Assembly: GCA_001464615.1 (NCBI GenBank) | Contig: LNFI01000010.1 | Location: forward strand, 38,867-102,866 | DNA from: Sphingomonadales bacterium Ga0077557 | GTDB taxonomy: Bacteria > Pseudomonadota > Alphaproteobacteria > Sphingomonadales > Sphingomonadaceae | DNA length: 64,000 nucleotides | Reading direction: 5' to 3' | Shown here: positions 1-64,000 of the stretch, in pieces | Layout of the letters: every line of letters begins with the position of its first letter | Position numbering within the stretch: position 1 is the first letter of the stretch | Position numbers and translations under genes: made by a program | The notes under the pieces: model-generated | The model's input: the letters and a program-made list of their open reading frames with translations, nothing else | Told to the model about the DNA's origin: nothing | Databases searched by the model: none

Positions 1-165
1 CAGCATGGCACCGTGAACGGCCGCAAGGTGCGGATCGACGTACCCTATGCCCTGCAACAGCGACTGACCGGCTACGAGGAGAACGAAGGCATTGTCGAAT
101 GGCCGCTGTCTTTCTTGCCGCAGCCGAGCGCTGGCAACGACCAGTGGAAAATCACCCTCACCTAA
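1..165 (+). CDS. Phage tail tube protein, C-terminal part (5' truncated by window)
   Basis: Frame 1 reads QHGTVNGRKVRIDVP...FLPQPSAGNDQWKITLT*, a typical tail-tube C-terminus, directly upstream of the chaperone and tape measure genes. Confidence 0.7.
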   Translation, partial: QHGTVNGRKVRIDVPYALQQRLTGYEENEGIVEWPLSFLPQPSAGNDQWKITLT

Positions 166-177
166 GAAGGACAACGC

Positions 178-528
178 ATGTTCAAGGTAACGACCGAGCC
201 GAAATTCACGCACCGCGTTGCTGTTCAGGTGCCGATCGATGGCGGGTATGTCGCGCAGGATTTCAGGGTGACGTTCCGTGTCGTCGATGGCGATAAGTTG
301 CGATCGGACGACGGTGATGAAATCGTGACCCAGGAATCGGTGATCGAGGAGCAGAAGGAAGCCTTGCGGCGGATCATCATCGAGATGCATGATCTGGTTG
401 GCGAAGACGATCAGCCCGTGCCCTATTCCGATGCACTGCGCGAACAGCTGATCGCGCTGCCCTACATGCGCCTGGCGCTGAACACGGCCTACATCGCGGC
501 GATGACCAAGGCCAGGGCGGGAAACTAA
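178..528 (+). CDS. Tail assembly chaperone (gpG-like)
   Basis: 116 aa between tail tube and TMP; SD AAGGA; ends on slippery heptamer G GGA AAC then TAA. Confidence 0.8.
   Translation: MFKVTTEPKFTHRVAVQVPIDGGYVAQDFRVTFRVVDGDKLRSDDGDEIVTQESVIEEQKEALRRIIIEMHDLVGEDDQPVPYSDALREQLIALPYMRLALNTAYIAAMTKARAGN
519..525 (+). other. -1 programmed ribosomal frameshift site GGGAAAC (gpG/gpGT type)
   Basis: X XXY YYZ heptamer just before the stop; the -1 frame is open from 519 into ORF 600..902. Confidence 0.8.
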
Positions 529-599
529 AGGCCGCTGCGCGGCATTGGGCGCGCGGCGGCAAAGGCGATTATTCCAATGCCGCGCGCGAGGCCCGCAAG

Positions 600-902
600 A
601 TGGGCGCACCGGCAGAGGTGGTTGCCCGGATCGAAGCTGCGGATGCCCCCGATTTCGATGTGTGGGCAGAAAACTGGGACGCAGTGAACGCCTTTCTGTT
701 CGTGTGCACCCAGTGGCGCACCGTGGCGATCGGCGGCGGGATGGAGAAGGCCCAAGTCTATTGGCAGGGCCTTGATTATGCCGCCGTCGCGGCCGGCCTG
801 GCGGGCGGCGGCATCACCAGCCCGCCATCGGTTTGGACAGGGCTGCGCATCATGGAGGCCGCCGCGCGCAACGCGCTGAACGGTGTGGAAGAAAGTGACT
901 GA
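600..902 (+). CDS. Tail assembly chaperone frameshift extension (DUF1799-like, gpT-like)
   Basis: WAENWDAVNAFLFVCTQWR...GLDYAAV motif; in the -1 frame of the upstream chaperone. Confidence 0.75.
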   Translation: MGAPAEVVARIEAADAPDFDVWAENWDAVNAFLFVCTQWRTVAIGGGMEKAQVYWQGLDYAAVAAGLAGGGITSPPSVWTGLRIMEAAARNALNGVEESD

Positions 903-3900
903 TGGCGCTTAAGACTTCCCTTGTTATCTCCGGCGACAGCGCGTCTGGAAAGGCGGCGCTGCGTGATATCGAGCAGGGGTTTGACAAGGCCGGGACGGCG
1001 GCGACGCGATCGGGTGCGCAGATCCGCAGTGCCGCCAATGACGTCGAACGGGCCGCCAACCGCCAGGCATTCGCCGTTCGAAACGCCGGGCAGCAGGTCG
1101 GTGATTTCGGGCTGCAAATTGCTGATGGCACGAGCATATCGCGGGCCTTTTCCAATCAGATCGGCCAGCTGGGCTTCGCCCTGTCTGAAATGGGGGGAAA
1201 GGCCGGTAAAGTCGGTGCGGCGCTCACCGGGCCGGTTGGCATCGGCTTTACCATTGCGGCGGCGCTGGCGGCACCCTTCGTCGAAGAACTGATCCGGGGT
1301 GGCGAAAGTGCCGACACGCTGGCGGACCGCCTTGACGATGCAACCAAGGCTGCCGACTCGTTCGGCAATGCGCAATCGCTGGTCGGCCAGATCATCGAGC
1401 TGACGACGGGAAAGCTGAAGACGCAAAATCTGGTGCTGATCGAAAGCATCCGGTTGCAAGCGACGGCCGGACTGCGGAAGGCAAAGCAGGACGAAAAAAA
1501 TGCTGCCAAGGAAGTCGCTCAGATCGGTCGGCCGTCCCTGACACAACGGGTCGGCACGGCATTTGGATCGCTCAGCTCGGGCGGCATTTCATCGCTGTTA
1601 CTGGGCAGCCCACAGCAGGACGCGCTTGTCCGATCGACCACCGGCTTGCGCAAAATCGCTGACGAATATCGCGCGGGTACGATCAACATCACCCAGGCGC
1701 GCGAGCAGGTGGAGCAATTTGCGGCTGCCAACCGCAAGGCCAAGATCGATGTGATCGCGACGGTGGAAAGCTTCGTAAAGCTGGGTACGGCACGTAACGA
1801 GCAAAAGGCCAATCAGCAGGCGCTCGATGCGATCGACGGCAAGGGCATCGCGCGCGAGCTTGTCCCGTTCAAGGCGACCGGTCGCCCCCGTGCGGCACGC
1901 AAGGGGCCGAGTGCTGCCTCGCTGGCAGCAAGCGGCCTGGGTATCAGTGATCAGATCGCCGATATCGAGGCGCAATATACCGAACTGCCCACGGCCATCA
2001 AAAAGGCCAATGACCAGCTGCGCGAGCTGGAGAAGATTAAGGCGGCGATCGACAGGCAGCCGCTGCTGCCGGGTGCGGATGCGCTGAAGGGGCGGATCGA
2101 GGCGCTGGGCGTGACGATCCAGAACAGCATCAATAAGCCGTTTGATGATTATCTGGAGCAGCAGCGCCAGGCGGCCGAGATCGACAAGCTGCTGCTGCAG
2201 GGGCGCAATGATGAGGCGGCGGCGCTGCAGGTGATCATCGGCCTTCAACAAAGGCTGGGGCCGCTCAGCGATGATCAGCTTGCATCGGTACTGGCCACCG
2301 TGCGCGCCGATCGCGAACGCAGCCAGGTGCTGCGCGATCAGCAGGCATTGATCCGGGGCAATGTCGAGGCGGTACAATCATTCCGCGGTGCGCTGGAGCA
2401 AACCGTCGCCGATGCGTTGCGCGGGCGCTTCTCGCTCGGCTCGATCCTGACGTCGATCGGCAACAGCGCGATCAACCTCGCTTCGCAGCGGATCGTCGAG
2501 CAATTGTTTGGCAGCACGCTTCGCTCGCTGGAAGACCAGGCGCGGGGCAGCGACAAGGTTGATGCTGCTGCCACTACGATTGCCGGCGCACTGGGCAAGG
2601 GCAGTTCGGCCGTCGAGGATTTCGCCACTACGGTGCGGAGCATCAGCGCCCGTATCGCCGGTGCGCCAGCGTCTGCCGCCAATGACAATGGCCTGGCGGC
2701 GGCAACAGCGGCGGGCGGCACCCCCGCCAATGACAACGCCAGCAACGGCGATATCGTCGTCGTCGCCCGTCGCGCCTCGGCGCTGGCCGGTCAAGGTGTG
2801 GCCGAACAGCTGATCAATATCGTCGACCAGACATTTGCCGCGATTGGCGTCAAATTCCCGCCTGTGGTGACCGGCGTGTTGAAAGACACGCTGGGCAAGC
2901 TGGAGAAATCGCTGCCGTCGCTGTTGAAGGGCGCGGCGATCGGCGCGACCAGCTCGCGGATCATCCTGGGGGATCGCGGCACGGCCGGGACGATCGGCAG
3001 CTCGATCGGCGGCGCGATTGGCGGCAAGGTGGGGGAGAAGTTCCTGTCAACCGGTCTGTCGACAATCGCCAAGGGCCTTGGAGGGCTCGCCAGCTTTGCC
3101 GGGCCGATCGGCTCGATCGTGGGGGGGCTTGTCGGCGGACTGTTCGGCGGATTGTTCAAGCCCGCTGAAAAGGCCAAGGGCGGTGCCATCACGAGCACCG
3201 ATGGCAAGATCAGCGTCAGCGGTAACAATGCCGATTCGAAGAACGATGTCTCCCAGGCATCAAAATCGGTTCAGTCTGGCCTGCAGCAGATCGCCGATAC
3301 ATTGGGGGCCGAGATTGGCACCTTCAGCGTTTCCATCTCCAAATATAAGACCAGCTTTCGCGTCGATCCGTCGGGCGGGGGCTCTGACGGCGGCAAATAT
3401 GGCAATAAGAACGGCGTCACCAAGTTCGACAATAACGACGCCGAGGGCGCGATCGCGTTCGCCATTGCCAATGCGATCGCCGATGGGGCGATTGCCGGGG
3501 TCAGCAAGAGCGTCACCCAGGCGCTGCAATCATCGCCCGATATCAACAAGGCGCTGAAGGAAGCGGTCAAAGTATCCGATCTGGAAACCGCGCTGGGCGG
3601 CATTGGCGGGCAGATTGCCAAGGAGGTGAAGGCGTTTGAGAAAACGGCGGCCGACCGGCTGCGGATCGCCAAGGCTTATGGCTTTGACATCGTCAAGGTT
3701 GAAGAGCTGAACGCCAAGCAGCGCCTGTCGCTGAGTGAGAAGCTGCTGAAGGACCAGGTTGGTTCGCTCCAGGATCTGATCGACGAAATCACCTCTGGGT
3801 CGCTGTTCGAAGGATCGGCGGTCGATCAGCGCAATATCCTGCTCGACAAGGTCGCTGCTGCCCGTGCCGATGCCAATGCCGGCGTCGATGGCGCCGGGGA

Positions 3901-4225
3901 AAAACTTGCGGAGCTGCTGCGGCAGCTCGACAGCGTGTCCAGGGATGCATTCGGCACGACGGGTGGATTTGCTGCCGATCGGCAGCTGATCCTTGATAGC
4001 GCACGCGATACCATTGCCAGGGCCAACCAGCGCGTCGCCGATGCGCAAAAGGCAAGCGACCCGGCACTGGCCGAAACCAATGCCCAGCTGGGGGAGAGCA
4101 ATGATCAGCTGGCAAAGCTGGTTGCGTATATGCGCGACAGCGCCGGTTCGCTGTCGACGATCGCCGGATTTGGGAGTGCGGGCTTCACTGACCAGTCCCA
4201 GCTGCGCGCCACGGCGGCCTATTGA
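902..4225 (+). CDS. Phage tail tape measure protein
   Basis: 1107 aa, Ala/Gly-rich helical; lambda-type N-terminus (AVRNAGQQVGDFGLQI), Gly-rich hydrophobic segment; position after chaperones. Confidence 0.92.
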   Translation: MALKTSLVISGDSASGKAALRDIEQGFDKAGTAATRSGAQIRSAANDVERAANRQAFAVRNAGQQVGDFGLQIADGTSISRAFSNQIGQLGFALSEMGGKAGKVGAALTGPVGIGFTIAAALAAPFVEELIRGGESADTLADRLDDATKAADSFGNAQSLVGQIIELTTGKLKTQNLVLIESIRLQATAGLRKAKQDEKNAAKEVAQIGRPSLTQRVGTAFGSLSSGGISSLLLGSPQQDALVRSTTGLRKIADEYRAGTINITQAREQVEQFAAANRKAKIDVIATVESFVKLGTARNEQKANQQALDAIDGKGIARELVPFKATGRPRAARKGPSAASLAASGLGISDQIADIEAQYTELPTAIKKANDQLRELEKIKAAIDRQPLLPGADALKGRIEALGVTIQNSINKPFDDYLEQQRQAAEIDKLLLQGRNDEAAALQVIIGLQQRLGPLSDDQLASVLATVRADRERSQVLRDQQALIRGNVEAVQSFRGALEQTVADALRGRFSLGSILTSIGNSAINLASQRIVEQLFGSTLRSLEDQARGSDKVDAAATTIAGALGKGSSAVEDFATTVRSISARIAGAPASAANDNGLAAATAAGGTPANDNASNGDIVVVARRASALAGQGVAEQLINIVDQTFAAIGVKFPPVVTGVLKDTLGKLEKSLPSLLKGAAIGATSSRIILGDRGTAGTIGSSIGGAIGGKVGEKFLSTGLSTIAKGLGGLASFAGPIGSIVGGLVGGLFGGLFKPAEKAKGGAITSTDGKISVSGNNADSKNDVSQASKSVQSGLQQIADTLGAEIGTFSVSISKYKTSFRVDPSGGGSDGGKYGNKNGVTKFDNNDAEGAIAFAIANAIADGAIAGVSKSVTQALQSSPDINKALKEAVKVSDLETALGGIGGQIAKEVKAFEKTAADRLRIAKAYGFDIVKVEELNAKQRLSLSEKLLKDQVGSLQDLIDEITSGSLFEGSAVDQRNILLDKVAAARADANAGVDGAGEKLAELLRQLDSVSRDAFGTTGGFAADRQLILDSARDTIARANQRVADAQKASDPALAETNAQLGESNDQLAKLVAYMRDSAGSLSTIAGFGSAGFTDQSQLRATAAY

Positions 4226-6822
4226 TGGCAGCGCCGTGCATCCTGATCGAAGCAGCGCCCGTCCGCGCGGCCGATGGCGTTGCCGAAACCGTGCGGCTGG
4301 CGGGCGGCGGTGGGCAGTTCCCCTATTTTTATGGGAACCAGCATTGGCGCGCGGGCGTGGTGCAGCTGCCCACCTTCATTACTGCGATCAATTTTGAAGG
4401 CGGCGATTTTGGCGAAGGGGGTGTGCCCCAGGCAGCCGAGCTGCAATGGGCCGCCACAACCAAATCAGACCTGTCGGGAATGGCCGGCTATTTCTGGATC
4501 GACGCCCCCATCACCGTGCGGATCGGGGATGAAAATGCCAGTGGCACGCTGCCCCCCGTAAAACTGACCGGCAAGGTGCTGTCGTCCACGGTCGATGGCG
4601 GCACGCTGAAGATCCAGCTGAGCGATCCGGTGGCTGATATGAAGAAGCCGCTGCTGACCGATCGCTTTGGCGGCACGGGCGGGCTGGACGGCCCGGTGGA
4701 GTGGGCGGGCAAGATCAAGCATCGCGTCTGGGGCCGGGTGTGGAACAAGGCCGGTGAGCCGATCGACAAGGCGAACAACATTTATTCATTCGCCGATCCG
4801 GGGCGGCCGATCCAGGCATTTGATGCCGTGCGCGACAAGGGCGCACCGGCCGCCGCGCTGACCGTGCTTGGCTGGCAGGGCAGCATGGCGGCCACCCTTG
4901 CGGCGTTACGATCGGCAGCAGTGACGCGCGGCGGTGGCGTGGCCTGCCCATCGATTACCTGTGTCAAATGGTGGACCCAGCCTGCCGGTGAGCTGACCGC
5001 GGATCTGCGCGGCGAGGTGGGCAGTGGCTATGTCGAAACGACGGCCGAAATCGTCGCGCGGATCGTTGCGGGTGGCCCCGCTACCCCCTTTGCTGCGGGC
5101 ACGATCGCCGCCGCTGTTGCCGCGCGACCGGCACCGGTTGGCTGGGTGGCCAATGACGACAGCACGACGGTTGCCGCGATGATTGAAGAGCTGCTCGGCA
5201 ACAGCTCACTGCTGTGGCTGCTGAATGCGGCCGGGGAGATTGTCCTGCGGGAATGGGCATGGGACAGCCCGGCCACCTCCGCAATCAGCTATGCCGTAAA
5301 GCGCACGGCGACGTTCCGGCCGGTCGCCACGCGCACGCTGGGCTTTCGCCGCAACGAGCGCCAAATGGCGCGGGGCGAGATTGCAGCGATTGTCTTTGCC
5401 GATTGGCCCAACATTGGCGACCCTGATGGAACGCGGCCCGCCGACAATGCCACTGTCGGCGCGACGATCGGCGTCGATGTGAAGGATGGCAGTGGCAACG
5501 TTGTCCCGCCGCCGGCGCTGCTCAATTCCAGCCTGGTACTTGGTCCAGACGGCACACTGAGCGTCACGATCGGCGGGACGACGACGGTGCTGGGCAAGGT
5601 GACGCTGCCCGATCTTGGCGCGGCCAGCGATAGCGCGCGGCGGCAACTGGAGCGGGATCTGGAATCGCTGTCAGAGGCGGCGATACAGCTCGCAGGGCAG
5701 CAACAGATCGTCAATAACGTGCTTCGGGATGCCGGGCTTTATACCGACCCGGCTAACGGCGTCGCCAAGCTCTTCGCGATCGAGAACCGCGCCAACCAGA
5801 TCACCCGCCTGCAAGCCAGCCTCAATGCCGCGCTTGCGGAGATCAGTCTGCGGGCGACGGTCAATTATGTCGACGAAGCAATTCTGTTTGCAACCTTGGG
5901 CGGTTCGTCCGCCGATCTGACATCGCTATTGGCACGGCTGACCAGCGCGGAAGCGACGATCGACGGGCTGGCGGCCCAGGTTGAGTTGAAGGCTAGTGCG
6001 CTAACATTGACGGCACTGTCTGGCACCGTCAGCGAGGTGCAATCGACGCTGGACGCGCTGGGAGCAACGGTAGCGGACAAGGCCAGCCAGACTGTCGTTG
6101 ATGAGCAAGGCGCGCGGCTGACTGCCGCCGAGAGCACGCTGTCTGCGCTCGATGCGGCCACGATTGTGCAATCGGTCAGCGCCGCGCGACGGGCAGCAAC
6201 CGACACCGATATTGCAGCCGAAAACGGCATCTTGGCGCTTTTGGCCGCTGCTGACGCGAAGAACTTTGCGCAGACCGGAATCGCGCAGGCCCGCACTGAA
6301 TTGAATGCGCGCCTCACTGGGGCATTTGATGCCGTCGCATCGCTCAGCGTCACGCTAGGCGTGCAGATCGGCACTGTGACGGCGCAGATCGGGGCGGTGC
6401 AGAATGCCGTGATCGCGGGTGATAGCGCCAGCGCCTCTGCGCTCGCGGCGTATCAGGTGACGGTCAACGGCAATCTGGGAGCAATCAATACGGTGATCAG
6501 TGCGCAGGCCGACACGCTTGGCGCGATGTCCGCCACTGTATCGGGGCTCAACACGACGGTTGGCGGGCATACGTCAACACTGACCAGCTATGGCGCCAGC
6601 ATCGACGGGCTCCAGTCCAAGACCGGCGTTGTGATCGATACCAATGGCTATTTCGTTGGTTGGGAATTGCTCGGCGGCGCCGCCAGCGGCAGCATCACGT
6701 TCCGCGTCGATGAGCTCCGTGTCGAAGATCCAGACGGCTCGTCTGGCTTCTCGATTGCTGACGGCGCGATCAACGTCAGGGTCGGCAGCGTCAATATTGT
6801 TGAGATCGGCAAGCTGTCATGA
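4225..6822 (+). CDS. Tail tip/hub protein fused to coiled coil and J-like (DUF1983-like) C-terminus
   Basis: TGATG overlap with TMP; N-terminal hub-like region, PADNATVGA motif, heptad repeats, C-terminal VVIDTNGYFVGWEL...ITFRVDELRV. Confidence 0.7.
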   Translation: MAAPCILIEAAPVRAADGVAETVRLAGGGGQFPYFYGNQHWRAGVVQLPTFITAINFEGGDFGEGGVPQAAELQWAATTKSDLSGMAGYFWIDAPITVRIGDENASGTLPPVKLTGKVLSSTVDGGTLKIQLSDPVADMKKPLLTDRFGGTGGLDGPVEWAGKIKHRVWGRVWNKAGEPIDKANNIYSFADPGRPIQAFDAVRDKGAPAAALTVLGWQGSMAATLAALRSAAVTRGGGVACPSITCVKWWTQPAGELTADLRGEVGSGYVETTAEIVARIVAGGPATPFAAGTIAAAVAARPAPVGWVANDDSTTVAAMIEELLGNSSLLWLLNAAGEIVLREWAWDSPATSAISYAVKRTATFRPVATRTLGFRRNERQMARGEIAAIVFADWPNIGDPDGTRPADNATVGATIGVDVKDGSGNVVPPPALLNSSLVLGPDGTLSVTIGGTTTVLGKVTLPDLGAASDSARRQLERDLESLSEAAIQLAGQQQIVNNVLRDAGLYTDPANGVAKLFAIENRANQITRLQASLNAALAEISLRATVNYVDEAILFATLGGSSADLTSLLARLTSAEATIDGLAAQVELKASALTLTALSGTVSEVQSTLDALGATVADKASQTVVDEQGARLTAAESTLSALDAATIVQSVSAARRAATDTDIAAENGILALLAAADAKNFAQTGIAQARTELNARLTGAFDAVASLSVTLGVQIGTVTAQIGAVQNAVIAGDSASASALAAYQVTVNGNLGAINTVISAQADTLGAMSATVSGLNTTVGGHTSTLTSYGASIDGLQSKTGVVIDTNGYFVGWELLGGAASGSITFRVDELRVEDPDGSSGFSIADGAINVRVGSVNIVEIGKLS

Positions 6823-7094
6823 CGGACTATGGCGTCAGAACCTATAATGGTGGGCAACTTGTCTTTGACAGCACCAAATTCCGGCTTTCGCGCGTTTTTG
6901 ACATTGTCGTGTTTACCGGCACCGGCACGATCACCATCACCGATGATCGCTTCCTGAGCGGCACGGAATTTGTGCATCAGATAACCGGGGGGCCGGGGAG
7001 CGGCGTGACCTGGGCCTTGTCGGGCAATGTCCTGACGCTGAGTTTGGCCGAATATCCCGGCTACAACATCGCCGTCGCCTACGGGGCCTATTGA
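6819..7094 (+). CDS. Small tail tip accessory protein
   Basis: ATGA overlap; YGVRTYNGGQLVFDS motif typical of small genes after central fibre genes. Confidence 0.6.
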   Translation: MTDYGVRTYNGGQLVFDSTKFRLSRVFDIVVFTGTGTITITDDRFLSGTEFVHQITGGPGSGVTWALSGNVLTLSLAEYPGYNIAVAYGAY

Positions 7095-7819
7095 TGGCTA
7101 CGGGCATTAAAATCATCAACCCGGCCAGCGGTTCCATTTGCATCGATTCCCGCGCCAGAAATTATGTCCTGGCGCAAAAGGGCACGCGGACATCAGTCGC
7201 CAAACCAACTGGTTCGGGTGCGGTGTACGTGAACCCGGATAACGTCAGCGTCAGCGGTGTCGGCGGGAATTTCGGCTGTCCGATTTTTGCCTATCGAAGC
7301 GCGGCGCGTGTCGGGATCAGGCCGTCGCTGAGCTATCAGCCCGTGTCGCTGACCAGCACGAGCGCGTGGACATTTGAGCTCTGGTTCGACGCGCCACCGG
7401 GGGCGACGCTTGATTACTGGATATTTGACCTGCCCTTCAACGGCATGGTCTTTGATTCGACTAGCGGGGCGCTGCGCACAAAAGACAGTGCCGGAAACGT
7501 GTTTTTTGACAGCCGGATGCGCCCGATGCGGGTCATGGGCGCGACGGCCAATCTGACATCCAATTCGAACACAGAGCAGTCAACGAACCTGGCCAGCCTG
7601 AACACCAATTCCGGCACGCTGGCGAGTGCCATCAGCTTCAACGGGCAGGGGTTCGAACGGCTGAGCGGCGTCAATTACTCCACGGTGCTGGCATCGCGCT
7701 GGAGCGGTGACACGCTGCACTATAAATATTTGAAGCACTTTGGCGTGGTCCAAGCCGGGAACAACGCGATCGGCACTGCGACGGGCCGACAGTTGATCCT
7801 GGACGTCAAGGATTACTGA
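7094..7819 (+). CDS. Tail tip accessory/receptor-binding adaptor protein
   Basis: TGATG overlap; two G-x-x-I/T...IDS/FDS repeats (GIKIINPASGSICIDS; ALRTKDSAGNVFFDS); beta-rich. Confidence 0.6.
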   Translation: MATGIKIINPASGSICIDSRARNYVLAQKGTRTSVAKPTGSGAVYVNPDNVSVSGVGGNFGCPIFAYRSAARVGIRPSLSYQPVSLTSTSAWTFELWFDAPPGATLDYWIFDLPFNGMVFDSTSGALRTKDSAGNVFFDSRMRPMRVMGATANLTSNSNTEQSTNLASLNTNSGTLASAISFNGQGFERLSGVNYSTVLASRWSGDTLHYKYLKHFGVVQAGNNAIGTATGRQLILDVKDY

Positions 7820-7883
7820 GGCTGGCCACAAACTCACCGGATTTTGACCAATCGCCCAAGCGGCACATCTGAAGGAAATAATC

Positions 7884-9164
7884 ATGGCATGGTATCGGAC
7901 AGGAGCAATCGCGGTAACGAATGGCAGCGCCACCGTCACCGGCACCGGCACGGCATTTAACAACAATGTGCAGCCAGGTCACGCGATCAACCTGCCGGAT
8001 GGCCGCGTCTATGAGGTGCTGGAAGTTGTTTCCAACACCGTGATCACGCTGGGCTCGAATTATCTTGGTTCCACCGCGTCGGGCCAAACCTATTCAATCC
8101 AACCCAACCAGGGCTTCGCGCAATCGGCATTTTCTAAGCTGTCGGATTTGCTCGCGCAGTTCGCAAACTATGTGACGACCGCGCTGGCGGGGAAGTTTGG
8201 CGACGGCACGGTTGGGGCGCCGGGGGTCAGCTTTGCCGCCGAGCAGGCGACCGGGCTTTACCGCAAAGCACCTGGCGAGTTGGGCATTGCTGTTGGTGGC
8301 GCCGAAGTTGGCTCGATGACCAATGCGCTAGTGAGAATTCTGCGCCCGCAAACCGTCGTGCGCGCCGTCACTGACTTTTCCGATTCTATCTTTATTCTCA
8401 ACAGCGCGACGTCCAGCGGCGCTTGGGCGCGCATAGGCTTTCAGGCTGGTACGAAATATGGCTACGCGGCAATGTCTGATGGCGGCGATATGCTTCTTGC
8501 CAACACCTTCGCCGGGGCAGTGGTGATTTCCACAAACAACGCCGAAGCGCTGCGCATCGCCAGCGGAGGCGCAGTTTCAATCGCATCTGCCACAACGGCT
8601 TCGGCCGCTAACCTGTTTCAGTCGTCCAGCGGAACGGCTATTTTGCGGTCCACCTCGTCGCGGCGTTACAAGCACCGCATTGAAGATATTGAACCGCAAT
8701 ATGCCGACAAGGTGCTTGAGTTCCGCTCCAGATGGTATCAGTCGAACGCCGAGGCCGACAATCCAGAGCACGGATTTTGGGGCTTCGTTGCGGAAGAAGT
8801 CGCTGAGATCGATCCGCGCCTTGTGCATTTTGCCTATCTCGACAGCGATTATGATCAAGTCGAAGTGGAGCCGGCGCGCGACGCGGTGTTCGATGATGTA
8901 GCGGTGGAGATTGCACCCGCCACGCTTACCAGCCCGGCGCGTTACCAAATTCAGCGGGTGCAGGTCGCTCCCGCCCGCCCGCCAAGATACGAACGGCGGC
9001 TGAAGGAGGGGGCTGAGAAGGTGCCGGATGGCGTTCAATATGAGCGTGTCTGCGTGCTGTTGCTCGACGTGGTGAAGCGGGAAAAGACGGCGCGGCTATC
9101 TCTTGAGACGCGATTTGCGCAACTTGAGGCGCGCGTTGCTGAGATGGAGGCGGGCAATGCCTGA
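7884..9164 (+). CDS. Tail fibre with C-terminal intramolecular chaperone (peptidase S74) domain
   Basis: N-terminal WYRTGAIAVTNGSATVTGTGT, GDGTVGAPGVSF fibre motif; C-terminal SSRRYKHRIEDI...GFVAEEV...VQYERV plus coiled coil. Confidence 0.85.
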   Translation: MAWYRTGAIAVTNGSATVTGTGTAFNNNVQPGHAINLPDGRVYEVLEVVSNTVITLGSNYLGSTASGQTYSIQPNQGFAQSAFSKLSDLLAQFANYVTTALAGKFGDGTVGAPGVSFAAEQATGLYRKAPGELGIAVGGAEVGSMTNALVRILRPQTVVRAVTDFSDSIFILNSATSSGAWARIGFQAGTKYGYAAMSDGGDMLLANTFAGAVVISTNNAEALRIASGGAVSIASATTASAANLFQSSSGTAILRSTSSRRYKHRIEDIEPQYADKVLEFRSRWYQSNAEADNPEHGFWGFVAEEVAEIDPRLVHFAYLDSDYDQVEVEPARDAVFDDVAVEIAPATLTSPARYQIQRVQVAPARPPRYERRLKEGAEKVPDGVQYERVCVLLLDVVKREKTARLSLETRFAQLEARVAEMEAGNA

Positions 9165-9216
9165 TCCGATGCCGCCGATCGATTATATGGGGCCGCATGG
9201 GGCCAACACAGGGTGA
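9157..9216 (+). CDS. 19-aa mini-ORF bridging the tail fibre stop and the next start
   Basis: SD GGAGG (9146-9150) 6 nt before ATG; MPDPMPPIDYMGPHGANTG*; its TGA overlaps GTG at 9213. Confidence 0.4.
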   Translation: MPDPMPPIDYMGPHGANTG

Positions 9217-9584
9217 CCGCCGTTGACCCCCTTTATGCCCAATGGTTGATGGACGATGGATATCGGCAGGTGTCTACCGATGCCACGTTGCAAGCGCGGT
9301 GGGGCGCGCGTGCCCAAACCACAGAGCGCCTGACGACGATCGCCGAGCGGGCAGACGCCGTGACAGAGGCCGCGCGCCAGATCGCGTTCCTGGGCGGCAG
9401 CGGCCCGCTGGTGATTGAGGAGCATTCGCTGTTGGGTGAATGGGCGCCCTATCTTGGCCAAGTGATCACCGTGTCGATCGACCGGCTGGGCTATGATGCT
9501 GGCTTGAACGTCTTTGTCATCGGGGCGGCTGACGAAGCCAGCACGGGCACTTCGACAGTCACTGTCGTGCGGAGATTGACATGA
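9213..9584 (+). CDS. Phage tail protein (resembles C-terminal part of a hub protein)
   Basis: AVTEAARQIAFL...LGQVITVSIDRLGYDAGLNVFVIG; coupled to the next gene by ATGA. Confidence 0.6.
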   Translation: MTAVDPLYAQWLMDDGYRQVSTDATLQARWGARAQTTERLTTIAERADAVTEAARQIAFLGGSGPLVIEEHSLLGEWAPYLGQVITVSIDRLGYDAGLNVFVIGAADEASTGTSTVTVVRRLT

Positions 9585-10351
9585 GCAACGTCCTGATCCT
9601 GTCCCCGGCGCCGATCGCAGCGATTGCCGCGTCGCGGGGGAGCGGGGTGGCCAATCTGCTCACGCGATCACCCAAGGAAGTTTGGGCGGACAATGCTGTT
9701 GGCTCGGCGGCATCGATCGACATCGATCTTGGGGCGGTAACGTCGATCGACACGGTGTATCTCGGCTATGTGTCGCCAGCGGCTGCCGCCGCCACCTGGA
9801 CGATCACGGGTGGAACGGGGGGCTATACCGAAAGCTTGATCAAGGCTTCGGGGCCGCTGCGGGCGATCGATACGGCGACGCGCGCGCCTGCCCGAACGCA
9901 TGCGTTCTGGACAGGCGGGGCAGTGAATGTGCGCTATATCCGGCTTTCCATCACACAGCCTGCTGGCAGCGCCCCCCTGCGGGCTGGTGTTGCGATGGTC
10001 GGCCGAGCGTGGCGGCCGACGTTCAACATGGAATTTGGCGCTGGTCGGCGCATCATCGATACCGGCACGGTTGCGGCGTTGCCCGATGGTGGCTTTGGCA
10101 CGATCGAGGGCGTGCGCAAGCGGGAATTCAACTGGAGCCTGGGTGACCTCTCGCGCGATGAAACCGACGCGCTTGATGACCTGTTGGGCGATCATGGGGA
10201 AACGATTCCGCTGCTTGTGGTGGAGGACCCCGATGCCACCACCGGGCAACGCGCGCGCATCCATTACGGCCTGTTTGTTGCCCTGAAAGCCTTTGAGCGT
10301 TCAAACCCGGCGCAGACGAAGTGGCAGTTCACTTTTGAGGAATGGGTGTGA
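9581..10351 (+). CDS. Phage distal-tail-like protein
   Basis: 256 aa; RYIRLSI, PTFNMEFG, REFNWSLGDL, VVEDPD, WQFTFEEW motifs. Confidence 0.6.
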   Translation: MSNVLILSPAPIAAIAASRGSGVANLLTRSPKEVWADNAVGSAASIDIDLGAVTSIDTVYLGYVSPAAAAATWTITGGTGGYTESLIKASGPLRAIDTATRAPARTHAFWTGGAVNVRYIRLSITQPAGSAPLRAGVAMVGRAWRPTFNMEFGAGRRIIDTGTVAALPDGGFGTIEGVRKREFNWSLGDLSRDETDALDDLLGDHGETIPLLVVEDPDATTGQRARIHYGLFVALKAFERSNPAQTKWQFTFEEWV

Positions 10352-10399
10352 CGGCCGCAACGTGATCGATTGATTTCCCCGTCGAAAAAGGCGGGGGCA

Positions 10400-10497
10400 A
10401 AGGGCGCGCCAACGCCCTTCACGCAGGAGGAACCCTGCACCTCAGGCGCCAGCTGGCCGCCGTCGATCCCCGCCACCGGGCACCCCGGTGGTGTGGG
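10400..10497 (+). promoter_or_regulatory. Multi-hairpin structured leader upstream of the methylase
   Basis: AAGGGCG-cgccaa-CGCCCTT (10400-10419), GCAGG-aggaac-CCTGC (10423-10438), CCACCGGG-cac-CCCGGTGG (10473-10491). Confidence 0.5.
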
Positions 10498-10513
10498 CAG
10501 ATAGGATGCAGAG

Positions 10514-11317
10514 ATGACCAATTCGCAAACGCTGGTGCCCGTGGCACCCATCATGCCGATCGCCGCCTATATCGGCGGCAAGCGCAACCTTGCCACCCGC
10601 CTGGTCGCCCGGATCGGCGCGATCGAGCACCGGGCCTATATCGAGCCATTCGTTGGCATGGGCGGCGTGTTCTTTCGCCGTGACCGGCGGCCGACGCTGG
10701 AAGTGATCAACGACATCTCGGCCGACGTCACCAATGTGTTCCGCATCCTGCAGCGCCACTATCAGCAGCTGCTCGACGTGATGAAGTGGCAGATCACGAG
10801 CCGGGCCGAGTTCGAACGCCTCGTCCAGGTCGACCCCGACACGTTGACCGACCTGGAGCGGGCGGCGCGGTTCATCTATCTCCAGCGGCTGTCGTTCGGC
10901 GGCAAGGTGGCTGGGCGCAACTTCGGCGTCAGCACGACATGCAGCGCGCGATTCGACCTGACCAAGCTGGTGCCCGCGCTGGAGGACGTGCACGAGCGGC
11001 TGTCACCCGTTGTGATCGAGCGGCTGAACTATGATCGCCTGATCGAGAAATATGACCGGCCGCACAGCCTGTTCTATCTCGATCCGCCTTATTGGGGGTG
11101 CACTGATGACTATGGCCGGAACGTCTTCTCAGAAGGCGATTTCGAGCGGCTGAGCACCCTCTTAGAAGGCATTGCTGGCCGGTTCATCCTGTCGATCAAC
11201 GACACGCCCGAGGTGCGCGAAATCTTCGGTAGATTCACGATGGAGGAGGTCGGCGTAAATTACCGGCTAAGCGGCCCCGCCACCCCGGCGCGCGAGCTGA
11301 TCATCAGCAATGAATGA
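10514..11317 (+). CDS. DNA adenine methylase, Dam/D12 class (phage)
   Basis: YIGGK, YIEPFVGMGGVF (SAM binding), FYLDPPY (catalytic). Confidence 0.93.
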   Translation: MTNSQTLVPVAPIMPIAAYIGGKRNLATRLVARIGAIEHRAYIEPFVGMGGVFFRRDRRPTLEVINDISADVTNVFRILQRHYQQLLDVMKWQITSRAEFERLVQVDPDTLTDLERAARFIYLQRLSFGGKVAGRNFGVSTTCSARFDLTKLVPALEDVHERLSPVVIERLNYDRLIEKYDRPHSLFYLDPPYWGCTDDYGRNVFSEGDFERLSTLLEGIAGRFILSINDTPEVREIFGRFTMEEVGVNYRLSGPATPARELIISNE

Positions 11318-11370
11318 GCGATCAAGTGCTCCAGGTTGTCTTGTCCAAGACTCCAGAACCTTGCGCCGCG

Positions 11371-11409
11371 CTACACCGGCAATTCGAGATAGGTGAGACG
11401 CGCCATCAT
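11371..11409 (-). pseudogene. N-terminal stub of a VOC/glyoxalase-family gene cut by the prophage
   Basis: SD GGAGGA then ATG ATG GCG CGT CTC ACC TAT CTC GAA TTG CCG GTG TAG = MMARLTYLELPV*; YxELP is the first strand of small VOC proteins; the stop is supplied by the phage end. Confidence 0.65.
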
Positions 11410-11421
11410 GTCCTCCAGTTA

Positions 11422-11436
11422 GTTCTTGATATGTTC
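11422..11436. promoter_or_regulatory. Alphaproteobacterial LexA (SOS) box
   Basis: GTTC-TTGATAT-GTTC = GTTC-N7-GTTC, 23 nt upstream of the radical SAM repair gene. Confidence 0.85.
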
Positions 11437-11459
11437 TACAGATATCTCCACCAAGGGCA

Positions 11460-12536
11460 ATGGCCAATCATGCACGCCCCGCGCGTGGCGCAACCCATAA
11501 TGCGGTCAGCCAACGCTTCCATCTGCCCCAATCGGCGGCGGATGGCGACTGGCTCGATGCCCGCGAAGCAATCGATGGCGCGCCGCCGAAGCTGCGCACG
11601 ACGGTGACGGTCGAGGTGCCACGGACGATCATCTCCAGAAACACCTCGCCCGACATCCCGTTTGATCGCTCGATCAATCCCTATCGCGGCTGCGAGCATG
11701 GCTGTATTTACTGCTTCGCCAGGCCAAGCCATGCCTTTCTCGATCTGTCGCCCGGGCTCGATTTTGAAACCCGGCTGTTTGCCAAGCCAAATGCGCCCGC
11801 CTTGCTCACGGCCGAAATTGGCAAGCGCGGCTATAGCGTCGCGCCAATTGCGTTTGGTACCAATACCGATGCCTATCAGCCGATCGAACGCGAATGGCGG
11901 ATCATGCGCGGTTGCCTGGAAGTGTTGGCGGCGACCAACCATCCATTGACGATCACCACCAAATCAGATCGCGTCGTTCGCGATATCGATCTCTTGGCGC
12001 CCATGGCAGCAAAGCAACTGGTCGCGGTTGCCATCTCGATCACCTCGCTCAATCCGAAACTAGCGATGACAATCGAACCGCGCGCGCCCAGCCCCGCCAA
12101 GCGGATCGCAGCCATAAAGGCGCTCGCGGCGGCCGGCATCCCAGTCTATGTCTCAGTCTCCCCGGTCATCCCGGCGATCACCGATCACGAGATCGAACAT
12201 ATTCTGGCGCGCGCTGCCAACGCCGGCGCGCAAGGGGCCTTTTTCCTGCCGGTGCGGCTACCCTGGGAAGTCGCGCCGCTGTTCAAGGCGTGGCTGGAGG
12301 CGCATTTCCCCGATCGGGCCGCCAAGGTAATGGCGATCATCCGCGACATCCGGGGCGGGCGCGATAACGACCCCAATTTCCACACGCGCTTTCGCGGGCA
12401 AGGGCCTTGGGGACAGTTATTGCGCACCCGTTTCCAGATTGCCTGCCGCAAACACCAGCTCGATCGGGGACAGGTGGCGCTGCGCACCGATCTGTTCCGG
12501 CCGCCACCGGGCGCGCAAGGCCAGCTTTTTGACTAG
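11460..12536 (+). CDS. PA0069-family radical SAM protein (SplB-like DNA repair)
   Basis: SINPYRGCEHGCIYCFARP (CxxxCxxC), GTNTDAYQP, ITTKS. Confidence 0.93.
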   Translation: MANHARPARGATHNAVSQRFHLPQSAADGDWLDAREAIDGAPPKLRTTVTVEVPRTIISRNTSPDIPFDRSINPYRGCEHGCIYCFARPSHAFLDLSPGLDFETRLFAKPNAPALLTAEIGKRGYSVAPIAFGTNTDAYQPIEREWRIMRGCLEVLAATNHPLTITTKSDRVVRDIDLLAPMAAKQLVAVAISITSLNPKLAMTIEPRAPSPAKRIAAIKALAAAGIPVYVSVSPVIPAITDHEIEHILARAANAGAQGAFFLPVRLPWEVAPLFKAWLEAHFPDRAAKVMAIIRDIRGGRDNDPNFHTRFRGQGPWGQLLRTRFQIACRKHQLDRGQVALRTDLFRPPPGAQGQLFD

Positions 12537-12548
12537 GCGGCGCAATTC

Positions 12549-14144
12549 CTAGGCAACGCTCGCCAACCGATGGTCCTTATACTGCGCCCGCAGCGCCGTT
12601 TTGAGCAGCTTGCCGGTCGCGGTGTGCGGCAAGTCGTCGACGAACAGGATTTCGTCGGGCAGCCACCATTTGGCGACATGAGCTGCCAGATGGGCGTTGA
12701 TTTCGGCTGGCGACACATCGCTGCCCGCTTTGCGCACCACCAACAGCAGCGGGCGCTCATCCCATTTGGGATGATAGATGCCGATCGCCGCCGCTTCGGC
12801 GACCCCCGGACAGCCGACCGCCGCATTTTCCAGATCAACCGAACTGATCCATTCGCCGCCCGATTTAATCACGTCCTTGGCGCGATCGGTGATTTGCATC
12901 GTGCCATCGGGATGGATGACCGCGACATCGCCGGTATCAAACCAGTTTTCCGCATCGACGCAGTCAGCCTCGGCCTTGAAATAGCGTTTGATGACCCAAG
13001 GCCCGCGGATCTGCAGCCGACCCGAGCTCGCGCCATCGCGGGGTTGCTCCACGTCATCATCATCGACCACGCGTAGTTCGACCCCAAAGGGAATCTGCCC
13101 TTGCTTGCAGACCATGTCGAGCTGTTCGCCCAGGCTCAACTCATCCCAATGCGGCGGCGGGGCCCCGGCCGTGCCAATCGGTGACGTCTCGGTCATGCCC
13201 CACAGATGCGCGACCCGCGCGCCCATCCCCATGATCCGCTCAATCATTGCGCGGGGGGCAGCCGATCCGCCGATCGTCACTTGTTTCAGATAGCGCGGTG
13301 CTTCGCCCGTGGCATCAATATGCTGGAACATCGACAGCCACACTGTCGGCACGCCGGCTGAATGCGTCACCTTTTCCTGGTTCATCAACCGGCACAGCAC
13401 GGCGGCATCATTGACACAGGCATAGACGAATTTCGCGCCAGATAGCGCCCCGGCAAAGGGCAGCCCCCAGGCGGCGGCGTGGAACATCGGCACCACCGGT
13501 AAGATCACGGCTTGCGACGATATGTTCAACAGCCAGGGGGACACCCCGGCCATGGCATGGATCATCGTTGATCGATGCTCATACAACACGCCCTTGGGGT
13601 TACCCGTCGTGCCGCTGGTATAGCAAAGCATGCAGGGATCGCGTTCTGGCCCTTCATGCCATTGATAATGGCCGTCTTCCAGCGCGATGATGCCTTCAAA
13701 GCTGGTCGGCCCTTCGCCATCGAAGCAGATATACTGCTCGATGCTGGTCCATTGCGATTTCAGCCGATCGACCAGCGGCTGAAACTGCTTGTCATAGAGC
13801 AGCACGCGGTCTTCGGCATGATTGGCGATATACACCAGCTGTTCGTCGAACAGCCGGGGATTAAGGGTGTGGATCACCCCGCCCATGCCGATCGCGCCAT
13901 ACCAGGCGGCAAGGTGGCGGCTATGGTTCATGGCCAGGGTCGCAATCCGGTCGCCGGGATTCATGCCCATTTTTACAAGCGCTTGTGCTAGTTTCTTGGC
14001 ATCCCGTGCGATGCCCGCCCAGCTCGTCCGCGTCTCATGACCATCGGCCCAATAGGTGACGATCTCGCGCCCGCCATGTTCGCGTGCCGCATGGTCCAGC
14101 AAGCGCGGTACCCGCAGCTCAAAATCCTGCATTCCACCTAACAT
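12549..14144 (-). CDS. Long-chain fatty acid-CoA ligase (AMP-binding)
   Basis: [40 protein letters not shown] motifs; start set at MLGGMQ after SD AAGGGAG. Confidence 0.92.
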
Positions 14145-14160
14145 GTGGGGTCTCTCCCTT

Positions 14161-17100
14161 TTACCCAACCAGTGCGAGCCGCTTTGTCTCAGCGGTCTTC
14201 AGCGCCACCTCAGCAATACCCTGCATTGTCTCGATCCGGGTCGCAAGCTCACCATCGAGCAAAAAGTCACGGCCGAGCAGCAGCAATGCTTCGCCACCGT
14301 CGGGCAAGGCGGCCTTGAGATAAACCTCGCCCCGCGCGCCCCGCGCCTCGGCCAGCAACGCGCCTAGCTCGCCAATCGCGCGCGGATCATCGACAGCAAT
14401 CTCCATCACCATTCGGGCGGTGTTCGCCAAATCCTCAAACGCCTGCAAGCGCTTGACGGTGACGCGCGGGGTCTCTTCGCCCGGCCGGCGATCCAATTCG
14501 ACCGTGGCGATGCCGCAGCCGCCGCTGCGGGCTGCCTCTTCGAGGTCCGCCGCGACAGTGTCGTCAAAGCAGGTCGCCGCAAACTGGCCAGAAGCATCGG
14601 ACAGCATGGCCATCAAATAGCGCCGCCCCTTGGCCGATGTCCGCCATTTCGTATCTTCGACCAGCACCGCCATCGTCGCGCCGGCGCGCGTGCCGTCATC
14701 GGGAATATCGAGCTCTCCCAGCCCGACATAGCTGCGCGCGCCATGCATCTTGGCAAGATGACGATGACGATCGACCGGATGCGCGGAAAAATAAAAGCCG
14801 AACGCCTCTTTCTCCTGATCCATCCGCTGCGCCAGCGTCCAGCGTGCAGAGAGAGGGAGCTGGATCGAGGCGCCCGATGACGGCTCGCTCTCACCGAACA
14901 GCCCGCCCTGCCCGCTGATCCGCTGATCGTGCAGCCGTGCAGCGACGGCCAGGATCGTCTCTGCGCTGGCATAAATGCCCGCCCGATTGGGATCGATACT
15001 GTCAAAAGCACCCGCCGCCGCCAGCGTTTCCAGCTGGCGCTTGTTCATCAGGCGGGGATCAACGCGGGTAGCGAGATCGTCAAGCGACGCGAAAGGCCCA
15101 TTTTCAAGACGTTCGACGACAAGGCGTTCCATCGCCCCTTCCCCGACCGATTTCAGCGCGGCAAGGGCATAGCGGACTCCAAGTCCCGCGCCTGCATCGG
15201 CCGGGATCTCCTCAACCGTAAACTCAGCGTCGCTGGCGTTGATGCACGGCGGCAATATCTTCACGCCCATGCGCCGCATATCATCGGTGAACACGCCAAG
15301 CTTGTCGGTCAGCGTCATGTCAAAACACATCGAGGCCGCGAAGAAATCTTCCGGGTAATGCGCTTTCAGCCAAGCGGTTTGATAGGCCAGCAACGCATAG
15401 GCCGCAGCGTGTGATTTATTGAAACCATAGCCCGCGAATTTGTCGATCAAATCGAACAGCTCATTCGCCTTGGCGGCCGGAATGTTGTTCACCCGCGCGC
15501 AGCCCTCGACAAAGGTCGCGCGCTGCGCGTCCATCTCGGCCTGGTTCTTCTTGCCCATCGCGCGGCGCAGCAAATCGGCGCCGCCCAGCGAATAGCCGGC
15601 CAGCACCTGCGCGGCCTGCATCACCTGTTCCTGATAGACGAAAATGCCATAGGTTTCCGCCAGGATCGTCTCGAGCAGCGGGTGCGGATAATCGATCGCC
15701 TCGGTGCCATTCTTGCGGCGGCCAAAGCTGGGGATATTGTCCATTGGGCCTGGGCGGTAGAGCGAGACGAGCGCGATGATGTCGCCGAAATTGGAAGGGC
15801 GTACAGCACTCAGCGTGCGGCGCATGCCTTCGGATTCGAGCTGGAACACACCGACCGTGTCGCCCTTTTGCAGCAGTTTATAGACGCCCTCGTCATCCCA
15901 TTCGAGCGTGTCGAGATCGATGACAATGTTCCGCTTGGCGAGCATCTGGATCGCCTTTTGCAGCACCGACAGTGTCTTGAGCCCGAGAAAGTCGAACTTT
16001 ACCAACCCCGCCGCCTCGACATATTTCATGTCGAACTGGGTGACCGGCATGTCGGAGCGTGGATCGCGATACAGCGGCACAAGCGCCGCGAGCGGACGAT
16101 CACCGATCACCACACCGGCGGCATGGGTCGAGGAGTGGCGCGGCAACCCTTCCAGCTTCATCGCCAGATCAAGCAAGTGCCTGACGCCGCTGTCGGTGCG
16201 ATATTCCGCCGCGAGCTCCGACACACCATTCAGCGCCCGGTCAAGCGTCCAGGGATCGGTCGGGTGATTGGGGACGAGCTTGGCGAGGCGATCGACCTGA
16301 CCATAGCTCATCTGCAGCACGCGGCCCGTGTCCTTCAGCACCGCGCGCGCCTTTAGCCGTCCAAAGGTGATGATTTGCGCGACATGGTCCGAGCCATATT
16401 TGGCCTGGACATAGCGGATCACTTCCTCACGCCGGGTTTCGCAGAAATCGATGTCGAAATCGGGCATCGACACGCGTTCGGGGTTGAGAAAACGTTCGAA
16501 CAGCAGCCCGAGCTTCATCGGATCGAGATCGGTGATCGTCAGCGACCAGGCAACCACTGAACCCGCGCCCGAGCCACGGCCAGGACCGACCGGGATATCG
16601 TTTTCCTTGGCCCATTTGATGAAATCGGCGACGATCAGGAAATAGCCAGGAAAGCCCATCTTAATGATGACGTCGAGCTCGAACTCCAGCCGGTCACGAT
16701 AGGCTTGCTGCCAGTTCTCGCCCTCTCCCTTGATCCGCTCCAGCCGCTTTTCGAGCCCGGCGCGGGCGTCGACGCGCAGCGCTTCCTCCTCGGCATCGCG
16801 ATCACCGGCAAGGCTGGGCAGGATCGGCTTGCGCTTGGGGGCGGCAATCGCACAACGCTGCGCCACCACCAGCGTGTTGGCGATTGCCTCGGGCAGATCG
16901 TCGAACAGCTGGCGCATGTCCTTGGCTGGCTTCATCCACGCATCAGGCGAGCTTTTCGGCCGATCATCGCTGGCGATATAGGTGGAATTGGCAATGCACA
17001 GCATCGCGTCATGCGCCTCGCCGAAACTTTGCTCGGCAAAGCAGCAGGGGTTGGTCGCGACGATCGGCAGATTTCGATCATAAGCGAGATCGAGCAAGGA

Positions 17101-17661
17101 TGCCTCGGCCCGCCCTTCGATCTCGTCGAGTCGACGGGTCAACTCGATATAGAGCCGGTCCGGGAACAGCGCCTGGAGACGATCGGCATAGGCCAGCGCA
17201 TGATCCGGCTGGTCCTCAGCGAATAACCGAGTGAGCCCGCCTTCCCGGCCGGCGGTAAGCGCGATCAGACCGTCACTATGGCCCTGAAGCGCTGCAAAAT
17301 CGACATGCGGGGCCAGTTCGAGCGGTCGCGCCAGATGCGCCTGCGAAACCAGCGCGCATAGATTTTGGTAACCGACCTCATCCTGCGCATAGAGCGCCAG
17401 CCAGTCGAGCGGGGGCGCCACGCCTTCAGGCAAATCGGGCCGCGCAACGCCAATCATCGCGCCGATGATTGGTTGGACCCCCGCGTCCCGCGCCGCGTCG
17501 GCAAAGGCCATGGCGGCGTAAAGGCCATTACGATCGGTGAGCGCTGCTGCTGGAAAGCCAAGCTCCCGCGCGCGCTTAGCGATCGCCTTGGGTTCGATCG
17601 CGCCGTCGAGCATCGTGAACGAGGAAAAGATGCGGAGCGGGACGAAACCAGAATGGGTCAT
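14161..17661 (-). CDS. dnaE: DNA polymerase III alpha subunit
   Basis: PHP domain, GRGSGAGS, PDFDIDF, HAAGVVI, KFDFLGL, FNKSHAAAY. Confidence 0.98.
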   Translation of the reverse strand: MTHSGFVPLRIFSSFTMLDGAIEPKAIAKRARELGFPAAALTDRNGLYAAMAFADAARDAGVQPIIGAMIGVARPDLPEGVAPPLDWLALYAQDEVGYQNLCALVSQAHLARPLELAPHVDFAALQGHSDGLIALTAGREGGLTRLFAEDQPDHALAYADRLQALFPDRLYIELTRRLDEIEGRAEASLLDLAYDRNLPIVATNPCCFAEQSFGEAHDAMLCIANSTYIASDDRPKSSPDAWMKPAKDMRQLFDDLPEAIANTLVVAQRCAIAAPKRKPILPSLAGDRDAEEEALRVDARAGLEKRLERIKGEGENWQQAYRDRLEFELDVIIKMGFPGYFLIVADFIKWAKENDIPVGPGRGSGAGSVVAWSLTITDLDPMKLGLLFERFLNPERVSMPDFDIDFCETRREEVIRYVQAKYGSDHVAQIITFGRLKARAVLKDTGRVLQMSYGQVDRLAKLVPNHPTDPWTLDRALNGVSELAAEYRTDSGVRHLLDLAMKLEGLPRHSSTHAAGVVIGDRPLAALVPLYRDPRSDMPVTQFDMKYVEAAGLVKFDFLGLKTLSVLQKAIQMLAKRNIVIDLDTLEWDDEGVYKLLQKGDTVGVFQLESEGMRRTLSAVRPSNFGDIIALVSLYRPGPMDNIPSFGRRKNGTEAIDYPHPLLETILAETYGIFVYQEQVMQAAQVLAGYSLGGADLLRRAMGKKNQAEMDAQRATFVEGCARVNNIPAAKANELFDLIDKFAGYGFNKSHAAAYALLAYQTAWLKAHYPEDFFAASMCFDMTLTDKLGVFTDDMRRMGVKILPPCINASDAEFTVEEIPADAGAGLGVRYALAALKSVGEGAMERLVVERLENGPFASLDDLATRVDPRLMNKRQLETLAAAGAFDSIDPNRAGIYASAETILAVAARLHDQRISGQGGLFGESEPSSGASIQLPLSARWTLAQRMDQEKEAFGFYFSAHPVDRHRHLAKMHGARSYVGLGELDIPDDGTRAGATMAVLVEDTKWRTSAKGRRYLMAMLSDASGQFAATCFDDTVAADLEEAARSGGCGIATVELDRRPGEETPRVTVKRLQAFEDLANTARMVMEIAVDDPRAIGELGALLAEARGARGEVYLKAALPDGGEALLLLGRDFLLDGELATRIETMQGIAEVALKTAETKRLALVG

Positions 17662-17731
17662 GCGGGCAACTATGCGGGCTTATGACGATTCGCGAAACTG
17701 TCATGAAGCAAGCGGCTGTGGATAAACTCGA

Positions 17732-18217
17732 TCAACCAGCGAGCAGCGCTTCAATATCATTTTCGATCTCTTCAGGCGTGGTTTGTGGGCCATAGCGCGT
17801 CACCTTCGCGCCGCTGCGATCGACCAGGAATTTGGTGAAATTCCATTTAATCCCCCGCGATCCCATCAGGCCGGGCGCTGCGTCCTTCAATCGATCGAAC
17901 AGCGGATCAGCACCGGAGCCGTTGACGTCAATCTTGGCGAACACCGGGAAGGTCACGTCATAATTGACGGTGCAGAATTCAGCGATCTCCGCGGCATCAC
18001 CCGGCTCCTGCGACCCAAACTGATTGCACGGGAAGCCAAGCACCTCAAAACCCTGCGCCGCATATTTCCGGTGCAGCGCTTCCAGACCCTTATATTGCGG
18101 GGTGAAACCGCATTTCGATGCGGTGTTGACGATCAGCAGCACCTTGCCGGCATAGGTCGAGAGATCGACAGGCTTGCCATCGGCGCCTTTGACCTGAAAA
18201 TCGGTGATGGCGGTCAT
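17732..18217 (-). CDS. Glutathione peroxidase
   Basis: VNTASKCGFT, LGFPCNQFG, KWNFTKFL. Confidence 0.96.
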   Translation of the reverse strand: MTAITDFQVKGADGKPVDLSTYAGKVLLIVNTASKCGFTPQYKGLEALHRKYAAQGFEVLGFPCNQFGSQEPGDAAEIAEFCTVNYDVTFPVFAKIDVNGSGADPLFDRLKDAAPGLMGSRGIKWNFTKFLVDRSGAKVTRYGPQTTPEEIENDIEALLAG

Positions 18218-18819
18218 GCTACCCTCTCATGTCGCTTGAGCAAATATTGGAGATTCATCTTCACGCCCGACCATTCGCTGGCAATGATCGAATAGACGAC
18301 CAGGTCGCGAATGCGTCCGTCAGTGGTTTGGTGGTTGCGCAGCACGCCATCGCGCTTTGCCCCCAGCCGCTCGATTGCCAGCTGGGACCGCTTGTTGAAC
18401 CAGTCGGTGCGGATCTGGACGACATTGCAGTCCATCGTTTCAAACGCATGGGTCAGCAACATCAACTTGGCCTCGGTGTTGACACCGGTGCGCTGCACCG
18501 ATTGCGCATAGAAAGTGCCGCCGATTTCCAGCCGGCGATGCACCGCGTTCATCCGCATAAAGCGCGTCATGCCCACAACCCGGCCTGCCGCTTCCACTGC
18601 AAACGGCATTGCCCGGCCAAAATCGCGTTCCGCAAATACTGCCGCCATATAGGCGTCCGGATCGCGCAGACTGGAAACATTGGTGAAGAACAATTCGGTA
18701 ATCGCCCCGTCAGCGGCCGCTGCAACGACAGCGTCCCGGTCATCCATCACTAATGGACGGAGCGTTACGTGGTTGCCGACCAAATGCGGCGCGGCTCTCC
18801 AAGCGTCGGCTGCGGCCAT
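18214..18819 (-). CDS. GNAT (RimJ/RimL-type) N-acetyltransferase
   Basis: LEIGGTF...TGVNTEAKLMLLTHAFE...AIERLGAKRDGVLR. Confidence 0.9.
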   Translation of the reverse strand: MAAADAWRAAPHLVGNHVTLRPLVMDDRDAVVAAAADGAITELFFTNVSSLRDPDAYMAAVFAERDFGRAMPFAVEAAGRVVGMTRFMRMNAVHRRLEIGGTFYAQSVQRTGVNTEAKLMLLTHAFETMDCNVVQIRTDWFNKRSQLAIERLGAKRDGVLRNHQTTDGRIRDLVVYSIIASEWSGVKMNLQYLLKRHERVA

Positions 18820-19494
18820 TTAGCCCAACCTTCCCTCATGCAGCCGGACCACCCGGTCCATCCGCATTGCCAACCGCTCATTATGGGTGGCGATCAGCGC
18901 TGAAGAGCCCTCTTCGCGCACCAGTCGCAGCAACTCGGCCATCACGATATCGGCAGTGGCTTCGTCCAGATTGCCGGTCGGTTCATCGGCCAGCACCAGC
19001 GCCGGCTTATTGGCCAGCGCGCGGGCAACCGCCACCCGCTGCTGTTCGCCGCCGGATAGCTGGCTGGGGCGGTGCGTCAGCCGATGCCCGAGCCCAAGCG
19101 CGGTGAGCAGCGTGGTCGCGCGCAATTCTGCCTGGGGACGCGTTTCCCCATGGATCAGCAATGGCAGCACGACATTTTCGGTCGCGTTGAAATCGGGCAG
19201 CAGATGGTGGAACTGATAGACAAAGCCCAGAAAATCACGCCGCACCAGCGTGCGGCCATGACTATCAAGCCGCGCTGCTTCAGTGCCCGCAATCCGTATC
19301 GATCCGCCAAAGCCGCCTTCAAGCAGGCCGACCGCCTGGAGCAGCGTCGATTTGCCTGATCCCGATGGGCCCAACAGCCCAACGATCTCGCCCTTGGCGA
19401 CCGTAATGTCGATCCCACGCAGAACATGGATCGTCTCGTCGCCCTGAACAAAGCTGCGCGTCAGGCCCGCGGTTTGCAGCACGGGATCACTCAT
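18820..19494 (-). CDS. lolD: Lipoprotein-releasing ABC transporter ATP-binding protein
   Basis: [27 protein letters not shown]; follows lolC/E. Confidence 0.93.
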
Positions 19495-20737
19495 AACGCA
19501 GCACCTGGACTGGATCGGTATTGGCCGCCTTGAAGGCGGGATAAAGCGTGGCGAGAAAGCTCAGCACCAGCGCCATGGCGGCAATCACGACAATCTCGAC
19601 AGGATTGGGCTTTGATGGCAGCTCCGTCAGGAACCGGATCGACGGGTCCCAGAGATTTTGCCCCGTTACCTTCTGGATGAACCAGACGACATCCTGCCGG
19701 AAAAACAGGAAGACAAAACCGAGCACCAAGCCGGCGACCATCCCCAGCGCGCCGATTGTGGTGCCAACCACCATGAAAATCTTGATCAACCCGCCCCGCG
19801 TCGCCCCCATCGTGCGCAAAATCGCAATGTCGCGCGTCTTGGCGCGGACCAGCATGATCAGCGACGACAAAATGTTGAACACCGCGACGAGGATGATGAT
19901 CGACAGCACCGTGAACATCGCGATCCGTTCAACCTCCAGCGCTTCGAACAATTGCGCATTGAGCTGACGCCAATCCGCCACCAATCCGCGGCTGCCGACC
20001 CGGGCGGCAAAGGGGGCAATGATCGTTCCGACCTGATCGGCGTTGACGGTATCAAGTTCAACCACGCCAACCGCGTCGCCCATCAATAGCAACGACTGTG
20101 CGTCGCCCAGCGGCATGACCACATAGGCCTTGTCATAATCATACACGCCAATCTCGAAAATGGCGCCGACCGTGTAGGAGACGATCCGCGGCACCGTCCC
20201 AAAGGGCGTTGTCTGGCCTTGCGGGCTCAATAGCGAAATCTGGCTGCCGACCTGCGCGCCCAGCGCCTCCGCCAGCCTTGATCCGATGCCAATCCGGCCG
20301 CTGCCCGGTGTCAGGCTGGCAAGCGATCCGCTCAATTCCTTGCCCTTTAGCGTGGCATTGGAGCGGATATCGGCGACGCGCATCCCGCGCACCAAAATTG
20401 CCTCCACCCGGCCATTATAGGTGGCCATCAACGGCTGCTCGATTAGCGGGGTCGCCTGCGTAATCCCCGGGGTCTCGCGCGCCTGGGCGACGATCTCGCG
20501 CCAATCGGGCAAGCGTCCGCCATAGCCCTGCACTACCGCATGGCCATTCAGCCCGACGATCTTGTCGAACAGCTCCGCGCGAAAGCCGTTCATCACGCTC
20601 ATCACGATGACCAAGGCGGCAACCCCAAGCATCACCGCGGCCAGGCTGATCCCGGCAACAAGAAAGATAAACCCTTCCCCCTTGCCGGGCAAAAGATAGC
20701 GGCGCGCGATCATCCGTTCATAGCGCGAAAGGAGCAT
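19487..20737 (-). CDS. lolC: Lipoprotein-releasing ABC transporter permease LolC/E
   Basis: [46 protein letters not shown]; start set at MLLSRYE. Confidence 0.93.
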
Positions 20738-21022
20738 AGTGTGCGGTCCCAAGCCCCCGCCCGGAATTGGGCAATGGCCCATCTAGGGTGCCGTCATGGC
20801 GCTGGCAACCGGGTCTCCCCCTGTTGCGAATTCGCCACAGGCCGCGCCAATAGTGCACAAGACCGCCGATTCACCGATGACAATCCCCCCTGCTCGACCT
20901 AGCGTTTCTCCACTGACACACAGGCAATGGCCGTGGTTCGGGGATGCCTGATGCCTTTGAGCGCGAACAGGGGCGCACGCTTGGGCTAGGGTTAAAAAAG
21001 GGGGCTGACGAGCGATCGTCAC

Positions 21023-21058
21023 GCAGGCGCCCGGGCTGGAAACGGTCCGGGCGTTTGC
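21023..21058. terminator. GC-rich hairpin with GAAA loop downstream of the TBDR
   Basis: GCAGGCGCCCGGGCTG-GAAA-CGGTCCGGGCGTTTGC (with G-U pairs). Confidence 0.45.
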
Positions 21059-21068
21059 TGTTTTACCC

Positions 21069-23510
21069 TCAAAAACTTTTCGACACGGTGAAACCAAAAG
21101 TACGCGGATCGCCGGGCTGGCCGACGACCAAGCCGGTGTTGCCCGCTTGCAACGCGAGCAGATCGAAATAATTCTGGTCAAAGGCGTTGCGAACCCACGC
21201 AAACGCATTCCACTTATCGCGTGCCTTCACCCAAATACGGAAGTTGCTGATCGCATAGCCAGCGACATCGGTGTAGAATGACCGCGACGGATTTGACGAG
21301 AAATTAGATCGGTAACTGCCGTCATAGCCAATATAAAATTGGCTATCGGCGCCCATGATCCGCTCCGGAACAGAATATTCGGCGCCATAGGAAAAGGCCC
21401 ATTCGGAAACGCCGGGGAGTCGCTGGCCAGAGATGTTGCAGTTCGGCGGGCTGAATCCCCCAGGGGTTGCCGCGGGGCTGGCCGGGTTGGTCGCAGTGGC
21501 CGTCGCGCCACCGGCCAATTCGGGCGGGCACGGCGCATCGGTGAAGCGCACGTAACGCGCATCGGTATAGGCGCCATTGGCATAGAGGCTAATCCGCGAT
21601 GTCGGGCGGAAGGCCGAATCAATCTCGATTCCGCGCGTCCGCACCTCGCCCGCATTGGCCAGATAGCCGCGCAAGACGCCAAGCTGCCCATTGGTGACGG
21701 TCGCCTGATAATCCTCAATGTCGGTCCAGAACGCCGAAAAGTTCACCGTCGCGCGGCGATCCAGAAACTGGGTCTTCAGGCCAAGCTCGAAATGATTGAC
21801 CCGCTCAGGCTTGACCGTCGCCGAGGCAAGGATGGGGTTATTGGCGCCGTCGAGCGGCAGGCCGGACAGATTAATCCCGCCCGATTTGTTGCTGCGCGCA
21901 TAGGTCGCATAGCCCAGCACGTCGCCGGTGAACTGGTACGACGCGGTAATATCGCCCGACACGTTCCAGTCGTCGAATCTGGGCTGATAGCGTTGCGGGG
22001 CCAAAACGCCGCGCTGATCGGCATTCAGGATCGTACTGCCCGTTCCAGTTGTAACGAGCGAGACGAATGACCCGCTTTTCTCGTCATAATTCACACGGAT
22101 GCCCGGCGCGATCGCCAGCTTTTCTGTGACGTGCCAGGTCAGCTTGCCGAACACGGCGGCGCTGGTGTTGGTAAAGCCAATCGTGTTGCGCGCCGTCAGA
22201 GTATTGAGCACCGCCGGATTGTTGGCGTTGGCGGTGGTGGGGTTCAGCAGGAAACGGCTGGCGGCAGTTCCCTGCACCTGCAACCCCTGGGTGTCGATCT
22301 TCTGATAGAAATAGAAGGCGCCGACCACATAATCGAGCGTGTTGGTGCCGTTCGATGCGAGACGAACCTCCTGCGTGAACTGGCTTTGTTGCGACGGATT
22401 GGCTGACACTGTCGTGATCGGCAGACCTATAAAATCGCGGTCGTTCGACGGCGTCCAGTGCCAGAAGCGATAGGCGCTTACCGAGGTCAGCGTCGACCCG
22501 CCAAGATTCCAGTTTGCGAGCAGCGAACCGCCGCCAAGCTCCCGAAGCGCGCGCAACGGCGAATCGACGTCAGTTACCCGGTCAAATGGATTGGTTGAGG
22601 GCACGGTGTAATTGAACGCTGCCGCCAGGGCCGCATATTGGCGGCTAAGCGGGCGCTGGGTAGTGCCGACGCGCGCATAATATTGGACGCAGCAGATCGG
22701 GTCCTGGCGGTTATAATCACCGTACAGCGTCAGATCGAGATTGTCGGTCGCACGCAGCAGCAACTGGCCGCGGACGCTGACGTTATCCTGGCTGTTCTGA
22801 AACTCGTTCTGGCGCACGTTGAAGATCGTACCCCGCCGCGAGGTGATTGACGTTGACAGCCGCAGCACCAGCTTGTCGCTGATCAACGGGCCAGAGATCG
22901 ACGCCTTACCCTGAAAGAAATCATAATTGCCGCCGGTCAGTTCAACCCGTGCCTCGGGCGAGAAGCTGGGCGCGCGCGTGATGACGTTAATCGCGCCGGC
23001 AGTGGTGTTCTTGCCGTAAAGCGTCCCTTGCGGCCCTCAGAGCACCTCAATCCGTTCAGTATCGGTGAAGTCGAACGTCGCCGACGCGATCCGGCTGTAA
23101 TAGACTTGGTCGACATAGATGCCGACGCCCTGTTCGATCCCGTCATTGGTCAGGCCGAATGGTGCGCCCAGGCCCCGGATGTTAGCGGCGGAATTGCGGG
23201 GGTTGGTCGAATAGAATTGCAGCGATGGCTGCAGCTGGGTCAACCGGCCGACATTATAGGTCCCGGTTTCGGCCAGCGCTTGCCCGCCGATCAGCGAAAT
23301 TGCGATCGGTATGCGCTGTGCCGTCTCATTGCGGCGGCGGGCGCTGACGACGATGTCGCCGCTCCCTTGCTGCGCGGTGCCGAGCTTGCCGGTGTCGTCT
23401 CCGGGCGTTTGCTGGACCGCGACCTGATCTGCATCGGGCGGTGCGACAGGAGGTTCACCCGCATTGGCGGTCGCCTGGGCAAGTAACATGATGGAAAGAG
23501 TAGCGAACAT
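21069..23510 (-). pseudogene. TonB-dependent receptor with a single in-frame TGA
   Basis: Signal peptide, TonB box GDIVVSARR, plug, barrel ending in F. ORFs 23037..23510 and 21069..22886 are in the same frame, separated only by TGA (23037-23039) in IEVL*GPQGTLYGKN, where R is the consensus. Confidence 0.9.
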
Positions 23511-23661
23511 GATGCCCCCTCTTGCTTTCCTTGGCCCCTCGATCCCGATCGAGCGCCCTAATCTGCCAAATATCTATTGATTTGATGGGAATTCGATCAC
23601 TGGCTGATCTTGAGCGCGGGAAAGAGAAAATTTCTTGCCGCGAGAATCTGTGCAATCGCCT

Positions 23662-23689
23662 CTTGAACCAGCGACCAACCGCCCCAAAT
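23662..23689 (+). promoter_or_regulatory. Probable RpoH (sigma32) promoter
   Basis: CTTGAA-N14-CCCCAAAT upstream of the small heat-shock gene. Confidence 0.6.
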
Positions 23690-23694
23690 TCGCG

Positions 23695-23795
23695 GTCGTA
23701 CGGTGCCTATGGGGCCGTACCGACAACGGTGTCGCGCATTGGCGGGCACCGGAATCGACGTTCATCTTGCTCAAAAAAAAGAGGATTTGAAAATG
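23695..23795 (+). ncRNA. ROSE-type RNA thermometer (cis-regulatory 5' UTR)
   Basis: Two upstream hairpins plus AUCUUGCUC-A8-GAGGAU, with the UUGCU signature pairing the SD. Confidence 0.8.
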
Positions 23796-24254
23796 CGTCA
23801 GTTTGATTTGACCCCCTACCGCCGCTCGGCGATTGGCTTTGACCGGCTTTTCGACATGCTCGAAACCAATGCGCGCCAGACGACGTCTGAGAATTATCCG
23901 CCCTTCAATCTCGAACGGCTCGCTGATGATCGATATCGGATCACGCTTGCTGTCGCAGGGTTTGCCCGTGACGATATCGAGATTGTCGCCCAGCAGAATC
24001 TGCTGGTGATCAAGGGCAAGAAGGAAGACGTGACCGAGGATCGCGCCTTTCTGCATCTCGGCATTGCCAATCGCAGCTTCGAACGCCGCTTTGAACTCGC
24101 CGATTTCGTGCGGGTCGATGATGCGCGGCTCAACGACGGGCTGCTGACGATCGATCTGCTGCGCGAAGTGCCTGAGGCGATGAAGCCGAAGACCATCGCG
24201 ATCAAGTCAGGCGCACCGCTACAGGTGATCAAGGAAGACAGCGTGGCCGCCTGA
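23793..24254 (+). CDS. ibpA: Small heat shock protein Hsp20
   Basis: MRQFDLTPYRRSAIGFDRLFD, YPPFN, LAVAGF, GIANRSFERRF, GLLTIDL. Confidence 0.93.
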   Translation: MRQFDLTPYRRSAIGFDRLFDMLETNARQTTSENYPPFNLERLADDRYRITLAVAGFARDDIEIVAQQNLLVIKGKKEDVTEDRAFLHLGIANRSFERRFELADFVRVDDARLNDGLLTIDLLREVPEAMKPKTIAIKSGAPLQVIKEDSVAA

Positions 24255-24351
24255 TTGCGGCGACGGGTTGGTTGCGGTGGTGATGCTGTGCGGCCTGCCC
24301 TGCGCTGTGTCGCGGTGACCCAGCACTAGCCTGTCGTAAACACGTAAAATG

Positions 24352-24384
24352 GGTGCCCGGACATCACAGTTCGGGCACCTTTTT
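24352..24384 (+). terminator. Rho-independent terminator
   Basis: GGTGCCCGGAC-atcaca-GTTCGGGCACC-TTTTT. Confidence 0.75.
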
Positions 24385-24576
24385 GGCCCAAGAGGCTCCA
24401 AATCTACCTAAACATGCGGGCGAGCGACTGCGTCCTGTCTGGCGCCGATTCAGCGACATCGCCCCCGCCGATCCAGAGTCGGCACCTTGCAATATCTTCT
24501 TGGCTGACGTCATTTGTCGCCAATGCTGCGGAGACCTTTGGTCGCGCGCAGCGGCGGGGCGAGGCGAGCGATCATC

Positions 24577-26007
24577 ATGGGCGATTCCGGCAAGTCATCA
24601 CGATCCGTCGCGGCAGGGCCATTGCGGCGCGTGAACCGCGGGATCATGTCGGTATGGATGGGCTGGGGCACGCGCGTACTGCCCTTTGCCGATGTCGCGA
24701 CCGAGGATCTGCCGCTGTCCCGACTGCTGCGGTTGTCGCTAATCCAGGTGTCAGTCGGGGTATCGCTGGTGTTGCTGGCGGGGACGCTCAACCGGGTGAT
24801 GATCGTCGAACTGGGCGTGCCGGCCACGCTGGTTGGCGTGATGCTGGCGCTGCCGCTGCTCTTCGCGCCGTTCCGCGCCCTTATTGGGTTTCGATCGGAT
24901 CGGCACCAATCTGCACTGGGCTGGCGGCGCGTGCCCTTTATCTTTCGCGGCACGATGCTGCAATTTGGCGGGCTGGCGATGATGCCCTTTGCCCTGCTGG
25001 TGCTGGCGGGCGCGGGGCAATCGAGCACGGCCCCTGCCTGGATCGGCCAAGCGGCTGCCGGCATTGCTTTCCTGCTCGTTGGCGCAGGCGTGCATATCAC
25101 CCAAACCGTCGGGCTCGCGCTCGCGACCGATCAAGCCCCTGAATCGGCGCATCCCAACATTGTCGGGCTGATGTATTCAATGCTGCTGATCGGCATGATC
25201 TTGGCGGCCCTGCTCTTTGGCGCGGCGCTGGCGGATTTCTCGCACGGTCGGCTGATCCAGGTGATCCAGGGGACGGCGGTGATCACCTTCGTCCTCAATG
25301 TCTCGGCCCTTTGGAAGCAAGAGGCGCGCAATACCAGCCGACCGGAAGAGGTCGAGCGGACCTTTCAGCAATCCTGGGCGCTTTATGCCGCCGAAGCGCA
25401 TGCAGTACGGCGGCTGGTTGCCGTAGCCCTTGGCACGCTGGCGTTCAGCATGGAGGATATCCTGCTTGAACCGTATGGCGGGCAGATACTTGGGCTGGGT
25501 GTGGGCGATACGACCAAGCTGACGGCAACCTTTGCTGGTGGCGGGCTGCTTGGCTTTGCGCTTGCCTCGCGCATCCTCAGCCGCGGCTTCGATCCGTTTC
25601 GCATGGCGACAATCGGCGCGCTGATCGGCATCCCAGCCTTTGTGATGGTGATCGCATCGGCACCCCTTCAACAGGTGCCAATGTTTGTCGCTGGCGTCGC
25701 GCTGATCGGCTTTGGCGGCGGGCTGTTCGGCCATGGCACGCTGACTGCGACAATGAACTATGCGCCCAAGGATCAGATTGGGCTCGCGCTGGGCAGCTGG
25801 GGCGCGGCACAGGCGACGGCCGCAGGCGTTGGCGCGGCGCTGGGCGGATTCTTGCGCGATGTCGTCAATCCCGCAGGCCTCGCGCTGCCATGGCAACCGG
25901 CAGCGACGGGCTACATCCTTGTCTATGCGCTGGAGATCATGTTGCTCATCGCCACGCTGGCCACGATGCTGCCCCTTCTCCACTCGGGACGCCGGGCACC
26001 CGCATAG
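24577..26007 (+). CDS. pucC: PucC/LhaA-family (BCD) MFS light-harvesting assembly factor
   Basis: LPFADVATEDLPLSRLLRLSL, GTLNRVMIVEL, GFRSD...LGWRRVP, DILLEPYGG, LGSWGAAQATA; start uncertain (24514/24577/24646). Confidence 0.92.
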   Translation: MGDSGKSSRSVAAGPLRRVNRGIMSVWMGWGTRVLPFADVATEDLPLSRLLRLSLIQVSVGVSLVLLAGTLNRVMIVELGVPATLVGVMLALPLLFAPFRALIGFRSDRHQSALGWRRVPFIFRGTMLQFGGLAMMPFALLVLAGAGQSSTAPAWIGQAAAGIAFLLVGAGVHITQTVGLALATDQAPESAHPNIVGLMYSMLLIGMILAALLFGAALADFSHGRLIQVIQGTAVITFVLNVSALWKQEARNTSRPEEVERTFQQSWALYAAEAHAVRRLVAVALGTLAFSMEDILLEPYGGQILGLGVGDTTKLTATFAGGGLLGFALASRILSRGFDPFRMATIGALIGIPAFVMVIASAPLQQVPMFVAGVALIGFGGGLFGHGTLTATMNYAPKDQIGLALGSWGAAQATAAGVGAALGGFLRDVVNPAGLALPWQPAATGYILVYALEIMLLIATLATMLPLLHSGRRAPA

Positions 26008-26009
26008 AG

Positions 26010-26044
26010 AAAGGGGCAGGGATGCTGGATCCCTGCCCCTTTTT
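26010..26044. terminator. Bidirectional terminator between pucC and pucA
   Basis: AAAGGGGCAGGGAT-gctgg-ATCCCTGCCCCTTT(TT), perfect 14-bp stem. Confidence 0.88.
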
Positions 26045-26082
26045 CATTTCAGCCTTATGCACTGCCCGAGCAGCGCCGAAGA

Positions 26083-26331
26083 CTATTTCGCTGCTTCGTT
26101 CGTTGCCATGGCATCGGCGGCCGGTGCCATTTCTGCTGCTGGTTCAGCAGCAGCTGGTGCAGCAGCAGCCGGAGCTTCTACTTTAGATGCACCCTGCCAG
26201 AATGAATCGACCCATGTCGTATGCGTCATGATCGACGCATGAACGAGCAGTGATGCCGTCACAAAGGCAATGAAGAACAGCGGTAGACCGACATTAGGGC
26301 TGACATACAGCCAGATACGTCCTTCTTTCAT
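26083..26331 (-). CDS. pucA: LH2 light-harvesting alpha polypeptide with Ala/Pro/Glu-rich C-terminal tail
   Basis: MKEGRIWLYVSPNVGLP...LLVH(31)ASIMTHTTW(40)VDSFWQG aligns with MNQGKIWTVVNP..G.P...VH....HTTW..YWQG. Confidence 0.93.
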   Translation of the reverse strand: MKEGRIWLYVSPNVGLPLFFIAFVTASLLVHASIMTHTTWVDSFWQGASKVEAPAAAAPAAAEPAAEMAPAADAMATNEAAK

Positions 26332-26346
26332 CGTCAGTCCTCCCGA

Positions 26347-26502
26347 TCAATGCAGCCAAGGGGAATAGATAAATGCCAGAACATGCGCGGCGATCGCGAT
26401 GCCAGCATAAATCCGGGTCCCCCACATCAGGCCTTCTTGAATTTCTTCGGCCTGTTTTGGCGTGAGCCCGGTCGGATAGACCATGTCACTATCGTCTGCC
26501 AT
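26347..26502 (-). CDS. pucB: LH2 light-harvesting beta polypeptide (51 aa; absent from ORF track)
   Basis: Manual translation MADDSDMVYPTGLTPKQAEEIQEGLMWGTRIYAGIAIAAHVLAFIYSPWLH*; matches the PTGLT...GTRI....AH.LA..YSPWLH beta consensus. Confidence 0.93.
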   Translation of the reverse strand: MADDSDMVYPTGLTPKQAEEIQEGLMWGTRIYAGIAIAAHVLAFIYSPWLH

Positions 26503-26664
26503 TTTTTACCACCCTCTCTCGGGACATCAGACGGTCATTGTGCAGAAAGTGTCCCATCATCCAGCACGACCGAAAGGCGACCCGAAGGCCGTCATCCACA
26601 GATGCGATCGACGCCACGATATCGCCCGGCCAGCCCCGAAACGACCCGTACAAATCCGCACAAG

Positions 26665-26708
26665 TGTCTAGTTATCTTAACAATGGAAAGTGTCAATTCT
26701 TCGTGACG
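26665..26708. promoter_or_regulatory. Tandem PpsR/CrtJ operators overlapping the pucB promoter
   Basis: TGT-CTAGTTATCTTA-ACA (26665-26682), 8-bp spacer, TGT-CAATTCTTCGTG-ACG (26691-26708); minus-strand TTGACA at 26696-26691. Confidence 0.8.
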
Positions 26709-26737
26709 TTTTGGTGGCAGTCCAGCTGCCCCAATGA

Positions 26738-28372
26738 TCAGACGAGACGGCTCTGCCGGACGGCTGCGGCGATGAAGCTCGCGAACAGCGGGTGGGGATC
26801 GAACGGCTTGCTCTTCAGCTCAGGATGGAACTGTACGCCGACGAACCAGGGATGATCGGGGCGTTCGACGATCTCGGGGAGCATGCCATCGGGTGACATC
26901 CCCGAAAACACCAGGCCGCCCTTTTCAAGCATGTCCCGGTAGCCCGTGTTGACTTCATAGCGGTGGCGGTGGCGTTCGCTGATTTCCGCCGCACCATAGA
27001 TTGACGAGACAACGCTGTTGCCGTCGAGCCTGGCGGGATAGGCCCCCAACCGCATCGTCCCGCCGAGATCGCCGCCCTCCTCCCGCTCCTGCAGGCCGTC
27101 CGCGCTCATCCATTCGGTGATCATGCCGACAACGGGTTCAGCCGTCGGGCCGAATTCGGTCGAACTCGCATCGGCAACGCCGCCGAGGTCGCGCGCGCCT
27201 TCGATACAGGCCATCTGCATGCCGAAGCAGATGCCGAAATAGGGAATTTCACGTTCGCGCGCGAAGCGCACGCTGGCAATTTTGCCCTCCGCCCCACGCT
27301 CGCCGAACGCACCGGGGACAAGGATCGCATGCAGTGGCTCAAGCCGCGCGGCTACGTCGCTATCGGGTTGCTCGAACAGCTCGGCATCGATCCATTCGAT
27401 GTTGACCTTCACCCGATTGGCGATGCCGCCATGGACCAGCGCCTCGTTCAGCGACTTATAGGCATCCTGCAGGCCAACATATTTGCCAACCACCCCAACC
27501 GTCACTTCACCTTCGGGATTGGTTAGCCGGTCGACAATATTGGTCCAGCGCGACAAATCTGGCGCGCTACCGGGGACGATATCAAAAGCGCGCAGAACCT
27601 CTGAATCTAGCCCCTCCGCGTGATATTGCATCGGCACCGCATAGATGCTCGCGGCGTCGAGCGCGGGGATGACCGCTTCCTTGCGGACGTTGCAGAACAG
27701 CGCGATCTTCGCGCGGTCGCTCTCCGGCAGGGGATGCTCGCAACGACAGACGAGCACATCGGGCTGGACGCCCAGCGCGGCGAGTTCACGCACCGAATGC
27801 TGGGTCGGCTTGGTCTTCAGCTCACCCGCTGCGGCGATATACGGCACCAACGTCACATGGATGCTGACCGATTGGCCGCGCCCCAGATCATTCCGCAACT
27901 GGCGGATCGCCTCAATGAACGGCAGCGATTCGATATCGCCGACAGTGCCGCCAATCTCGCACAGCACAAAATCGACATCATCGGTCTGCGCCTGGGCGAA
28001 GGCCTTGATGGCGTCGGTCACGTGCGGAATTACTTGAACGGTCGCGCCCAGATAATCACCGCGCCGTTCGCGCTGAATGATCGTCTGATAGATTCGGCCA
28101 GAGGTGATATTGTCCGACTGGCGGCTCGGCACACCCGTGAACCGTTCATAATGGCCAAGATCGAGATCGGTCTCGGCACCGTCATCGGTCACATAGACTT
28201 CGCCGTGCTGATAGGGCGACATCGTGCCGGGATCGACGTTAAGATACGGATCGAACTTACGAATCCGAACGGAATAGCCCCGCGCCTGCAGCAAAGCGGC
28301 AAGGCTTGCCGCCATGAGACCCTTGCCAAGCGAGGAGACCACGCCGCCGGTGATGAAAATGAACCGCGCCAT
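26738..28372 (-). CDS. pyrG: CTP synthase
   Basis: [46 protein letters not shown]. Confidence 0.98.
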
Positions 28373-28457
28373 GGGAGAAAACGCCTAGCGTTGAAATGCC
28401 GTCGCCGACAAGCACCCGACTCATGCCGGGTACCCAAAAAATCGAAAGAACCGGGAA

Positions 28458-28868
28458 TTATTGCTCCAGCGGAATAACGCTGTTGCTTGCGGGCGCCGCC
28501 GCATTGCCGGAACCCGCTGCTTCGGATGCGGCGGCTACGGCGGCAGCAGAAGGAGCCTCACCCAGGGTCGGCGCCGGTGCCCCAGGCGCTGTAATTGGTG
28601 CGCTGGTGGGCCGTGCCAATGTCGTATCAACTGACTGTGCGTGCCGCGAGGCCGCCAAAAAGGCGAGCACAATGCTCAATGATACAAACAGCGTCGCCAG
28701 GATCGATGTCGCCCGCGTCAGAAAATCGGCGGCACCGCGCGCCGACATCAGGCCAGCCGGGCTACCGCCCATCCCCAGCCCGCCACCTTCCGACCGCTGC
28801 ATCAGGATAACGCCAACAAGGGCTGCGGCCACCAGGGCGTGAACGACGAGGAGAAAGGTGAAAAACAT
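28458..28868 (-). CDS. secG: Preprotein translocase subunit SecG
   Basis: VILMQRSEGGGLG...FLTRATSILA. Confidence 0.95.
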   Translation of the reverse strand: MFFTFLLVVHALVAAALVGVILMQRSEGGGLGMGGSPAGLMSARGAADFLTRATSILATLFVSLSIVLAFLAASRHAQSVDTTLARPTSAPITAPGAPAPTLGEAPSAAAVAAASEAAGSGNAAAPASNSVIPLEQ

Positions 28869-29053
28869 AAGCGGGCTGAATTTTCCAGAAAGAAGCTCAA
28901 GCCGGGCACATAGGCGCGCACTGCGATGTGATCAACCGGGTGATCAACCGCCACTATCGTAAGCATTCGCCCAAATCGTCGCTGAAGTGAAACTACCCGC
29001 AGGATTACGCGTTGAGCCGATATGCCCATTCTTCAGAAATTGGTAACAACGCC

Positions 29054-29437
29054 ATGCAGCTAACCACCATCCCGCCCCGCGCCATGCAGCCGGAAGTGAC
29101 TGGGCTTCACCACTGGATGACGGCCCTGATTGATTATGTCCGATCAGGCGAACCCGATCTTACAAATCGCCAGATGGCTCTTTTGATGGTCGTATATCTT
29201 CAAGTCGGGCCGCATACAGTACGCGGCTTGGCGCGCGGCCTGAATGTTTCTAAACCAGTAGTGACACGCGCCTTGAATAGGCTTGGGAGCCTCGGCTATC
29301 TGCGCCGGCAACGCGACGAAAGCGATAAGCGTAACGTCTATATTGCGCGCACGATTGAAGGGGCCAATTTTCTTGAAGAGTTCGAGCATTTCCTCGGGGC
29401 AGAATCAGGGCTCTCCCCCCAATCGGGCACCGCATAA
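29054..29437 (+). CDS. MarR-type winged-helix regulator
   Basis: DLTNRQMALL...TVRGLARGLNVSKPVVTRALNRL...LRRQRDESDKRNV. Confidence 0.85.
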   Translation: MQLTTIPPRAMQPEVTGLHHWMTALIDYVRSGEPDLTNRQMALLMVVYLQVGPHTVRGLARGLNVSKPVVTRALNRLGSLGYLRRQRDESDKRNVYIARTIEGANFLEEFEHFLGAESGLSPQSGTA

Positions 29438-29756
29438 AAGCTTCGCGCTGGGTGGGTCCACCACCAAACTCGATCCACGAACAACGGCTGTCCGCGCCGA
29501 TCTGGCTGATGTCCGACTCGCAGACCATGTTTTTGCGCCGCATTATGCAGCGCCGATGGCGATGACCGTGAAGCGCTCTGGCTTTCTGCGCGCAACATCG
29601 GACAAAAATGGCGAAACGCTGGCCGAAATTATGCCCGGCGCAGTTTTCGAAGCGCTCGACTTTGCTGGCGATTCAGCCTGGGGCATCGCTGTCGATCTTG
29701 GTCTCGTCGGCTATGTCGATCGAAACATGATCGATTTTGTCGTCGCTGACGCTTAA
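29373..29756 (+). CDS. SH3-like domain protein (NlpC/P60-associated N-terminal type); start uncertain
   Basis: LDPRTTAVRADLAD..LA..VFAPHYA and AWG...LVGYV motifs. Confidence 0.65.
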   Translation: MKSSSISSGQNQGSPPNRAPHKSFALGGSTTKLDPRTTAVRADLADVRLADHVFAPHYAAPMAMTVKRSGFLRATSDKNGETLAEIMPGAVFEALDFAGDSAWGIAVDLGLVGYVDRNMIDFVVADA

Positions 29757-29766
29757 GGCCGATGCC

Positions 29767-30696
29767 ATGACCATTTCGGTTTTCATCGACGGTGCTGCCG
29801 GTACCACTGGCTTGGAAATTGGCGACCGTTTGGCGGCGCGCCGCGATCTTGCGCTGATCAGCCTGGATGACACGCAGCGCAAAGACATCGCAGCACGGCG
29901 CCAAGCGCTGAATGATGCCGATTTCGTGATTCTCTGCCTGCCCGACGATGCCGCCCGTGAGGCGGTTGCGCTGATCGACAATGACCGGACTCGGGTGATC
30001 GACGCCTCAACGGCTTTTCGGACGGCCGATGGCTGGACCTATGGCTTTCCAGAGCTGGAGCCGGGCCAGGCCAATGCCATTGCGACTGCCGCCCGCGTTA
30101 GCAACCCGGGCTGTTATCCCACGGGCTTTCTGGCGCTGGTCCGGCCATTGATCCGCGCCGGGTTGATCCCCGCAGATTGGGTGCTGAGCGTGAACGCGGT
30201 GTCAGGCTATTCGGGTGGCGGCAAATCAATGATTGCTGAATTCGAAGGCGGCGGCGAGACAACGGCCTTCCGCGCTTATGCCATGGCGCTTGCCCACAAA
30301 CATGTGCCCGAAATGCAAAAACATGCTCGGCTCGCGCACCCGCCGCTCTTCCTGCCCGCGGTCGCCAATCGCTATCGTGGGATGGTTGTAGAGGTTGCCC
30401 TGCCCCTCCACGCTTTTCTCCGCCGCCCCAGCCTCGCCGCCTGTGAAGCGATGCTCCGCGACGTCTATCGCGACAGTCCGATCATCCGCGTGGCCGAAGG
30501 CGACGCCGCGCTGGTGCGGATCGAGGATGATGCGGAGACAGATCGCCTCACGATCAGGATCAGTGGCAATAGCGATCTTGGTCAGGCACGCCTCACCGCC
30601 ACGCTTGACAATCTTGGCAAGGGTGCGGCCGGCGCGGCGGTCCAAAGCCTGAATATCATGGCGGGAATCGAGCCGACGACCGGGCTCAATTTGTGA
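29767..30696 (+). CDS. argC: N-acetyl-gamma-glutamyl-phosphate reductase (type 2)
   Basis: VFIDGAAGTTGL, VSNPGCYPTG, SGYSGGG, LDNLGKGAAGAAVQ. Confidence 0.96.
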   Translation: MTISVFIDGAAGTTGLEIGDRLAARRDLALISLDDTQRKDIAARRQALNDADFVILCLPDDAAREAVALIDNDRTRVIDASTAFRTADGWTYGFPELEPGQANAIATAARVSNPGCYPTGFLALVRPLIRAGLIPADWVLSVNAVSGYSGGGKSMIAEFEGGGETTAFRAYAMALAHKHVPEMQKHARLAHPPLFLPAVANRYRGMVVEVALPLHAFLRRPSLAACEAMLRDVYRDSPIIRVAEGDAALVRIEDDAETDRLTIRISGNSDLGQARLTATLDNLGKGAAGAAVQSLNIMAGIEPTTGLNL

Positions 30697-30709
30697 AGGA
30701 CAGCGCCAC

Positions 30710-32173
30710 ATGACTCGCCAGCCCGTGGCCAAGTTGCTGCTTTTTGGCGCAACGGGCGATCTTGCCCAGCGAATGCTGCTCCCATCGCTTTTTGGGTTGC
30801 ACGCTGATGGCCTGCTGCCCGATGGCTTGACGATTACCGGCACCGCGCGATCAGACCATGACGACGATAGCTACCGGGCTTTCGCCGCCACCGCGCTCGC
30901 CACCTATCTGCCTGCCGATCGCAAGGATGAAGCGGTGATCGCCAGCTTTATCGAGCGAATAGGGTATCAGGCGCTCGATGCATCAACGATCGAAGGGTTT
31001 GCCGAACTGGCCGCCAAGATCGGCGATATCTCAGGCGGCCTGGCAATTTTCCTGTCGACCGCCCCCTCCCTGTTCCGCGCCACGATCAAGGGACTTGAAT
31101 CAGCCGGTCTCGCAGGCGCAAATGTCCGCATCGGGCTCGAAAAGCCGCTCGGCCATGATCTCGCCTCAAGCTGCGAGATCAATGATGCCGTCGCGGAGGT
31201 GTTCAATGAGGAACAGACCTTCCGGATCGACCATTATCTCGGCAAGGAAACGGTGCAGAATATTCTGGCGCTGCGTTTCGGCAATACGCTGTTCGAGCCG
31301 ATCTGGAATGCGCGGGGCATCGACAATGTCCAGATCACGATCGCTGAAACGGTCGGGCTGGAAGGGCGCGCCGGCTATTATGACGGTTCGGGCGCAATGC
31401 GCGACATGGTCCAAAACCATATGCTCCAATTGCTCGCGTTGATTGCGATGGAGCCCCCGGCGCGGTTTGACGGCACGTCGATCCGCGATGAAAAGGTGAA
31501 AGTGCTACGGTCGCTTCGCCCGATCAGCGTGGCCGACGCCCCGGCGCTGACAGTGACCGGCCAATATACCAGCGGCGCTGTCAACGGGGAGATCGTGCGC
31601 GGCTATGCCGATGAGCTGGAGCGCCCCTCAACGACCGAGACATTTGTCGCGATCAAGGCCAATGTCGATAACTGGCGCTGGCAGGGCACGCCCTTTTACT
31701 TGCGCACCGGCAAACGACTGCCAGCGCGCCAATCAGAAATTGCTATCCAGTTCAAACCCGTCCCGCATTCGATGTTCGCGGCGCGCGGCGGCAAGCTTCA
31801 ACCGAACACCTTGGTCATCCGGCTGCAACCAGACGAATATGTCCGCCTGTTGGTGATGGCTAAGGAACCGGGGCTCGACCGCGAAGGCGTCCGGCTGCGC
31901 GAAGTGCCACTCGACCTTAGCCTGGACACGCAATTCGCCGGATCGCGGCGCCGGATCGCCTATGAACGGCTGTTGCTCGATCTGATCGAGGGGGATCCGA
32001 CCCTTTTCGTCCGCCGCGATGAGGTGGAAGCGCAGTGGCAATGGATTGATGGCATCCGTGCCGGCTGGGTCGCCAATGATGTGAAGCCAAAATCCTATGC
32101 CGCTGGCAGCTGGGGCCCGTCCGCCGCGGTTGCCTTGACCGAGCGTGATGGCGCGAGCTGGCATGATGATTGA
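30710..32173 (+). CDS. zwf: Glucose-6-phosphate dehydrogenase
   Basis: FGATGDLA, LEKPLG, RIDHYLGKE, DMVQNH, PFYLRTGKR. Confidence 0.98.
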   Translation: MTRQPVAKLLLFGATGDLAQRMLLPSLFGLHADGLLPDGLTITGTARSDHDDDSYRAFAATALATYLPADRKDEAVIASFIERIGYQALDASTIEGFAELAAKIGDISGGLAIFLSTAPSLFRATIKGLESAGLAGANVRIGLEKPLGHDLASSCEINDAVAEVFNEEQTFRIDHYLGKETVQNILALRFGNTLFEPIWNARGIDNVQITIAETVGLEGRAGYYDGSGAMRDMVQNHMLQLLALIAMEPPARFDGTSIRDEKVKVLRSLRPISVADAPALTVTGQYTSGAVNGEIVRGYADELERPSTTETFVAIKANVDNWRWQGTPFYLRTGKRLPARQSEIAIQFKPVPHSMFAARGGKLQPNTLVIRLQPDEYVRLLVMAKEPGLDREGVRLREVPLDLSLDTQFAGSRRRIAYERLLLDLIEGDPTLFVRRDEVEAQWQWIDGIRAGWVANDVKPKSYAAGSWGPSAAVALTERDGASWHDD

Positions 32174-32299
32174 CGCACGCGCATAAAAATTCATCATCTG
32201 CCGGGACTTGATCCGGGGTATTGTGCCACAAGCCGAGCGTTGATGGCACGACATGCCGGGGGGACTCGGCTCGACGCTTTCAAAACCAACGGAGCGACT

Positions 32300-33004
32300 A
32301 TGACCGAGATTGAATGGTGGGACTATGAAGACGCCGATGAAATGGCCGATGCAGTGTCGGGCGATGCGGCGTTCATCATCGAAAGCGCCATCGATGCGCG
32401 CGGTGCGGCCGTCATCGCGCTGCCCGGTGGCAAGACCCCGCTGGCCATTTATGAAAAGCTTGCCAAGGCCAAGCTCGACTGGAAGCGCGTAACGATCCTG
32501 CCGACCGACGATCGGCTGGTGCCAATGGGCGACGCGCTGTCGAACATCACCGCCATCGCCAAGGTATTCCTGCCCAAAGGGGTCCGCGTCTTGCCGATTA
32601 CCAGTGAGGCTGCGGCTGACTACAAGGCCGCTGGTCGCGCGGCAGATGCGCGCTTGCAGGATGTCCATTGGCCGCTCGATCTATGCGTGCTCGGCGTAGG
32701 CGCCGACGGGCATACCGCGTCGATCTTCCCAGGTCCTGATTTCGATGAAGCGGTGAATGGTCCCAAGGAGCGCCGTGCCGTTGGTGTGATGCCAGGCGAT
32801 CTGCCCGCCGAAGCGCCAGTTGCGCGCGTCACCCTGACCCGCGAGGCGATTATTGCGTCGCGCGCGTTGATGATCGCGGTGACCGGGCAAGCGAAGCGCG
32901 ATATCATTGAGCGCGCGATCAATGACGGGCCGATGTCGCCCTATCCGATTGGTCGCATTCTGGCCGATGTCGAATTGCCCGTGGATATTCACTGGAGCGC
33001 ATAA
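32300..33004 (+). CDS. pgl: 6-phosphogluconolactonase
   Basis: [27 protein letters not shown]. Confidence 0.93.
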
Positions 33005-33005
33005 A

Positions 33006-34819
<1,814 letters not shown>

Positions 34820-34823
<4 letters not shown>

Positions 34824-35791
34824 CCCAGGTTGTCTCGGTCGATATTGGCGGCACGCATGCCCGCTTCGCCATTGCCGAAGTGGCGGGTGGCCGTGTGGTC
34901 TCGCTTGGCGAACCCGTGACGCAAAAGACCGCCGAGCATGCCAGCCTGCAAACCGCCTGGCAGGCCTTTGGCGCACAGCACGGCGCGCCCCTGCCCCGCG
35001 CTGCCGCGATCGCCGTCGCCTCGCCGATCGGTGGCGATATCATCAAGCTCACCAACAATCCGTGGATCATCCGGCCAGCGCTGGTGAAGGAACGGCTCGA
35101 CGTCGATGACTTCATTTTGATCAACGATTTCGGCGCGATTGGCCACGCCGTCGCGCAGGTCGGGCCCGAGGATTTTCTCCACCTCTGTGGCCCCGACGCG
35201 CCCTTGCCCGATCATGGATCGATCACCGTCTGCGGTCCCGGCACCGGGCTGGGCGTCGCGCAAGTGTTGCAAGTGCCCGGCGGCTATCATGTCATTGAGA
35301 CAGAGGGCGGGCATATGGACTTCGCCCCGCTTGACGGGCTGGAGGACTCCATCCTGAAGCGGTTGCGCAAGACCTTCACTCGTGTGTCGGTGGAGCGGAT
35401 ATGTTCGGGGCCTGGCATCGTGGCCATCTATGAGACGCTCGCTGAGATTGAGGGGCGCGCGGTGCAGCGGCTCGATGACAAGACGATCTGGACGATGGCG
35501 CTCGATGGCAGCGACAGTCTGGCGCTGGCGGCGCTCGACCGCTTCTGCCTGGCGCTGGGCGCGGTGGCGGGCGATCTGGCGCTGGCGCATGGCCCGCACG
35601 GCGTTGTGATTGCCGGTGGGCTGGGCCTTCGCCTTAAGGATAAGCTCGTCAAATCGGGCTTCGAACAGCGCTTCACCGCCAAAGGGCGCTTCCAGAACTT
35701 GATGCGGTCCATCCCCGTCAAGCTCATCACTCACCCGCAACCGGGCCTGTTCGGCGCGGCGGCGGCCTTTGCGCAAAGGCATGCCCAATGA
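34820..35791 (+). CDS. glk: Glucokinase
   Basis: [35 protein letters not shown]. Confidence 0.96.
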
Positions 35792-36447
35792 CCGACCCAA
35801 TGAGCCAAAGTGCGACGATCGACCAAATCATGCGGACCAGCGCCGTCATCCCCGTGCTGGTGATTGACGATGCCGCCACCGCCCGGCCGCTTGCTGCGGC
35901 ATTGGTGGCAGGTGGCCTGCGCGTGCTGGAGGTAACATTGCGGACCCCCGCCGCGCTGGAGGCCATTCGTGAAATGAAGCAGGTGCCCGGCGCAATCGTC
36001 GGGGCGGGCACGGTGGTGAATGCCGATCAATTTGCCAGCGCGATGGCCGCCGGCGCCGAATTTATCGTCTCCCCCGGCCTGACCGAACGGCTCGCTCGTC
36101 CCATCATCGACAGCGGCGTCCCCTTTTTGCCTGGCGTCGCTAATGCCGGTGATATCATGGCGGGCCTCGACCTCGGCCTCACCCATTTCAAATTCTTCCC
36201 CGCCGAAGCGAGTGGCGGCCTGAAGGCGCTAAAGGCCCTCGCCGGGCCATTCTACCAGTGCAAATTCTGCCCGACCGGGGGGATTAGCGAATCCACTGCC
36301 GCGGCATGGCTAGCGTTCGACCCGGTGCTCTGCGTCGGCGGCAGCTGGGTGACCCCGAAAGGCGCGAGTATGGCGGAAGTGGAGGCACTGGCAAGGGTGG
36401 CCAGTGGCCTTAGGGTGCGAGACTTGTCTACAGCTTCAATCGGCTGA
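35788..36447 (+). CDS. eda: KDPG aldolase
   Basis: [27 protein letters not shown]. Confidence 0.96.
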
Positions 36448-36506
36448 CTCACGACGATAGGCTGACCGCAACTTTCTTTTGGGCCAGAACCCATTATATT
36501 TGCCCG

Positions 36507-37163
36507 ATGTATCGCTTCCAACATTGGGCTGGACCTTTGATTTTCCTGAGCGCTTTGTTGGGCGTTTTCGGAATTGGAAGACATTTCTTTGTTGCGAAGG
36601 ATGCTATAGGATTCTGGTCAATAGTATTATCTCTGTTGATGTTCTGGCTGACATCTAAAACCGTTGGCCGCGGTTTTGTCACAGAGGCTGCGGCACGTGT
36701 CGCGCGTTCGCCAGATTGGTTTGATTTGTCGAATACTGAGCGATGTTATTTGATGTGTTTTGACTGGCCAGTTTTCGAAACTTTGCGTGAACGAGAGGTA
36801 GAAAAACTTTTCCGGCACGCTGTAATCGCGATAGATTTCGATGATAACACGATCTCACTGCAACCGATTGATGCCATCTATATTATGCCGTATTTTTTGA
36901 TAAGAATTGCTTCGGCCGCATCAGGATTCGGACTGTCTGTGAGCAATCTGTCGCAGGGCGTTTTTGGCGCAAAGATACGGGGCAGCCGAATCATTTTGAG
37001 AACATTGGCAAACGACCAGCGCATCATGATTCGACTACGAAACGAGATCGGAAATCACCTTTCTATTTCGCTCAAACATTTTATCGAAAAACTTGAATCG
37101 GCTTACGTCGATACGCTGAGCCCAGAAGACCGATATCAGTACTTCAGGCAAAAATACGCATGA
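36507..37163 (+). CDS. Hypothetical membrane protein, lower GC
   Basis: 218-aa ORF with two N-terminal hydrophobic segments; visibly AT-richer than flanks. Confidence 0.6.
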   Translation: MYRFQHWAGPLIFLSALLGVFGIGRHFFVAKDAIGFWSIVLSLLMFWLTSKTVGRGFVTEAAARVARSPDWFDLSNTERCYLMCFDWPVFETLREREVEKLFRHAVIAIDFDDNTISLQPIDAIYIMPYFLIRIASAASGFGLSVSNLSQGVFGAKIRGSRIILRTLANDQRIMIRLRNEIGNHLSISLKHFIEKLESAYVDTLSPEDRYQYFRQKYA

Positions 37164-37206
37164 TCAATGTATATCTTGAATTGATGTCGGTGGTGCCCTG
37201 ACTGCC

Positions 37207-37428
37207 CTACCGCTCGCCCAGCGCCTTCCGGATCGCATACCATTTCTGCACATTGACATTATGCTGTTGCACCGTGTCGGCAAATACGTGCCCGCCCGTG
37301 CCATCCGCGACGAGATAGGGCGCCGATGATTGCGCGGGATCAAGCCCAGCGTCGATGCTCGCACGGCGGGGGTTGCAGATGGGGCCCGCCGGCAGGCCCG
37401 TCATTGCATAGGTATTGTAGGCGTTCAT
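37207..37428 (-). pseudogene. Diverged duplicate of the mltG 3' end
   Basis: Ungapped 222-nt match to 39029..39250; 47 mismatches by manual count (about 79% identity). Confidence 0.9.
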
Positions 37429-37445
37429 CGCCCGACCCTGGGGCC

Positions 37446-38246
37446 TTAATAATGGCGGCAGAATTCGGGTTTGTCGTTGCTGAGCCCACAACCGCGATCC
37501 GTTTGCGCGCGGATGCTGGCACAGTTGTTGTGCACGCTACATTGTGAGCTGAGCCCGGGCGTTACCGCATCGCACCGATGCCCAAGCCGCTGGGCAGAGG
37601 CAAAGCCGATCTCACTGACGCAACTGCGCGAGTGCGGAATGTCCGGCGCGTAGCGATCATGACCAGGATGATCGCGGCGATCATGCTTCTTCACGATAAC
37701 CTTGGTGACAGGGTGACCGCGCTTGGCATGCCGGTGCCATGGATGAGTGGGGCGTTGCCACGGCGTGGCTGGCTTCTGATAGCCATCAAGGTAACGATTA
37801 TAGGCAGCGGCGACGCAGCCCGCATCCTCACAGGCATTGCGTTCGCTCACAAAGGCATTTTGCTGGGCAGCAAGAACGCTCAGCCGCTCTGGCGAGGCGC
37901 TACGGTTCGCCGCTTCCCATTGCAGCGCGAGCCGACGGTGCAGCAGTCCGAGTTGATCATGTTCGCAGACCAGCCATTGCGCGCGCCGCAGCGATCCCGA
38001 GCAGGCAAAATCCAGCGATAGCCAGGCGTCAGGCGGCGGGACATTCTCGTCATAGCGAAACCGCGATTGCCGCTTCAATTCGGCAATCCGCGCGCGCTCC
38101 CGGTCTTCCCGCTGGCGCGCCAGCCGGTCTTCATAGGCACGCCGTTCATAGCTGCGCTGGTTAGCGTCACGGGAATAATCCGCGTTTCTATACCAATCAC
38201 AGCTATTTAGGCCGATCAGCATTAGCAACAGCATGAGCTTTTTCAT
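37446..38246 (-). CDS. Lipoprotein with LprI (lysozyme-inhibitor)-like domain and Cys-rich C-terminal domain
   Basis: Lipobox GLNSC; DFAC...LVCEHDQL..LHRRL...QNAFVSERNACEDAGCVAAAY; C-terminal SC..C...QC..NNC...GC. Confidence 0.65.
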   Translation of the reverse strand: MKKLMLLLMLIGLNSCDWYRNADYSRDANQRSYERRAYEDRLARQREDRERARIAELKRQSRFRYDENVPPPDAWLSLDFACSGSLRRAQWLVCEHDQLGLLHRRLALQWEAANRSASPERLSVLAAQQNAFVSERNACEDAGCVAAAYNRYLDGYQKPATPWQRPTHPWHRHAKRGHPVTKVIVKKHDRRDHPGHDRYAPDIPHSRSCVSEIGFASAQRLGHRCDAVTPGLSSQCSVHNNCASIRAQTDRGCGLSNDKPEFCRHY

Positions 38247-38520
38247 CGGGAGGCCTTCCGAATCGCCGAGCTGGCGTCATGACGTCACTTTTTCATGAAA
38301 CCGGCCTGTACGAAAGCTGAATTACTGACCCAGGCGGAATGTTCCTCGCCGTCGGGAATCGCAGATGCAAGCGCACCCCACCTGCCATCATTCGATCCGG
38401 TTCGTTGCGCCAGCTGCGCCTGGGTAATACCCAAAGGCACGCAAATGATCGAGGTAGAAGCGATAGCGCGGGCGGCGACGGCGTTGCGTGAGGTACGGGC
38501 GGCGGATGGCGACGCACGCC

Positions 38521-38982
38521 CTAAAATGGAGCGGGAAACTTATACAGCAGCGTCACACGCTGGATGTTGCGATCGTTTTCCAGCACCACCTCTATCTCCC
38601 AATACCACTTGCCAAGCCCTTCGGGGAAGTAAGTCAGGCGAATTGGCTGCCAGAGACGATTGTCGGTTGGGACACGCGTGAAACTCCAGACTTTCTGGAA
38701 CGGCAGGTCCAGAAATGCCTTTCGGGACGATATCTTTGTCGCGGCGTTTGACGCCATTGATCCCGCCAACAGGTCGAATGGCACAAACGCATTGGCCGTC
38801 ATCCGACGTTGCGCGTCTTCCAATCTTCTAACTAGGGTAGCCGCCTCCTCTTCAGTTAATCCTTGGAGGTGCGGCTTGGTTGGAGCTGCTGAAGCGGTCG
38901 CCAGCTGAGCTGACTGCGCGAGGGCATCCGAGGGGTGCAGGAATAGGCCGACAACAACAACAACTTGCCAAATAGTCATCAT
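38521..38982 (-). CDS. Hypothetical secreted protein
   Basis: SD GAGGAGG; signal peptide ending ALA-Q; 153 aa. Confidence 0.65.
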   Translation of the reverse strand: MMTIWQVVVVVGLFLHPSDALAQSAQLATASAAPTKPHLQGLTEEEAATLVRRLEDAQRRMTANAFVPFDLLAGSMASNAATKISSRKAFLDLPFQKVWSFTRVPTDNRLWQPIRLTYFPEGLGKWYWEIEVVLENDRNIQRVTLLYKFPAPF

Positions 38983-39028
38983 CGCCTCCTCAGTGAGCGC
39001 TCTCGCCTTGGCCAAGCAGCGATCCGCC

Positions 39029-39997
39029 CTATCGTTCGCCGCGTGCCCGGCGGATCGCATACCATTTCTGCACATTGGCGTTGTGCTGGTCGAGCGTGTC
39101 CGCAAACACATGCCCGCCCGTGCCGTCTGCCACAAAATATAGCGCAGTCGATTGCGCCGGGTCGAGCACCGCGTCGATGCTGGCGCGCCCCGGGTTGCAG
39201 ATCGGCCCGGCGGGAAGGCCCGTCATCGCATAGGTATTATAAGCGTTCACCGCCTGCACCTCTGAACGCAGGATCCGCCGCCCCAGCGGCTTGCCCTTGG
39301 TGATCGGATAAATGATCGTCGGATCGGCCTGGAGCATCATCCCGCGCTTGAGCCGGTTCGAATACACCGCCGCGACCGTGCGACGTTCAGATGCCTTGCC
39401 GGTTTCCTTCTCGACGATGGAAGCAAGGATCAACGCCTCACGCGGCGTCGTCACCGCGATGCCGGGCTTGCGATTGTCCCAGGCTCTGGCGAGATATTTC
39501 AGCATCGCGCGCTGCATCCGATCAAGCACGCCCTGGCGGGTATCACCGCGTTGGAAGCTGTAACTGTCGGGCAGCACGGTTCCCTCGATCGGCACGGCGA
39601 CGTCACCCACCAGGCCGCTTGCCGCCATCAGCCGCTCCTGGACTACCACTGAGGGCAAGCCTTCTGGAATCGTCACAAAGCGTTGGAGCGTCTTCCCGCC
39701 TTGCAGCAGCTTCAGAATATCAGCCTGGCTGAGATGCGCGGGCACGCGATATTCACCGGCCTTGATCGGCGCGCCCGACCCAAACACTTTGGCAAACAGC
39801 TTGAACCGGGCGGCCGAGGGAATCATGCCCGCCGCTTCCAGCCGATCAGCGGTGCCAGACAGCGTTGCGCCTTCAGCCACCTGGAACGTCGCGTTTCTGG
39901 GCGTCGGTCCCCGGCCACCCCAATCCTGCACCAGCAGGAACAGCGCGCCGATTGCAACAAGGACCACGATCAGGCCGAAACAGCCGAGTTTGCGCAT
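39029..39997 (-). CDS. mltG: Endolytic transglycosylase MltG
   Basis: LASIVEKET, LQADPT, YNTY..TGLPAGPICNPG, LYFVADGTGGH. Confidence 0.96.
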   Translation of the reverse strand: MRKLGCFGLIVVLVAIGALFLLVQDWGGRGPTPRNATFQVAEGATLSGTADRLEAAGMIPSAARFKLFAKVFGSGAPIKAGEYRVPAHLSQADILKLLQGGKTLQRFVTIPEGLPSVVVQERLMAASGLVGDVAVPIEGTVLPDSYSFQRGDTRQGVLDRMQRAMLKYLARAWDNRKPGIAVTTPREALILASIVEKETGKASERRTVAAVYSNRLKRGMMLQADPTIIYPITKGKPLGRRILRSEVQAVNAYNTYAMTGLPAGPICNPGRASIDAVLDPAQSTALYFVADGTGGHVFADTLDQHNANVQKWYAIRRARGER

Positions 39998-40031
39998 GCT
40001 AGCCCACTTTCGTTTCAGCCGATCGACCGGA

Positions 40032-41291
40032 TCAGATTGCCTTCATCACCAGGCTGGCATTGGTACCACCAAAGCCAAAGCTGTTGTTGAGCACTGCTTT
40101 TACCTGCCGCTCCTTGGCGACATGCGGCACCAGATCGACGCCTTCGCAGCCATCGCTTGGGTCATCCAAGTTCAGCGTCGGCGGCACGATCTGGTCGCGC
40201 ATCGCCAGAATGCAGAAAATGCTCTCCACAGCGCCCGCGCCACCGAGCAAATGCCCGATCGCGGATTTGGTCGAACTCATCGACAAGGTGCCGATCGCAT
40301 TGCCGAACAGGCGGCGAACCGCGCCCAGTTCCAGCTCATCGCCCAGCGGGGTCGAGGTGCCATGCGCATTGATATAGTCGATATCGCCAAGCGACAGGCC
40401 TGAGCGCTTCATCGCCATCTGCATCGACCGGAACGCCCCTGCGCCCTCCGGATGCGGTGCGGTGACGTGATAGGCATCGCCCGACATGCCGTAACCGACG
40501 ATCTCGGCATAGATCTTCGCGCCGCGCGCTTTGGCGTGTTCATATTCCTCAAGGCAAACGACACCAGCGCCTTCGCCCATCACAAAGCCGTCGCGGCCCT
40601 TGTCATAGGGGCGGCTGCCCCGTTCCGGTGCGTCGTTAAACCCGGTCGACAGCGCGCGGGCCTGCGAAAAGCCAGCGATACCAATCGGGCAGATCGCGCC
40701 TTCGGCCCCGCCGGCGAGCATCACATCGGCATCGTCAAGCATGATCATCCGCGCGGCATCGCCAATCGAATGCGCGCCCGTCGAACAGGCGGTGACCACC
40801 GCGTGGTTGGGCCCCATCAGGCCGTATTTTATTTGCACCTGGCCCGAGATCAGATTGATCAGCCGACCATGCACGAAATGCGGGGAAACGCGGCGCGGCC
40901 CCTTTTCATGAAGCACGATCGATTCGCTGGCGATGCCCGGCAAACCGCCGATTCCCGAACCGATCGAGCAACCGGCGCGCAGCCGTTGTTCTTCGGTCAT
41001 ATCGGTCAGACCGGCATCTTCCAGCGCCTGGCCAGCGGCGTCGATGCCAAAAATAATGAACGGATCGACCTGGCGCTGCACCTTGTGGTCAACGCGCTTG
41101 CCGGGATCAAAGCCATACGCATGGTCGGCCGGCTTCACCTCACAGGCATAGCGGCAGACATAATCGGTCGCGTCAAAGCGCGTGATCATTCCCGCGCCAG
41201 ACTTTGCGGCCAGAATGTTGGCCCAGGCTGTTTCGACATCCGCCCCTAGCGGGGTGACAAGTCCAAGCCCGGTGACGACAACACGGCGCAT
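40032..41291 (-). CDS. fabF: Beta-ketoacyl-ACP synthase II
   Basis: MRRVVVTGLG, TACSTG, NAHGTST, GHLLGGAG, NSFGFGG. Confidence 0.98.
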   Translation of the reverse strand: MRRVVVTGLGLVTPLGADVETAWANILAAKSGAGMITRFDATDYVCRYACEVKPADHAYGFDPGKRVDHKVQRQVDPFIIFGIDAAGQALEDAGLTDMTEEQRLRAGCSIGSGIGGLPGIASESIVLHEKGPRRVSPHFVHGRLINLISGQVQIKYGLMGPNHAVVTACSTGAHSIGDAARMIMLDDADVMLAGGAEGAICPIGIAGFSQARALSTGFNDAPERGSRPYDKGRDGFVMGEGAGVVCLEEYEHAKARGAKIYAEIVGYGMSGDAYHVTAPHPEGAGAFRSMQMAMKRSGLSLGDIDYINAHGTSTPLGDELELGAVRRLFGNAIGTLSMSSTKSAIGHLLGGAGAVESIFCILAMRDQIVPPTLNLDDPSDGCEGVDLVPHVAKERQVKAVLNNSFGFGGTNASLVMKAI

Positions 41292-41434
41292 GGCAATCTC
41301 CGTTCTTGCTTCAAATACCAAAGCGGCCCCCCAACCCCGGAAAACCCTGGGACGAGGAGCCGCTCAGTCGTTTCGGCCCCACAGGGCCAGGGGGCTGTCC
41401 GGGCGTATCGCTCGCGCGATGCTGCCCTGAATGC

Positions 41435-41671
41435 TCAGCCCTTATGCTCGTCAATATAGGTGATCGCATCCTTGACGGTGCCGATCTTCTCAGCCGCATC
41501 GTCAGGGATCTCGACCCCGAATTCTTCCTCAAACGCCATCACCAGCTCGACGATATCAAGGCTGTCGGCGCCCAGATCATCGATGAAACTTGCATCTTCG
41601 GTGACCTTTTCGGTCTCGACGCCGAGATGCTCGACGACGATCTTCTTCACGCGATCGGCAGTCTCGCTCAT
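41435..41671 (-). CDS. acpP: Acyl carrier protein
   Basis: [14 protein letters not shown]. Confidence 0.98.
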
Positions 41672-41801
41672 GCTATCTTCCCTCTTGTAGCGTTGGGTGT
41701 TTGTAATCCTGATCGCACGTAGAACGCGTTGCCGGACCTTGCAAGGGGGGAGCCGTCACCGCACCGCAGCGATATGATATTAGCCCCCCGATAATGGCGC
41801 A

Positions 41802-42542
41802 TTACAGCATCGCCATGCCGCCATTCACATGCAGCGTCTGGCCAGTGACATAGCCTGCCTCGCGGCTCGACAGATAGACGACGGCGGCACCAATATCAGG
41901 GCCTTCGCCCATATGCCCCGCCGGGATGCGGGCATTGAGCGCTTCTTTCTGGGCATCGGGCAGCCCATCCGTCATCGCGGTCCGGATAAAGCCGGGCGCA
42001 ACGCAATTGACGGTGATTCCGCGGCTAGCCAGCTCCTGGGCAAGCGCCTTGGACATCGCCGTCAGCCCGCCTTTGGAGGCCGCATAATTGGCCTGACCGG
42101 GGTTACCCGTCGCCCCCACAACCGACGTTATCGAGATGATCCGGCCAAACCGCGCCTTCATCATCGGTCGTGCCGCGGCGCGCGCGAGCCGAAAGGCCGC
42201 TTCCAGATTGACGCGGATCACCTGATCCCATTCGTCATCCTTCATCCGCATCACCAGATTGTCGCGCGTCAGCCCGGCATTATTGACGAGAATATCCAGC
42301 TTGCCGCCAAGCGCCTCAACCGCTTGACCGACCAGCGCGTCGACCGCGCTGCCATCTGACAGGTCGCACGGCACGGCAACATGATCACCGCCCAAACTTG
42401 CCCGAAATGCCTCCAGCTTGTCGACATTCGATCCCGACACAGCCAGCCGAGCGCCCTGCCCCGCCAAAGCCTGCGCGATCGCCGAACCAATCCCCCCCGA
42501 AGCACCAGTCACCAACGCCGTCATGCCAGTTAGGTCGAACAT
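41802..42542 (-). CDS. fabG: 3-oxoacyl-ACP reductase
   Basis: TGASGGIG, VNNAG, NYAASK, VAPGFI. Confidence 0.96.
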   Translation of the reverse strand: MFDLTGMTALVTGASGGIGSAIAQALAGQGARLAVSGSNVDKLEAFRASLGGDHVAVPCDLSDGSAVDALVGQAVEALGGKLDILVNNAGLTRDNLVMRMKDDEWDQVIRVNLEAAFRLARAAARPMMKARFGRIISITSVVGATGNPGQANYAASKGGLTAMSKALAQELASRGITVNCVAPGFIRTAMTDGLPDAQKEALNARIPAGHMGEGPDIGAAVVYLSSREAGYVTGQTLHVNGGMAML

Positions 42543-42543
42543 G

Positions 42544-42972
42544 TCATTCTATCCTCTTGATTTGGTTCACGCGGAGGCGCGGAGACGCGGAGTGGTGGTC
42601 ATTGACAACGCGTTTCACGCCTTCTTTGAGCGTTGCACCGCCGAAGTTGATCAGCAGCCCTACGGGCTGCCTTGTCAGTCTCAAATAGGTAAGCAATTGC
42701 TTGCCATGGGCTGCGGTCAACCGCTCGGTAGATTTGATTTCGACAATCAAGCGACCGTCAACCAGCAGGTCAATCTTGAATGCAGCTTCAAAGCACATTC
42801 CGTCAAAATTGATATCGACGGGACGCTGGCGAGCGACGGCATAGCCCATCCGCGTCAACCGGCCTGCAAGAAGCAACTCATAGACGCTTTCCAGCAGGCC
42901 CGGCCCCAATTCGCGATGCAGCTTGAGCGCTACATCGAGAACATCGCCGCTGATCTCGTCGATGTCCCTCAC
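42544..42972 (-). CDS. GxxExxY protein (PD-(D/E)XK nuclease superfamily)
   Basis: GPGLLESVYE signature, IDLLVDGRLIVEIKS, QLLTYL, GLLINFG. Confidence 0.92.
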   Translation of the reverse strand: MRDIDEISGDVLDVALKLHRELGPGLLESVYELLLAGRLTRMGYAVARQRPVDINFDGMCFEAAFKIDLLVDGRLIVEIKSTERLTAAHGKQLLTYLRLTRQPVGLLINFGGATLKEGVKRVVNDHHSASPRLRVNQIKRIE

Positions 42973-43006
42973 TTCTTCTCCGCGCCTCCGCGCCTCCGCG
43001 TGAACC
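42564..43006. repeat. 29-bp inverted repeats (42564-42592, 42978-43006), each with three NCGCGGAG units, flanking the GxxExxY gene
   Basis: GGTTCACGCGGAGGCGCGGAGACGCGGAG versus reverse complement of right copy GGTTCACGCGGAGGCGCGGAGGCGCGGAG: 28/29. Confidence 0.93.
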
Positions 43007-43012
43007 CAAAAG

Positions 43013-43948
43013 TTATAACGTCTTCGCCAGCGCCTCGATATCGGCCATCGTCACCACCCCAATTGCCTCGGCGTCTTCAACAGTGCGCTTCACCATCGGT
43101 GCCAGCACTTTTCCGCCAAATTCGACAAAACTATCGACCCCCGCCGCATGCATCGCCAGCATCGTTTCCCGCCAGCGCACCACGCCGGTTACCTGATCGA
43201 CCAGCCGCGCACGGATCTCGTCAGGTACCGTGATCGGGGCGGCCAGCACATTGGCGAACACCGCAACCAAGGGCGTGTCGATCCGCGCCGCCTTCAGCGC
43301 ATGCAGCATCAAATCAGCGGCGGGTTGCATCAGGCTGCAGTGAAAAGGCGCCGATACGCTCAGCATCATGCCGCGCTTGGCCCCCATATCCTTGGCCATG
43401 GCCACTGCCCGCTCGATCGCGCCGATATGGCCGGACAAAACGACCTGGCCAGCGGCGTTATCATTGGCGACGGCGCACACTTCACCCTGCGCCGCTGCAT
43501 CGGCGATCGCCTGGGCCTGTTCCAGCGTCGCCCCCAGCAGCGCCGCCATCCCGCCAAGACCGACCGGCACTGCATTCTGCATTGCCCGGCCGCGAATCTT
43601 GAGCAACCGCGCCGTCAGCGACAAACTCATCGCGTCCGCCGCGCACAAGGCGGTATATTCGCCCAGCGAATGCCCCGCCACGAATTGTGCTTTTTCGGAA
43701 ATGCGGATGCCGCCTTCGCGCTCCAGCACCCGTAATGTCGCAATCGCATTCGCCATGATCGCTGGCTGCGCGTTTTCGGTCAGCGTCAGCTCGTCTTCGG
43801 GTCCTTCGGTCATCAGCTTGAACAGGTTCTGGCCGATCGACTCATCGACCTCCTGAAAGACTTCGCGGGCGATTGGGCTGGCATCGGCCAGCGCCCGGCC
43901 CATGCCGACTGCCTGGCTACCTTGCCCGGGAAAGAGAAAAGCGCGGAT
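43013..43948 (-). CDS. fabD: Malonyl-CoA-ACP transacylase (apparent ATC start)
   Basis: RAFLFPGQGSQ, GHSLGEY, SAPFHCS; no ATG/GTG/TTG between the upstream in-frame TAA and FPGQGSQ; GGAG 8 nt before ATC. Confidence 0.9.
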   Translation of the reverse strand: MRAFLFPGQGSQAVGMGRALADASPIAREVFQEVDESIGQNLFKLMTEGPEDELTLTENAQPAIMANAIATLRVLEREGGIRISEKAQFVAGHSLGEYTALCAADAMSLSLTARLLKIRGRAMQNAVPVGLGGMAALLGATLEQAQAIADAAAQGEVCAVANDNAAGQVVLSGHIGAIERAVAMAKDMGAKRGMMLSVSAPFHCSLMQPAADLMLHALKAARIDTPLVAVFANVLAAPITVPDEIRARLVDQVTGVVRWRETMLAMHAAGVDSFVEFGGKVLAPMVKRTVEDAEAIGVVTMADIEALAKTL

Positions 43949-44021
43949 GGTCCTAGCTCCTGATTGCCGCTCGAAGCGGCCCCGTTAGGAGCGTGGCGCC
44001 AGACTGGCAAGCATTGCAGCG

Positions 44022-45461
44022 TCAGCGCGGCATGCGCACCAGCAGCATCGTTTGATTTGGCGTGAACATCCGCCGCTGCAACGGCGACGGGACAAATGCG
44101 CGGCCGCCCAGTGAATCAATCAGCCCCCCAAGCGGCGTTGGCGGGGAAGGATACCGCGCCAGCACAACTCCAGCTGGCGCGATCGATTGCGGTGCCAGGA
44201 CAAGGCCGCCCGGCTGTGTCGGCACCGGGCGAAGATTTGCCCGGCCCGCAAAGCGCATCGGCAGCACTGCCCGGCGCACCATGACGGGGTCGCCGCTGAT
44301 CATTTCTGCTGGATGGGCTTTGCTGGCGGCGAGCAGCGCCTCCATTTCCCAGCGCGGATGGGCATTGCCCACGCTCAGCATCAGCAGGTTGACCATAATC
44401 ATGCCCCCCAGCACCGGCCATCGCCACCACCCGCCTGACCGCCCCATCCACAGCGCAATCAAGATGATCGCCAAAATGGCAGGCAGCATGAAATAGCGTG
44501 GATTGAGCACCAGTTTTTCGGTCAACACCGCAACCAGCAGAAAATCCGCCGCCGCCATCGCCGCCAGCACGATCATCGGCCCGGCGCGTCCAGCCGGCAG
44601 CAGATTTTGTCGGTTGATCAGGACCGCCAGGCTCGCAACCCAGAACAGCAGGCCGAAGTCATCATTGATGAACAACACCAGCACCGGATCAATCGCGGGG
44701 TGCAGCAGGAAATTACCCTCATGATTGGCCGCACGATCAATGTGGGAATCATGATGAAAGGCGATGTCGTAACGGCGCAGGGGGTCGCCAGTGAGCAGCC
44801 ATTGAAACAGCGCCTCCCCGCCCAATATCAGCGCCAACCCCAGGCCAGCGGCGATCAAACTACCGCGCGAAACGGGTCGGCCGATCAGGAACAGCGGCCC
44901 CATCGCCACCAGCGACAGCAACGATGTTTCACGACAAAGGATCGCGGTGCCGAACAGGACACCGGCGGCCAGCCCGCGCAGCATCGCCGCCCGCCCCACG
45001 CCGCCTTCGCCGAGCAGCCACGCTCCCCCCAGCAACAGCATCGTTTCGAGCAGATCGACCCCCACGGTCGTCGCGTTGCTGACCACGACCGGCAAGGTCG
45101 CTGCGAGCATTGCCGCAATCCAGCCGGTGCGCGCCCCTCCAATCCGGGCAGCGAACAAGCCAACCATCGCGATCAATGCCGCATACCAGAGCAACGCCGT
45201 CGCTGCGAAGGCTGTAAAATTCCGCCCGAACAACATCAGCATCCCGGCAAAGCTCCACAGCAGCGGAAACCGTGTCGCCCAGTGGTTATCGCCGGCAAAG
45301 GGAGGATCGGTCAGCCAATGTTCGGCGCCGACAAAATACAGCGAATCATCCGACGCGATAAACCCGGTCCAGCCGATCGTCAGCGCCGCCACCATCGCCA
45401 GCGCCAGCAGCACGATCGCCCCGGCATGGTCCTGCCGCCGCCATGATTTCCCCTGATCCAT
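44022..45461 (-). CDS. GT-C fold glycosyltransferase (ArnT/PMT family 39-like)
   Basis: Multi-TM; ASDDSLY loop motif, CRET, NPRY. Confidence 0.75.
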   Translation of the reverse strand: MDQGKSWRRQDHAGAIVLLALAMVAALTIGWTGFIASDDSLYFVGAEHWLTDPPFAGDNHWATRFPLLWSFAGMLMLFGRNFTAFAATALLWYAALIAMVGLFAARIGGARTGWIAAMLAATLPVVVSNATTVGVDLLETMLLLGGAWLLGEGGVGRAAMLRGLAAGVLFGTAILCRETSLLSLVAMGPLFLIGRPVSRGSLIAAGLGLALILGGEALFQWLLTGDPLRRYDIAFHHDSHIDRAANHEGNFLLHPAIDPVLVLFINDDFGLLFWVASLAVLINRQNLLPAGRAGPMIVLAAMAAADFLLVAVLTEKLVLNPRYFMLPAILAIILIALWMGRSGGWWRWPVLGGMIMVNLLMLSVGNAHPRWEMEALLAASKAHPAEMISGDPVMVRRAVLPMRFAGRANLRPVPTQPGGLVLAPQSIAPAGVVLARYPSPPTPLGGLIDSLGGRAFVPSPLQRRMFTPNQTMLLVRMPR

Positions 45462-45611
45462 CCTGTCAGGCGTAGCGAAAAAGGGTGGATCCTTGCTTAA
45501 TTTCCGAACGATACCGGCAACCAAGGCAAAACTGCTGACGTCATGCAGTCATTTGCTCGCCATTCGAAATCCGTGCTGTTATGCTCGCGTCGCAACGAGA
45601 GGAAATCGGCC

Positions 45612-46553
45612 ATGTTCCGGATGAGCTTGCGTGCGACATTACTGCTTTTCGCCTTATCGCTCCAGCCGGGCACGGCGGTTGCGCAGCAGCAGCCCTATAA
45701 ATCCGCACCGGGCCCGGAAATCCTGCCCGATAATTTTCACGGCAAGGTCAGCTATTTCGGCAATCACAGCGGTGAAGTCATCGTCGAACGCACCGGCGAA
45801 TCGCGCAAGACCAAGAGCGATTGCACCCGCCCCGATCAGCGCTGCCCAAAACGAATCGGGGGCAGCCTTCAGGTCGATCTGGAATTTGACGGCCTGGTAG
45901 TGCGCGGCAGCTTTCGCGGATCAGGCGGATTGCACGACAGCGGCCTGATCGGTCGCCGCCAGGGCGCGCAATGTCGCTTGTTCGATTTGACCGACGGATC
46001 GGTCTGGGCCGGCCATTGTGATCGCGATGGCTTTGTCGGCACCGTCAAAAGCGTACCTGGCGCAGCCACGCAAATGTCGCTGAATTTCGAAGTCGTCGGC
46101 ACCAAGGTCAATGATTATGCCGAGCGGGATCGTCGTCGGCGTGAGGCTTTGGCCGCCCAGCGTCGCAGCGAATTTCTGCGCGCGGTGATTGGCAGCAATG
46201 CGCCAGTTGATGAGCGCTTTATCGCGGCCATTGAGCTTGATGCCTATAGCTGGCGCTATGACCGGTTGCGGGTAGAGACATTGCGGATCGTTCGGCGCAG
46301 CAAGGAGCGCGGCGGGCGATATCAAATCGAAGCAGAATTCGAATTGTCCAGCGGCGGTCGCGGATGGGCGCGCGGGCAGGTCGATCGCGAATCGGTGGTT
46401 TGTGTCGAATTTTGGGATGTTCAGGGCAAATGCCGCGCCATTAATCTGTCCCCGCAGCTTCCCGATCCAGAGCCCTATGACGATGATAAGCCCTTATCAT
46501 CCTTTGTGATGCCAAAGGCGCTGCCGATTCCGCGTGAGGCCTATGGCGTCTGA
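45612..46553 (+). CDS. Hypothetical secreted protein
   Basis: SD GAGGA; signal peptide ...AVA-Q; several paired Cys. Confidence 0.6.
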   Translation: MFRMSLRATLLLFALSLQPGTAVAQQQPYKSAPGPEILPDNFHGKVSYFGNHSGEVIVERTGESRKTKSDCTRPDQRCPKRIGGSLQVDLEFDGLVVRGSFRGSGGLHDSGLIGRRQGAQCRLFDLTDGSVWAGHCDRDGFVGTVKSVPGAATQMSLNFEVVGTKVNDYAERDRRRREALAAQRRSEFLRAVIGSNAPVDERFIAAIELDAYSWRYDRLRVETLRIVRRSKERGGRYQIEAEFELSSGGRGWARGQVDRESVVCVEFWDVQGKCRAINLSPQLPDPEPYDDDKPLSSFVMPKALPIPREAYGV

Positions 46554-46799
46554 CCGCGCGGCTATCGCTCTCTAAAGGGCGGCGATGACGCGGTGATGCT
46601 CGGCATCACCACTGGCACAATTCATCCACGGCCGATTCCGGGCAGCAGGCTTGCCTTCCGCCCGGTTTTCGCTATGAGAACCGCATCGCTGGGGTAAAGC
46701 GCGCGTCGCTTTGCCCCTGCTTTGCTTTTACGACGACAGCCGGAGGGGCCCCCGCATGGTGCGGTGCGGTCAGCAATCGGCCAAGATGAAGGACAAGAC

Positions 46800-47237
46800 A
46801 TGGCTCTTTATGAGCACGTGTTCCTTGCGCGCCAGGATCTGGCACAAGCGCAGGTGGACGCGCTGGCGGAAACCGCCACCAAGATCATCGAAGACAATAA
46901 GGGCAAGGTCACCAAGACCGAATCCTGGGGTCTCCGTTCGATCGCCTATCGCATCGCGAAGAACCGCAAGGCGCATTATGTGATGCTCGAAATCGACGCC
47001 CCCGCCGGTGTCGTCGCCGAACTCGAGCGCCAGACGCAGATCAACGAAGACATCATCCGCTACATGACCGTGAAGGTCGATGCGTTGGAAGCCGGCCCGT
47101 CGGCGATGATGCGCAAGGGCGATCGTGACCGTGACAGCCGCCGTGGCGGTGAGCGCGGCGACCGTCCGGATCGTGGTGATCGCGGCGACCGTGGCGATCG
47201 CGGCGACCGCCCCCGTCGTGACTTTGACGGCGAATAA
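46800..47237 (+). CDS. rpsF: 30S ribosomal protein S6
   Basis: [26 protein letters not shown]-repeat tail. Confidence 0.97.
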
Positions 47238-47251
47238 GGAGCATATAGACA

Positions 47252-47476
47252 ATGGCACGCCCATTTTTCCGCCGCCGCAAGAGCTGCCCCTTCTCCGCGA
47301 AGGACGCCCCCCGGATTGACTATAAAGACGTCCGCCTGCTGCAGGGCTTCGTGTCCGAACGCGGCAAGATCGTCCCGTCGCGCATCACCTCGGTGAGCGC
47401 GAAGAAGCAGCGCGAACTCGCCCAGGCGATTAAGCGCGCCCGTCATCTGGGCTTGCTGCCCTATATCGTTAAGTAA
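47252..47476 (+). CDS. rpsR: 30S ribosomal protein S18
   Basis: [30 protein letters not shown]. Confidence 0.98.
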
Positions 47477-47488
47477 GGAGGGACTGAC

Positions 47489-48091
47489 ATGGAAGTCATC
47501 CTGCTCGAACGCGTCGAGAAGCTCGGTGCCATCGGCGACGTCGTCAAGGTAAAGGACGGGTTCGCCCGGAATTTCCTGCTCCCCAACAAAAAGGCGCTGC
47601 GTTCGAACGCTGCCAACCGCAAGGTGTTCGAAACCAACCGCGAGCGGATCGTGGCCGAAAACGCCGCGCGCCGTTCGGTTGCGCAGGAAGAGGCCAAGTC
47701 GGTCGACGGCGTCACCGTCACGATGATCCGCCAGTCGTCGAACACCGGCCAGCTCTACGGCTCGGTCGCGGTGCGCGACCTGGTCGAAGCGTTGGATGCC
47801 GAAGGTCACAAGGTCCCGAAGAACGCGATCGTGCTCAACAAGCCGATCAAGGCAATCGGCATCTATGACGTGAAGGTCTCGCTCCACGCCGAAGTATCGG
47901 TGATGATCAAGGTCAACATCGCGCGTTCGCCGGAAGAAGCCGAAATGCAGGCCAAGGGCGTCAACGTGATGGAGGCAATGTTCGAAAAGGACGAAGCCGG
48001 CTTCACTGAGGATTACGATCCCAACGCCGAACCCGGCGCGACCGCCGAAGTGGTGGCCGAAGCGACGGCCGAGGAACCGACCGAAGGTTGA
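47489..48091 (+). CDS. rplI: 50S ribosomal protein L9
   Basis: MEVILLERVEKLG, VKDGFARNFL, GQLYGSV. Confidence 0.98.
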   Translation: MEVILLERVEKLGAIGDVVKVKDGFARNFLLPNKKALRSNAANRKVFETNRERIVAENAARRSVAQEEAKSVDGVTVTMIRQSSNTGQLYGSVAVRDLVEALDAEGHKVPKNAIVLNKPIKAIGIYDVKVSLHAEVSVMIKVNIARSPEEAEMQAKGVNVMEAMFEKDEAGFTEDYDPNAEPGATAEVVAEATAEEPTEG

Positions 48092-48114
48092 TCGCGATAA
48101 GCCGACGAAAATAT

Positions 48115-48147
48115 GGGCCGTCCGGAGTCATCCGGGCGGCCCTTTTT
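48115..48147 (+). terminator. Rho-independent terminator of rpsF-rpsR-rplI
   Basis: GGGCCGTCCGGA-gtca-TCCGGGCGGCCC-TTTTT. Confidence 0.88.
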
Positions 48148-48241
48148 CATTTTCATCGCCAAACGAATGGCAATTACGTATTTGACAAACCCGGCTGTTT
48201 GGTTCAGTAACCAACCATAGTAATTAGTCGGGAGCCGGGTA

Positions 48242-48610
48242 ATGGCAGAGGGCGAAACTTCAGTCGAATTTGGATATGGCACTGTTCGATACAACAAGGC
48301 AATCGAAGCAATTCCTGCTACTAGCAAGACAACTGGCAACATTACGATCAATAATTCAGCGCAGCCAGGCTGCCCCGAGCACTTTCTCGTAACATTTATG
48401 CTAAGTTGCGGGCCGAATGACCGCGCAATGATGAGTCAGAATACTTTTCATTGGACCGAGATCGTAACCGGTATGACACGAAGTGCTCGATATTCCGAAG
48501 TCGAAGCAAAAGCCGCGCGACAACTAGCTCCAAGTCTTCGATCTGTTGCTGACGCGATCGAAAAGATGGTTGCTGAATTTGACGAGAAGGATCGTGGAAA
48601 CGAGGCATAG
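48242..48610 (+). CDS. Hypothetical IS passenger protein
   Basis: 122-aa ORF with GGGAG upstream, inside the IS. Confidence 0.55.
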   Translation: MAEGETSVEFGYGTVRYNKAIEAIPATSKTTGNITINNSAQPGCPEHFLVTFMLSCGPNDRAMMSQNTFHWTEIVTGMTRSARYSEVEAKAARQLAPSLRSVADAIEKMVAEFDEKDRGNEA

Positions 48611-48652
48611 ATAGGTCCTTCTATGGTGCGAATTGCCCGCGCTTTACCGCCA

Positions 48653-48808
48653 TCAGTCGGCTTGCGGCCTCTCCACGGGCTTATGCTTCACGATCTTGCG
48701 CAGCCGCTCGTCAAAGCGGACCTCGTCGTCATCGGTTTCAAGCTCGCGCGCGGCTTCCTTGAATTTGTCAAGCTGGGATGACGGCTTTGTAAGCTTTGGT
48801 TGGGTCAT
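48653..48808 (-). CDS. 51-aa acidic/basic small protein inside the IS (absent from ORF track)
   Basis: MTQPKLTKPSSQLDKFKEAARELETDDDEVRFDERLRKIVKHKPVERPQAD*; SD AGAGGGG. Confidence 0.65.
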   Translation of the reverse strand: MTQPKLTKPSSQLDKFKEAARELETDDDEVRFDERLRKIVKHKPVERPQAD

Positions 48809-50309
48809 TTTTTCCCCTCTTTACGACACTCTCAATTAGTCCAAATTCCACTAGCCGATTGATGTATTTGCTCGCCGTTGGCCACGACTTGGAGGTCAGA
48901 AGTGCGGCCGTTGTTACGTTAATCTGCGGACTTGATTGAAGGTAGGCTAGGATGGTTTTCTCATCTGTTGTCAACACGTCAGCGATGGCTGATGGAACTC
49001 GTTGGAGGCGGGTGTCGTTGCCGACCCGTCTAGACATGATGTCGTTCTCGAGCGTCACATGCACTTGATGAAAATGCGCTTCAATCTGTCGAAACCGAGG
49101 CTCAGGAAGCTTCGCGACTTGCATAGCGTGCCGCATTCGGCGCGTACCTTCAAAACCACAAAACGTGAGTTCCAGATGCATCATCGCTTCCATTAAGAAT
49201 GGATTGCGCGGATTATGAGCATCGTAAACAGTGGTAGCCGTCGTAGGCGGAATGAAGCCCCCCGGACTTTCAACAACGAGCTTATCATCGAATATTTTGA
49301 CGAAAATGTTCTGAGTTTTTAGATTGTACGAACGATGCGCAACTGCATTCACGATCGCCTCAAACCACGCCTCTTCAGGATACTCAGGCTGCAACTCTAT
49401 CCGTCCACTCTCACCAAAACGCTGAAAGTAACGTAATTGAGCGGCAATCAACGGCTTTGCGTCGAACAAAATACGTGATATATTACCATCGATATAAAAA
49501 CTAGCAACAGCGTTTAAATCAGAGCCAAACTGCTCGCTGGTACCTTCGTACCTAATAACTCGAATACGGGCACCGGGAAGGACGTCACGCGGGTCTTTGG
49601 CGAACATCAGGACGCATGCCAGGTTGGGATAAAATACGCCGCCAGATAGCCTTCCTAGCTTTGCTAATTCAAGTAATTCTTCTCTCGACTTGGTTGTCTG
49701 GTAACGCCGATTTATAAAAAAGCGCCGTACAAAGTCGTCCATCTGGGCCACGTCAAAGTCGCTTGGATAGGTCAGCGACGTGGCTTCTAACTCGTAGTGT
49801 ATCTCGCCTTTGGAGATGCGGAGCTCTCTCTTGAGGGCCTCTGACAACTCAATTTTGCGATCGCCTTCACGTATGAAGGCCTTTCCACCCGGGACTTCAA
49901 CAACCTTATCCGGCCGGTATTCCACTCGGAACGCCAATATGAAATCACGAGCACCTTTGGCGTTTACTACCTCAACGGGCTTTGAGGCCCACCGAGCATC
50001 GGGACACAGTGGTGTGAGGTTTTCAAGGGCGTTGATGCCTTTGCCGAGCGAGGCACAGCCGCTCAAGCTGCCATCGTCATCAATGCCAACAAGAATGAGC
50101 CCTCCATGCGGTTGCGTGTTTGACCACATGGAAAGGCACTCGCCGAGCGCCCGTGGTTGGACGCTCGAACTTTTACGCTCGACGCGTCGATCTTCCACGA
50201 ACAAGCCGATGTTTTCACCGGTGAGTCGGTCATAAATTTCGTTCGGGGTCCATAGCTGAATGAGGCTCTCGGACGCCGGTGGGAGATCAAACTCAAGCTG
50301 GTCAGTCAC
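48768..50309 (-). CDS. Schlafen/AlbA_2 domain + HATPase_c_4 + wHTH protein
   Basis: EDRRVERKS...WSNTQPHGGLILVGIDDDG; YPEEAWFEAIVNAVAHRSY...VESPGG...RNPFL; C-terminal HTH. Confidence 0.8.
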   Translation of the reverse strand: MTDQLEFDLPPASESLIQLWTPNEIYDRLTGENIGLFVEDRRVERKSSSVQPRALGECLSMWSNTQPHGGLILVGIDDDGSLSGCASLGKGINALENLTPLCPDARWASKPVEVVNAKGARDFILAFRVEYRPDKVVEVPGGKAFIREGDRKIELSEALKRELRISKGEIHYELEATSLTYPSDFDVAQMDDFVRRFFINRRYQTTKSREELLELAKLGRLSGGVFYPNLACVLMFAKDPRDVLPGARIRVIRYEGTSEQFGSDLNAVASFYIDGNISRILFDAKPLIAAQLRYFQRFGESGRIELQPEYPEEAWFEAIVNAVAHRSYNLKTQNIFVKIFDDKLVVESPGGFIPPTTATTVYDAHNPRNPFLMEAMMHLELTFCGFEGTRRMRHAMQVAKLPEPRFRQIEAHFHQVHVTLENDIMSRRVGNDTRLQRVPSAIADVLTTDEKTILAYLQSSPQINVTTAALLTSKSWPTASKYINRLVEFGLIESVVKRGKNDPTKAYKAVIPA

Positions 50310-50356
50310 AAGGAGGCACTTTCAAATTTGCTTTAGAGTTGCCTTTATAGTTAATT

Positions 50357-51319
50357 TTAGAGTGCCCGATTAGCTGACTTATAGCTCAGCCTCTTGCCCA
50401 CGATTCCTGTCAAAGCGATGTTAACTCGTGCTCGATCGTCGGCGCCGTTAACGACACGGTGGTTATAGCGAGACTCAAATTCTGCGAGATAACGGCGCAA
50501 ATGTTGCTCGCCGCAGCGCTGGTAAATGCCCTTCATGCCGCGCTTGAAAATCGAGAGATAGCCCTCGACAGTGTTCGTGTGGACCTGCGGCATATCGTAA
50601 TCGACATACTGACCGACGCTTTGATTCGTCGTGTCGTGCGCGGGGAAATGCGAAAGCACGCTGCGATAGATGTTGCTTTCATCGATCATCACCACAGCTT
50701 CGCGGGCAATGCTGGCGCGCAAGACCGGCATATTCTCGCGGGCAGTGGCGGTGTCGACCACCATCGTGCGAGCATAGCCCGTGTCGCGATCAATCAGCGC
50801 AAGAACCTTCATCTTGTGGTGAAACGCGCGCTTGACCGGCGCACCTTTCACGCGACCGATAAAAGTCTCGTCCACTTCCGCGATGCCACCACCCGAGCCG
50901 AACGGCGCGAGGTCACCAGAGCGCATAGCTTCGCGGATACGGCGCGACAGGAACCAAGCCGAGTTGTACTGGATTTCGAGGATGCGGCTTAGCTGGTGCG
51001 AGCTGATACCCTTCTTGCTCGACATCATCAGGTGCACGGCCTGGAGCATCAGGTGCAGCGGGAGCTTGGCGTCCTCGAATACGGTGCCGACCTTGACCGT
51101 GAACTGTTTGCGGCACTCGCCACACTTCTTGAGGCCGTGACGCAAAGCCCCTTCCGGGGACTTCTTGGACGGCTTACCGCGCACGCCCGCCAAATCGTAC
51201 ATGCGACGGTTCACAACGCCACAGTGAGGGCAGGCTTTGCCGTCCGCCCAAAAGATGCTTTCCAGGTACTCGAACGCCTTGGCTTCGTCGTGAAAGCGGG
51301 GCTGCGAAAGAACGGACAT
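50357..51319 (-). CDS. IS1595-family DDE transposase
   Basis: Zn ribbon CPHC..C..C; KKGISS; EVDETFIG; IDE...Y; HTNTVEG; GKRLSY. Confidence 0.95.
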   Translation of the reverse strand: MSVLSQPRFHDEAKAFEYLESIFWADGKACPHCGVVNRRMYDLAGVRGKPSKKSPEGALRHGLKKCGECRKQFTVKVGTVFEDAKLPLHLMLQAVHLMMSSKKGISSHQLSRILEIQYNSAWFLSRRIREAMRSGDLAPFGSGGGIAEVDETFIGRVKGAPVKRAFHHKMKVLALIDRDTGYARTMVVDTATARENMPVLRASIAREAVVMIDESNIYRSVLSHFPAHDTTNQSVGQYVDYDMPQVHTNTVEGYLSIFKRGMKGIYQRCGEQHLRRYLAEFESRYNHRVVNGADDRARVNIALTGIVGKRLSYKSANRAL

Positions 51320-51475
51320 AACGGCATTGCTCCTTGCCGTCTTTCCTACTCAATCACATTGGGTTTGTCAAATACGTAATCGTTAAACGAATACCAATCT
51401 CATCGCAGCGGATTTTTTCACCTACGCCATCCCCGCCAAACTTGGCTTGTGCGCCACAGCTGAAACGCAAAAAAA

Positions 51476-51503
51476 GAACCGCCCGGAGTGATCCGGACGG
51501 CCC
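51476..51503 (-). terminator. Hairpin/terminator, inverted near-copy of the rplI terminator
   Basis: Minus strand GGGCCGTCCGGA-tcac-TCCGGGCGG followed by TTCTTTTTTT. Confidence 0.7.
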
Positions 51504-51558
51504 TTCATTTTTGCGCCACTCGCTATCGGCCTAAATTTATCGACCGATTTTCCACGGA

Positions 51559-51636
51559 TCAGGGAACAGCGACATAGGCACCAAGCACCGCCGCGAGGGG
51601 GATAAGCGCGAGGATGATGGGAACTACGTGCTTCAT
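51559..51636 (-). CDS. 25-aa hydrophobic small protein
   Basis: MKHVVPIILALIPLAAVLGAYVAVP*; AAAAAGGTG upstream; terminator downstream. Confidence 0.5.
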   Translation of the reverse strand: MKHVVPIILALIPLAAVLGAYVAVP

Positions 51637-51680
51637 GGGCGCACCTTTTTCACCTGAACCGGACTTTACGCTAACACTGC

Positions 51681-51736
51681 GTGACCTGCGATCAGGGTCC
51701 CGGAAGGGGGGGAGACCGGAGAACCTTGCGGGTCAC
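51681..51736 (-). ncRNA. Long hairpin with C-rich (anti-SD-like) loop; candidate sRNA or leader
   Basis: GTGACC...CCGG-UCUCCCCCCCUU-CCGG...GGTCAC on the minus strand. Confidence 0.4.
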
Positions 51737-51818
51737 AATGGCTATTCGCGGGGTCCGGCGGCTTGGTTACGCAGCGCCATGAAAAAATGAGTCGAGCCGC
51801 AAAAAATCCGGCGAACCG

Positions 51819-52991
51819 TCAGCCGCCACGCGCCAACGCGGCGTAATCCGGCAACACATGCATGCCCGAAATCACCCGGTTGGTCAGCGCCGCCGGGGCC
51901 ATGCCGAGTGCCGCCTTCAGCGCGCCGCGCGTCAGTGCCGATCGGCTATGCGATGCGCGGGCTCCCTCGGCCGATTGCTTCACATAATGCGCGATCCGCT
52001 TTAGCCGCAGCCGTTCGACGCCATCGACAATCGCTGACACGGGCCGGGTGGCGGCGATCACGCCCAGCGCGACCGCATCCTCAATCGCCTGGCACGCGCC
52101 CTGCCCCAGATTTGGCTCCATCGCATGCGCCGCATCGCCAACGCACAGGATGCGGCCTTTTCCCAATCGGGTGGGCGGCGGCTTGGCGTGGATCGAAAAG
52201 GGGATCAGGCGATCAGCCGGTGTTGCGGCGATGGCGGCGCCGATGTCGGGCATCCAATCCCGCGCCGTATCGGCAATTTGCGCATGGGTCAGCAAACGGG
52301 CCTCGGCTGAATCCGCCTCATTGCGCATGTAAAACCAATATCGCCGCCCGCCGCCGATATCGAACACGCCAAAGCGCGCGCCCAATCCCCAATATTCATG
52401 GGCAGCATGCGCGCCCGACTCACCCGCGACGGGATCGGACAATGCAAGCACCCCGCCATAACCGGCATGCCGGGGCTTGCCGCCAAGCATCGCCCCCGCC
52501 TGGCTAGACCATATCCCATCCGCGATGATGGCGATGTCGCCGCTGATGCTGGTGCCCGTGTCGAGCTGCACCGAGACACCGCCTGCATCCTGGGTAATCG
52601 CCTTCATGGCGACACCCAATGTAAGGCAGGCTGGATCGATCGCCGCCAGCAATATTGATTGCAGCGCCGCCCGCGTCACCATGTAGGACCGCGCGCCGGG
52701 ATAGGGGCTGTCATTGACCTGACGCGGCCCGATAACCGACCGGCCATCGCGCCTGAATACCGCCATCTGGTCAATCCGGGTGCCCTGATCGCGCAGGGCC
52801 GGGCCGACGCCCAGTTGATCAAGCGCATCAACGGCATTCGCCCAGATGCTCAGCGCCGCCCCTATCGGTGCCAGCACCGGGGCCCGGTCAACCACCCGCA
52901 CGCTGAAGCCCGCGCGCTCCAGCGCAATGGCGGACGCCAGCCCGGCAATGCCCGCCCCAATCACAAGTGCCGTCGGTGAAGGCGTTGTCAT
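51819..52991 (-). CDS. FAD-dependent monooxygenase
   Basis: IGAGIAGL, IADGIWS, CVGDAAHAMEPNLGQGACQAIEDA. Confidence 0.92.
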   Translation of the reverse strand: MTTPSPTALVIGAGIAGLASAIALERAGFSVRVVDRAPVLAPIGAALSIWANAVDALDQLGVGPALRDQGTRIDQMAVFRRDGRSVIGPRQVNDSPYPGARSYMVTRAALQSILLAAIDPACLTLGVAMKAITQDAGGVSVQLDTGTSISGDIAIIADGIWSSQAGAMLGGKPRHAGYGGVLALSDPVAGESGAHAAHEYWGLGARFGVFDIGGGRRYWFYMRNEADSAEARLLTHAQIADTARDWMPDIGAAIAATPADRLIPFSIHAKPPPTRLGKGRILCVGDAAHAMEPNLGQGACQAIEDAVALGVIAATRPVSAIVDGVERLRLKRIAHYVKQSAEGARASHSRSALTRGALKAALGMAPAALTNRVISGMHVLPDYAALARGG

Positions 52992-53063
52992 TGCTGTAGC
53001 TTATGGCCGCTCGACCGGTTTCTCAACACCCGCCTGGCATCGCCAAACCCAATAATGGGCCGA

Positions 53064-54566
53064 TCATGGTCGATCAGCTCCGTTGGCGTCTGAAATGGTG
53101 ACGGCATTGCTCATCAGGATGACTTTGCCATCGGGTGCACGAACGACAGCGCGCACCAGCAACGGCCGCTCATGCCGATCGATCGGCAAATCAACATCCC
53201 GCGCGTCATCAATCGCGACACTGGTGATCACCGCATCGCCCGCCATTAGATCAAGTCGCGCGCCGGGCGCAGCGCGCACCGTCATATGGGCGATCAGCGG
53301 GTCGCCCGCTCCTGCGCGCAATATTGATCCCATCGCCGCCGTTGTCCGCCCATTCGACACGCGCAGATCGAGCATCGATTCCGCCATGCCGCCAATGTCG
53401 ATAAACACCCGGCCAGCCCGCAGCCCAGCCAGCACAGCGCGTTGTGTCAGCCCGTCGGCCCATACCACCGTCGTCGGACGCCCCACGCTTCCCGCGATTG
53501 GGGCGGTTTGTGCGCCGTCATGATTGTCACTGCCGCCGATTGCTGTCACCGGCCGCTGTGCACGCAGCGTCTTCAGCCAGAAGGCCCTGCCCGATAGCGG
53601 CCCCTCCACCCCGCCGGGCAGCAACGCCGCGCCGCCATTCACCACTTCAATCGCATCGACCCGCGCAAGATCAGCACCCGGCATCGCCCAGCCGCAGCCC
53701 ATGCATGGCTCCCCCGACGGCAAAGCCGGATGATTGATCGACACAATTCCACCCAAAGCATGGACGCGATCGGCAATCGCGTTGAAGCTCACCGGGCCGT
53801 TTGGCGTAATCCGGTAATCAATCGGTGCGCTCACGCCGAAGATGTTGAAATGCCCGAAAAAGGTCGTGATCTCACGCCCGGGGATCAGCAACAACCGATC
53901 GAAATAGGGCTGCGCCTCGCGGATCGCCGCCTGCGCGCTGGTCGTGTTGTGATCGGTGATCGCCACGAAATCCAGGCCATGTTCGGCGGCAGTCTCCAGC
54001 GTCTTGAAAACCGGACACGGTACGCGCTTCCCGCTCTGGCTGGGGCACGTGCCGTCGCTATGCGCGCTGTGCAGGTGCAGGTCACCGCGATACCAGCCGG
54101 GGCCTCGATCCGCGAGCGGCGATGCGGCCAGCTCGGCCTCGGCTGCCCGCAGATACCAGATCCGCGCCGTCCAGCGGGCGGTAATGCCGGGCCGGATATT
54201 GGGCACCGCCAGCACCAGTCGCCACCGCCCCGGCTCAATCCGACCGGGCAGATAGGATGGCGTCGCGTCGCTCTCCGCAATCGTGAAGTCCGCCTTGTTC
54301 CCGCCGCTTGATCCGCGCAAGCCGTGCTGGTCCTCAACGCCCAGATCGATCACCGTCTTCTGCGCGCGCTGGTCATAATCAAACGCCACCACCAGCCGCT
54401 CCGTCCCGCGCGGCACGGTAAAGGGCACCGCGCGATACCGCTGATAATCCGCGCGGGTGATTGTGCCGCTGAGCTGTTGATCCGGCAGTCGCATCGGCAC
54501 CTGCGCACCTGCCTGCACAGCCCATCCCGTCACCAGCAGCGCCAGAATGAGCCAGGTCAGCCGCAT
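53064..54566 (-). CDS. Secreted PHP-domain metallohydrolase (CehA/McbA-like)
   Basis: Signal peptide; WYRGDLHLHSAHSDG, AITDHN, INHP, IGGSDNH. Confidence 0.82.
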   Translation of the reverse strand: MRLTWLILALLVTGWAVQAGAQVPMRLPDQQLSGTITRADYQRYRAVPFTVPRGTERLVVAFDYDQRAQKTVIDLGVEDQHGLRGSSGGNKADFTIAESDATPSYLPGRIEPGRWRLVLAVPNIRPGITARWTARIWYLRAAEAELAASPLADRGPGWYRGDLHLHSAHSDGTCPSQSGKRVPCPVFKTLETAAEHGLDFVAITDHNTTSAQAAIREAQPYFDRLLLIPGREITTFFGHFNIFGVSAPIDYRITPNGPVSFNAIADRVHALGGIVSINHPALPSGEPCMGCGWAMPGADLARVDAIEVVNGGAALLPGGVEGPLSGRAFWLKTLRAQRPVTAIGGSDNHDGAQTAPIAGSVGRPTTVVWADGLTQRAVLAGLRAGRVFIDIGGMAESMLDLRVSNGRTTAAMGSILRAGAGDPLIAHMTVRAAPGARLDLMAGDAVITSVAIDDARDVDLPIDRHERPLLVRAVVRAPDGKVILMSNAVTISDANGADRP

Positions 54567-54570
54567 CAAA

Positions 54571-56331
54571 TCACTTCCGCCCAAACAGCTTTTCGATGTC
54601 GCCATGCGCCAGCTTCACCCAGGTCGGGCGGCCATGGTTGCACTGGCCCGAATTCGGCGTGACCTCCATTTCGCGGAGCAGCGCGTTCATTTCGGCGACC
54701 GACAGCACGCGCCCGGCCCGCACCGATCCATGGCACGCCATCGTCGCCGCAACATGGTCCAGCCGCTCCTTGAGCGACAGCGCCTCATCATACGCCGCGA
54801 GTTCGTCGGCCAGGTCAGTGACGAGACCCACCACATCGCCCTGCCCCAGCATCGCCGGCACGCTGCGCACGAGCATGGCGCGCGGACCGAAGCGTTCCAG
54901 ATCGAGCCCGAAATCGGCCAGCTCGCCAATCCGCGCATCAAGCCGGTCGCACGCAGTTTCCTCCAACTCCACCACTTCGGGCAACAGCAAAGCCTGTGCC
55001 GCAATCCCGCCGCCCGCCATCCCCCGCCGCATGCGTTCAAGCACCAGCCGTTCATGCGCGGCATGCTGATCGACAATCACCAGCCCGTCCTCAGCTTCAG
55101 CGACGATATAGGTCTTCGCCACCTGCCCGCGCGCCACGCCCAGCGGAAACGCGTGCGTCTCAGGCGGGGGCGCATAGGCAGGCTCAGCGCGGCCCTGCGG
55201 CGGTGGGGTAATGAAGCCGGGGCGGCGATCATAAACGGCCGATGGACGGTTGCCCCCCTGCCCCCAAATCTCGGCTTGCGGCGACGCCACCACGGGCTCG
55301 CGCGTCCACGCCGCCAGTGCCGCCTCATCGGGCCGCTGCATGCTGCGATGCCCCGCCTCGCCCAGCGCCTGTTTCAAGCCACTCACGATCAGCCCGCGCA
55401 CCAGTGCCGGATCGCGAAAGCGCACCTCGGTCTTGGCGGGGTGGACATTTACATCGACCATATCGCTCGGCACGTCCAGGAACAGCGCCACCACCGCATG
55501 CCGGTCACGCGCCAGCACATCGGCATAGGCCCCGCGCACCGCGCCAACGAGCAACCGGTCCTTCACGGGGCGGCCATTGACGAACAGATATTGGTGATCG
55601 GCAATGCCGCGATTGAAGGTCGGCAAACCCGCCACCCCGCCCAGCACGATCCCTTCGCGTTCCAGATCAACCGCCACGCTGTTTTCAATCAGCGCCCGGT
55701 CAGTCAGCGCCGCAACGCGCTGCGGCCGCCCCGCCGCTGGCGCAACATTGAGCGCACTGCGCCCGTCATGATCGAGCGCAAAACCAATGTCGGGCCGTGC
55801 CATGGCAAGGCGCCGGACAACGTCCATGCACGCGGCATATTCAGCGCGCGCACTCCGCAAAAACTTGCGACGCGCGGGGACGCGTTCAAACAGCCCCTCA
55901 ACCCGCACTCTGGTGCCCGGCGGCAGGCCAGCCGGCCCTTCGCTGACCAGGACGCCATTATCGATAATCCGCTGCCAGCCTTCACTCCCACGGACCCGGC
56001 TTTCCAGCGTCATCCGCGCGACGCTGGCGATTGAGGGCAGCGCTTCGCCGCGAAACCCCAGCGTCGTCACCGCATCGATCATCTCATCGGGCAATTTGGA
56101 GGTTGCGTGCCGCTCCAGCGCCAAGGCCATGTCGTCCGGCGTCATGCCGATCCCGTCGTCGATCACCTCGACCAGATCGATACCCCCGCCGGCCAGCTTG
56201 ATCGCAATTCGGGATGCGCCAGCATCCAAAGCGTTTTCAACGAGTTCCTTCAACGCACTGGCGGGGCGTTCCACCACTTCACCAGCAGCAATGCGATTGA
56301 CGAGATGTTCAGGCAAGCGGCGTATTGACAT
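54571..56331 (-). CDS. mutL: DNA mismatch repair endonuclease MutL
   Basis: NRIAAGEVVERP, LGFRGEALPSI, VNVHPAKTEVRF, DQHAAHERL, CNHGRPT. Confidence 0.98.
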   Translation of the reverse strand: MSIRRLPEHLVNRIAAGEVVERPASALKELVENALDAGASRIAIKLAGGGIDLVEVIDDGIGMTPDDMALALERHATSKLPDEMIDAVTTLGFRGEALPSIASVARMTLESRVRGSEGWQRIIDNGVLVSEGPAGLPPGTRVRVEGLFERVPARRKFLRSARAEYAACMDVVRRLAMARPDIGFALDHDGRSALNVAPAAGRPQRVAALTDRALIENSVAVDLEREGIVLGGVAGLPTFNRGIADHQYLFVNGRPVKDRLLVGAVRGAYADVLARDRHAVVALFLDVPSDMVDVNVHPAKTEVRFRDPALVRGLIVSGLKQALGEAGHRSMQRPDEAALAAWTREPVVASPQAEIWGQGGNRPSAVYDRRPGFITPPPQGRAEPAYAPPPETHAFPLGVARGQVAKTYIVAEAEDGLVIVDQHAAHERLVLERMRRGMAGGGIAAQALLLPEVVELEETACDRLDARIGELADFGLDLERFGPRAMLVRSVPAMLGQGDVVGLVTDLADELAAYDEALSLKERLDHVAATMACHGSVRAGRVLSVAEMNALLREMEVTPNSGQCNHGRPTWVKLAHGDIEKLFGRK

Positions 56332-56506
56332 GGGGGGCTGTCTAGCCCAATCGGCGGCATTCCGCGACCCGCATCAACAACCAACCAGAGCGTGGATTTT
56401 CCAAGCTTTGTCGGTTTCGAATAGGCATATTCGGTTGACGCCGGAAGCGAATCGTAAGTGCGAACTGCTGTTGCCGGAACGGGCGCAGCCATTGACGGGA
56501 ATGTAG

Positions 56507-57547
<1,041 letters not shown>

Positions 57548-57563
57548 GCGGGCGATAGCGTAG

Positions 57564-58445
57564 ATGGCTCTGGCGTCGTCTCGTCCCCGGCGCCCCGGAT
57601 TTTCACGGCGCGCGCAATATGGCCTGTTCATGGGCTATGTGGTGGCGGTTGCCGGTTCGCTGGTTGCTGCCGCCTTGCTGGCGCTGTCGACCTTTGATCC
57701 GGCGACGTTCGCCGCGTTTCGGCTTGCTGTTGCCGAACTGACCACGCCCGTTTCTTCGGGCTTTGGGGCGATTGGGCGCGGCATCCTTTCGGTGCCCGGC
57801 GGAATCAATGATTATTTCGCGGTCAAACAGCGCAACGAAGCGCTGCGCAAGCAGATCGAGGATTCGCGGGCGGTGCTGATGCGCGCGCGCGCGCTGTCCT
57901 ATGATAATCGGCGGCTCAAAAAATTGCTCGCGCTGCGCGAACGGACCAGCGCCCCGGTAACAACGGCGCGGCTGGTCAGCTCAAGCGCGTCGAGCACGCG
58001 GCGCTTTGCCGTGCTCAATGCCGGTTTTCGCCAGGGCGTGGCCGTCGGCCAGCCGGTCCGCGGGCCAGAAGGACTGGTGGGACGCATTTTGGAAGCCGGC
58101 CCGAATACCGCGCGCGTGCTGTTGCTGACCGATCCGGAAAGCATCGTGCCGGTTCGCCGGATGCGCGATGGCTTACCCGCCATTGCCGCCGGTCGTGGCG
58201 ATGGCTGGATTGAAATCCGCTCGGTCAATCTGATCAATGCACGGTTTGATCCCGGCGATATCTTCATCACATCGGGCACCGGTGGCATCTATGCCCCCAA
58301 TATCCCCGTTGCCCGTGTCGTCCGAAAGGGCAACGACATCGCCTTGGCCCGCACCTTCACGCAGCCTGACACGCTTGATTTTGCGCTGGTCCAGCGCGCC
58401 TTCCTGCCGATGCCGCCCGCTGAAGGACAGGTCGCCAAGCCGTGA
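57564..58445 (+). CDS. mreC: Rod shape-determining protein MreC
   Basis: TM, coiled coil, GLVGRI, FITSGTGGIY; position in the mre operon. Confidence 0.95.
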   Translation: MALASSRPRRPGFSRRAQYGLFMGYVVAVAGSLVAAALLALSTFDPATFAAFRLAVAELTTPVSSGFGAIGRGILSVPGGINDYFAVKQRNEALRKQIEDSRAVLMRARALSYDNRRLKKLLALRERTSAPVTTARLVSSSASSTRRFAVLNAGFRQGVAVGQPVRGPEGLVGRILEAGPNTARVLLLTDPESIVPVRRMRDGLPAIAAGRGDGWIEIRSVNLINARFDPGDIFITSGTGGIYAPNIPVARVVRKGNDIALARTFTQPDTLDFALVQRAFLPMPPAEGQVAKP

Positions 58446-58954
58446 GCGATCCGATCCTTGGCCCCTATGATGCCAACGCACCGAAACAGTCTGCATCGAC
58501 AGTTCCCGCGCTCACCGTGATGGCCGGGTCGGCGCTGACGCTGTTGCCGATGATTTTCACCTTCCCGATTTTACCGCCCTTCGGCCTGATGATCCTGCTG
58601 GGCTGGCGCTTGGCCCGCCCTGATGCATTACCGATCTGGTCGCCATTATTGCTCGGATTGTTCGACGATCTGATCAGCGGCCAGCCGCTGGGCAGCGCGA
58701 TGTTATTGTGGATGATCGGTTTTCTGGTTATTGATCTGCTTGATCAACGCCTGGTCTGGCGCGATTTCTGGCAGGACTGGCTGCTCGCGGCAGGGGCCAT
58801 CGCCGCCAGCTTGATCGCCGGTCGGCTGGTAGCGTCCCCGATCGGGGCGCATGTCGATACTGTGCTGTTGCTCCAGGTGATCGTCTCGATCATGCTGTAT
58901 CCGGTGATTTCCAGGCTTATCGCCTGGCTGGACCGCAAACGGAAACCTGCATGA
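58442..58954 (+). CDS. mreD: Rod shape-determining protein MreD
   Basis: Hydrophobic, LGLFDDLISGQPLG; position in the mre operon. Confidence 0.9.
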   Translation: MSDPILGPYDANAPKQSASTVPALTVMAGSALTLLPMIFTFPILPPFGLMILLGWRLARPDALPIWSPLLLGLFDDLISGQPLGSAMLLWMIGFLVIDLLDQRLVWRDFWQDWLLAAGAIAASLIAGRLVASPIGAHVDTVLLLQVIVSIMLYPVISRLIAWLDRKRKPA

Positions 58955-61032
58955 ACCGTCCGACCCGGATAGTTACTGAAGCGAACCAGTCCTATAGCTT
59001 CACCCGTCGTGCGGTGGCGCTGGGGGCGATTCAGGGTGGCGTCGGGCTGGTTCTGGCGGCGCGGATGGGCTGGCTTTCGATCGCCGAGAACGAACATTAC
59101 CAGATGATGGCGGAGAGCAACCGCGTCAACATGACGCTGATGCCACCCCGTCGCGGCTGGATCGTCGATCGCCACGGCGTGCCGATTGCCAATAACCGCA
59201 CCGATTTCCGCGTCGATATCATCCCCGATCGCCTGCAGGACAAAGAACGCGTCTTTGCCCTGCTAAAGGAAATCCTGGTGCTGACGCCTGAGGATATCGA
59301 GCGGATCAAGCTTGATATAAAGGGTGCAGCCGGGTTTCAGCCGGTGCAGGTTGCGCAAAATCTGGATTGGGAGCGCTTTGCGGCGGTCAGCGTGCGGCTA
59401 CCGGAATTGCCGGGCGTCGCCCCCACGCGCGGTTTTGCGCGCAACTATCCCGGCGGGGCAGCGGTTGCCCACCTGACCGGCTATGTCGGTTCGGCCTCCG
59501 CAGAACAGTATCGCAAAACGCGCGATCCCTTGCTCGTCACACCGGGTTTCAAACTCGGCAAGGACGGCCTTGAAAAGGCGCTGGAAAGCGAATTGCGCGG
59601 CGTGCCAGGGGCAAAGCGGATCGAAGTCACGGCGCGCGGCAAACTGGTCCGCGAACTGGCGTCGCGCACCGATCAGCCCGGCAAAACCGGTCGGCTGACA
59701 ATCGACATTGGCTTGCAGGAATATGCGGCCCGCCGCTTGGGCACCAATTCGGGATCGGCCGTGGTGATCGATTGCCTGACGGGCGAAATGCTCGCGATGG
59801 TTTCGATGCCGGCCTATGATCCGAATAGCTTCTCCGACGGCATTAGTCATCTCGAATGGCAAATGCTGTCAGACGATGATCACGTGCCGTTGATGAACAA
59901 GACGCTGCAGGGGCTCTATCCGCCTGGCTCCACGGTAAAACCAATGAATGCCCTGGCGCTGATGGCAGCGGGCGTTGATCCTGAAGACCGGGTGAGCTGC
60001 TCTGGCGCGATGCGCGTTGGCAATGGTGTGTTCCACTGCCACAAACGCGGTGGGCATGGCGCGCTCAACATGAAAAACGCGGTCATGCAGAGCTGCGATA
60101 TCTATTTCTTCGAAATGGCGCGGCGGCTTGGCTATGGCCGGATCGCCCCGGTGGCCCGCCTTCTTGGCCTGGGGCAGAAATTCGATCTGCCTTTTGCTTC
60201 GCAGCGCTTTGGCACCATGCCCGATCCGGCCTGGAAGCTCGCCAAATATAAGGAAGAATGGACGGTCGCGGATTCGCTCAACGCGTCAATCGGCCAGGGC
60301 TATGTGCTCGCCAATCCGCTCCAGCTGGCAGTCATGGCATCGCGGATCGCGTCTGGCCGGCAATTGCAGCCCAGCATCCTGGCCGATCAGGTGCCTCCTG
60401 CCCCGACACTCGGGATTGATCCTGCGCATCTCGCTCAGGTGCGCGATGCGATGTACGGCGTGGTCAATGAAGGCGGCACTGGCGGCGCGGCGCGTTTGCT
60501 GGTCCCGGGCGTTGCAATCGCCGCCAAGACCGGCACCGCGCAGGTCCGCCGGATCACCATGGCCGAACGCGCATCGGGCGTGCTCAAAAACGGCCAGCTC
60601 CCCTTCAAACTGCGCGATCACGCGCTGTTCGTCTGTTTCGCGCCAGCGGATAAGCCGCGCTATGCCGCCGCCATCGTGCTTGAACATAACGGCCATACCG
60701 TCCGCAACCTCGATACGCCGATGATCGGGCGCGATATCATGACCTATTTGTTCGATCGTGATCGTGCCGTGGCGGCGCTGGCTGAGGTCGAACCCAGCTG
60801 GGGTGGCGATATCCGCACGCGGATGGCAGCGTCAGCTGAGGAGTATCGGTTGGCCGCTGGTGGCGCGCCATCAGCCGTGGCGGCAGCGACCGAAGCCAAT
60901 GCAACGGCGGCGACAGAAGCCCCTGCGGTTACAGCTGCCGCTGCCGCCAGCACCGCCAATGCTGCCATTGTTGGCAACACCAGCGGTGGGGGCATTGCCG
61001 CCGAAGGATCGACGGAGTCGCCCGAACCATGA
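58951..61032 (+). CDS. mrdA: Penicillin-binding protein 2
   Basis: PPGSTVKP (SxxK), SCD, KTGTAQ. Confidence 0.96.
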   Translation: MNRPTRIVTEANQSYSFTRRAVALGAIQGGVGLVLAARMGWLSIAENEHYQMMAESNRVNMTLMPPRRGWIVDRHGVPIANNRTDFRVDIIPDRLQDKERVFALLKEILVLTPEDIERIKLDIKGAAGFQPVQVAQNLDWERFAAVSVRLPELPGVAPTRGFARNYPGGAAVAHLTGYVGSASAEQYRKTRDPLLVTPGFKLGKDGLEKALESELRGVPGAKRIEVTARGKLVRELASRTDQPGKTGRLTIDIGLQEYAARRLGTNSGSAVVIDCLTGEMLAMVSMPAYDPNSFSDGISHLEWQMLSDDDHVPLMNKTLQGLYPPGSTVKPMNALALMAAGVDPEDRVSCSGAMRVGNGVFHCHKRGGHGALNMKNAVMQSCDIYFFEMARRLGYGRIAPVARLLGLGQKFDLPFASQRFGTMPDPAWKLAKYKEEWTVADSLNASIGQGYVLANPLQLAVMASRIASGRQLQPSILADQVPPAPTLGIDPAHLAQVRDAMYGVVNEGGTGGAARLLVPGVAIAAKTGTAQVRRITMAERASGVLKNGQLPFKLRDHALFVCFAPADKPRYAAAIVLEHNGHTVRNLDTPMIGRDIMTYLFDRDRAVAALAEVEPSWGGDIRTRMAASAEEYRLAAGGAPSAVAAATEANATAATEAPAVTAAAAASTANAAIVGNTSGGGIAAEGSTESPEP

Positions 61033-62147
61033 GTTCGAAATATGAATTCGTGCCCGCCCCGCTCGCCCAGCTGCCGTGGCGCGTCATTTTGCTGGTGCTG
61101 GGCATTGGCTGTTTCGGCCTGGTCATCCTCTTTTCCGCAGCCGGCGGTTCTTGGCGCCCCTGGGCGCTGCCGCAAGGCATCCGCCTGTTCGCCTTCCTTG
61201 CCGGCGCCGTGATGCTGTCGCGCGTCCGCGAGAATATCTGGGGGACGATCGCCCTGCCCGGTTATGGCATTCTCGTTTTCATGTTGGTGCTCGTCGAACT
61301 GATCGGCGCGGTGCGTGGCGGCGGCCAGCGCTGGCTGGATCTTGGCATGGGGTTCAGGCTCCAGCCGTCCGAGCTGATGAAGCCCTGGATCGTGCTGGCG
61401 GTCGCCAAATTCTATGATCTCCTGCCCCCCAATGAAACGCGGCGTTTCGGCGCGATCTGGCCAGCAGCGGCGTTGATCCTCTTCCCGGCATTGCTGGTCA
61501 TGAAACAGCCCGATCTTGGCACGGCGCTGATGATTGTCGGCGGTGGCGTCACCGTGATGTTCCTCGCGGGCGTGCCGTTGCGCTTGTTCATTGGCGGCGC
61601 CTTGGCGATGGCAGCGGCTGTCCCGCTCGCCGTCAATTTCCTGCTGCATGATTATCAGCGCAACCGGATCCTCGTTTTCCTCAACCCGGAGAGCGATCCG
61701 CTCGGCACCGGCTATCACATCAGCCAGTCGAAAATCGCGATCGGCTCAGGCGGGATCTTCGGCAAGGGCTTCCTCAACGGCACCCAGAGCCATCTCGATT
61801 ATCTGCCAGAGGGTCATACTGACTTCATCTTCGCGACGATGGCAGAGGAATGGGGCCTGTTGGGCGGCCTGGTGCTGATTTTGACCTTCTTCCTGCTGAT
61901 CAATTGGGGCATCACCGTTGCCATGCGCGCGCAGACCCGGTTCGCCCGGCTCGCCGCGGCCGGCCTTGCCAGCACGATCTTTTTCTACGTCGCGATCAAT
62001 CTTCTCATGGTTATGGGCCTCGCACCCGTCGTCGGCATCCCGTTACCCCTGGTCAGTTGGGGCGGCTCCGCACAAATGACCGTCTTAATCTGCATCGGCA
62101 TCCTAATGTCCATCGACCGCCAAAACCGTCAGGTGGTGCGCTGGTAA
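61029..62147 (+). CDS. rodA: Rod shape-determining protein RodA
   Basis: LQPSE, QPDLGT, YLPEGHTDFIF, PLVSWGGS. Confidence 0.96.
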   Translation: MSSKYEFVPAPLAQLPWRVILLVLGIGCFGLVILFSAAGGSWRPWALPQGIRLFAFLAGAVMLSRVRENIWGTIALPGYGILVFMLVLVELIGAVRGGGQRWLDLGMGFRLQPSELMKPWIVLAVAKFYDLLPPNETRRFGAIWPAAALILFPALLVMKQPDLGTALMIVGGGVTVMFLAGVPLRLFIGGALAMAAAVPLAVNFLLHDYQRNRILVFLNPESDPLGTGYHISQSKIAIGSGGIFGKGFLNGTQSHLDYLPEGHTDFIFATMAEEWGLLGGLVLILTFFLLINWGITVAMRAQTRFARLAAAGLASTIFFYVAINLLMVMGLAPVVGIPLPLVSWGGSAQMTVLICIGILMSIDRQNRQVVRW

Positions 62148-62254
62148 AAAAAGCCACGCAAAGGGGTTTGCAATCATCGCAATCGGGTGCTAACCGCCCA
62201 CCTCCAATCGCGAACGCACCTACCAAGGCGCGGTCTTTTTTCGCAGATCGGCAT

Positions 62255-62330
<76 letters not shown>

Positions 62331-62384
62331 AACTTCTCAACGGCTTAGGTGCAAACATACACCCCTCCCAAGGGGCTGTCGAGA

Positions 62385-62406
62385 GCCACGTAATCGCCAC
62401 GTAATC
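62385..62406. repeat. Tandem 11-bp repeat GCCACGTAATC x2 (candidate integrase arm site)
   Basis: Exact duplication 55 nt downstream of the tRNA, at the start of island-like DNA. Confidence 0.55.
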
Positions 62407-62873
62407 AACGTGTTTCGTAGCCTGGCGTAGAGGCTTAGTTATCGATGTGCGGGAGGACGTTTCCTCCCTGGTCGAAGCCGCTGCGCTGCTTCTTCACACC
62501 CACCTCAGCGGGGACACCCCGCAACGCCCCGAAACGAAGAGCGGGGCTGCTGACGCGCTCAGTCCCGCAGGGCTACCTGCCCTGCTCCTGAGGGCGCGGT
62601 GTTTGACGCATGGGGCCCCGCACGCACTCTGACCCGGCGGACATGGTCCGAAGCGCAGGCTGGGAAAGCCGACAGACCCCGCCTTTCCGCCTGCGCGAGC
62701 GTTGGCGGGATACTCCGCCTCTTTCAGGGTGCAGTTTCTTGCTTTGGCGATCTCGCTGGCCGCTCGCGCGGTTGCAAGCGTTGGGGAGGGAGAGTGAGAG
62801 TTTGGCGGGGCTTCGCCGTGACGGAATGAGGGTCGAGAGAGAGGCTCCCGGCCAACCGTCATGGAGATTTCCC

Positions 62874-63265
62874 ATGGATATGCAGGTTCTCGATACGCGC
62901 CGCGACCCGAGCGGCGGCTACAAGGTGGATGTCTCGCGCGGTTCGCGCATGGGGCGGGTATCGTCGGAATGGTTCTCCCGCCCTGACGATGAGCGGTTTT
63001 TGTCCTTGGGCGATCTTGCACGATCAGTGCGCGGTCGGTCCGACCGGAGCCGGACGCGCGTGGTCGAGACGGCGCTGATCCATGTCGAAGCAAACCGCAA
63101 CGATCCGGAACGCCCGGCTCTCATGTTGCCGGGTGCCGAGGCACCGGTGACGCCAACCCACTGGAGCTTTGGGCAACTGGCCAGCCATGTGGGCGCTCCT
63201 GCTGCCTATCTGCGCCAGCTTGCTTCAATATGGGCTGACCTCGAACCGGGCCGAACAGATCAAAG
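62874..63265 (+). pseudogene. DUF932-family protein remnant (ICE/plasmid leading-region gene)
   Basis: YKVDVSRG...VSSEWFSRPDDERFLSL...PTHWSFGQLAS..GAPAAYLRQL, then LQYGLTSNRAEQIK in another frame, then foreign sequence. Confidence 0.75.
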
Positions 63266-63306
63266 AATGTTGAGGACAATGATTGTATTTCGTTTTGCTC
63301 GGAAGC

Positions 63307-63999
63307 TCAATCTCGTCGTAGCTTTCTGCGACCGTCCCGAAGTATGACGATACCATCAAGTCCAGGATTTTCTGCTGCCAGCTTTTCCCTCATGATCGCG
63401 CGATGATCGAAAATTCGTTCACCCTCGTCAAAGTCGCCCATCAATTCCATGACTTGGTTGTAATATGCTGGACGGTCCTGTCGAGGTCGCCAGATGTCAT
63501 CTCGCAGAGATTTTGCTTCACGATCCATACTCCTGGAGATCGCTTCTGGGGACCCTCGCGTTGGCAGAATCCCATCCCCTTGTGTGCACAATAGGCAATG
63601 CAATGGCTTTGATACTTGTTTGATCGTTTCAAATTTCTGATCTGGAAGCAAGTCTCTTATCTGCTCGGCGCATGCAATAGAAATGCCCCAAGGCTCAGAC
63701 TGAGAGTATCCAGGCAACAACGAGCCACAAATCTGGGGCAATCGACCTTCATCTGTCACATGATTGTAAAAGGCATAAGTCGTTGCAACACCACGGCGAG
63801 AACCTGTTTCCAGCAACCGATCAATCTGGCGGATACCTGTGTTCCCAATGGTTCGGCCAATGTGGTTGTACGTTTCCTCCCGATCATCCAAAACTTTAGC
63901 TTGAACAAGCATAGCCAAAAAATACAGTTCATCCTCGCTGGCGAAACACCATTCCCAGTCCGCACCAATCTTGCCTTCTTGATGCTTGTTGAAAGGCAC
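63307..63999 (-). CDS. PD-(D/E)XK-type nuclease-like protein (DUF6615-like), probably 5' truncated by window
   Basis: EGKIGADWEW...LVQAK motif (E...D...QAK); low GC. Confidence 0.6.
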   Translation of the reverse strand: MPFNKHQEGKIGADWEWCFASEDELYFLAMLVQAKVLDDREETYNHIGRTIGNTGIRQIDRLLETGSRRGVATTYAFYNHVTDEGRLPQICGSLLPGYSQSEPWGISIACAEQIRDLLPDQKFETIKQVSKPLHCLLCTQGDGILPTRGSPEAISRSMDREAKSLRDDIWRPRQDRPAYYNQVMELMGDFDEGERIFDHRAIMREKLAAENPGLDGIVILRDGRRKLRRD

Positions 64000-64000
64000 A

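Follow-up and report, generated by a model that had tools for sequence, protein, structure and literature searches.

An LH2 locus in which the assembly-factor gene pucC faces the antenna genes rather than following them raises the question of whether it encodes a working peripheral antenna and, if so, how its two halves are controlled and where the layout came from. We analysed such a locus in a stretch of 64,000 nucleotides from Sphingomonadales bacterium Ga0077557 (the window, meaning the whole stretch of DNA studied; Table 1). With a probability of about 0.8, it is a working LH2 peripheral antenna of a Sphingomonadaceae aerobic anoxygenic phototroph, in which pucBA is gated by an operator, pucC is independent and the layout has a single origin. 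An earlier reading made from the sequence alone (the sequence-only reading) had described pucB and pucA on the minus strand facing pucC on the plus strand, inserted between ibpA and pyrG with no photosynthesis neighbours, and the coordinates, Pfam matches and tblastn searches agree with it: the two units converge across a strong hairpin, and tblastn with 27 proteins of the photosynthesis gene cluster (PGC) found no other photosynthesis genes in the 64-kb window. That reading had also supplied pucB, which the ORF track lacked because its 51-aa product falls below the 60-aa ORF threshold.

Table 1. Features of the puc locus and its flanks, in positions of the window.
Feature	Position	Strand	Description and basis
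Sigma32-like box CTTGAA-N14-CCCCAAAT	~23661-23690		ibpA promoter; read directly in the sequence
ibpA	23793-24254	+	Left flank; Hsp20 small heat-shock protein; Pfam HSP20 2.4e-18
ibpA intrinsic terminator, GGTGCCCG...CGGGCACC then TTTTT	24351-24384	+	Left border of the puc insert; read in the sequence
pucC promoter-like box CTTGCAA-N17-TCATTT	24486-24515	+	62-91 nt 5' of the ATG
pucC	24577-26007	+	MFS-type LH2 assembly factor, 476 aa; Pfam PUCC 3.2e-149, model positions 1-399 of 401
Bidirectional intrinsic terminator, AAA + GGGGCAGGGAT(C) stem + TTTTT	26007-26046	both	Folding
Second stem-loop	26050-26085	-	Directly 3' of the pucA stop; folding
pucA	26083-26331	-	LH2 alpha, 82 aa; Pfam LHC 8.6e-9
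pucB	26347-26502	-	LH2 beta, 51 aa; Pfam LHC 7.4e-8
pucBA 5' untranslated leader, ~150-160 nt	26503-26660	-	Conserved blocks in alignment
Tandem PpsR-type operator CGT-N12-ACA-N8-TGT-N12-ACA	26665-26708	-	5' of pucB; predicted
pyrG	26738-28372	-	Right flank, same strand as pucBA; CTP synthase; Pfam CTP_synth_N 3.7e-121

The antenna pair and its host

PucA and PucB both score above the cut-off of PF00556, and the histidines expected to ligate bacteriochlorophyll, His31 of the alpha chain and the His of AAHVLAF in the beta chain, align with those of relatives. The best PDB matches of PucA are the LH2 alpha chains 7zdi_A (1.9e-15) and 9lt4_A (1.3e-14); those of PucB are the LH2 beta chain 9lt4_i (best, 1.4e-19) and 7zdi (1.1e-15). 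For the pair as a whole the top matches are LH2 nonamers (7zdi, 9lt4, 7pbw, 1kzu and 1ijd), with LH1 chains scoring far lower. Both 7zdi (entered as Light-harvesting protein) and 9lt4 (entered as B-800/814 alpha chain and B-800-850 beta chain) have nine chains per subunit; a literature search on 9lt4 or a B800-814 structure returned nothing relevant. In alignment PucA carries, besides His31, Phe44-Trp45 and a 33-aa C-terminal tail rich in Ala, Pro and Glu, whereas the alpha chain of 9lt4 has Phe44-Phe45 and a shorter tail. From Phe44-Trp45 we predict a red band near 830-840 nm and not at 850 nm. LH2 spectra published for Sphingomonadales peak at 800/837 nm in Sandarakinorhabdus limnophila, 800/835 nm in Porphyrobacter, 800/832 nm in Erythromicrobium and 800/850 nm in Polymorphobacter FW250 (PMC12654162), members of the same order that share the same minority trait, and the band predicted here would lie in a like range. 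Sequence, genomic context and PDB relatives together support the assignment of the pair as LH2, with its spectrum a prediction.

The host is a bacteriochlorophyll phototroph, as the sequence-only reading had proposed: a search for puf, bch, crt and ppsR elsewhere in the genome recovered a complete PGC on contig C16 (bchP/G/F/N/B/H/L/M/Z/Y/X/C/D/I, ppsR, lhaA, puhA/B, hemA, pufBALMC and crtD), which rules out a genome devoid of bch and puf genes. The puc locus is on contig C10, so that its pair, the only pucBA pair found, is separate from the LH1 pair encoded with pufLM on C16 and lies outside the PGC. NCBI records label members of the host's genus-level group Sphingomonas or Stakelama. LH2 is indeed a minority trait in the order, being found in ~17 of 401 sampled Sphingomonadales genomes, or 17 of 72 if only those with PGC hits are counted; AAP5, a well-studied Sphingomonas phototroph, is without LH2, and the genome note of AAP62 lists no pucBA (PMC3587927).

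The product of pucC is one of three members of the PucC/LhaA family (PF03209) in the genome and is 55% identical to its PGC paralogue LhaA. It matches PF03209 over its full length, its ATG start at 24577 is conserved in relatives, and a tree groups it with pucBA-linked PucC proteins, leaving the LhaA of its own genome as an outgroup; it is thus a PucC orthologue. The peripheral antenna that had been claimed is therefore upheld by a second alpha/beta pair outside the PGC and beside a PucC orthologue, by nonameric LH2 relatives, by purifying selection and by the detection of pucBA mRNA.

Some features of the locus would also fit an orphan relic or a non-classical LH2 (for instance an additional ring of LH1 type or a concentric outer one): the sole NCBIfam match of PucB is the LH1 beta model pufB, below cut-off (55.5 versus 61 bits), PucB in alignment has no His where the usual EELH motif has one, and the organism often turns up in dark engineered waters. 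We regard either as very improbable, since the reading frames are unbroken and purifying selection acts on all three genes (dN/dS 0.04-0.2 overall, 0.04-0.17 for pucB and 0.06-0.20 for pucC), contigs in metatranscriptomes indicate that the genes are transcribed, a dedicated PucC orthologue adjoins the pair and a separate pufBA pair serves LH1. Moreover, the best-matching relatives with solved structures are nonameric LH2 complexes, among them 9lt4, whose beta chain has the same His-less motif, EI(N/Q)xGLxWGTR, as PucB.

Two opposed transcription units

The predicted tandem operator upstream of pucB overlaps both a -35 box (TTGACA, 26691-26696) and a -10 box (TAACTA, 26669-26674), the latter without the final T that relatives conserve. 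Its general design is (C/T)GT-N12-ACA-N8-TGT-N12-ACA with the TTGACA embedded; its position and half-sites are conserved in loci L010-L020, with variable N12 spacers. Single TGT-N12-ACA sites are not enriched in the PGC (4 in 46 kb, equal to the genome average of 0.086 per kb), so that only the tandem N8 design is informative, and with at most one mismatch this design occurs just three times in 3.57 Mb, at pucB, bchC and crtF/crtD, all of them photosynthesis promoters. The genome encodes PpsR (TIGR02040 match, 1.8e-123). Paired palindromes and a resident ppsR, the marks of a PpsR/CrtJ regulon, thus occur together for pucBA and not for pucC, the sites themselves being predictions. Across ~55 loci surveyed, a PpsR tandem lies 5' of pucB in most, and upstream of pucC in none, the best candidate there having four mismatches. 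The operator is not universal within the convergent clade, as the convergent loci of genus g19, L024 and L096 have no good tandem within 350 nt of pucB. The transcription start, which we place near 26660, would leave a leader that carries a GGGACAC...GTGTCCC stem just 5' of the ribosome-binding site.

Upstream of pucC is instead a promoter-like box that is conserved in most close relatives. The window contains a single copy, where 0.04 would be expected, and so does the genome as a whole. A genome-wide scan for a regulon with CTTGCAA-N15-18-TCATYT gave no second copy and no assignable factor. A sigma32-type reading of the box was considered, prompted by the CTTGAA-N14-CCCCAAAT element at neighbouring ibpA.

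The bidirectional terminator that had been proposed between pucC and pucA holds up well. The 75-bp gap contains a G+C stem of 15 bp with AAA on one side and TTTTT on the other, the A-tract, stem and T-tract arrangement of an intrinsic terminator acting in both directions, and it folds strongly on the plus (about -43 kcal/mol, z -5.5) and minus (-46.5 kcal/mol, z -5.7) strands. Nearly all of 21 convergent loci have the same design built on a different stem sequence. A scan of 24200-26800 with consensus promoter and terminator models made no call; the hairpins are shown by folding. The second stem-loop is likely a 3' stabiliser of pucBA mRNA; close relatives have a similar stem, and the RNA contig of run X27 ends at 26082.

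In three mine-drainage metatranscriptomes, assembled contigs from relatives >99% identical cover 26082-26651 only, stopping at 26648-26651. The same three yielded no pucC contigs, an absence that is not proof of low expression, and two of them (X25 and X26) yielded pufBA contigs. Another run, X28, has contigs over the 3' half of pucC and over pucBA; it is labelled both metagenomic and RNA-Seq and was excluded as evidence. Contig ends hint at termination at 26082 for pucBA and, in run X28, at 26037 for pucC.

We therefore propose the following scheme. pucB and pucA would be expressed as a short, abundant mRNA starting just 3' of a sigma70-type promoter, over whose -35 and -10 boxes lie two putative PpsR palindromes 8 bp apart, and ending at the stem-loop and terminator pair. 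Because the operator is common to pucBA, bchC and crtF/crtD, the apoproteins would be co-repressed and derepressed with pigment and core-complex genes. On the opposite strand, pucC would be read from its own promoter, which lacks PpsR sites, and end at the same bidirectional terminator; opposed strands, a promoter of its own and the terminator would make the assembly factor the product of an independent transcription unit. The claim that the assembly factor is regulated apart from the apoproteins is accordingly supported by the opposed units and terminator, the PpsR tandem only 5' of pucB, the box belonging to pucC and RNA contigs that contain pucBA and no pucC.

The inversion may nonetheless have no regulatory meaning if pucC is co-regulated with pucBA by other routes, namely non-PpsR regulators, read-through or antisense effects at the terminator. 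RegA, FnrL or light sensors, invisible to motif scans, could act on both units, the case for separation is built from sequence motifs, the conserved pucC box, with its single genomic copy, has no assigned factor, and the X28 contigs span the pucC 3' half and pucBA in a library of ambiguous type. We judge such co-regulation unlikely, given that a PpsR tandem precedes pucB in most loci and pucC in none, that three metatranscriptomes have pucBA contigs and no pucC contigs and that the strong terminator is conserved. For the separate pucC unit we infer a regulatory consequence, which we offer tentatively: one ancient inversion in Sphingomonadaceae might have freed pucC from a PpsR-gated operon, so that the assembly factor is supplied independently, perhaps constitutively, and gating by oxygen and light is confined to the apoproteins.

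Origin and inheritance of the layout

All 21 convergent loci fall in one PucC clade (SH-aLRT 100; the layout changes once on the tree) within one Sphingomonadales family, and all 32 loci outside this clade, including those of other Sphingomonadales families, have the canonical order pucB-pucA-pucC, in keeping with the premise that pucBAC is normally co-directional. In canonical pucBAC, pucC lies downstream in the same direction and transcription unit; here it is on the opposite strand beyond a terminator, and this facing orientation of pucC is the sole unusual trait of the LH2 locus. Adjacency of puc to pyrG is kept across the convergent clade. The inverted layout thus has a single origin and has been handed down beside pyrG through a family-level clade of Sphingomonadaceae, and the cassette has been lost cleanly in many congeners, leaving ibpA beside pyrG. 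In four congeners without puc, ibpA and pyrG are 106-152 bp apart; empty-site genomes have a hairpin equivalent to the ibpA terminator directly before the pyrG stop, and blastn of their spacers against the window aligned nothing beyond the ends of ibpA and pyrG and revealed no scars, repeats or puc remnants.

Alternatively, the cassette might have entered the ibpA-pyrG spacer of this lineage recently by horizontal transfer, rather than being an ancestral feature lost by congeners. A PucC orthologue occurs in only one of at least 28 genomes sampled from the genus, the present one, with seven others having a PGC, and the PyrG tree places puc-positive lineages in two groups interleaved with PGC-only genomes; PyrG places locus L013 nearer to the window than PucC does. 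In the PucC tree a set of Rhizobiales MAGs, and not other Sphingomonadales families, is sister to the convergent clade, and puc therefore moved between orders at some point. Recency is nevertheless doubtful, because the same pyrG-adjacent inverted layout is present where PyrG is only 79-80% identical (L018-L020, L024 and L094), the borders are free of repeats, integrase and scars, the empty sites hold no remnants, and the PucC tree agrees broadly with PyrG distances. The dS of pucC likewise follows that of neighbouring pyrG pair by pair, the two being comparable in each, though at 0.7-1.4 these values are nearly saturated and weakly informative. Inheritance followed by clean loss is the reading we retain.

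Comparison with known puc systems

The same three products, LH2 beta, LH2 alpha and the MFS factor PucC, are encoded by puc1BAC of Rhodobacter (Cereibacter) sphaeroides and pucBACDE of Rba. capsulatus. As proposed here, the Rhodobacter puc operon has a long 5' leader and gives a short, abundant pucBA mRNA, and its promoter has PpsR/CrtJ palindromes of the form TGT-N12-ACA, as at pucB here. Its genes are likewise outside the PGC (PMC4949548; PMC12654162). The present locus differs in that pucC is inverted, has its own promoter-like box and is not co-transcribable with pucBA, both units end at a common bidirectional terminator and pucDE are absent. In Rubrivivax gelatinosus and related Burkholderiales (Rhizobacter, Rhodoferax), PucC is ~60-66% identical to that found here; alignment shows an Ala/Pro-rich C-terminal extension of PucA in this group as well, and Rhizobacter PucB has the same Q-x-G-L replacement of the EELH motif. 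This PucA extension was reportedly the subject of Steunou et al. 2004 (J Bacteriol 186:3143). The gene order in that group is the canonical pucB-pucA-pucC, in contrast to the present one, and the host class differs. As predicted for pucB here, this group has tandem PpsR sites 8-9 bp apart over -35 and -10 boxes, with one imperfect half-site (TGT-N12-ACG) (PMC4452267). The literature searched on LH2 in Sphingomonadales, which covers spectra or the PGC only, yielded no account of an inverted pucC, of its single origin or of a promoter split.

The locus is a modest variant of a well-known LH2 system, with a clade-specific, uncoupled pucC, and not a new kind; it leaves knowledge of how LH2 works unchanged. 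Few Sphingomonadales, and few aerobic anoxygenic phototrophs in general, have LH2, and here one Sphingomonas-like lineage keeps a transcribed LH2 in which a single-origin rearrangement physically parts the assembly factor from apoprotein genes with predicted PpsR control. If the tentative freeing of pucC is correct, head-on transcription into the common terminator might add negative coupling between abundant pucBA mRNA and pucC, and the clade would be a natural experiment on the need of LH2 for PucC, with a regulatory design that has no described precedent among puc genes. Convergent and canonical loci, with YW, FW or FF at alpha positions 44 and 45, together provide a comparative system for the regulation of LH2 assembly and for spectral tuning.

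Gene content of the puc locus and the phototrophy of its host

The puc locus has pucC on one strand facing pucA and pucB on the other, between ibpA and pyrG. ORF calling, Pfam scans and folding of the intervening DNA confirm this convergent arrangement across a hairpin, which had been described in the sequence-only reading. The ATG it took as the pucC start is kept in relatives, and pucB, which it noted as missing from the ORF track, is at 51 aa too short for the usual 60-aa threshold. A 15-bp G+C stem, bordered by an AAA and a TTTTT tract, lies in the 75 bp that separate the stops of pucC and pucA; the hairpin folds at -43 kcal/mol on the plus strand and -46.5 on the minus strand (z ~-5.5), with 0 of 200 shuffles as stable. 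A second stem directly follows the pucA stop; a consensus terminator scan called neither.

Features of the puc locus and of related regulatory sites (window coordinates unless contig C16 is named)
Feature	Position	Strand	Evidence
ibpA sigma32-type promoter	23661-23690
ibpA (Hsp20 protein)	23793-24254	+	ORF list, Pfam scan
puc cassette, ibpA terminator to pyrG stop	~24385-26737
pucC	24577-26007	+	Pfam PUCC 3.2e-149, model positions 1-399 of 401
pucA, 82 aa	26083-26331	-	Pfam LHC 8.6e-9
pucB, 51 aa	26347-26502	-	Pfam LHC 7.4e-8
pucBA RNA contigs	26082-26651		runs X25-X27
Common 5' limit of RNA contigs	26648-26651		runs X25-X27
pyrG	26738-28372	-	ORF list, Pfam scan
N8 tandem upstream of pucB	26665-26708		genome scan
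N8 tandem upstream of bchC	C16:50210-50253		genome scan
N8 tandem in crtF/crtD spacer	C16:51369-51412		genome scan

For both polypeptides the closest solved relatives are nonameric LH2 complexes (PDB entries 7zdi, 9lt4, 7pbw, 1kzu and 1ijd); in the PDB comparison LH1 chains score much lower than LH2 chains against PucA and PucB, and the NCBIfam LH1-beta model on PucB stays under its cut-off. In the alignment both polypeptides have their ligand His residues, with the beta GTR arginine and alpha Trp40 also present, and dN/dS values of 0.04-0.20 for pucA, pucB and pucC against six relatives indicate strong purifying selection. The pair is predicted to be LH2, not LH1, which agrees with the peripheral antenna proposed earlier.

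The host had also been taken for a bacteriochlorophyll (BChl) phototroph, and puf, bch, crt and ppsR genes, sought elsewhere in its genome (3.57 Mb, 41 contigs), are present on contig C16, which carries the photosynthesis gene cluster (PGC). C16 encodes pufL/pufM, a second LH pair (pufBA), two further PucC-family genes and ppsR (TIGR02040, 1.8e-123), and NCBIfam models assign bchP, bchG, bchF, bchN, bchB, bchH, bchL, bchM, bchZ, bchY, bchX, bchC, bchD, bchI, puhA, puhB, hemA, pufC and crtD. The whole genome holds one pucBA pair only, and tblastn with 27 PGC proteins gave no match in the 64-kb window beyond the expected lhaA-pucC paralogy, as the claim that puc lacks photosynthetic neighbours had implied. 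By gene content the organism is predicted to be a complete BChl a phototroph in which the puc locus stands alone. DNA near-identical to positions 24300-26800 (runs X1-X20) comes mostly from drinking-water, activated-carbon, biofilter, mine-drainage and freshwater metagenomes, largely dark, engineered habitats in contrast to the full photosynthetic apparatus of the bacterium.

Regulation and expression of pucBA and pucC

Upstream of the pucB ATG lie CGT-N12-ACA at -206 and TGT-N12-ACA at -180, separated by 8 bp. Across loci L010-L020 the half-sites are conserved in sequence and position, whereas the N12 spacers differ; two perfect sites are present in L014-L016, and three, in 26-bp register, in L018/L019. 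The upstream site includes a perfect TTGACA, and 16 nt beyond it the downstream site contains a TAnnTT-type -10 box, which reads TAACTA in the window genome. PpsR targets have been described with just such an arrangement, in which sites 8-9 bp apart, some half-sites being imperfect, overlap -35/-10 (PMC4452267). Allowing one mismatch or fewer, the whole genome contains exactly three tandems with N8 spacing, at pucB, bchC and crtF/crtD, all reading TGT..ACA-N8-TGT..ACG; the bchC tandem has the same embedded TTGACA. Most canonical puc loci carry the tandem upstream of pucB, and no locus, convergent or canonical, has it upstream of pucC (best match, 2-5 mismatches). What pucC has instead is CTTGCAA-N17-TCATTT, a conserved box 62-91 nt upstream of its ATG that is unique in the genome. 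This distribution of sites suggests that pucBA belongs to the PpsR regulon and that pucC has been physically removed from it in the convergent clade; it supports the earlier interpretation of an assembly factor regulated separately from the apoproteins. The -35 half of the pucC box is similar to that of the ibpA sigma32-type promoter (CTTGAA-N14-CCCCAAAT).

In three mine-drainage metatranscriptomes (X25-X27), contigs with >99% identity to the window run only from the pucA stop to a point 146-149 nt ahead of the pucB ATG, and their common 5' limit falls ~10 nt within the start that the -10 box predicts. These contigs are good evidence that a discrete pucBA unit is present. No contig in these runs covers pucC, ibpA or pyrG, which is weak evidence because the data are assembled contigs. 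Of the three runs, X25 and X26 contain pufBA contigs of the same strain as well and none of pufLM, the pattern expected of stable small antenna mRNAs.

Distribution and history of the convergent layout

We compared 80 loci with PucC relatives (one genome per species) and further loci from a search of 401 Sphingomonadales genomes. In the window, L010-L020, L024 and L094-L101, all of one family (f1; NCBI labels Sphingomonas, Stakelama, Sphingomonadales and AAP81b), pucA-pucB lies beyond the 3' end of pucC and is encoded on the other strand. All remaining loci have the co-directional order pucB-pucA-pucC that the sequence-only reading had called normal, in Rhizobacter, Rhodoferax, Rubrivivax, Roseiarcus, Rhizobiales and Rhodospirillales MAGs, four other Sphingomonadales families and one further f1 genus. 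On a PucC tree rooted with LhaA of the window's own genome, the 21 convergent loci form one clade (SH-aLRT 100) and the trait changes once, against a mean of 16.6 in shuffles; the layout characterises the clade and is no accident. Nearly all convergent loci have the A-tract/stem/T-tract terminator, with differing stem sequences. LH2 does occur in a minority of Sphingomonadales, as had been stated: ~17 of 401 sampled species genomes have a PucC orthologue with pucBA, or 24% of the 72 with PGC hits. In L095, where pucBA is still there, an in-frame TAG in the PucC orthologue (G389:C1:2538638-2540032) may mean a pseudogene or a sequencing error; in L013, the MAG 'Sphingomonas sp. 32-62-10', the alignment of pyrG in two frames (8987-10449) probably results from a frameshift or assembly error.

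Several congeners, including three genomes with a PGC, have ibpA and pyrG convergent and 106-152 bp apart, with the ibpA terminator alone between them and no puc remnants in the spacer. Recent insertion of the cassette would fit the finding that, of at least 28 genomes in the sampled genus, only that of the window has a PucC orthologue while seven others have a PGC, and that the genus's puc-positive lineages are split on the PyrG tree into two groups interleaved with PGC-only genomes. We nevertheless regard it as less likely, and favour, at a probability of roughly 0.6, an old site by pyrG followed by repeated clean loss: the adjacency to pyrG and the inversion persist in lineages with a PyrG identity of only ~79-80%, and pucC dS matches pyrG dS pair by pair. 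Further back in time, between-order transfer probably played a part in the origin of the clade's puc genes, because PucC of other Sphingomonadales families is not sister to theirs on the tree.

Antenna variation and relation to known systems

PucA residues 44-45, the pair that sets the LH2 red band, vary inside the convergent clade: the window shares Phe-Trp with L010-L013, L016 and L017, whereas L014, L015 and L020 have Phe-Phe and L018, L019 and L024 have Tyr-Trp. The 9lt4 'B-800/814' alpha chain has Phe-Phe, whereas the window PucA has Phe-Trp. This variation suggests spectral diversification at ~814, 835 and 850 nm within one gene lineage. At PucB residues 19-27, EEIQEGLMW replaces the usual EELHKH and both His are gone, throughout the clade; Rhizobacter MAGs (EELQRGLVE) and the 9lt4 beta chain (EINDGLKW) likewise lack them. 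Two Rhodoferax MAG loci, L027 and L030, have PucA ORFs of ~133 aa with Ala/Pro/Ser/Thr-rich C-terminal tails far longer than that of the window PucA (33 aa).

It is textbook knowledge that the location of puc genes is outside the PGC and that LH2 is missing from most Sphingomonadales (PMC12654162; PMC3176799). Reports of LH2-type spectra exist for Sandarakinorhabdus (800/837 nm), Porphyrobacter (800/835 nm), Erythromicrobium (800/832 nm) and Polymorphobacter (800/850 nm); for Sandarakinorhabdus AAP62 the genome note gives the PGC alone, and Sphingomonas AAP5, unlike the window genome, is without puc. Our literature search found no paper on an inverted pucC, a single origin of the inversion or a promoter split. 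Any annotated genome of the clade shows the inversion, which departs only slightly from the canonical operon. Both the observation and the interpretation in the sequence-only reading stand: the locus is a predicted functional LH2 gene set in which an inversion shared by the whole clade has uncoupled the assembly gene. It is a modest variation on a well-known system, not a new kind of system, and is of interest for comparative work on antenna regulation and tuning.

Follow-up and report, generated by a model that had tools for sequence, protein, structure and literature searches.

The window, that is, the whole stretch of 64,000 nucleotides that was analysed, carries the genes eda and mltG in convergent orientation, and the interval between them holds a second copy of the mltG 3′ end together with several other features. 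These features, with L003 standing for the sister genome, are the following:

35788 to 36447, plus strand: eda (KDPG aldolase), complete (Pfam PF01081, E = 4e-73)
36350 to 37432, no strand assigned: proposed imported patch, consisting of a donor eda 3′ tract, an AT-rich orphan and a donor mltG tip
36507 to 37163, plus strand: AT-rich orphan gene of 218 aa, with two N-terminal hydrophobic helices and ~45% GC in the GC profile
37207 to 37425, minus strand: mltG′ tip, the last 73 codons and stop of an apparently foreign mltG, a putative passenger pseudogene fragment
37425 to 37432, no strand assigned: microhomology junction, plus strand TCATCGCC, mltG sense GGCGATGA, from a three-way comparison of the window, L003 and mltG alleles
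37446 to 38246, minus strand: cargo1, a 266-aa putative lipoprotein with lipobox LNSC and 10 invariant Cys
38352 to 38489, plus strand: eda′ fragment, a decayed copy of eda residues ~165–209 (tblastn E = 3e-15 to 7e-16 against eda tips)
38521 to 38982, minus strand: cargo2, a 153-aa secreted protein shared with L003 only
39029 to 39997, minus strand: mltG (YceG-family endolytic transglycosylase), complete and native (Pfam PF02618, E = 1.3e-78)

A repeat finder run on the window returns an ungapped repeat of 236 nt, 79% identical, between 37204–37439 and 39026–39261, and a search of the window's own genome finds two copies of the mltG 3′ end only, the second with E = 1.3e-52. In the final 74 codons, stop included (37207–37428 against 39029–39250), 47 of 222 nt are mismatched, distributed 7/5/35 over the codon positions, and 11 of 73 residues differ. 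By NG86, the tip and the resident tail are separated by a dN of 0.080 and a dS of 1.43; the resulting dN/dS of 0.056 is not near 1, and with 86% amino acid identity between the copies the MltG tail is conserved. The sequence-only reading of this DNA had described an ungapped copy, ~79% identical, of the last 74 mltG codons, with 11 of 73 residues changed and a bias to third positions, and had placed two exported-protein genes between the copies and an AT-rich orphan beyond them; that description is accurate, the two genes being cargo1 and cargo2. An assembly artefact is ruled out, since five or more other sequencing runs or assemblies supply contigs that span the junctions at 99.97–100% identity.

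The mltG′ tip matches positions 212–275 of the 275 in the Pfam YceG profile (E = 1.7e-20) and is without the N-terminal three quarters of that domain. Its closest real tips are those of L008 and L010, at 84.7%, against 78.8% for the resident mltG, and its dS is 0.57 to L010 versus 1.43 to the resident gene. In the tree, the tip clusters with L008, L010, L011 and L012 (support 99/95) and the resident tip with L003 and L004 (99/93), so that the two copies fall in separate clades; against this, uniting the tip with the resident mltG and L003 is not rejected by an AU test on the 222 columns (p = 0.25). The resident protein is 99% identical to that of L003, the end of its gene 97%, and the dS between the mltG tips of the window and L003 is 0.14. 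On balance this points to a foreign tip, from a neighbouring Sphingomonas clade and not from the resident mltG, and the earlier suggestion that the copy diverged as a functional mltG allele of another lineage agrees with the low dN/dS and with the nearest tips.

Since its arrival, the copy has been decaying. It has eight residues that are absent from the 72 real tips (control median 0, maximum 5). Residues A58 and R70, which are canonical in MltG, are kept in L083, a metagenome contig described below, and replaced by V and L in the window's tip, which argues for decay of the window copy. The stub had also been said to have gained an ATG. In fact, the ATG at 37428–37426 is recipient-side junction sequence and does not derive from a mutation in the tip.

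The limits of the patch, approximately 36350 and 37430, emerge from comparison with L003. BLASTN aligns the window to this sister over 30135–36410 at 95.3% and over 37425–47973 at 94.7%, with no alignment in between. L003 carries cargo1, the eda′ fragment, cargo2 and mltG without the AT-rich orphan or the tip; where the patch sits it holds ~180 nt, 118 of them unalignable, and the balance of the exchange is ~1,080 nt in and ~180 nt of L003-type sequence out. L004, the outgroup at 91%, has the same eda–cargo1 spacer as L003; therefore, the patch state is the derived one, and the patch a gain in the window's lineage.

On the left side, identity of eda to L003 falls from 93.7% over 35800–36340 to 65% over 36350–36412, and across this drop at ~36350 the eda sequences of L003 and L004 remain in agreement, which marks the start of donor DNA and places a crossover within eda. 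The switch sits inside a block conserved in all lineages. The last ~100 nt of eda, from ~36350, are donor-derived, with a 7–10 aa extension at the end that is found in L083 as well, and among the 71 loci it is the window whose eda end stands apart. The gene end that was exchanged is that of eda, not that of mltG. On the right side, the junction string is GGGCGATGA/ACGCC, in which the L003 match ends at TGA and the mltG match begins GGCG.TGA. The octamer GGCGATGA (37425–37432) is present in the recipient flank of L003 and has one mismatch against known mltG alleles; the microhomology at this edge is only 3–8 nt, for which a chance origin is possible. The junction lies 18 nt 3′ of the cargo1 stop codon. 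As the AT-rich segment has no terminal inverted or direct repeats at its bounds, an IS or MITE origin for it was dropped.

L083, a metagenome contig of 909 nt derived from SRR18749950, stops 50 nt into mltG. It contains an eda end, the orphan and an mltG end, is 89% identical to the window over this block and shares both of its internal junctions. A donor-type lineage therefore seems to exist; the donor arrangement is known from this contig alone, and the donor presumably has a full-length mltG.

The orphan has only two relatives among 5.8e9 proteins, a family-wide genome search gives a sole homologue, 32% identical and in an unrelated context, and a JGI metagenome scan returned nothing. Its dN/dS against the L083 copy is 0.21, which indicates a real gene. 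Cargo1 belongs to a family found in sphingomonads only (21 homologue clusters); by tblastn it is 98% identical in L003 and 85% in L004, with a dN/dS of 0.06 against L003. Its AlphaFold model (21 homologues, pLDDT 69) has no PDB match in Foldseek; by eye the protein resembles DUF1311/LprI, a candidate lead only. Cargo2 is 93% identical to its L003 copy, with a dN/dS of 0.18. Both cargo proteins have signal-peptide-like N-termini, and their homologues elsewhere stand in unrelated contexts and so do not reveal a donor. Neither they nor the orphan match a family in Pfam, NCBIfam or PADLOC. Because L003 and L004 have exported-protein genes without a second mltG tip, these genes are older than the tip: cargo1, shared with both relatives, is resident cargo, and cargo2 likewise predates it.

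The eda′ fragment, which was overlooked in the sequence-only reading, sits between the two exported-protein genes; it may reach back to 38283 if an internal deletion is allowed for. L003 has it too, 88% identical to the window copy, and the mismatches are even over codon positions (5/5/6), from which we infer neutral decay. The fragment is read as the mirror-image scar of an earlier import, and together with cargo2 it forms a mirror case of the patch. A domain scan of the ORFs in 36448–39028 finds neither an integrase or other recombinase nor an IS domain, just as had been claimed from the sequence.

Among relatives, the conserved flanks are fabF–mltG and eda–glk, and the mltG–eda gap between them ranges from −26 to 3054 nt at 71 loci. 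Sixty-seven ORFs in 62 gaps form 50 clusters, so the variable cargo foreseen for this interval is indeed there, and the gap is a variable hotspot without mobile elements. Multiple mltG tips had been suggested as well, and these did not materialise: the second tip occurs in one of 72 genomes, the window's, and in none of the other 71, with neither an array nor a polymorphic C-terminus. Fragments of eda occur at three of 72 loci. Sphingomonas sp. R647 is an independent case of the same scar. L058 is a composite, in which a gap of L057 type has gained a block of L044 type made up of mltG, gene X and 258 nt of eda. Similar sites exist in the window's own genome, behind nuoF and behind an acyl-CoA synthetase gene. 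The latter, on C24, does show displacement geometry; relatives at ~80% identity are too distant for polarising this second tip locus.

We propose, with a probability of about 0.7, that the mltG′ tip is a non-functional passenger of homology-facilitated illegitimate recombination (HFIR) anchored in eda. The ancestor would have been L003-like, with the order eda> <cargo1 eda′> <cargo2 <mltG, and would have acquired ~1.1 kb of DNA from a different Sphingomonas lineage, where the orphan alone separated eda from mltG. At one end, this piece would have undergone a homologous crossover in the conserved block of eda, at ~36340–36355, whereby the last ~20 codons and stop of eda were swapped out. The other end would have lain 73 codons inside the donor mltG, and, since a tail of 73 codons is too short and too diverged for a second homologous crossover, it would have been joined illegitimately at the 8-nt microhomology 18 nt 3′ of the cargo1 stop, with deletion of ~180 nt of recipient DNA. 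The fragment would have been in decay since the import. The contents of the hotspot would be renewed by exchange anchored in the flanks, of which HFIR is here one outcome, an additive one. The data show the limits of the patch, its gain in the window's lineage, the foreign origin of the tip, the microhomology and the decay; the substrate was presumably linear DNA and the process presumably RecA-dependent, and a DNA entry route has likewise to be supposed. The genome has ComEC, the presence of which does not discriminate, and a GTA_TIM gene was not found in it, for which reason a GTA route was set aside.

The tip is most likely, then, a dead leftover, a passenger of the imported ~1.1-kb DNA. 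The sequence-only reading had a foreign mltG 3′ end plus cargo recombine in. Its foreign allele stands, and so does its one-sided recombination, as for rhs/cdi tips, which is the likely process behind the copy. Its geometry finds no support: the resident end is native, the cargo is older, and the tip came with the orphan from the eda side.

That geometry amounts to C-terminal displacement, in which a foreign mltG 3′ end and two exported-protein genes entered mltG and pushed the resident tail downstream. The order of tip, cargo and full gene permits it, HFIR has been proposed for rhs/cdi/maf orphan-tip arrays (PMC5361080), and the C24 locus of the same genome has such a geometry. We nevertheless consider displacement very unlikely here: the "incoming" cargo is present in L003 and L004 without a second tip, the functional mltG tail is native and the stub foreign, both flanks are equally L003-like up to the patch, the MltG tail is conserved rather than polymorphic (dN/dS 0.056), and the other 71 genomes have no second mltG tip. 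One might also take the window state as ancestral and suppose that orphan and tip disappeared from L003 and L004 by recombination with a "clean" eda allele, the tip being one-sided in origin but earlier. Gain and loss are inseparable without a rooted, recombination-free history, and hotspots do turn over by double crossover in their flanks (PMC5635113). This reading is unlikely, however, as the loss would have to have occurred twice, unless DNA passed between L003 and L004; the two share a homologous eda–cargo1 spacer and a clade-typical eda end, and the exception among the 71 loci is the eda end of the window.

Site-specific integrative elements classically leave direct repeats of a gene 3′ end that differ mainly at synonymous sites. 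Such an element would here have targeted the mltG 3′ end, provided a replacement tail and lost its integrase. In a variant of this idea, a recircularised fragment integrated in the Campbell manner, and ligated fragments are known to integrate by a single crossover (PMC3240628). Against the element stand the lack of an integrase, excisionase or phage domain in the gap, the lack of an integrase inside a repeat-bounded segment among the 72 loci, and the occurrence of the inter-repeat DNA (cargo1, eda′, cargo2) in relatives without repeats; against the variant, a single eda crossover should leave a second eda tail by the tip, where there is room for just 18 nt. We regard both forms as highly improbable. 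Hardly credible is a local tandem duplication of the mltG end followed by divergence. Two same-strand copies 1.8 kb apart would suit it, but the dS between them is 1.43, versus 0.14 for the mltG tips of the window and L003, the copy is missing from L003, and its nearest relatives are other lineages.

As an HFIR passenger, the tip would belong to an unusually well-polarised natural case of one-sided gain, with a sister without the patch, a donor-type contig and both junctions legible. The scar type and the mechanism are already known, and we see here no new gene-exchange system. When a gene tail is found in duplicate next to cargo, it may be the donor's opposite flank and is not necessarily the resident end pushed aside; whether it is a passenger or a displaced tip alters which genes count as new. 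Passenger tips can also serve as barcodes, and the present one identifies the immediate donor clade of an orphan that is otherwise without traceable relatives.

It is tempting, albeit quite improbable, to suppose that passenger tips are not inert. Each tip may constitute core-gene homology in the gap and anchor the next import. If this were true, the eda/mltG interval and the nuoF and acyl-CoA synthetase sites would be a self-extending, recombinase-free array whose cassettes are small secreted-protein and orphan genes, a kind of "integron without integrase". In a weaker variant, the 73-codon stub may be co-transcribed with cargo1 and give a putative regulatory MltG C-terminal peptide; no terminator is predicted between cargo1 and the stub, whose ATG lies 18 nt past the cargo1 stop.

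HFIR, described in Streptococcus pneumoniae, Acinetobacter baylyi, Pseudomonas stutzeri and E. coli conjugation, features one homologous end, 3–10 bp of microhomology at the other, and an insertion with a deletion (PMC3240628). The window patch has the same features, namely a homologous end in eda, the microhomology GGCG.TGA and an insertion of ~1 kb with a deletion, and a dedicated recombinase is unnecessary here too. Unlike laboratory-selected HFIR, the present case is reconstructed from natural genomes, and what lies at its non-homologous end is not truly foreign DNA, since it comes from the core gene on the opposite flank, as a diverged tail. Another likeness is to e14 and phage 21, which reportedly integrate at the 3′ end of E. 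coli icd and duplicate its tail with mostly synonymous changes. There as here, the last ~50–70 codons of a housekeeping gene occur twice and differ mostly synonymously, but those duplications are integrase-made att sites bounding an element, whereas the window has no integrase and the DNA between its repeats is older.

C-terminal displacement is known from Rhs, CdiA and MafB (Jackson et al. 2009, PMC2935791, as cited in PMC5361080), and comparable arrays from T6SS effector-immunity loci (Kirchberger et al. 2017, PMC5361080). The window shares with them partial 3′ gene copies beside acquired genes and the proposal of one-sided recombination. It differs in having a single copy and no toxin, immunity gene or hypervariable tail (the secreted and orphan neighbours match no toxin/immunity family in Pfam, NCBIfam or PADLOC), and its fragment would be a donor passenger, not a displaced resident end. 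Finally, Oliveira et al. 2017 described mobile-element-free transfer hotspots flanked by recombining core genes (PMC5635113). The mltG–eda gap resembles these in its conserved flanks, variable content and lack of an integrase, as well as in the recombinant tracts of its flanking core genes (the eda 3′ tract of the window; the L044-/L057-type composite of L058). Whereas their model is a double homologous crossover in which content is replaced without a scar, the exchange in the window was additive and left partial copies of the flanking genes behind.

The 3′ end of mltG occurs twice in the window, at 37204-37439 and 39026-39261, with 79% identity over 236 nt, ungapped; a search of the entire 3.57-Mb genome returned these two copies only (E = 1.3e-52 for the second). 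The repeat claimed by the sequence-only reading is thus confirmed. The partial copy (mltG′, here the tip or stub) comprises the last 73 codons and the stop, and lies among its neighbours as follows.

34820-35791, + strand, glk
35788-36447, + strand, eda
36507-37163, + strand, AT-rich orphan gene, 45% GC
37207-37428, − strand, mltG′ tip
37446-38246, − strand, cargo1, putative lipoprotein
38352-38489, + strand, eda′, a decayed eda 3′ fragment (E ~1e-15 against eda tails), overlooked by the sequence-only reading
38521-38982, − strand, cargo2, secreted protein
39029-39997, − strand, mltG (Pfam YceG, E = 1.3e-78)
40032-41321, − strand, fabF

An assembly artefact is ruled out, since contigs obtained independently, in other sequencing runs and assemblies (SRR24226001, SRR22372506, SRR24226021, SRR24226030 and ERZ922818), span every junction at 99.97-100% identity. 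Family, homologue and fold searches gave no assignable function for the cargo genes. Members of the cargo1 family (37446-38246, alignment A2) are sphingomonad lipoproteins that combine a charged low-complexity linker with two Cys-rich domains and have 10 invariant Cys; judged by eye, the central domain resembles DUF1311/LprI, and profile and fold searches for it found no match. Terminator prediction found none in the interval from cargo1 to the stub.

The tip differs from the resident mltG tail at 47 nucleotides, distributed 7/5/35 over the codon positions, and at 11 amino acids (78.8% identity; NG86 dN 0.080, dS 1.43, ratio 0.056). Among real tips, those of two relatives, L008 and L010, come nearest (84.7% identity, dS 0.57). 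In a maximum-likelihood tree of 73 tips, it falls in a clade with L008, L010, L011 and L012 (support 99/95), a placement weakened by an AU test in which an alternative grouping gave p = 0.25, not significant; the resident tail groups with the sister genome L003 and the outgroup L004 (support 99/93). Eight tip residues, mostly at otherwise invariant positions, are found in 0/72 real MltG tails (control for unseen residues: median 0, maximum 5), and the tip has been decaying ever since its truncation.

Comparison with relatives gives the polarity of the change. L003 (MAG ST_bin13) aligns with the window along 6.3 kb of left flank (95.3% identity) and 10.6 kb of right flank (94.7%), with 118 unalignable nt in place of window 36411-37424. 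It carries mltG, cargo2, eda′, cargo1 and eda, without the orphan or a second mltG tip; L004 (91% identical) has mltG, cargo1 and eda, and its spacer between eda and cargo1 is homologous to that of L003. Given these gene contents, the genes between the mltG copies pre-date the duplication, and the window-specific novelty is the orphan plus the tip. The proposal that a foreign mltG end arrived with the two exported-protein genes fails here, as L003 has both genes and no second tip.

At the left edge, identity between the eda genes of the window and L003 falls from 93.7% over 35800-36340 to just 65% over 36350-36412, an interval in which L003 and L004 still agree; the window gene ends in a unique extension of 10 residues. 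The identity drop and this extension place the start of a foreign eda tract at ~36350, right behind a universally conserved 16-residue block, and mark a homologous crossover inside eda. The exchanged 3′ end is that of eda and not, as had been supposed, that of mltG. At the right edge, the window reads, in mltG sense, ...GGGCGATGA up to the junction and ACGCCTACAAT beyond it; L003 has GGGCGATGAtttc and mltG alleles have aGGCGgTGAACGCC at the corresponding position. The join falls in an 8-nt microhomology, 37425-37432, and the ATG that the stub was said to have gained is recipient-side junction sequence.

Only two relatives of the orphan were found among 5.8e9 proteins. One is encoded on the 909-nt Logan contig L083, which matches window 36352-37255 at 89% identity and shares the eda extension and the orphan-to-mltG-stop junction; the eda end, orphan and mltG end therefore exist as one unit in another lineage. 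The MltG residues A58 and R70 are canonical in L083 and are V and L in the window stub. Since dN/dS between the two orphan copies is 0.21, the orphan is a real gene. The sole distant homologue (32% identity) lies in genome G259 of the same family (L087 6785-7864), in a 52% GC islet that appears to interrupt an amidohydrolase gene after ~150 codons, in surroundings unrelated to eda or mltG.

The patch has one homologous end and one microhomology join, with ~1.08 kb inserted and ~0.18 kb deleted. The incoming fragment would have ended 73 codons into the donor mltG, leaving ~220 nt at ~80% identity, probably not enough to support another homologous crossover; it is because this homology was too short and diverged that the outcome would be additive and not a clean cassette swap. 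The sequence-only reading, right about the repeat and in part about its interpretation, had the resident mltG tail displaced by a foreign one, a geometry contradicted by the gene contents of L003 and L004 and by the functional tail being native. Tandem duplication conflicts with the dS values and, again, with L003. A decayed integrative element is also contradicted: there is no recombinase domain, and the repeat-bounded DNA is older than the repeat. A gain in the window explains the pattern more parsimoniously than loss of the patch in both L003 and L004, which is possible but unlikely.

A genome self-BLAST found the same kind of scar elsewhere. On contig C24 (18724-18935 and 20491-20702; L102 2225-2436 and 3992-4203, minus strand), an acyl-CoA synthetase gene (562 aa) has its 71 terminal codons repeated 1.5 kb downstream with 12 differences, 12/12 synonymous; between the copies lie a 286-aa ORF and DNA of 39-46% GC, and the fragment adjoins a convergent MBL-fold hydrolase gene. 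This geometry fits a displaced resident tail. On C9 (17020-17180 and 17417-17577; L103 1521-1681 and 1918-2078, minus strand), nuoF has its ~53 terminal codons repeated 400 nt downstream at 82.6% identity. The stop codon of this fragment overlaps the GTG with which a 213-aa, signal-peptide-bearing ORF begins, as though tail and secreted-protein cargo had arrived together. C28 (163919-164223 and 165110-165435) seems to contain a further partial 3′ copy (79%, ~320 nt), 1.2 kb downstream of the ~1000-aa gene whose end it repeats.

Across 80 Sphingomonas-group loci from a scan of species-representative genomes, the order fabF-mltG facing eda-glk is conserved. The mltG-eda stop-to-stop gap ranges from -26 to 3054 nt (71 loci), and the 67 ORFs in 62 gaps form 50 clusters; this makes the gap a variable hotspot that lacks integrase and IS, and bears out the variable cargo predicted there. 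In some Sphingomonas, the convergent genes overlap by 26 nt (L047 8944-8969) or lie just 3 nt apart (L016, L034). Since the gap may be nil, DNA inserted there has to cut into the end of a gene, as the orphan does at eda. Two MAGs have genes split into two frames, eda and glk in L076 (10096-11656) and fabF in L074 (6616-7883), which are probably assembly or frameshift errors.

The mltG-eda gap is of the same kind as the variable hotspots, free of integrase and IS, reported in Oliveira et al. 2017 (PMC5635113). The patch itself shows every sequence-level feature of homology-facilitated illegitimate recombination (HFIR) as summarised in PMC3240628. Two further arrangements support this reading. 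Eda′ and cargo2 form a mirror image of the patch, anchored on the mltG side; eda′ is 88% identical between the window and L003, with mismatches of 5/5/6 by codon position, and evolves neutrally. In Sphingomonas sp. R647 (L058 8969-11712), where the same scar arose independently, the gap is composite, an L044-type mltG-X block with a 258-nt eda tail being joined to an L057-type Y-eda block. The locus is, then, a new example of an already known process.

What the first reader, a model, noticed from the sequence alone, without database searches (positions are those of the whole stretch)
42564..43006. GxxExxY nuclease gene packaged between 29-bp inverted repeats: candidate minimal mobile element
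Seen: a 443-bp unit sits exactly between the fabD stop and the fabG RBS. Its ends are 28/29 identical inverted repeats, each GGTTC followed by three tandem 8-mers (NCGCGGAG). The last GGAG of the upstream repeat is the SD of the nuclease (GGAG-AAGAA-GTG), and the ORF reads through the downstream repeat. No target duplication and no transposase are visible. Known: GxxExxY proteins are PD-(D/E)XK-fold proteins of unknown function with patchy distribution. Inference: a selfish nuclease-plus-repeat element, conceptually like RAYT/REP but with a different enzyme. The iterated 8-mers could be binding sites, and pairing of the repeats in the fab mRNA could loop out the gene, hide its SD and leave fabG expression intact. 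This is my best candidate for an undescribed system here.
Basis: partly seen in the sequence, partly recalled or inferred. Interest (0 to 1): 0.82.

Follow-up and report, generated by a model that had tools for sequence, protein, structure and literature searches.

The report
Nuclease gene inside octamer-repeat hairpin
A tiny nuclease gene wedged between two fatty-acid synthesis genes is framed by mirror-image rows of an 8-base repeat; the same frame surrounds this gene family in at least eleven bacterial phyla, and gene-less copies of it are common almost only in genomes that carry the gene, which points to an enzyme-plus-repeat partnership I could not find described in the literature.

Summary
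A 142-codon GxxExxY (PD-(D/E)XK) ORF sits between fabD and fabG of a Sphingomonas. It is bracketed by 28/29-identical inverted arms, each GGTTCA plus three CGCGGAG-N octamers.

The repeat is not private to the gene. This genome holds 51 such arms, mostly as about 140-bp gene-less inward doublets, but only one GxxExxY gene.

- Of 79 GxxExxY loci from at least 11 phyla, 68% have the same kind of flank (TCAC-GCRRAG-N x3). Displaced control windows score 0%.
- Among 151 Sphingomonadaceae genomes, arm families are strongly tied to gene presence (Fisher p about 1e-8).
- In relatives the fabD-fabG site is empty, full, or holds internally deleted arm-only derivatives.

The best reading is a REPIN/RAYT-like partnership built on a different enzyme. 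Its packaging matches the ORF-bearing 23S rRNA intervening sequences: a roughly 430-nt unit, a 28-bp stem and three tandem short repeats. Four-helix-bundle IVS-protein genes elsewhere carry analogous heptamer arms.

Movement, DNA or RNA binding, and RNase III processing are all inferred, not shown. No target duplication could be read. I found no published description of the link, although this scan has flagged it many times.

The parts
42978..43006 (-). Upstream (5') arm in gene orientation: GGTTCA + CGCGGAGG CGCGGAGG CGCGGAG. Its last GGAG (42978-42981) is the putative SD of the nuclease ORF.
42544..42972 (-). GxxExxY / PD-(D/E)XK nuclease ORF, 142 aa with a GTG start. The family domain covers residues 7-123. 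The motif is G25-x-x-E28-x-x-Y31, and catalytic-type D68, E78 and K80 are present. Residues 124-142 are the 3' arm and spacer read in frame. The TGA stop lies 1 nt before the fabG ATG.
42564..42592 (-). Downstream (3') arm, 28/29 complementary to the upstream arm. It lies inside the 3' end of the ORF.
43007..43012 (-). 6-nt spacer (CTTTTG in gene orientation) between the fabD stop and the 5' arm. It partly extends the inverted repeat (TTTGG / CCAAA).
42543..42563 (-). 21-nt spacer AAATCAAGAGGATAGAATGAC between the 3' arm and the fabG ATG. It carries the fabG SD (AAGAGGA) and the stop codon of the nuclease ORF.
43013..43903 (-). fabD (malonyl-CoA-ACP transacylase), the upstream host gene.
41802..42542 (-). 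fabG (3-oxoacyl-ACP reductase), the downstream host gene.

Best explanation
The 443-bp unit is a complete copy of a widespread 'hairpin cassette'. This is a gene of about 125 aa for a GxxExxY PD-(D/E)XK nuclease, bracketed by two inverted arms. Each arm is TTCAC plus three tandem CGCRRAG-N octamers.

In this Sphingomonas the single gene copy coexists with about 50 further arms, mostly gene-less inward-facing doublets of about 140 bp in intergenic DNA.

Most likely mechanism:
1. The nuclease recognises the octamer arrays, plausibly one subunit per octamer, on a folded-back or single-stranded form.
2. It cuts at or beside them.
3. With host repair or replication, this keeps the arms of the whole family alike and now and then seeds new doublets. 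This is the logic of a RAYT with its REPINs, but with a Cas4-like nuclease in place of an HUH transposase.

Inside the fab operon transcript, the two arms are predicted to pair into a stem of about 30-35 bp. That stem buries the nuclease's SD and is the kind of duplex RNase III cuts, as in ORF-bearing 23S rRNA intervening sequences. Ribosomes that do translate the ORF run through the 3' arm and stop 1 nt before the fabG ATG, so fabG expression can be kept.

Shown: the anatomy; the family-wide link of gene and arms; the co-occurrence of gene and arm families; presence/absence and deletion derivatives at one site; the predicted fold and conserved catalytic residues; the predicted stem.

Inferred: binding, cleavage, any movement, RNase III processing and translational coupling.
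For: 1. Family-wide packaging. 54 of 79 GxxExxY loci (68%) from at least 11 phyla have flanking inverted arrays with IR score >=35 (median 42). Only 5% of cross-locus pairings (median 17) and 0 of 142 displaced windows (maximum 25) reach that score. All 9 copies in the genus have such arms, and the octamer differs by species: CGCGGAG, CGCGAAG, CGCAAAG, CACGAAG, CGCGACG.

2. Gene-less family. The own genome has 51 triple-octamer arms against 2 for the reversed-pattern control, and 18 inward pairs, but one GxxExxY gene.

3. Co-occurrence. In 151 Sphingomonadaceae genomes from 105 genera, 15 of 27 gene-positive genomes hold >=8 arms beyond those flanking the gene, against 7 of 124 gene-negative ones. 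Fisher p = 9e-9; Mann-Whitney p = 1e-14. The same trend holds within the genus.

4. One site, three states. In relatives the fabD-fabG spacer is empty (11-25 bp), full, or holds internally deleted derivatives that keep both arms plus gene ends (L014 131 bp, L019 169 bp).

5. Doublet sites differ between nearest relatives. The C12, C29, C32:390804 and C36 sites are empty in G011.

6. Layering. Where doublets are layered, the outer arms are of the type that flanks that genome's own gene (for G012; for own C32:162963-163240).

7. Protein. The AF2 model has pLDDT 90.3 with an alpha-beta-beta-beta-alpha-beta core. Its best PDB folds are Cas4 SSO0001, AdnAB, MGME1 and lambda exonuclease. E28, D68, E78, K80 and Q92 are invariant in 67 sequences.

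8. RNA. The arms pair as the terminal stem in both the MFE and the centroid structure, z = -8.1.

9. Chromosomal, mostly single copy. The gene matches 8 of 72,556 plasmid records and no phage records.
Against: - No biochemical or genetic evidence exists for binding, cutting or moving.
- No target-site duplication could be read.
- The interiors of the gene-less doublets are unalignable (56.5% identity against 54.1% for shuffles), although the arms are 89% alike and interior length is constrained. This is unlike recent copies of one master element.
- Seven gene-negative genomes hold many arms (G086 41, G129 35, G094 31), so arms can persist, or spread, without the gene.
- Five gene-positive genomes hold almost none.
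- This gene subfamily sits at one and the same site across Sphingomonadales genera, which fits vertical residence or homing better than transposition.
- A PD-(D/E)XK nuclease alone cannot perform strand transfer.
Confidence: 0.5

Rival explanations
1. A purely RNA-level element, an 'mRNA intervening sequence'. The arms exist to form a long stem in the transcript. RNase III cuts that stem, excising or silencing the ORF while leaving fabD and fabG messages usable. The nuclease is cargo, as the four-helix-bundle protein is in 23S rRNA IVSs, and does not act on the arms.
For: - The Coxiella IVS has nearly the same design: 428-444 nt, a 28-bp terminal stem, AGAAGA plus three tandem heptamers before a 14-kDa ORF, and RNase III cleavage mid-stem shown experimentally (PMC4990558).
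- PF05635/TIGR02436 genes outside rRNA are also framed by inverted arrays of tandem heptamers.
- The arms are predicted to pair as a stem of about 35 bp.
- All fab-site copies are co-oriented with the operon.
Against: - It does not explain why octamer arms go with GxxExxY cargo across at least 11 phyla while heptamers of quite different sequence go with the four-helix cargo.
- It does not explain why gene-less arm families track presence of the gene.
- It does not explain how about 25 doublets reached different intergenic sites, some between convergent genes.
- No RNA data could be had; one search gave only trace contigs.
Confidence: 0.2
2. A site-specific homing endonuclease gene. This GxxExxY subfamily cuts the empty fabD-fabG junction of incoming or resident alleles and is copied in by recombinational repair. 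The arms are a side feature.
For: - The same junction is occupied in Sphingomonas, Sphingorhabdus, Sphingomicrobium, Allosphingosinicella and Novosphingobium.
- Occupancy is scattered on the host tree, with 6 changes for 6 occupied rows.
- GxxExxY identity does not track FabD/FabG identity (Spearman -0.13 and -0.40, not significant).
- Copies elsewhere in the genus belong to a different subfamily, 45-53% identical.
- PD-(D/E)XK homing endonucleases are known (own knowledge: I-Ssp6803I).
Against: - Homing does not explain the dispersed gene-less doublets at unrelated sites.
- It does not explain the universal octamer arms.
- The host tree rests on two genes with weak support.
- Other, unrelated genes are also inserted at this junction in G004, G009 and G015, so the site may simply tolerate inserts.
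Confidence: 0.12
3. The octamer arrays are host sequences: binding sites of a global regulator or nucleoid protein, or REP-like mRNA stabilisers. GxxExxY genes merely tend to land in them or be retained there.
For: - Paired arrays of four tandem octamers in Geobacter metallireducens were published as 'predicted global regulator binding sites' (PMC2700814).
- Convergent heptamer arrays of unknown role are reported in Xanthomonas (PMC4692102).
- Some genomes have many arms and no gene.
- The arms stay conserved while the interiors drift, as expected of selected sites.
Against: - The arms differ between species of one genus, yet the two arms around each gene match each other. A conserved host factor would not predict that.
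- 114 of 124 gene-negative genomes of the family have fewer than 4 arms, so no general host function requires them.
- No candidate host factor is known.
Confidence: 0.1
4. A stress- or phage-triggered toxin or defence module. The nuclease message is kept untranslatable by the stem and is released when RNA processing changes.
For: The SD lies inside the stem. There is weak profile similarity to Cas4 and to a DRT-associated PD-(D/E)XK protein in PADLOC (E 3e-4 to 7e-3).
Against: - The PADLOC matches are weak Cas4-like ones, no more than shared-fold similarity.
- The locus is a housekeeping operon, not a defence island.
- There is no partner gene.
- It does not explain the dispersed doublets.
Confidence: 0.05

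Closest known systems
REPIN / REP elements with their RAYT (REP-associated tyrosine transposase) genes
   Same: - A mostly single-copy chromosomal gene is bracketed by two inverted copies of a repeat.
- The same repeat is scattered through the genome as gene-less hairpin-forming doublets.
- Repeat families are lineage-specific and co-occur with the gene.
- The gene is rare on plasmids.
   Different: - The enzyme is a PD-(D/E)XK (Cas4-like) nuclease of about 125 aa, not an HUH/Y1 transposase.
- Each arm is a tandem array of direct octamers, not an imperfect palindrome with a GTAG head.
- Doublets enclose about 90 nt of unalignable sequence.
- No activity has been shown.
ORF-bearing intervening sequences of 23S rRNA (Coxiella, Leptospira and others; PMC4990558)
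   Same: The unit is about 430-445 nt. It has terminal inverted repeats of about 28 bp, a purine-rich AGAAGA-like tract, three tandem 7-8-mers next to the start of one small ORF, and sits inside a transcribed unit. A long stem is predicted.
   Different: - The host context is an mRNA operon, not rRNA helix 45.
- The cargo is GxxExxY, not the four-helix-bundle S23p (PF05635).
- The repeat unit is 8 nt and nearly the same across phyla.
- RNase III cleavage is untested here.
Paired tandem-octamer 'global regulator binding sites' of Geobacter metallireducens (PMC2700814), and convergent heptamer arrays of Xanthomonas, Nostoc and Beggiatoa (PMC4692102, PMC4679880)
   Same: These are intergenic pairs of 3-5 tandem 7-8-mers on opposite strands at variable distance. 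They are probably the same kind of gene-less doublet.
   Different: Those papers propose regulation, G-quadruplexes or no function, and do not link the arrays to a flanked gene.
MITEs (miniature inverted-repeat transposable elements)
   Same: Short, gene-less, intergenic, with terminal inverted repeats. Deletion derivatives of a gene-bearing form exist (L014, L019).
   Different: There is no DDE/IS parent and no readable target duplication. Copies share only the arms, not the interior.

Membership tests
GxxExxY protein family (TIGR04256 / PF13366 PDDEXK_3) | Profile score over the curated cut-off | tested here: met
   119.4 bits against a cut-off of 35; PF13366 119.1 bits against 22
GxxExxY protein family (TIGR04256 / PF13366 PDDEXK_3) | GxxExxY motif and PD-(D/E)XK catalytic residues | tested here: met
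   G25-L-L-E28-S-V-Y31, D68, E78-I-K80. These are invariant in an alignment of 67 sequences from many phyla.
GxxExxY protein family (TIGR04256 / PF13366 PDDEXK_3) | PD-(D/E)XK fold | tested here: met
   AF2 pLDDT 90.3 with alpha-alpha-beta-beta-beta-alpha-beta-beta order. The best PDB folds are Cas4 SSO0001 (E 3e-3, TM 0.45-0.51), AdnAB, splicing endonuclease, MGME1 and lambda exonuclease. There is no PDB hit by sequence.
REPIN-RAYT system | Enzyme is an IS200/IS605-like HUH tyrosine transposase | tested here: not met
   The only profile hits are GxxExxY / PD-(D/E)XK
REPIN-RAYT system | Gene flanked by inverted copies of the genome's dispersed repeat | tested here: met
REPIN-RAYT system | Repeat unit is a short imperfect palindrome (REP) | tested here: not met
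   Each arm is three direct octamers. Only the pair of arms is palindromic.
REPIN-RAYT system | Repeat population depends on presence of the gene | tested here: met
   15/27 against 7/124 genomes, Fisher p = 9e-9. This is a correlation only, and exceptions exist.
REPIN-RAYT system | Enzyme binds and cleaves the repeat | not testable with these tools
   Needs biochemistry
ORF-bearing 23S rRNA intervening sequence | Inserted in a 23S rRNA helix | tested here: not met
   It lies between fabD and fabG. No Rfam match.
ORF-bearing 23S rRNA intervening sequence | Terminal inverted repeats that form a long stem; tandem short repeats beside the ORF start | tested here: met
   compared with PMC4990558
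ORF-bearing 23S rRNA intervening sequence | Cargo is a PF05635 four-helix-bundle protein | tested here: not met
   The cargo is PF13366. No TIGR02436 gene in this genome.
ORF-bearing 23S rRNA intervening sequence | Excised from the transcript by RNase III | not testable with these tools
   Only trace RNA contigs were available
MITE / IS-derived element | Target-site duplication | tested here: inconclusive
   No direct repeat is seen at the ends; the flanks continue the inverted repeat. Empty sites in relatives are too diverged to place the junction.
MITE / IS-derived element | Copies alike over their whole length | tested here: not met
   Arms 89% identical; interiors 56.5% against 54.1% for shuffles
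Homing endonuclease gene | Same site occupied or empty among related lineages | tested here: met
Homing endonuclease gene | Cleaves the empty allele | not testable with these tools
   Needs an assay

The most novel reading that the evidence does not exclude
GxxExxY cassettes with octamer arms and PF05635 four-helix-bundle cassettes with heptamer arms may be two branches of one unrecognised class of bacterial 'hairpin cassettes'.

In each, a small protein would read a tandem array of 7-8-mers, one subunit per unit, on a folded-back strand. The class would then account for several long-unexplained features:
- the tandem heptamer and octamer repeats of bacterial genomes (cyanobacterial STRR-type heptamers; Xanthomonas GGGAATC; the Geobacter 'regulator sites');
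- the ORF-bearing 23S rRNA intervening sequences.

New copies may enter at the centre of existing small palindromes. That would explain the layered arms, the absence of target duplications, and the ATTTTG|CAAAAT palindrome at the sister species' empty fab site.
Probability: 0.25. Interest if true: 0.85.

Novelty: new variant of a known kind. Interest (0 to 1): 0.68.

Why it matters
GxxExxY/PF13366 is a very large protein family with no known function: about 14,500 clusters at 50% identity, listed as 'Unknown' in the PD-(D/E)XK census PMC3424549.

Tying it to a defined nucleic-acid partner, CGCRRAG-N arrays in inverted pairs, gives the family its first testable substrate.

The link would also give an origin for intergenic tandem heptamer and octamer repeats. 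These have been reported for decades without explanation, or as 'regulator sites'. It would connect them to the old puzzle of why 23S rRNA intervening sequences carry ORFs.

For genome annotation, the link also explains:
- the odd C-terminal tails of these proteins (SASPRLRVN, SAPPRE and similar);
- frequent contig breaks at these repeats.

Tried and rejected
- **Read-level search for excision, empty alleles or target duplications.** I laid Logan contigs of drinking-water metagenomes on the locus and on doublet loci. Unitigs break at the arms and the joints come from other copies, so this was uninformative.
- **RNA evidence for stem cleavage.** The only RNA-labelled runs hold trace contigs of 155-210 nt at depth 1-6, inside or overlapping the element. 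That pattern is expected from how the runs were selected, so I draw no inference.
- **Interiors as captured foreign DNA (spacer-like).** Each interior is unique in the genome, and none matches any of 50,697 phage records. Not supported.
- **Interiors as decayed gene remnants.** This is true for L014 and L019 at the fab site. It is not detectable for the doublets of this genome.
- **Vertical descent against repeated gain at the fab site.** The two-gene host tree and the identity comparisons show scatter but cannot give direction.
- **Known RNA families and defence families.** Rfam gave nothing; PADLOC gave only weak Cas4-like similarity. There was no PDB hit by sequence.
- **Plasmid or phage carriage as a vector.** Essentially absent.
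- **Literature.** Three papers mention GxxExxY, none in connection with repeats. PF13366 is listed as unknown.

Full report
**1. The observation**

The sequence is as described.
- On the minus strand the order is fabD (43013-43903), a 6-nt spacer, arm (43006-42978), AAGAA, and a GTG-initiated ORF (42972-42544).
- The ORF's last 19 codons run through the second arm (42592-42564) and a 21-nt spacer. fabG follows (42542-41802).
- The arms are 28/29 identical in inverted orientation. Each is GGTTCA followed by CGCGGAG-N three times.
- A 21-nt core of the arm occurs only at these two places in the window, against none in 100 shuffles.
- The ORF is a clear GxxExxY protein: TIGR04256 at 119 bits against a cut-off of 35, and PF13366.
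- The family profile ends at residue 123, so the tail HHSASPRLRVNQIKRIE is simply the arm read in frame.

**2. The repeat is genome-wide**

The assembly is 3.57 Mb in 41 contigs at 62% G+C. Names attached to close homologues place it in Sphingomonas.
- It has one GxxExxY gene but 51 triple-octamer arms, against 2 for the reversed-pattern control.
- Eighteen arm pairs face inward: the gene-bearing one, a pair 1.45 kb apart, and sixteen gene-less doublets.
- The gene-less doublets measure 128-278 bp arm to arm, and most are about 140 bp. One is nested inside another.
- The arm consensus is (GAAGA)TTTGG-TTCRCG-CGGAGNCGCGGAGNCGCGGAG. Conservation fades outward over about 10 nt, and no direct repeat marks the ends.
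- Doublets lie in intergenic DNA, several within 5-9 nt of a stop codon (crude gene calls). Each folds into a stem of 28-35 bp.
- Across copies the arms are 89% identical while the interiors are no more alike than shuffled sequence (56.5% against 54.1%).
- Interior length is nevertheless held to 74-106 nt in 14 of 15 cases.
- The interiors are unique in the genome and match no phage record.

**3. The gene and the arms go together everywhere**
- In the genus, 9 of 25 genomes carry one GxxExxY gene. All nine are framed by inverted triple octamers.
- The octamer differs by species (CGCGGAG, CGCGAAG, CGCAAAG, CACGAAG, CGCGACG), yet the two arms of each gene match each other.
- A scan of species-representative genomes gave 80 loci from Pseudomonadota, Verrucomicrobiota, Planctomycetota, Bacteroidota, Acidobacteriota, Chloroflexota, Gemmatimonadota, Desulfobacterota, Cyanobacteriota, KSB1 and Marinimicrobia.
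- Of the 79 loci with enough flank, 68% have a flanking inverted repeat scoring >=35 (median 42). Almost all have the form TCAC-GCRRAG-N-CGCRRAG-N-CGCRRAG.
- Pairing the upstream flank of one locus with the downstream flank of another gives a median of 17, with 5% >=35.
- Gene-sized windows displaced by 900 nt give a median of 17 and a maximum of 25, so 0%.
- The family is very large: 14,511 clusters at 50% identity with E <= 0.001. Many members end in translated arms such as SASPRLRVN, SAPPRE or SVSSVL.

**4. Gene presence predicts arm families**
- In the genus sample, large arm counts with low controls occur only in gene-positive genomes (G000, G007, G010, G012, G014).
- In 151 Sphingomonadaceae genomes from 105 genera, 27 carry the gene, mostly as a single copy.
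- After subtracting the two arms around each gene, 15 of 27 gene-positive genomes have >=8 arms, against 7 of 124 gene-negative ones. The odds ratio is 21, Fisher p = 9e-9 and Mann-Whitney p = 1e-14.
- The link is not absolute. G086, G094 and G129 have 31-41 arms and no gene, and five gene-positive genomes have almost none.
- In G012, two-layer doublets at five or more loci have outer arms of the CGCGAAG type that frames its own gene, and inner arms of the CGCAGAG type.
- The nested copy in this genome (C32:162963-163240) likewise has gene-type arms outside.

**5. History of the fabD-fabG site**
- Most genus members have an 11-25-bp spacer there.
- Six have the full element.
- Two have 131-bp and 169-bp derivatives that keep both arms and the first, or first and last, codons of the gene (L014, L019). 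This shows one way gene-less doublets arise.
- Three genomes have unrelated genes at the junction.
- The same junction is occupied in 14 further loci of Sphingomonas, Sphingorhabdus, Sphingomicrobium, Allosphingosinicella and Novosphingobium.
- On a FabD+FabG tree, occupancy is scattered: 6 changes for 6 occupied rows, no clustering, weak support.
- GxxExxY identity between fab-site copies (66-84%) does not follow FabD or FabG identity.
- The three genus copies at other sites form a separate subfamily, 45-53% identical to the fab type.
- The two nearest relatives of this genome (G024, G011) both have empty fab sites.
- G024's spacer contains a perfect palindrome ATTTTG|CAAAAT, where this genome has CTTTTGG-[element]-CAAATC.
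- I cannot tell repeated gain at one site from old residence with many losses.
- The gene is essentially chromosomal: 8 of 72,556 plasmid records, all called non-mobilizable, and no phage records.

**6. Doublet sites in the nearest relatives**

A query of joined flanks and alignments gave the following.
- The C12, C29, C32:390804 and C36 sites are empty in G011.
- The C36 site is occupied in the sister species G024.
- The C23:29588 site holds other, solo arms in both relatives.
- In G011 the C12 site is a 6-nt operon junction (TAA-CATATG-ATG). Doublets therefore enter operon junctions just as the gene-bearing unit does.
- Intergenic DNA is too diverged to place the junctions to the base, so the question of target duplication stays open.

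**7. The protein**
- AlphaFold2 with a 67-sequence alignment gives a confident model: pLDDT 90.3, pTM 0.83, with the PD-(D/E)XK core.
- E28, D68, E78, K80 and Q92 are invariant, so an active nuclease is expected.
- Foldseek finds only weak relatives. The best is Cas4 SSO0001 (E 3e-3), then AdnAB, archaeal splicing endonuclease, an Argonaute-associated Cas4-like protein, MGME1, Bax1 and lambda exonuclease.
- PADLOC gives weak Cas4-like hits only. No PDB entry matches by sequence.

**8. RNA level**
- Folding the fab transcript around the unit pairs the two arms as a terminal stem of about 35 bp, in both the MFE and the centroid structure (z = -8.1). The nuclease's GGAG lies in that stem.
- In 15 of 19 fab-site loci the ORF stays open through the 3' arm.
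- In 11 of those 19 it stops within -8 to +4 nt of the fabG start. This would allow termination-reinitiation coupling.
- The spacer upstream of a start codon is rich in stop triplets, so I treat this as suggestive only.
- No usable RNA data exist for this organism. Rfam has no match.

**9. Comparison with what is known**
- The published Coxiella 23S rRNA intervening sequence is a close architectural match: 428-444 nt, a 28-bp terminal stem, AGAAGA, three tandem heptamers, and a 14-kDa ORF. RNase III cuts it mid-stem (PMC4990558).
- I tested whether that cargo family shows the same packaging outside rRNA. TIGR02436 genes from five genomes of other lineages, reached through earlier loci, were checked. 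Nine of the 21 loci (nine of the fourteen strongest matches) are framed by inverted arrays of tandem heptamers or similar short units (GGGGAAA, GACTGGG, GATGTCA, AGTTAGG and others). The unit differs from locus to locus.
- Gene-less paired octamer arrays were published for Geobacter metallireducens as 'global regulator binding sites' (PMC2700814).
- Convergent heptamer arrays are reported for Xanthomonas (PMC4692102), and TAACTGA arrays for Beggiatoa and Microcystis (PMC4679880). All lack a mechanism or a partner gene.
- The layout and the gene-repeat co-occurrence parallel REPIN-RAYT systems (own knowledge of Bertels & Rainey 2011 and Ton-Hoang 2012). The enzyme class and the repeat structure differ, so this is an analogue, not a member.
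- Earlier notes of this scan describe the same association in many other genomes. I used them as leads only.

**10. Verdict**

The finding is real and is one well-preserved example of a general, apparently unpublished association.

This window adds a within-genus natural history:
- empty, full and deleted states at one operon junction;
- a family-level statistical link between the gene and its repeat population;
- layered doublets whose outer arms match the resident gene;
- the parallel with four-helix-bundle cassettes.

How the system works remains inference.

Noticed in passing
L120, L121, L125, L126, L127, L130, L131, L134, L135 (genomes G041-G044): Genes for the four-helix-bundle '23S rRNA IVS protein' (TIGR02436/PF05635) outside rRNA are also framed by inverted arrays of tandem heptamers or similar short units. 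The unit differs per locus (GGGGAAA, GACTGGG, GATGTCA, CAGAAGT and others). The GACTGGG unit looks like the cyanobacterial STRR heptamer CCCCAGT (own recall).
   Followed up: partly
window 42540-42546; fab-site loci L040-L049, L006, L010, L023, L036: The GxxExxY ORF stays open through the 3' arm and stops within -8 to +4 nt of the fabG start codon in 11 of 19 fab-site loci (TGAcATG here). This may be translational coupling of fabG to the inserted gene.
   Followed up: partly
L011 (G024), fabD-fabG spacer: The sister species' empty spacer holds a perfect 12-nt palindrome ATTTTGCAAAAT at the point where this genome carries the element. It could be a palindromic target or a footprint of loss.
   Followed up: no
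own genome C8:198395-199884 (L154): Two inward-facing arms lie 1.45 kb apart around DNA of 44-52% G+C (genome 62%). ORFs of 221 and 178 aa there have no Pfam match. This may be a cargo-carrying version of the cassette.
   Followed up: partly
L167-L171 (G012); own genome C32:162963-163240 and C32:390760-390990: Two-layer doublets: an outer pair of arms of one octamer type lies 10-12 nt outside an inner pair of another type. They recur at several loci with different interiors.
   Followed up: partly
L021 (G009), L025 (G004), L027 (G015): The fabD-fabG junction of other genus members holds unrelated inserted genes: a 313-aa secreted-looking ORF, and 300-380-aa ORFs on the opposite strand, all without arms. 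The junction seems generally permissive for inserts.
   Followed up: no
genomes G086, G094, G129 (Sphingomonadaceae): These genomes hold 31-41 triple-octamer arms but no GxxExxY gene detectable at E <= 0.001. They are orphan repeat families, useful for asking whether arms decay without the gene.
   Followed up: no
window 42517-42925: Near-identical fragments of this element turn up at trace depth in RNA-labelled sequencing runs of several unrelated coded organisms (X25-X28). The likeliest reason is that this water-borne Sphingomonas is a laboratory or reagent contaminant.
   Followed up: no

Follow-up and report, generated by a model that had tools for sequence, protein, structure and literature searches.

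The window analysed here, a stretch of 64,000 nucleotides of contig LNFI01000010.1 from Sphingomonadales bacterium Ga0077557, carries a 3,216-bp element whose terminal repeats enclose an IS1595 transposase gene, the gene of a 513-aa Schlafen protein, a 51-aa ORF and a 122-aa ORF (Table 1). The earlier note had described a 20-bp perfect inverted repeat and an 8-bp target-site duplication, and both were found at the places given there. The extent that it had assigned to the element has to be trimmed: all the features are in place, but the element proper covers 48169-51384, and its ends lie 4 bases outside the perfect repeat (48173-48192 / 51361-51380) on either side. Similarly, three low-GC passengers had been counted, and two of them, the 513-aa and the 122-aa genes, are indeed passengers, while the 51-aa gene belongs to the backbone of the element. 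The G+C content of the cargo is 0.47–0.53, and that of the flanks is 0.61–0.67.

Table 1 Features of the element and its flanks, with positions in the 64,000-nt window
Feature	Position	Strand	Basis or remark
rplI terminator hairpin, in the flank	48115..48142	+	18 nt from the insertion point
Left target-site duplication AAACGAAT	48161..48168	.	identical 8-mer at 51385-51392; abuts the element end
Distal terminal inverted repeat GGCAATTACGTATTTGACAAACCC	48169..48192	+	20-bp perfect match with 51361-51380
122-aa slot-2 passenger	48242..48610	+	reads inward from the distal end
51-aa backbone protein gene, core SQLDKFKEAARELETDDDE.RFDERLRKIVKHKPVE	48653..48808	-	in essentially all ~68 delimited sister elements
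Slot-1 passenger, 513-aa Schlafen nuclease + GHKL ATPase + winged HTH, GTG start	48768..50309	-	Pfam, orthologs, AlphaFold/Foldseek
GHKL ATPase N-box E317-AIV-N321-AVAHRSYN	49323..49361	-	invariant residues; aligns to 3LMM
Catalytic motif codons E39-D-R-R-V-E44-R-K46 (Ex4ExK)	50172..50195	-	E39, E44, K46 invariant in the 56-sequence alignment
12-bp-phased motif array TTTAGAGT / TTTATAGT / TTTAGAGT (+ strand)	50319..50363	.	fills the transposase-Schlafen spacer
IS1595-family transposase, 320 aa, Zn ribbon + DDE domain	50357..51319	-	Pfam, NCBIfam
Transposase-proximal terminal inverted repeat, reading inward AACGATTACGTATTTGACAAACCC	51361..51384	-	20-bp perfect match with the distal end
Right target-site duplication AAACGAAT	51385..51392	.	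abuts the element end
Hairpin related to the rplI terminator, in the flank	51473-51506	other strand

An 8/8 match at such fixed positions beside the repeat ends has a chance of ~1 in 65,000. The outer 4 bases are unlike between the two ends, i.e., GGCA at the distal end and AACG (read inward) at the transposase-proximal end, and the family consensus of the terminal repeat is GGCGATTAyGTAnTTTACAAACCC, with GGCG as the outer bases. The distal end, which includes a TTGACA facing inward, fits the conserved GG termini of IS1595; at position 4 it has an A, where 52 of 55 elements have G. The proximal end, on the other hand, is the only one among the 55 with an A at either terminal position; elsewhere the dinucleotide is G or C followed by G, and GG is seen in 53–54 of the 55. 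Independent metagenome contigs extending to this end have the AA as well. The element is surrounded by ribosomal protein genes and a monooxygenase gene, with no known defence gene among these neighbours. The closest relative, nearest at the species level, has a single hairpin at the site and no element.

The transposase matches DDE_Tnp_IS1595 (PF12762, E 1.8e-24), Zn_ribbon_IS1595 (PF12760, E 3.3e-09) and NF033547 (E 1.8e-46, 158.7 bits with a cut-off of 75), and these Pfam and NCBIfam matches, together with the cargo lying within the repeats, bear out the proposal that the element is a passenger-carrying transporter IS of the IS1595 family. The ISNwi1-type pattern consists of D, D, E and a K or R six residues past the E, i.e., DDE(6)K. 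Both this pattern and the 8-bp duplication of the IS1595 family are found here: D150 (EVDET), D213 (IDE), E252 and K259 (E-GYLSIF-K) fall in conserved columns of 68 relatives, and judging from their positions they would be the catalytic residues. The deviations from consensus that the earlier note had suspected in the transposase are real. Actually, it departs from the consensus at 10 of the 137 near-invariant columns (conserved at ≥95% across the 68 relatives), while the family median is 1. The deviations are H126R, V147A, N203S, T212I, H233Q, F255L, H268R, H275R, F283S and T312S; they hit positions invariant in 65–68 relatives, and one adjoins the putatively catalytic D213. In addition, the terminal branch of the transposase is 0.61 long compared with a median of 0.13 (about 5 times). 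The Schlafen cargo deviates at only 3 of 199 columns with a median of 2, that is, it is conserved normally.

The 513-aa protein, co-oriented with the transposase, is of the class called 'Schlatpase'-HTH or pSlfn-HisKinase-HTH, and its orthologs (57–68% identity) align from residue 1. It matches SLFN_AlbA_2 (E 5.9e-06, 27.3 bits with a cut-off of 25.3) and HATPase_c_4 (E 8.1e-13, 48.6 bits); HTH_24 (E 0.0046) stays below Pfam's cut-off, and the C-terminal winged helix is also matched by the PADLOC CasR/Csa3 wHTH models. The AlphaFold model (pLDDT 86.2) was compared by Foldseek, which returned 3LMM (E 1.5e-22), the N-domains of SLFN14/11/5/13 (E ~1e-4, probability 1.0), a MarR-family wHTH for the C-terminal part (probability 1.0, ~88 residues), and the histidine-kinase folds BCK, RetS and DesK as well as 3LMM for the ATPase part. 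Pfam and Foldseek thus agree with the order of Schlafen, ATPase and winged-helix domains that had been proposed. The catalytic acidic residues singled out by the earlier note are also present, and profile alignment places the invariant Ex4ExK motif on E-S-Q-S-I-E-F-K of pig SLFN11 (PDB 7fex, E 8.1e-05). In the N-box, E317, N321, H325, R326, S327, Y328 and N329 are invariant across 56 sequences; the GHKL ATPase domain is present, and ATP binding is predicted from sequence and model. A comparison with PADLOC, which had been suggested as a check, gave a match to the SLFN-pAgo model PDLC02394 (E 9.4e-44), but a partial one, and PADLOC has no stand-alone model for this Schlafen class. The identity as SLFN-pAgo was rejected, since residues 54-428 correspond to model positions 56-442 of 1121, where the match stops, and the wHTH closes the 513-residue protein, which has no MID-PIWI.

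The two exact copies of TTTAGAGT in the array upstream of the Schlafen gene are the only ones in the 64 kb (0.2 expected). Arrays of TTTAGAGT and inverted ACTCTAAA copies lie just 5' of the start codon in 10 of 10 ortholog loci, and they are kept with or without a transposase nearby. This array is probably an operator/promoter of the Schlafen gene, a candidate proposed from the sequence, and its conservation suggests that it may be bound by the wHTH. As to the ten ortholog contexts examined, the Schlafen gene is carried on such IS1595 elements in five and stands alone, with no IS, in the other five; a Schlafen remnant was found on a Rhodobacterales plasmid copy of the element.

Sister copies with different cargo, as the earlier note had anticipated, do exist. 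We have found ~70 in Sphingomonadales with the same backbone and swapped cargo; the ends could be delimited for ~68, which are 2.1–3.9 kb long, and 55 of the ~68 have perfect 8/8 target duplications. The shared plan is a fixed backbone (the transposase, a conserved 45-55-aa helical protein and 24-bp terminal repeats) with two variable cargo slots that are separated by the small gene: slot 1 lies on its transposase side, and slot 2 on the side of the far end. At the nucleotide level, only the repeat with the transposase, the small-gene block and the far repeat are conserved family-wide. Since the 51-aa ORF is found in essentially all the sister elements, it is a part of the backbone and not a passenger. 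Its nucleotide block is 80–87% identical among the sisters, which exceeds the transposase gene, and its codon-position entropy of 0.53/0.39/1.15 indicates that it is coding. The protein family comprises at least 598 clusters, every one 'hypothetical' and without a Pfam match, and a helix-loop-helix with a Lys/Pro tail is predicted for it (pLDDT 77.5). Our guess, for which its association with the backbone rather than with the cargo is the sole ground, is that it most likely acts in transposition or in the control of that process.

The cargo of the sister elements falls into more than 100 clusters, which are mostly defence or toxin-like. They include BstA (E 9.1e-116), Abi_2, NYN, DUF3800 (PDC-M04A), DUF5343 (PDC-M34A), a methylase with an REase-like protein, AAA_14-DUF4143, and toxin-antitoxin parts, i.e., PIN with DUF433-HTH, SocA/Panacea and Fic. 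Exchange of cargo between backbones outpaces the divergence of the transposase: near-identical transposases (branches ≤0.04) bear different cargo, and the three Schlafen-bearing backbones do not form a clade in the transposase tree. We infer that homologous recombination between the backbone blocks exchanges the cargo. Among the ~70 elements fetched via the transposase, Schlafen cargo occurs in one, the window's own; the remaining Schlafen-bearing elements came from a search that had the Schlafen protein as its query. We have also observed that the gene-transfer-agent cluster has its promoter hit by the insertions of one sister clade.

Transporter ISs of the IS1595 family, with an ISNwi1-type subgroup carrying passenger genes, are reported by Siguier, Gagnevin and Chandler (2009) and in ISfinder. 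Our element resembles this subgroup in the Zn ribbon and DDE_Tnp_IS1595 domains, DDE(6)K, the 8-bp duplication, ends of the form GGnnATTAy (in this copy at the distal end), a size of 2–4 kb, and passengers within the repeats (513-aa and 122-aa) that are unrelated to transposition. It differs in that the lineage adds a conserved 45-55-aa backbone gene dividing the cargo into two slots, that the cargo of the lineage is mostly defence or toxin genes and is swapped between backbones, and that this copy has the AA terminus and a decaying transposase. In the literature searched, we found no description of either the two-slot backbone gene or the exchanged defence cargo. Conserved mobility backbones with hypervariable, often defence-related cargo are known from integrons and Tn7-like transposons. 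The likeness is a functional analogy only, in that a backbone carries variable cargo and some lineages use one fixed site (here the gene-transfer-agent promoter, in the sister clade); unlike those systems, our lineage has no integrase and no recognised attC-like sites, and holds 1-2 genes per slot.

For the Schlafen protein, the closest described class is pSlfn-HisKinase-HTH, the second most frequent composition with 19.2% of 5,930 proteins (Taboada et al., Nat Microbiol 2026, PMC13056530), in which the nuclease motif defined there as Ex4(E/D)xK is likewise followed by a GHKL ATPase and then a C-terminal HTH. Bacterial Schlafens are proven anti-phage tRNases, and their carriage by transposons is not mentioned (PMC13056530). 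RorSlfn5 and EcoSlfn7, which were shown to defend, have Ig-like or DUF262 partners, whereas the 513-aa protein has GHKL-HTH. The SLFN + GHKL ATPase unit is also that of the 'Schlatpases' and RzAgo (Kuzmenko et al., bioRxiv 10.64898/2026.05.29.728809); the usual Schlatpase is a small protein that has an HTH at its C-terminus, as here, and in RzAgo, where the N-box is known to act as the ATP switch, ATP binding leads to tetramerisation and an active tRNase (10.64898/2026.05.29.728809). Unlike RzAgo, the 513-aa protein has no Argonaute (MID/PIWI) part, so that its sensing cannot depend on a guide, and its sole extra domain is the wHTH, to which the DNA array looks cognate. DIP2311 of Corynebacterium diphtheriae (PDB 3LMM, a structural-genomics entry) shares the three-part architecture and is the best whole-length fold match over ~500 aligned columns, but with only 19% identity.

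Overall, our main reading, with a probability of about 0.6, is that this IS1595 lineage is a family of elements with a fixed backbone and two variable cargo slots, of which the present copy has been immobilised with its Schlafen cargo retained. The element would have inserted 18 nt past the rplI terminator and lost its mobility afterwards, for which the mutated terminal dinucleotide, the decaying transposase and the single fixed copy would be the signs. We propose that the Schlafen gene, being retained by selection, acts as a domesticated cargo gene. By its context, a role of this cargo in defence or addiction is plausible; the gene occupies the slot which in the sisters holds BstA, Abi, PIN or Fic, and this is good circumstantial evidence of a conflict or defence gene. 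By analogy with the bacterial Schlafens that have been studied (RorSlfn5, EcoSlfn7 and RzAgo), we expect that the winged helix at the C-terminus would bind the TTTAGAGT array ahead of its own gene and hold expression low, which may also keep the protein parked, and a dimer of the protein would cut tRNA and halt translation, resulting in abortive infection or growth arrest.

The intact duplication had been taken as a sign of recent insertion, and this claim does not hold up well. That the element came in recently and is still mobile seems rather unlikely to us, although the 8-bp duplication and the inner 20-bp repeats are perfect, the four DDE(6)K residues are present, every reading frame is intact, and the site is empty in the nearest species-level relative. 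The genome has one copy only, and in ten contigs from several metagenomes the element is 100% identical and always at the same site, with no other site seen; this identity is uninformative on selection. The terminal AA, the ten substitutions and the long terminal branch of the transposase likewise point away from a recent arrival, and the cargo is not decaying. Two further Schlafen elements have a transposase interrupted by another IS, and their cargo is intact. This copy is therefore probably neither recent nor mobile, though the loss of mobility is probable and not proven, as DDE(6)K is complete, the inner 20 bp and the duplication are perfect, and an AA terminus could be tolerated.

As to function, the 513-aa protein might instead be an ordinary DNA-binding regulator that hitch-hikes on the IS and plays no part in defence or conflict. 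The old COG2865 annotation as 'predicted transcriptional regulator', the C-terminal wHTH together with the conserved array of motifs at the promoter of the gene, and the orthologs that stand alone among housekeeping genes all speak for it. Furthermore, when seven systems including HisKinase fusions were assayed against a phage panel, only two, the DUF262 and Ig-like fusions, protected, and ~30% of the bacterial Schlafens lie away from defence genes and may serve other purposes (PMC13056530). However, a pure repressor would need neither the Ex4ExK nor the ATPase residues, which are invariant in 56 relatives; sister elements fill the same slot with defence or toxin genes; the gene is patchily distributed, low in G+C and horizontally transferred; and one ortholog adjoins a prophage CI-like repressor in a moron position. 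We thus regard a mere regulator as unlikely. An addiction module, in which the 51-aa or the 122-aa protein would be the antidote to a Schlafen RNase toxin, appears quite unlikely as well. The first 13 codons of the 51-aa gene overlap the Schlafen 3' end by 41 nt, which suggests translational coupling, the sisters hold the toxin-antitoxin parts listed above, and related elements occur on plasmids. Nevertheless, a type II module should have a dedicated, co-inherited antidote gene, and neither small gene behaves as one: the 51-aa gene follows the backbone and goes with every cargo, even the methylase, and the 122-aa gene was found in no other Schlafen-bearing locus or sister element examined, while in five contexts the Schlafen orthologs are alone. 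Finally, the protein could be an accessory factor in transposition or cargo exchange, considering its co-orientation and tight packing behind the transposase, its wHTH and its recurrence on such elements. This is highly improbable: half of the close orthologs are off any IS and a single element of the ~70 carries Schlafen, a distribution which by itself brings this reading near refutation, while the TTTAGAGT motif was not found in the terminal repeats and wherever the Schlafen fold has been studied it is an RNase.

The family reading may be carried further, tentatively and at somewhat less than even odds, to a hitherto undescribed mini cassette platform for single-gene immune or toxin systems. 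The backbone blocks would serve as recombination arms by which the two slots are re-loaded without transposition, and whole clades would gain fixed landing sites, among them the -10 region in the promoter of the gene-transfer-agent cluster. The copy in the window would then be an immobilised end state with a domesticated, self-regulated and DNA-tethered Schlatpase-HTH tRNase for defence. The family itself makes clear that single-gene immune systems are shuttled and reshuffled by very small IS-type elements as well as by large transposons and islands; this and the conserved backbone protein bear on the spread of defence genes and on the annotation of 'hypothetical' genes within IS elements. The class of Schlafen + GHKL ATPase + HTH proteins, among the commonest of the bacterial Schlafens, amounts to tens of thousands of genes, and for it the gene with its 45-bp motif array is a compact and directly testable unit.

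The remaining passenger, the 122-aa protein of slot 2, has no match in Pfam, NCBIfam or PADLOC. It belongs to a family with 146 cluster representatives at E≤0.001, all of ~115–130 aa and matching over the full length, and its relatives sit in other mobile-looking contexts.

We have delimited the element by a repeat search in the window, which returns a perfect 20-bp inverted repeat inside an 8-bp direct repeat, AAACGAAT. Between the two direct copies the element proper measures 3,216 bp and holds four reading frames (table below). The precise ends and the 8-bp duplication reported in the earlier note are recovered here, and the Pfam and NCBIfam domains agree with its view of an IS1595 transporter IS with a Schlafen passenger. 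The G+C content is 0.47–0.53 in the cargo, 0.56–0.60 in the transposase gene, and 0.61–0.67 outside the element. On one side lies the rpsF-rpsR-rplI operon, with the insertion point 18 nt beyond the rplI terminator hairpin, and on the other side are convergent genes for a small membrane protein and a monooxygenase. A promoter and terminator scan within the element gave nothing above shuffled sequence.

Coordinates of the element, its parts and related loci (window positions unless a locus is named)
Feature	Position	Strand	Details
Element proper	48169-51384		3,216 bp
8-bp direct repeat	48161-48168; 51385-51392		
20-bp inverted repeat	48173-48192; 51361-51380		perfect
Transposase, 320 aa	51319-50357	minus	IS1595 family, zinc ribbon + DDE domain (Pfam, NCBIfam)
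Schlafen protein, 513 aa	50309-48768	minus	SLFN_AlbA_2 + HATPase_c_4 + weak HTH_24 (Pfam)
Its N-terminal 60 residues	50129-50309	minus	
51-aa ORF	48808-48653	minus	41-nt overlap with the 513-aa gene
122-aa ORF	48242-48610	plus	slot 2
Extended direct repeat	48155-48174; 51379-51398		
Terminator hairpins	48108-48147; 51469-51510	opposite strands	
Elements of the GTA-promoter clade	L064 5935-9265; L088 924-4068; L066 3126-6882		examples among L037-L097
Prophage-borne Schlafen ortholog	L136 2091-4548		
Element on Rhodobacterales plasmid	L132 3435-5297		NZ_CP087043.1
Element with frameshifted Schlafen gene	L110 3571-3760		same in L111, L112
Split sister element in G021	L014 3153-3524; L015 1-446		two contig ends

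A transposase scan over one genome per species has revealed 80 loci, nearly all in Sphingomonadales, at 62–80% identity. About 68 of the 80 are delimited by their own inverted repeats, with lengths of 2.1–3.9 kb, and perfect (8/8) target duplications flank 55 sister elements; a tRNA gene is the target at none of the insertion sites. Both ends share the consensus GGCGATTAyGTAnTTTACAAACCC, which we take to fit the ISNwi1-type ends 'GGnnATTAT' (ISfinder). The window's element and its nearest relatives have only three nucleotide blocks in common, i.e., one repeat with the transposase gene (76–81% identity), 110 nt within the small ORF (80–87% identity), and the far repeat. A homolog of the 51-aa ORF is encoded by every delimited element. 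Its codon-position entropies are 0.53, 0.39, and 1.15, respectively, and since the third positions vary most (2–3 times more than the first and second), this small ORF is a real gene. The core of the protein, SQLDKFKEAARELETDDDE.RFDERLRKLVKHKPVE, is nearly invariant, its predicted structure is a helix-loop-helix with a Lys/Pro tail, and at least 598 protein clusters represent it, all unnamed and without a Pfam family. That it acts as an antitoxin or passenger is ruled out, because it travels with the backbone in sister elements as a coding, conserved block. Of the three passengers counted previously, the 513-aa and 122-aa frames thus stand, while the 51-aa ORF is part of the backbone.

Two variable positions remain for cargo, slot 1 from the transposase to the small gene and slot 2 from the small gene to the far repeat. 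Sister copies with different cargo, which the earlier note had proposed to search for, do exist, with more than 100 unrelated protein clusters in the delimited elements. These include PIN, DUF433+HTH, SocA/Panacea, many DUF3800 (PADLOC candidate PDC-M04A), DUF5343 (PDC-M34A), Fic, P63C, Bro-N, AAA_14+DUF4143, an N6/N4 methylase with a REase-like domain, HARE-HTH, Abi_2, NYN, and BstA (E 9.1e-116). In a maximum-likelihood tree of 71 transposases, cargo does not track the backbone. Five elements on branches of at most 0.04 (L052, L061, L065, L066, and L070) bear five different cargos, and distant transposase clades share recurring cargo clusters. The Schlafen-bearing backbones (the window's, L102, and L110) occupy three separate, well-supported positions, and the tree thereby rules out that they form one vertically diverging sub-lineage. 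This scatter, with the mismatch between cargo and tree, indicates that cargo has been exchanged between backbones faster than the transposases diverged, for which homologous recombination between the conserved blocks would be the simplest mechanism. Neither the type of element nor the class of protein is new, and we have found no published description of this IS1595 lineage in the literature on ISNwi1, IS1595 passengers or defence cargo, and GTA. At the family level the elements merit description, on account of the small conserved protein in their backbone, their two slots, and a cargo of defence type that is exchanged.

About 146 representative clusters, equal in length and without annotation, make up the family of the 122-aa ORF. 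The ORF can be dismissed as the partner of the Schlafen protein, since no other Schlafen locus contains it and its relatives lie elsewhere. Two of these relatives lie in other mobile-looking islands, one of them adjoining a Dam-type methylase. In a genome of the same genus (G021), we have also observed a sister element that is split over two contig ends. Its termini follow the GGCG consensus and its duplication is CATTTTTC; the small gene of the backbone is present, slot 2 has a different ORF, of 69 aa, and the slot-1 content falls in the assembly gap.

The 513-aa protein is full length, as orthologs of 57–68% identity align from residue 1 and support the GTG start at 50309. In the public gene call P0001 (453 aa), which begins at M61, the first 60 residues are missing, and with them the Ex4ExK motif described as catalytic for human and bacterial Schlafens (PMC13056530). 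In 56 relatives E39-x4-E44-x-K46 is invariant, and so are E317, N321, and HRSYN of the GHKL N-box. A profile search aligns E39, E44, and K46 with E-S-Q-S-I-E-F-K of SLFN11 (PDB 7fex, E 8.1e-05); the catalytic residues on which the nuclease assignment had been made to depend are therefore present. The AlphaFold model (pLDDT 86.2) matches 3LMM over the whole length (E 1.5e-22), and further fold matches are the nuclease domains of SLFN14/11/5/13, kinase ATPase domains, and MarR-type winged helices.

A PADLOC search, also suggested earlier, is answered in part. Its 'pAgo' match (E 9.4e-44) covers the Schlafen-ATPase part only of the SLFN-pAgo fusion model, and a stand-alone defence family is rejected, as just pAgo-fusion and wHTH models matched. 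The architecture itself is common, with the pSlfn-HisKinase-HTH class making up 19.2% of 5,930 pSlfns (PMC13056530), and 60,692 Schlatpases have been reported, most with a C-terminal HTH (Kuzmenko et al., bioRxiv 10.64898/2026.05.29.728809). Where bacterial Schlafens have other partner domains, they act as tRNases that are activated by phage (PMC13056530). Taboada et al. picked two systems for each of four architectures, including HisKinase fusions, and tested seven, among which protection came from the DUF262 and Ig-like fusions only (PMC13056530). Judged from its context, the Schlafen passenger is best read as a putative defence or conflict gene.

Close Schlafen homologs are rare in Sphingomonadales: besides the window's, 2 of 400 other sampled genomes gave matches, at 37–43% identity. 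We have examined the contexts of ten close orthologs, five on IS1595 sister elements and five not. L102-104 are intact Schlafen-bearing elements; in L105/106 and L134 another IS interrupts the transposase, with the Schlafen gene left intact. The element of L110-112 has intact, perfect consensus ends and occurs identically in three metagenomes; the reading frame of its Schlafen gene shifts in an A8 run that directly follows the catalytic motif. The frameshift could mark a pseudogene, stem from a sequencing error in the homopolymer, or serve to switch a toxic nuclease on and off by strand slippage. On L113, a short contig, the small gene follows the Schlafen gene. Off the element, the Schlafen genes of L100, L133, and L135 are solitary and chromosomal, and that of L114 is frameshifted. 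In L136 a prophage, in which RecT and Sipho_Gp157 genes are also seen, carries the ortholog (64% identical, with the same TTTAGAGT boxes) immediately behind a CI-like repressor (HTH_3 + Peptidase_S24), where prophage-borne defence genes typically lie. The related element on the Rhodobacterales plasmid (L132) retains both its transposase and the small gene of the backbone; in its slot 1, two long palindromes precede what is left of a Schlafen gene, the first ~30 codons (MEEQLNFPFDEP..ELWTPREIW). It is a remnant left by cargo deletion, and it shows that the lineage reaches beyond Sphingomonadales.

A 12-bp-phased array on the plus strand (50319-50363), TTTAGAGT, TTTATAGT, TTTAGAGT, takes up the 47-nt spacer from the transposase stop to the Schlafen start, and these two exact TTTAGAGT copies are the only ones in the 64-kb window, against 0.2 expected. 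In each of the ten ortholog loci read, at least two TTTAGAGT-like boxes, spaced by 12 bp, immediately precede the start codon, with an inverted ACTCTAAA copy upstream. Since the boxes are present with or without a nearby transposase, the array belongs to the cargo gene. Most simply, judged from the sequence, it is a candidate operator for the Schlafen protein's own winged helix, in the C-terminal domain (residues ~435-513).

As for the state of the window's copy, there is no second one in its own 3.57-Mb assembly, and records show it at no other insertion site. It recurs at the same site in ten contigs of several metagenomes, where up to 4,016 bp are 100% identical. This means that its sequence, including the odd terminal bases, is not an assembly error, and also that variation among these contigs is uninformative on selection. 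In the closest species-level relative (G011, flank 88% identical), the element is absent, and the locus consists of rplI, one bidirectional terminator, and the convergent gene; this genome also lacks the ~100-nt spacer between two hairpins, and it therefore shows absence rather than a clean empty site.

The transposase keeps D150, D213, E252, and K259. As remarked in the earlier note, it deviates from consensus, and we have found the extent to be 10 of the 137 columns with at least 95% conservation in 68 relatives, against a family median of 1. Nine of the ten columns are invariant in the relatives, and one change, T212I, adjoins D213. The terminal branch is 0.61 long (median 0.13 in the 71-transposase tree). 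The transposase-proximal terminus reads AA, while all 54 other elements have G or C, then G. The Schlafen protein differs at 3 of 199 conserved columns (ortholog median 2). The transposase deviations, the AA terminus, the single fixed copy, and the normally conserved cargo point to an element that is immobilised, probably neither recent nor mobile, with cargo still under selection. The perfect 8-bp duplication and the perfect inner repeats would suit an element that is still mobile, but with one fixed copy, an altered terminus, and such a transposase this is unlikely, and the recent insertion proposed before has become doubtful on the same grounds.

Outside the window, 37 transposases (from Sphingopyxis, Erythrobacter, and Novosphingobium, among others) form a well-supported clade in which nearly every element occupies one site, just after the conserved promoter-like motif ATAACC-N5-GGTTAT ... 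TTGACATCGTCACGCTG (also given as ATAACCnnnnnGGTTAT..TTGACATCGTCACGCTG). The elements lie 60–250 nt before the g1-like gene, large terminase, and portal of an RcGTA-like cluster, and their transposase end faces the promoter. The 8-bp duplications are perfect within a genome and different between genomes. At least 12 other genomes of the order have the site uninterrupted, and in ~8 cases the match breaks off precisely at the junction; together, these observations argue for repeated site-specific insertion. The pattern resembles homing to the GTA promoter at its -10 region, and the cargo differs from genome to genome. We have found no published description of IS1595 insertion at a GTA-cluster promoter.

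At the window's own site, the direct repeat extends past the 8-bp duplication at 80% identity (ATCGCC-AAACGAAT-GGCAAT and ATCGTT-AAACGAAT-ACCAAT), so that the left flank closes with ATCGCC, which is what the element's own repeat has at its outer end in the consensus. This likeness could be due to chance or to a preference for end-like targets. Two other elements (L039 and L040) are likewise inserted into TTTGTCAAC-like sequence. In addition, two related terminator hairpins, 81% identical and ~100 nt apart without the element, flank the insertion. Several sister elements of the clade to which the window's copy belongs (L024 and L030) also sit in A/T runs adjoining terminator-like hairpins, and there may be a preference for terminator-proximal sites.
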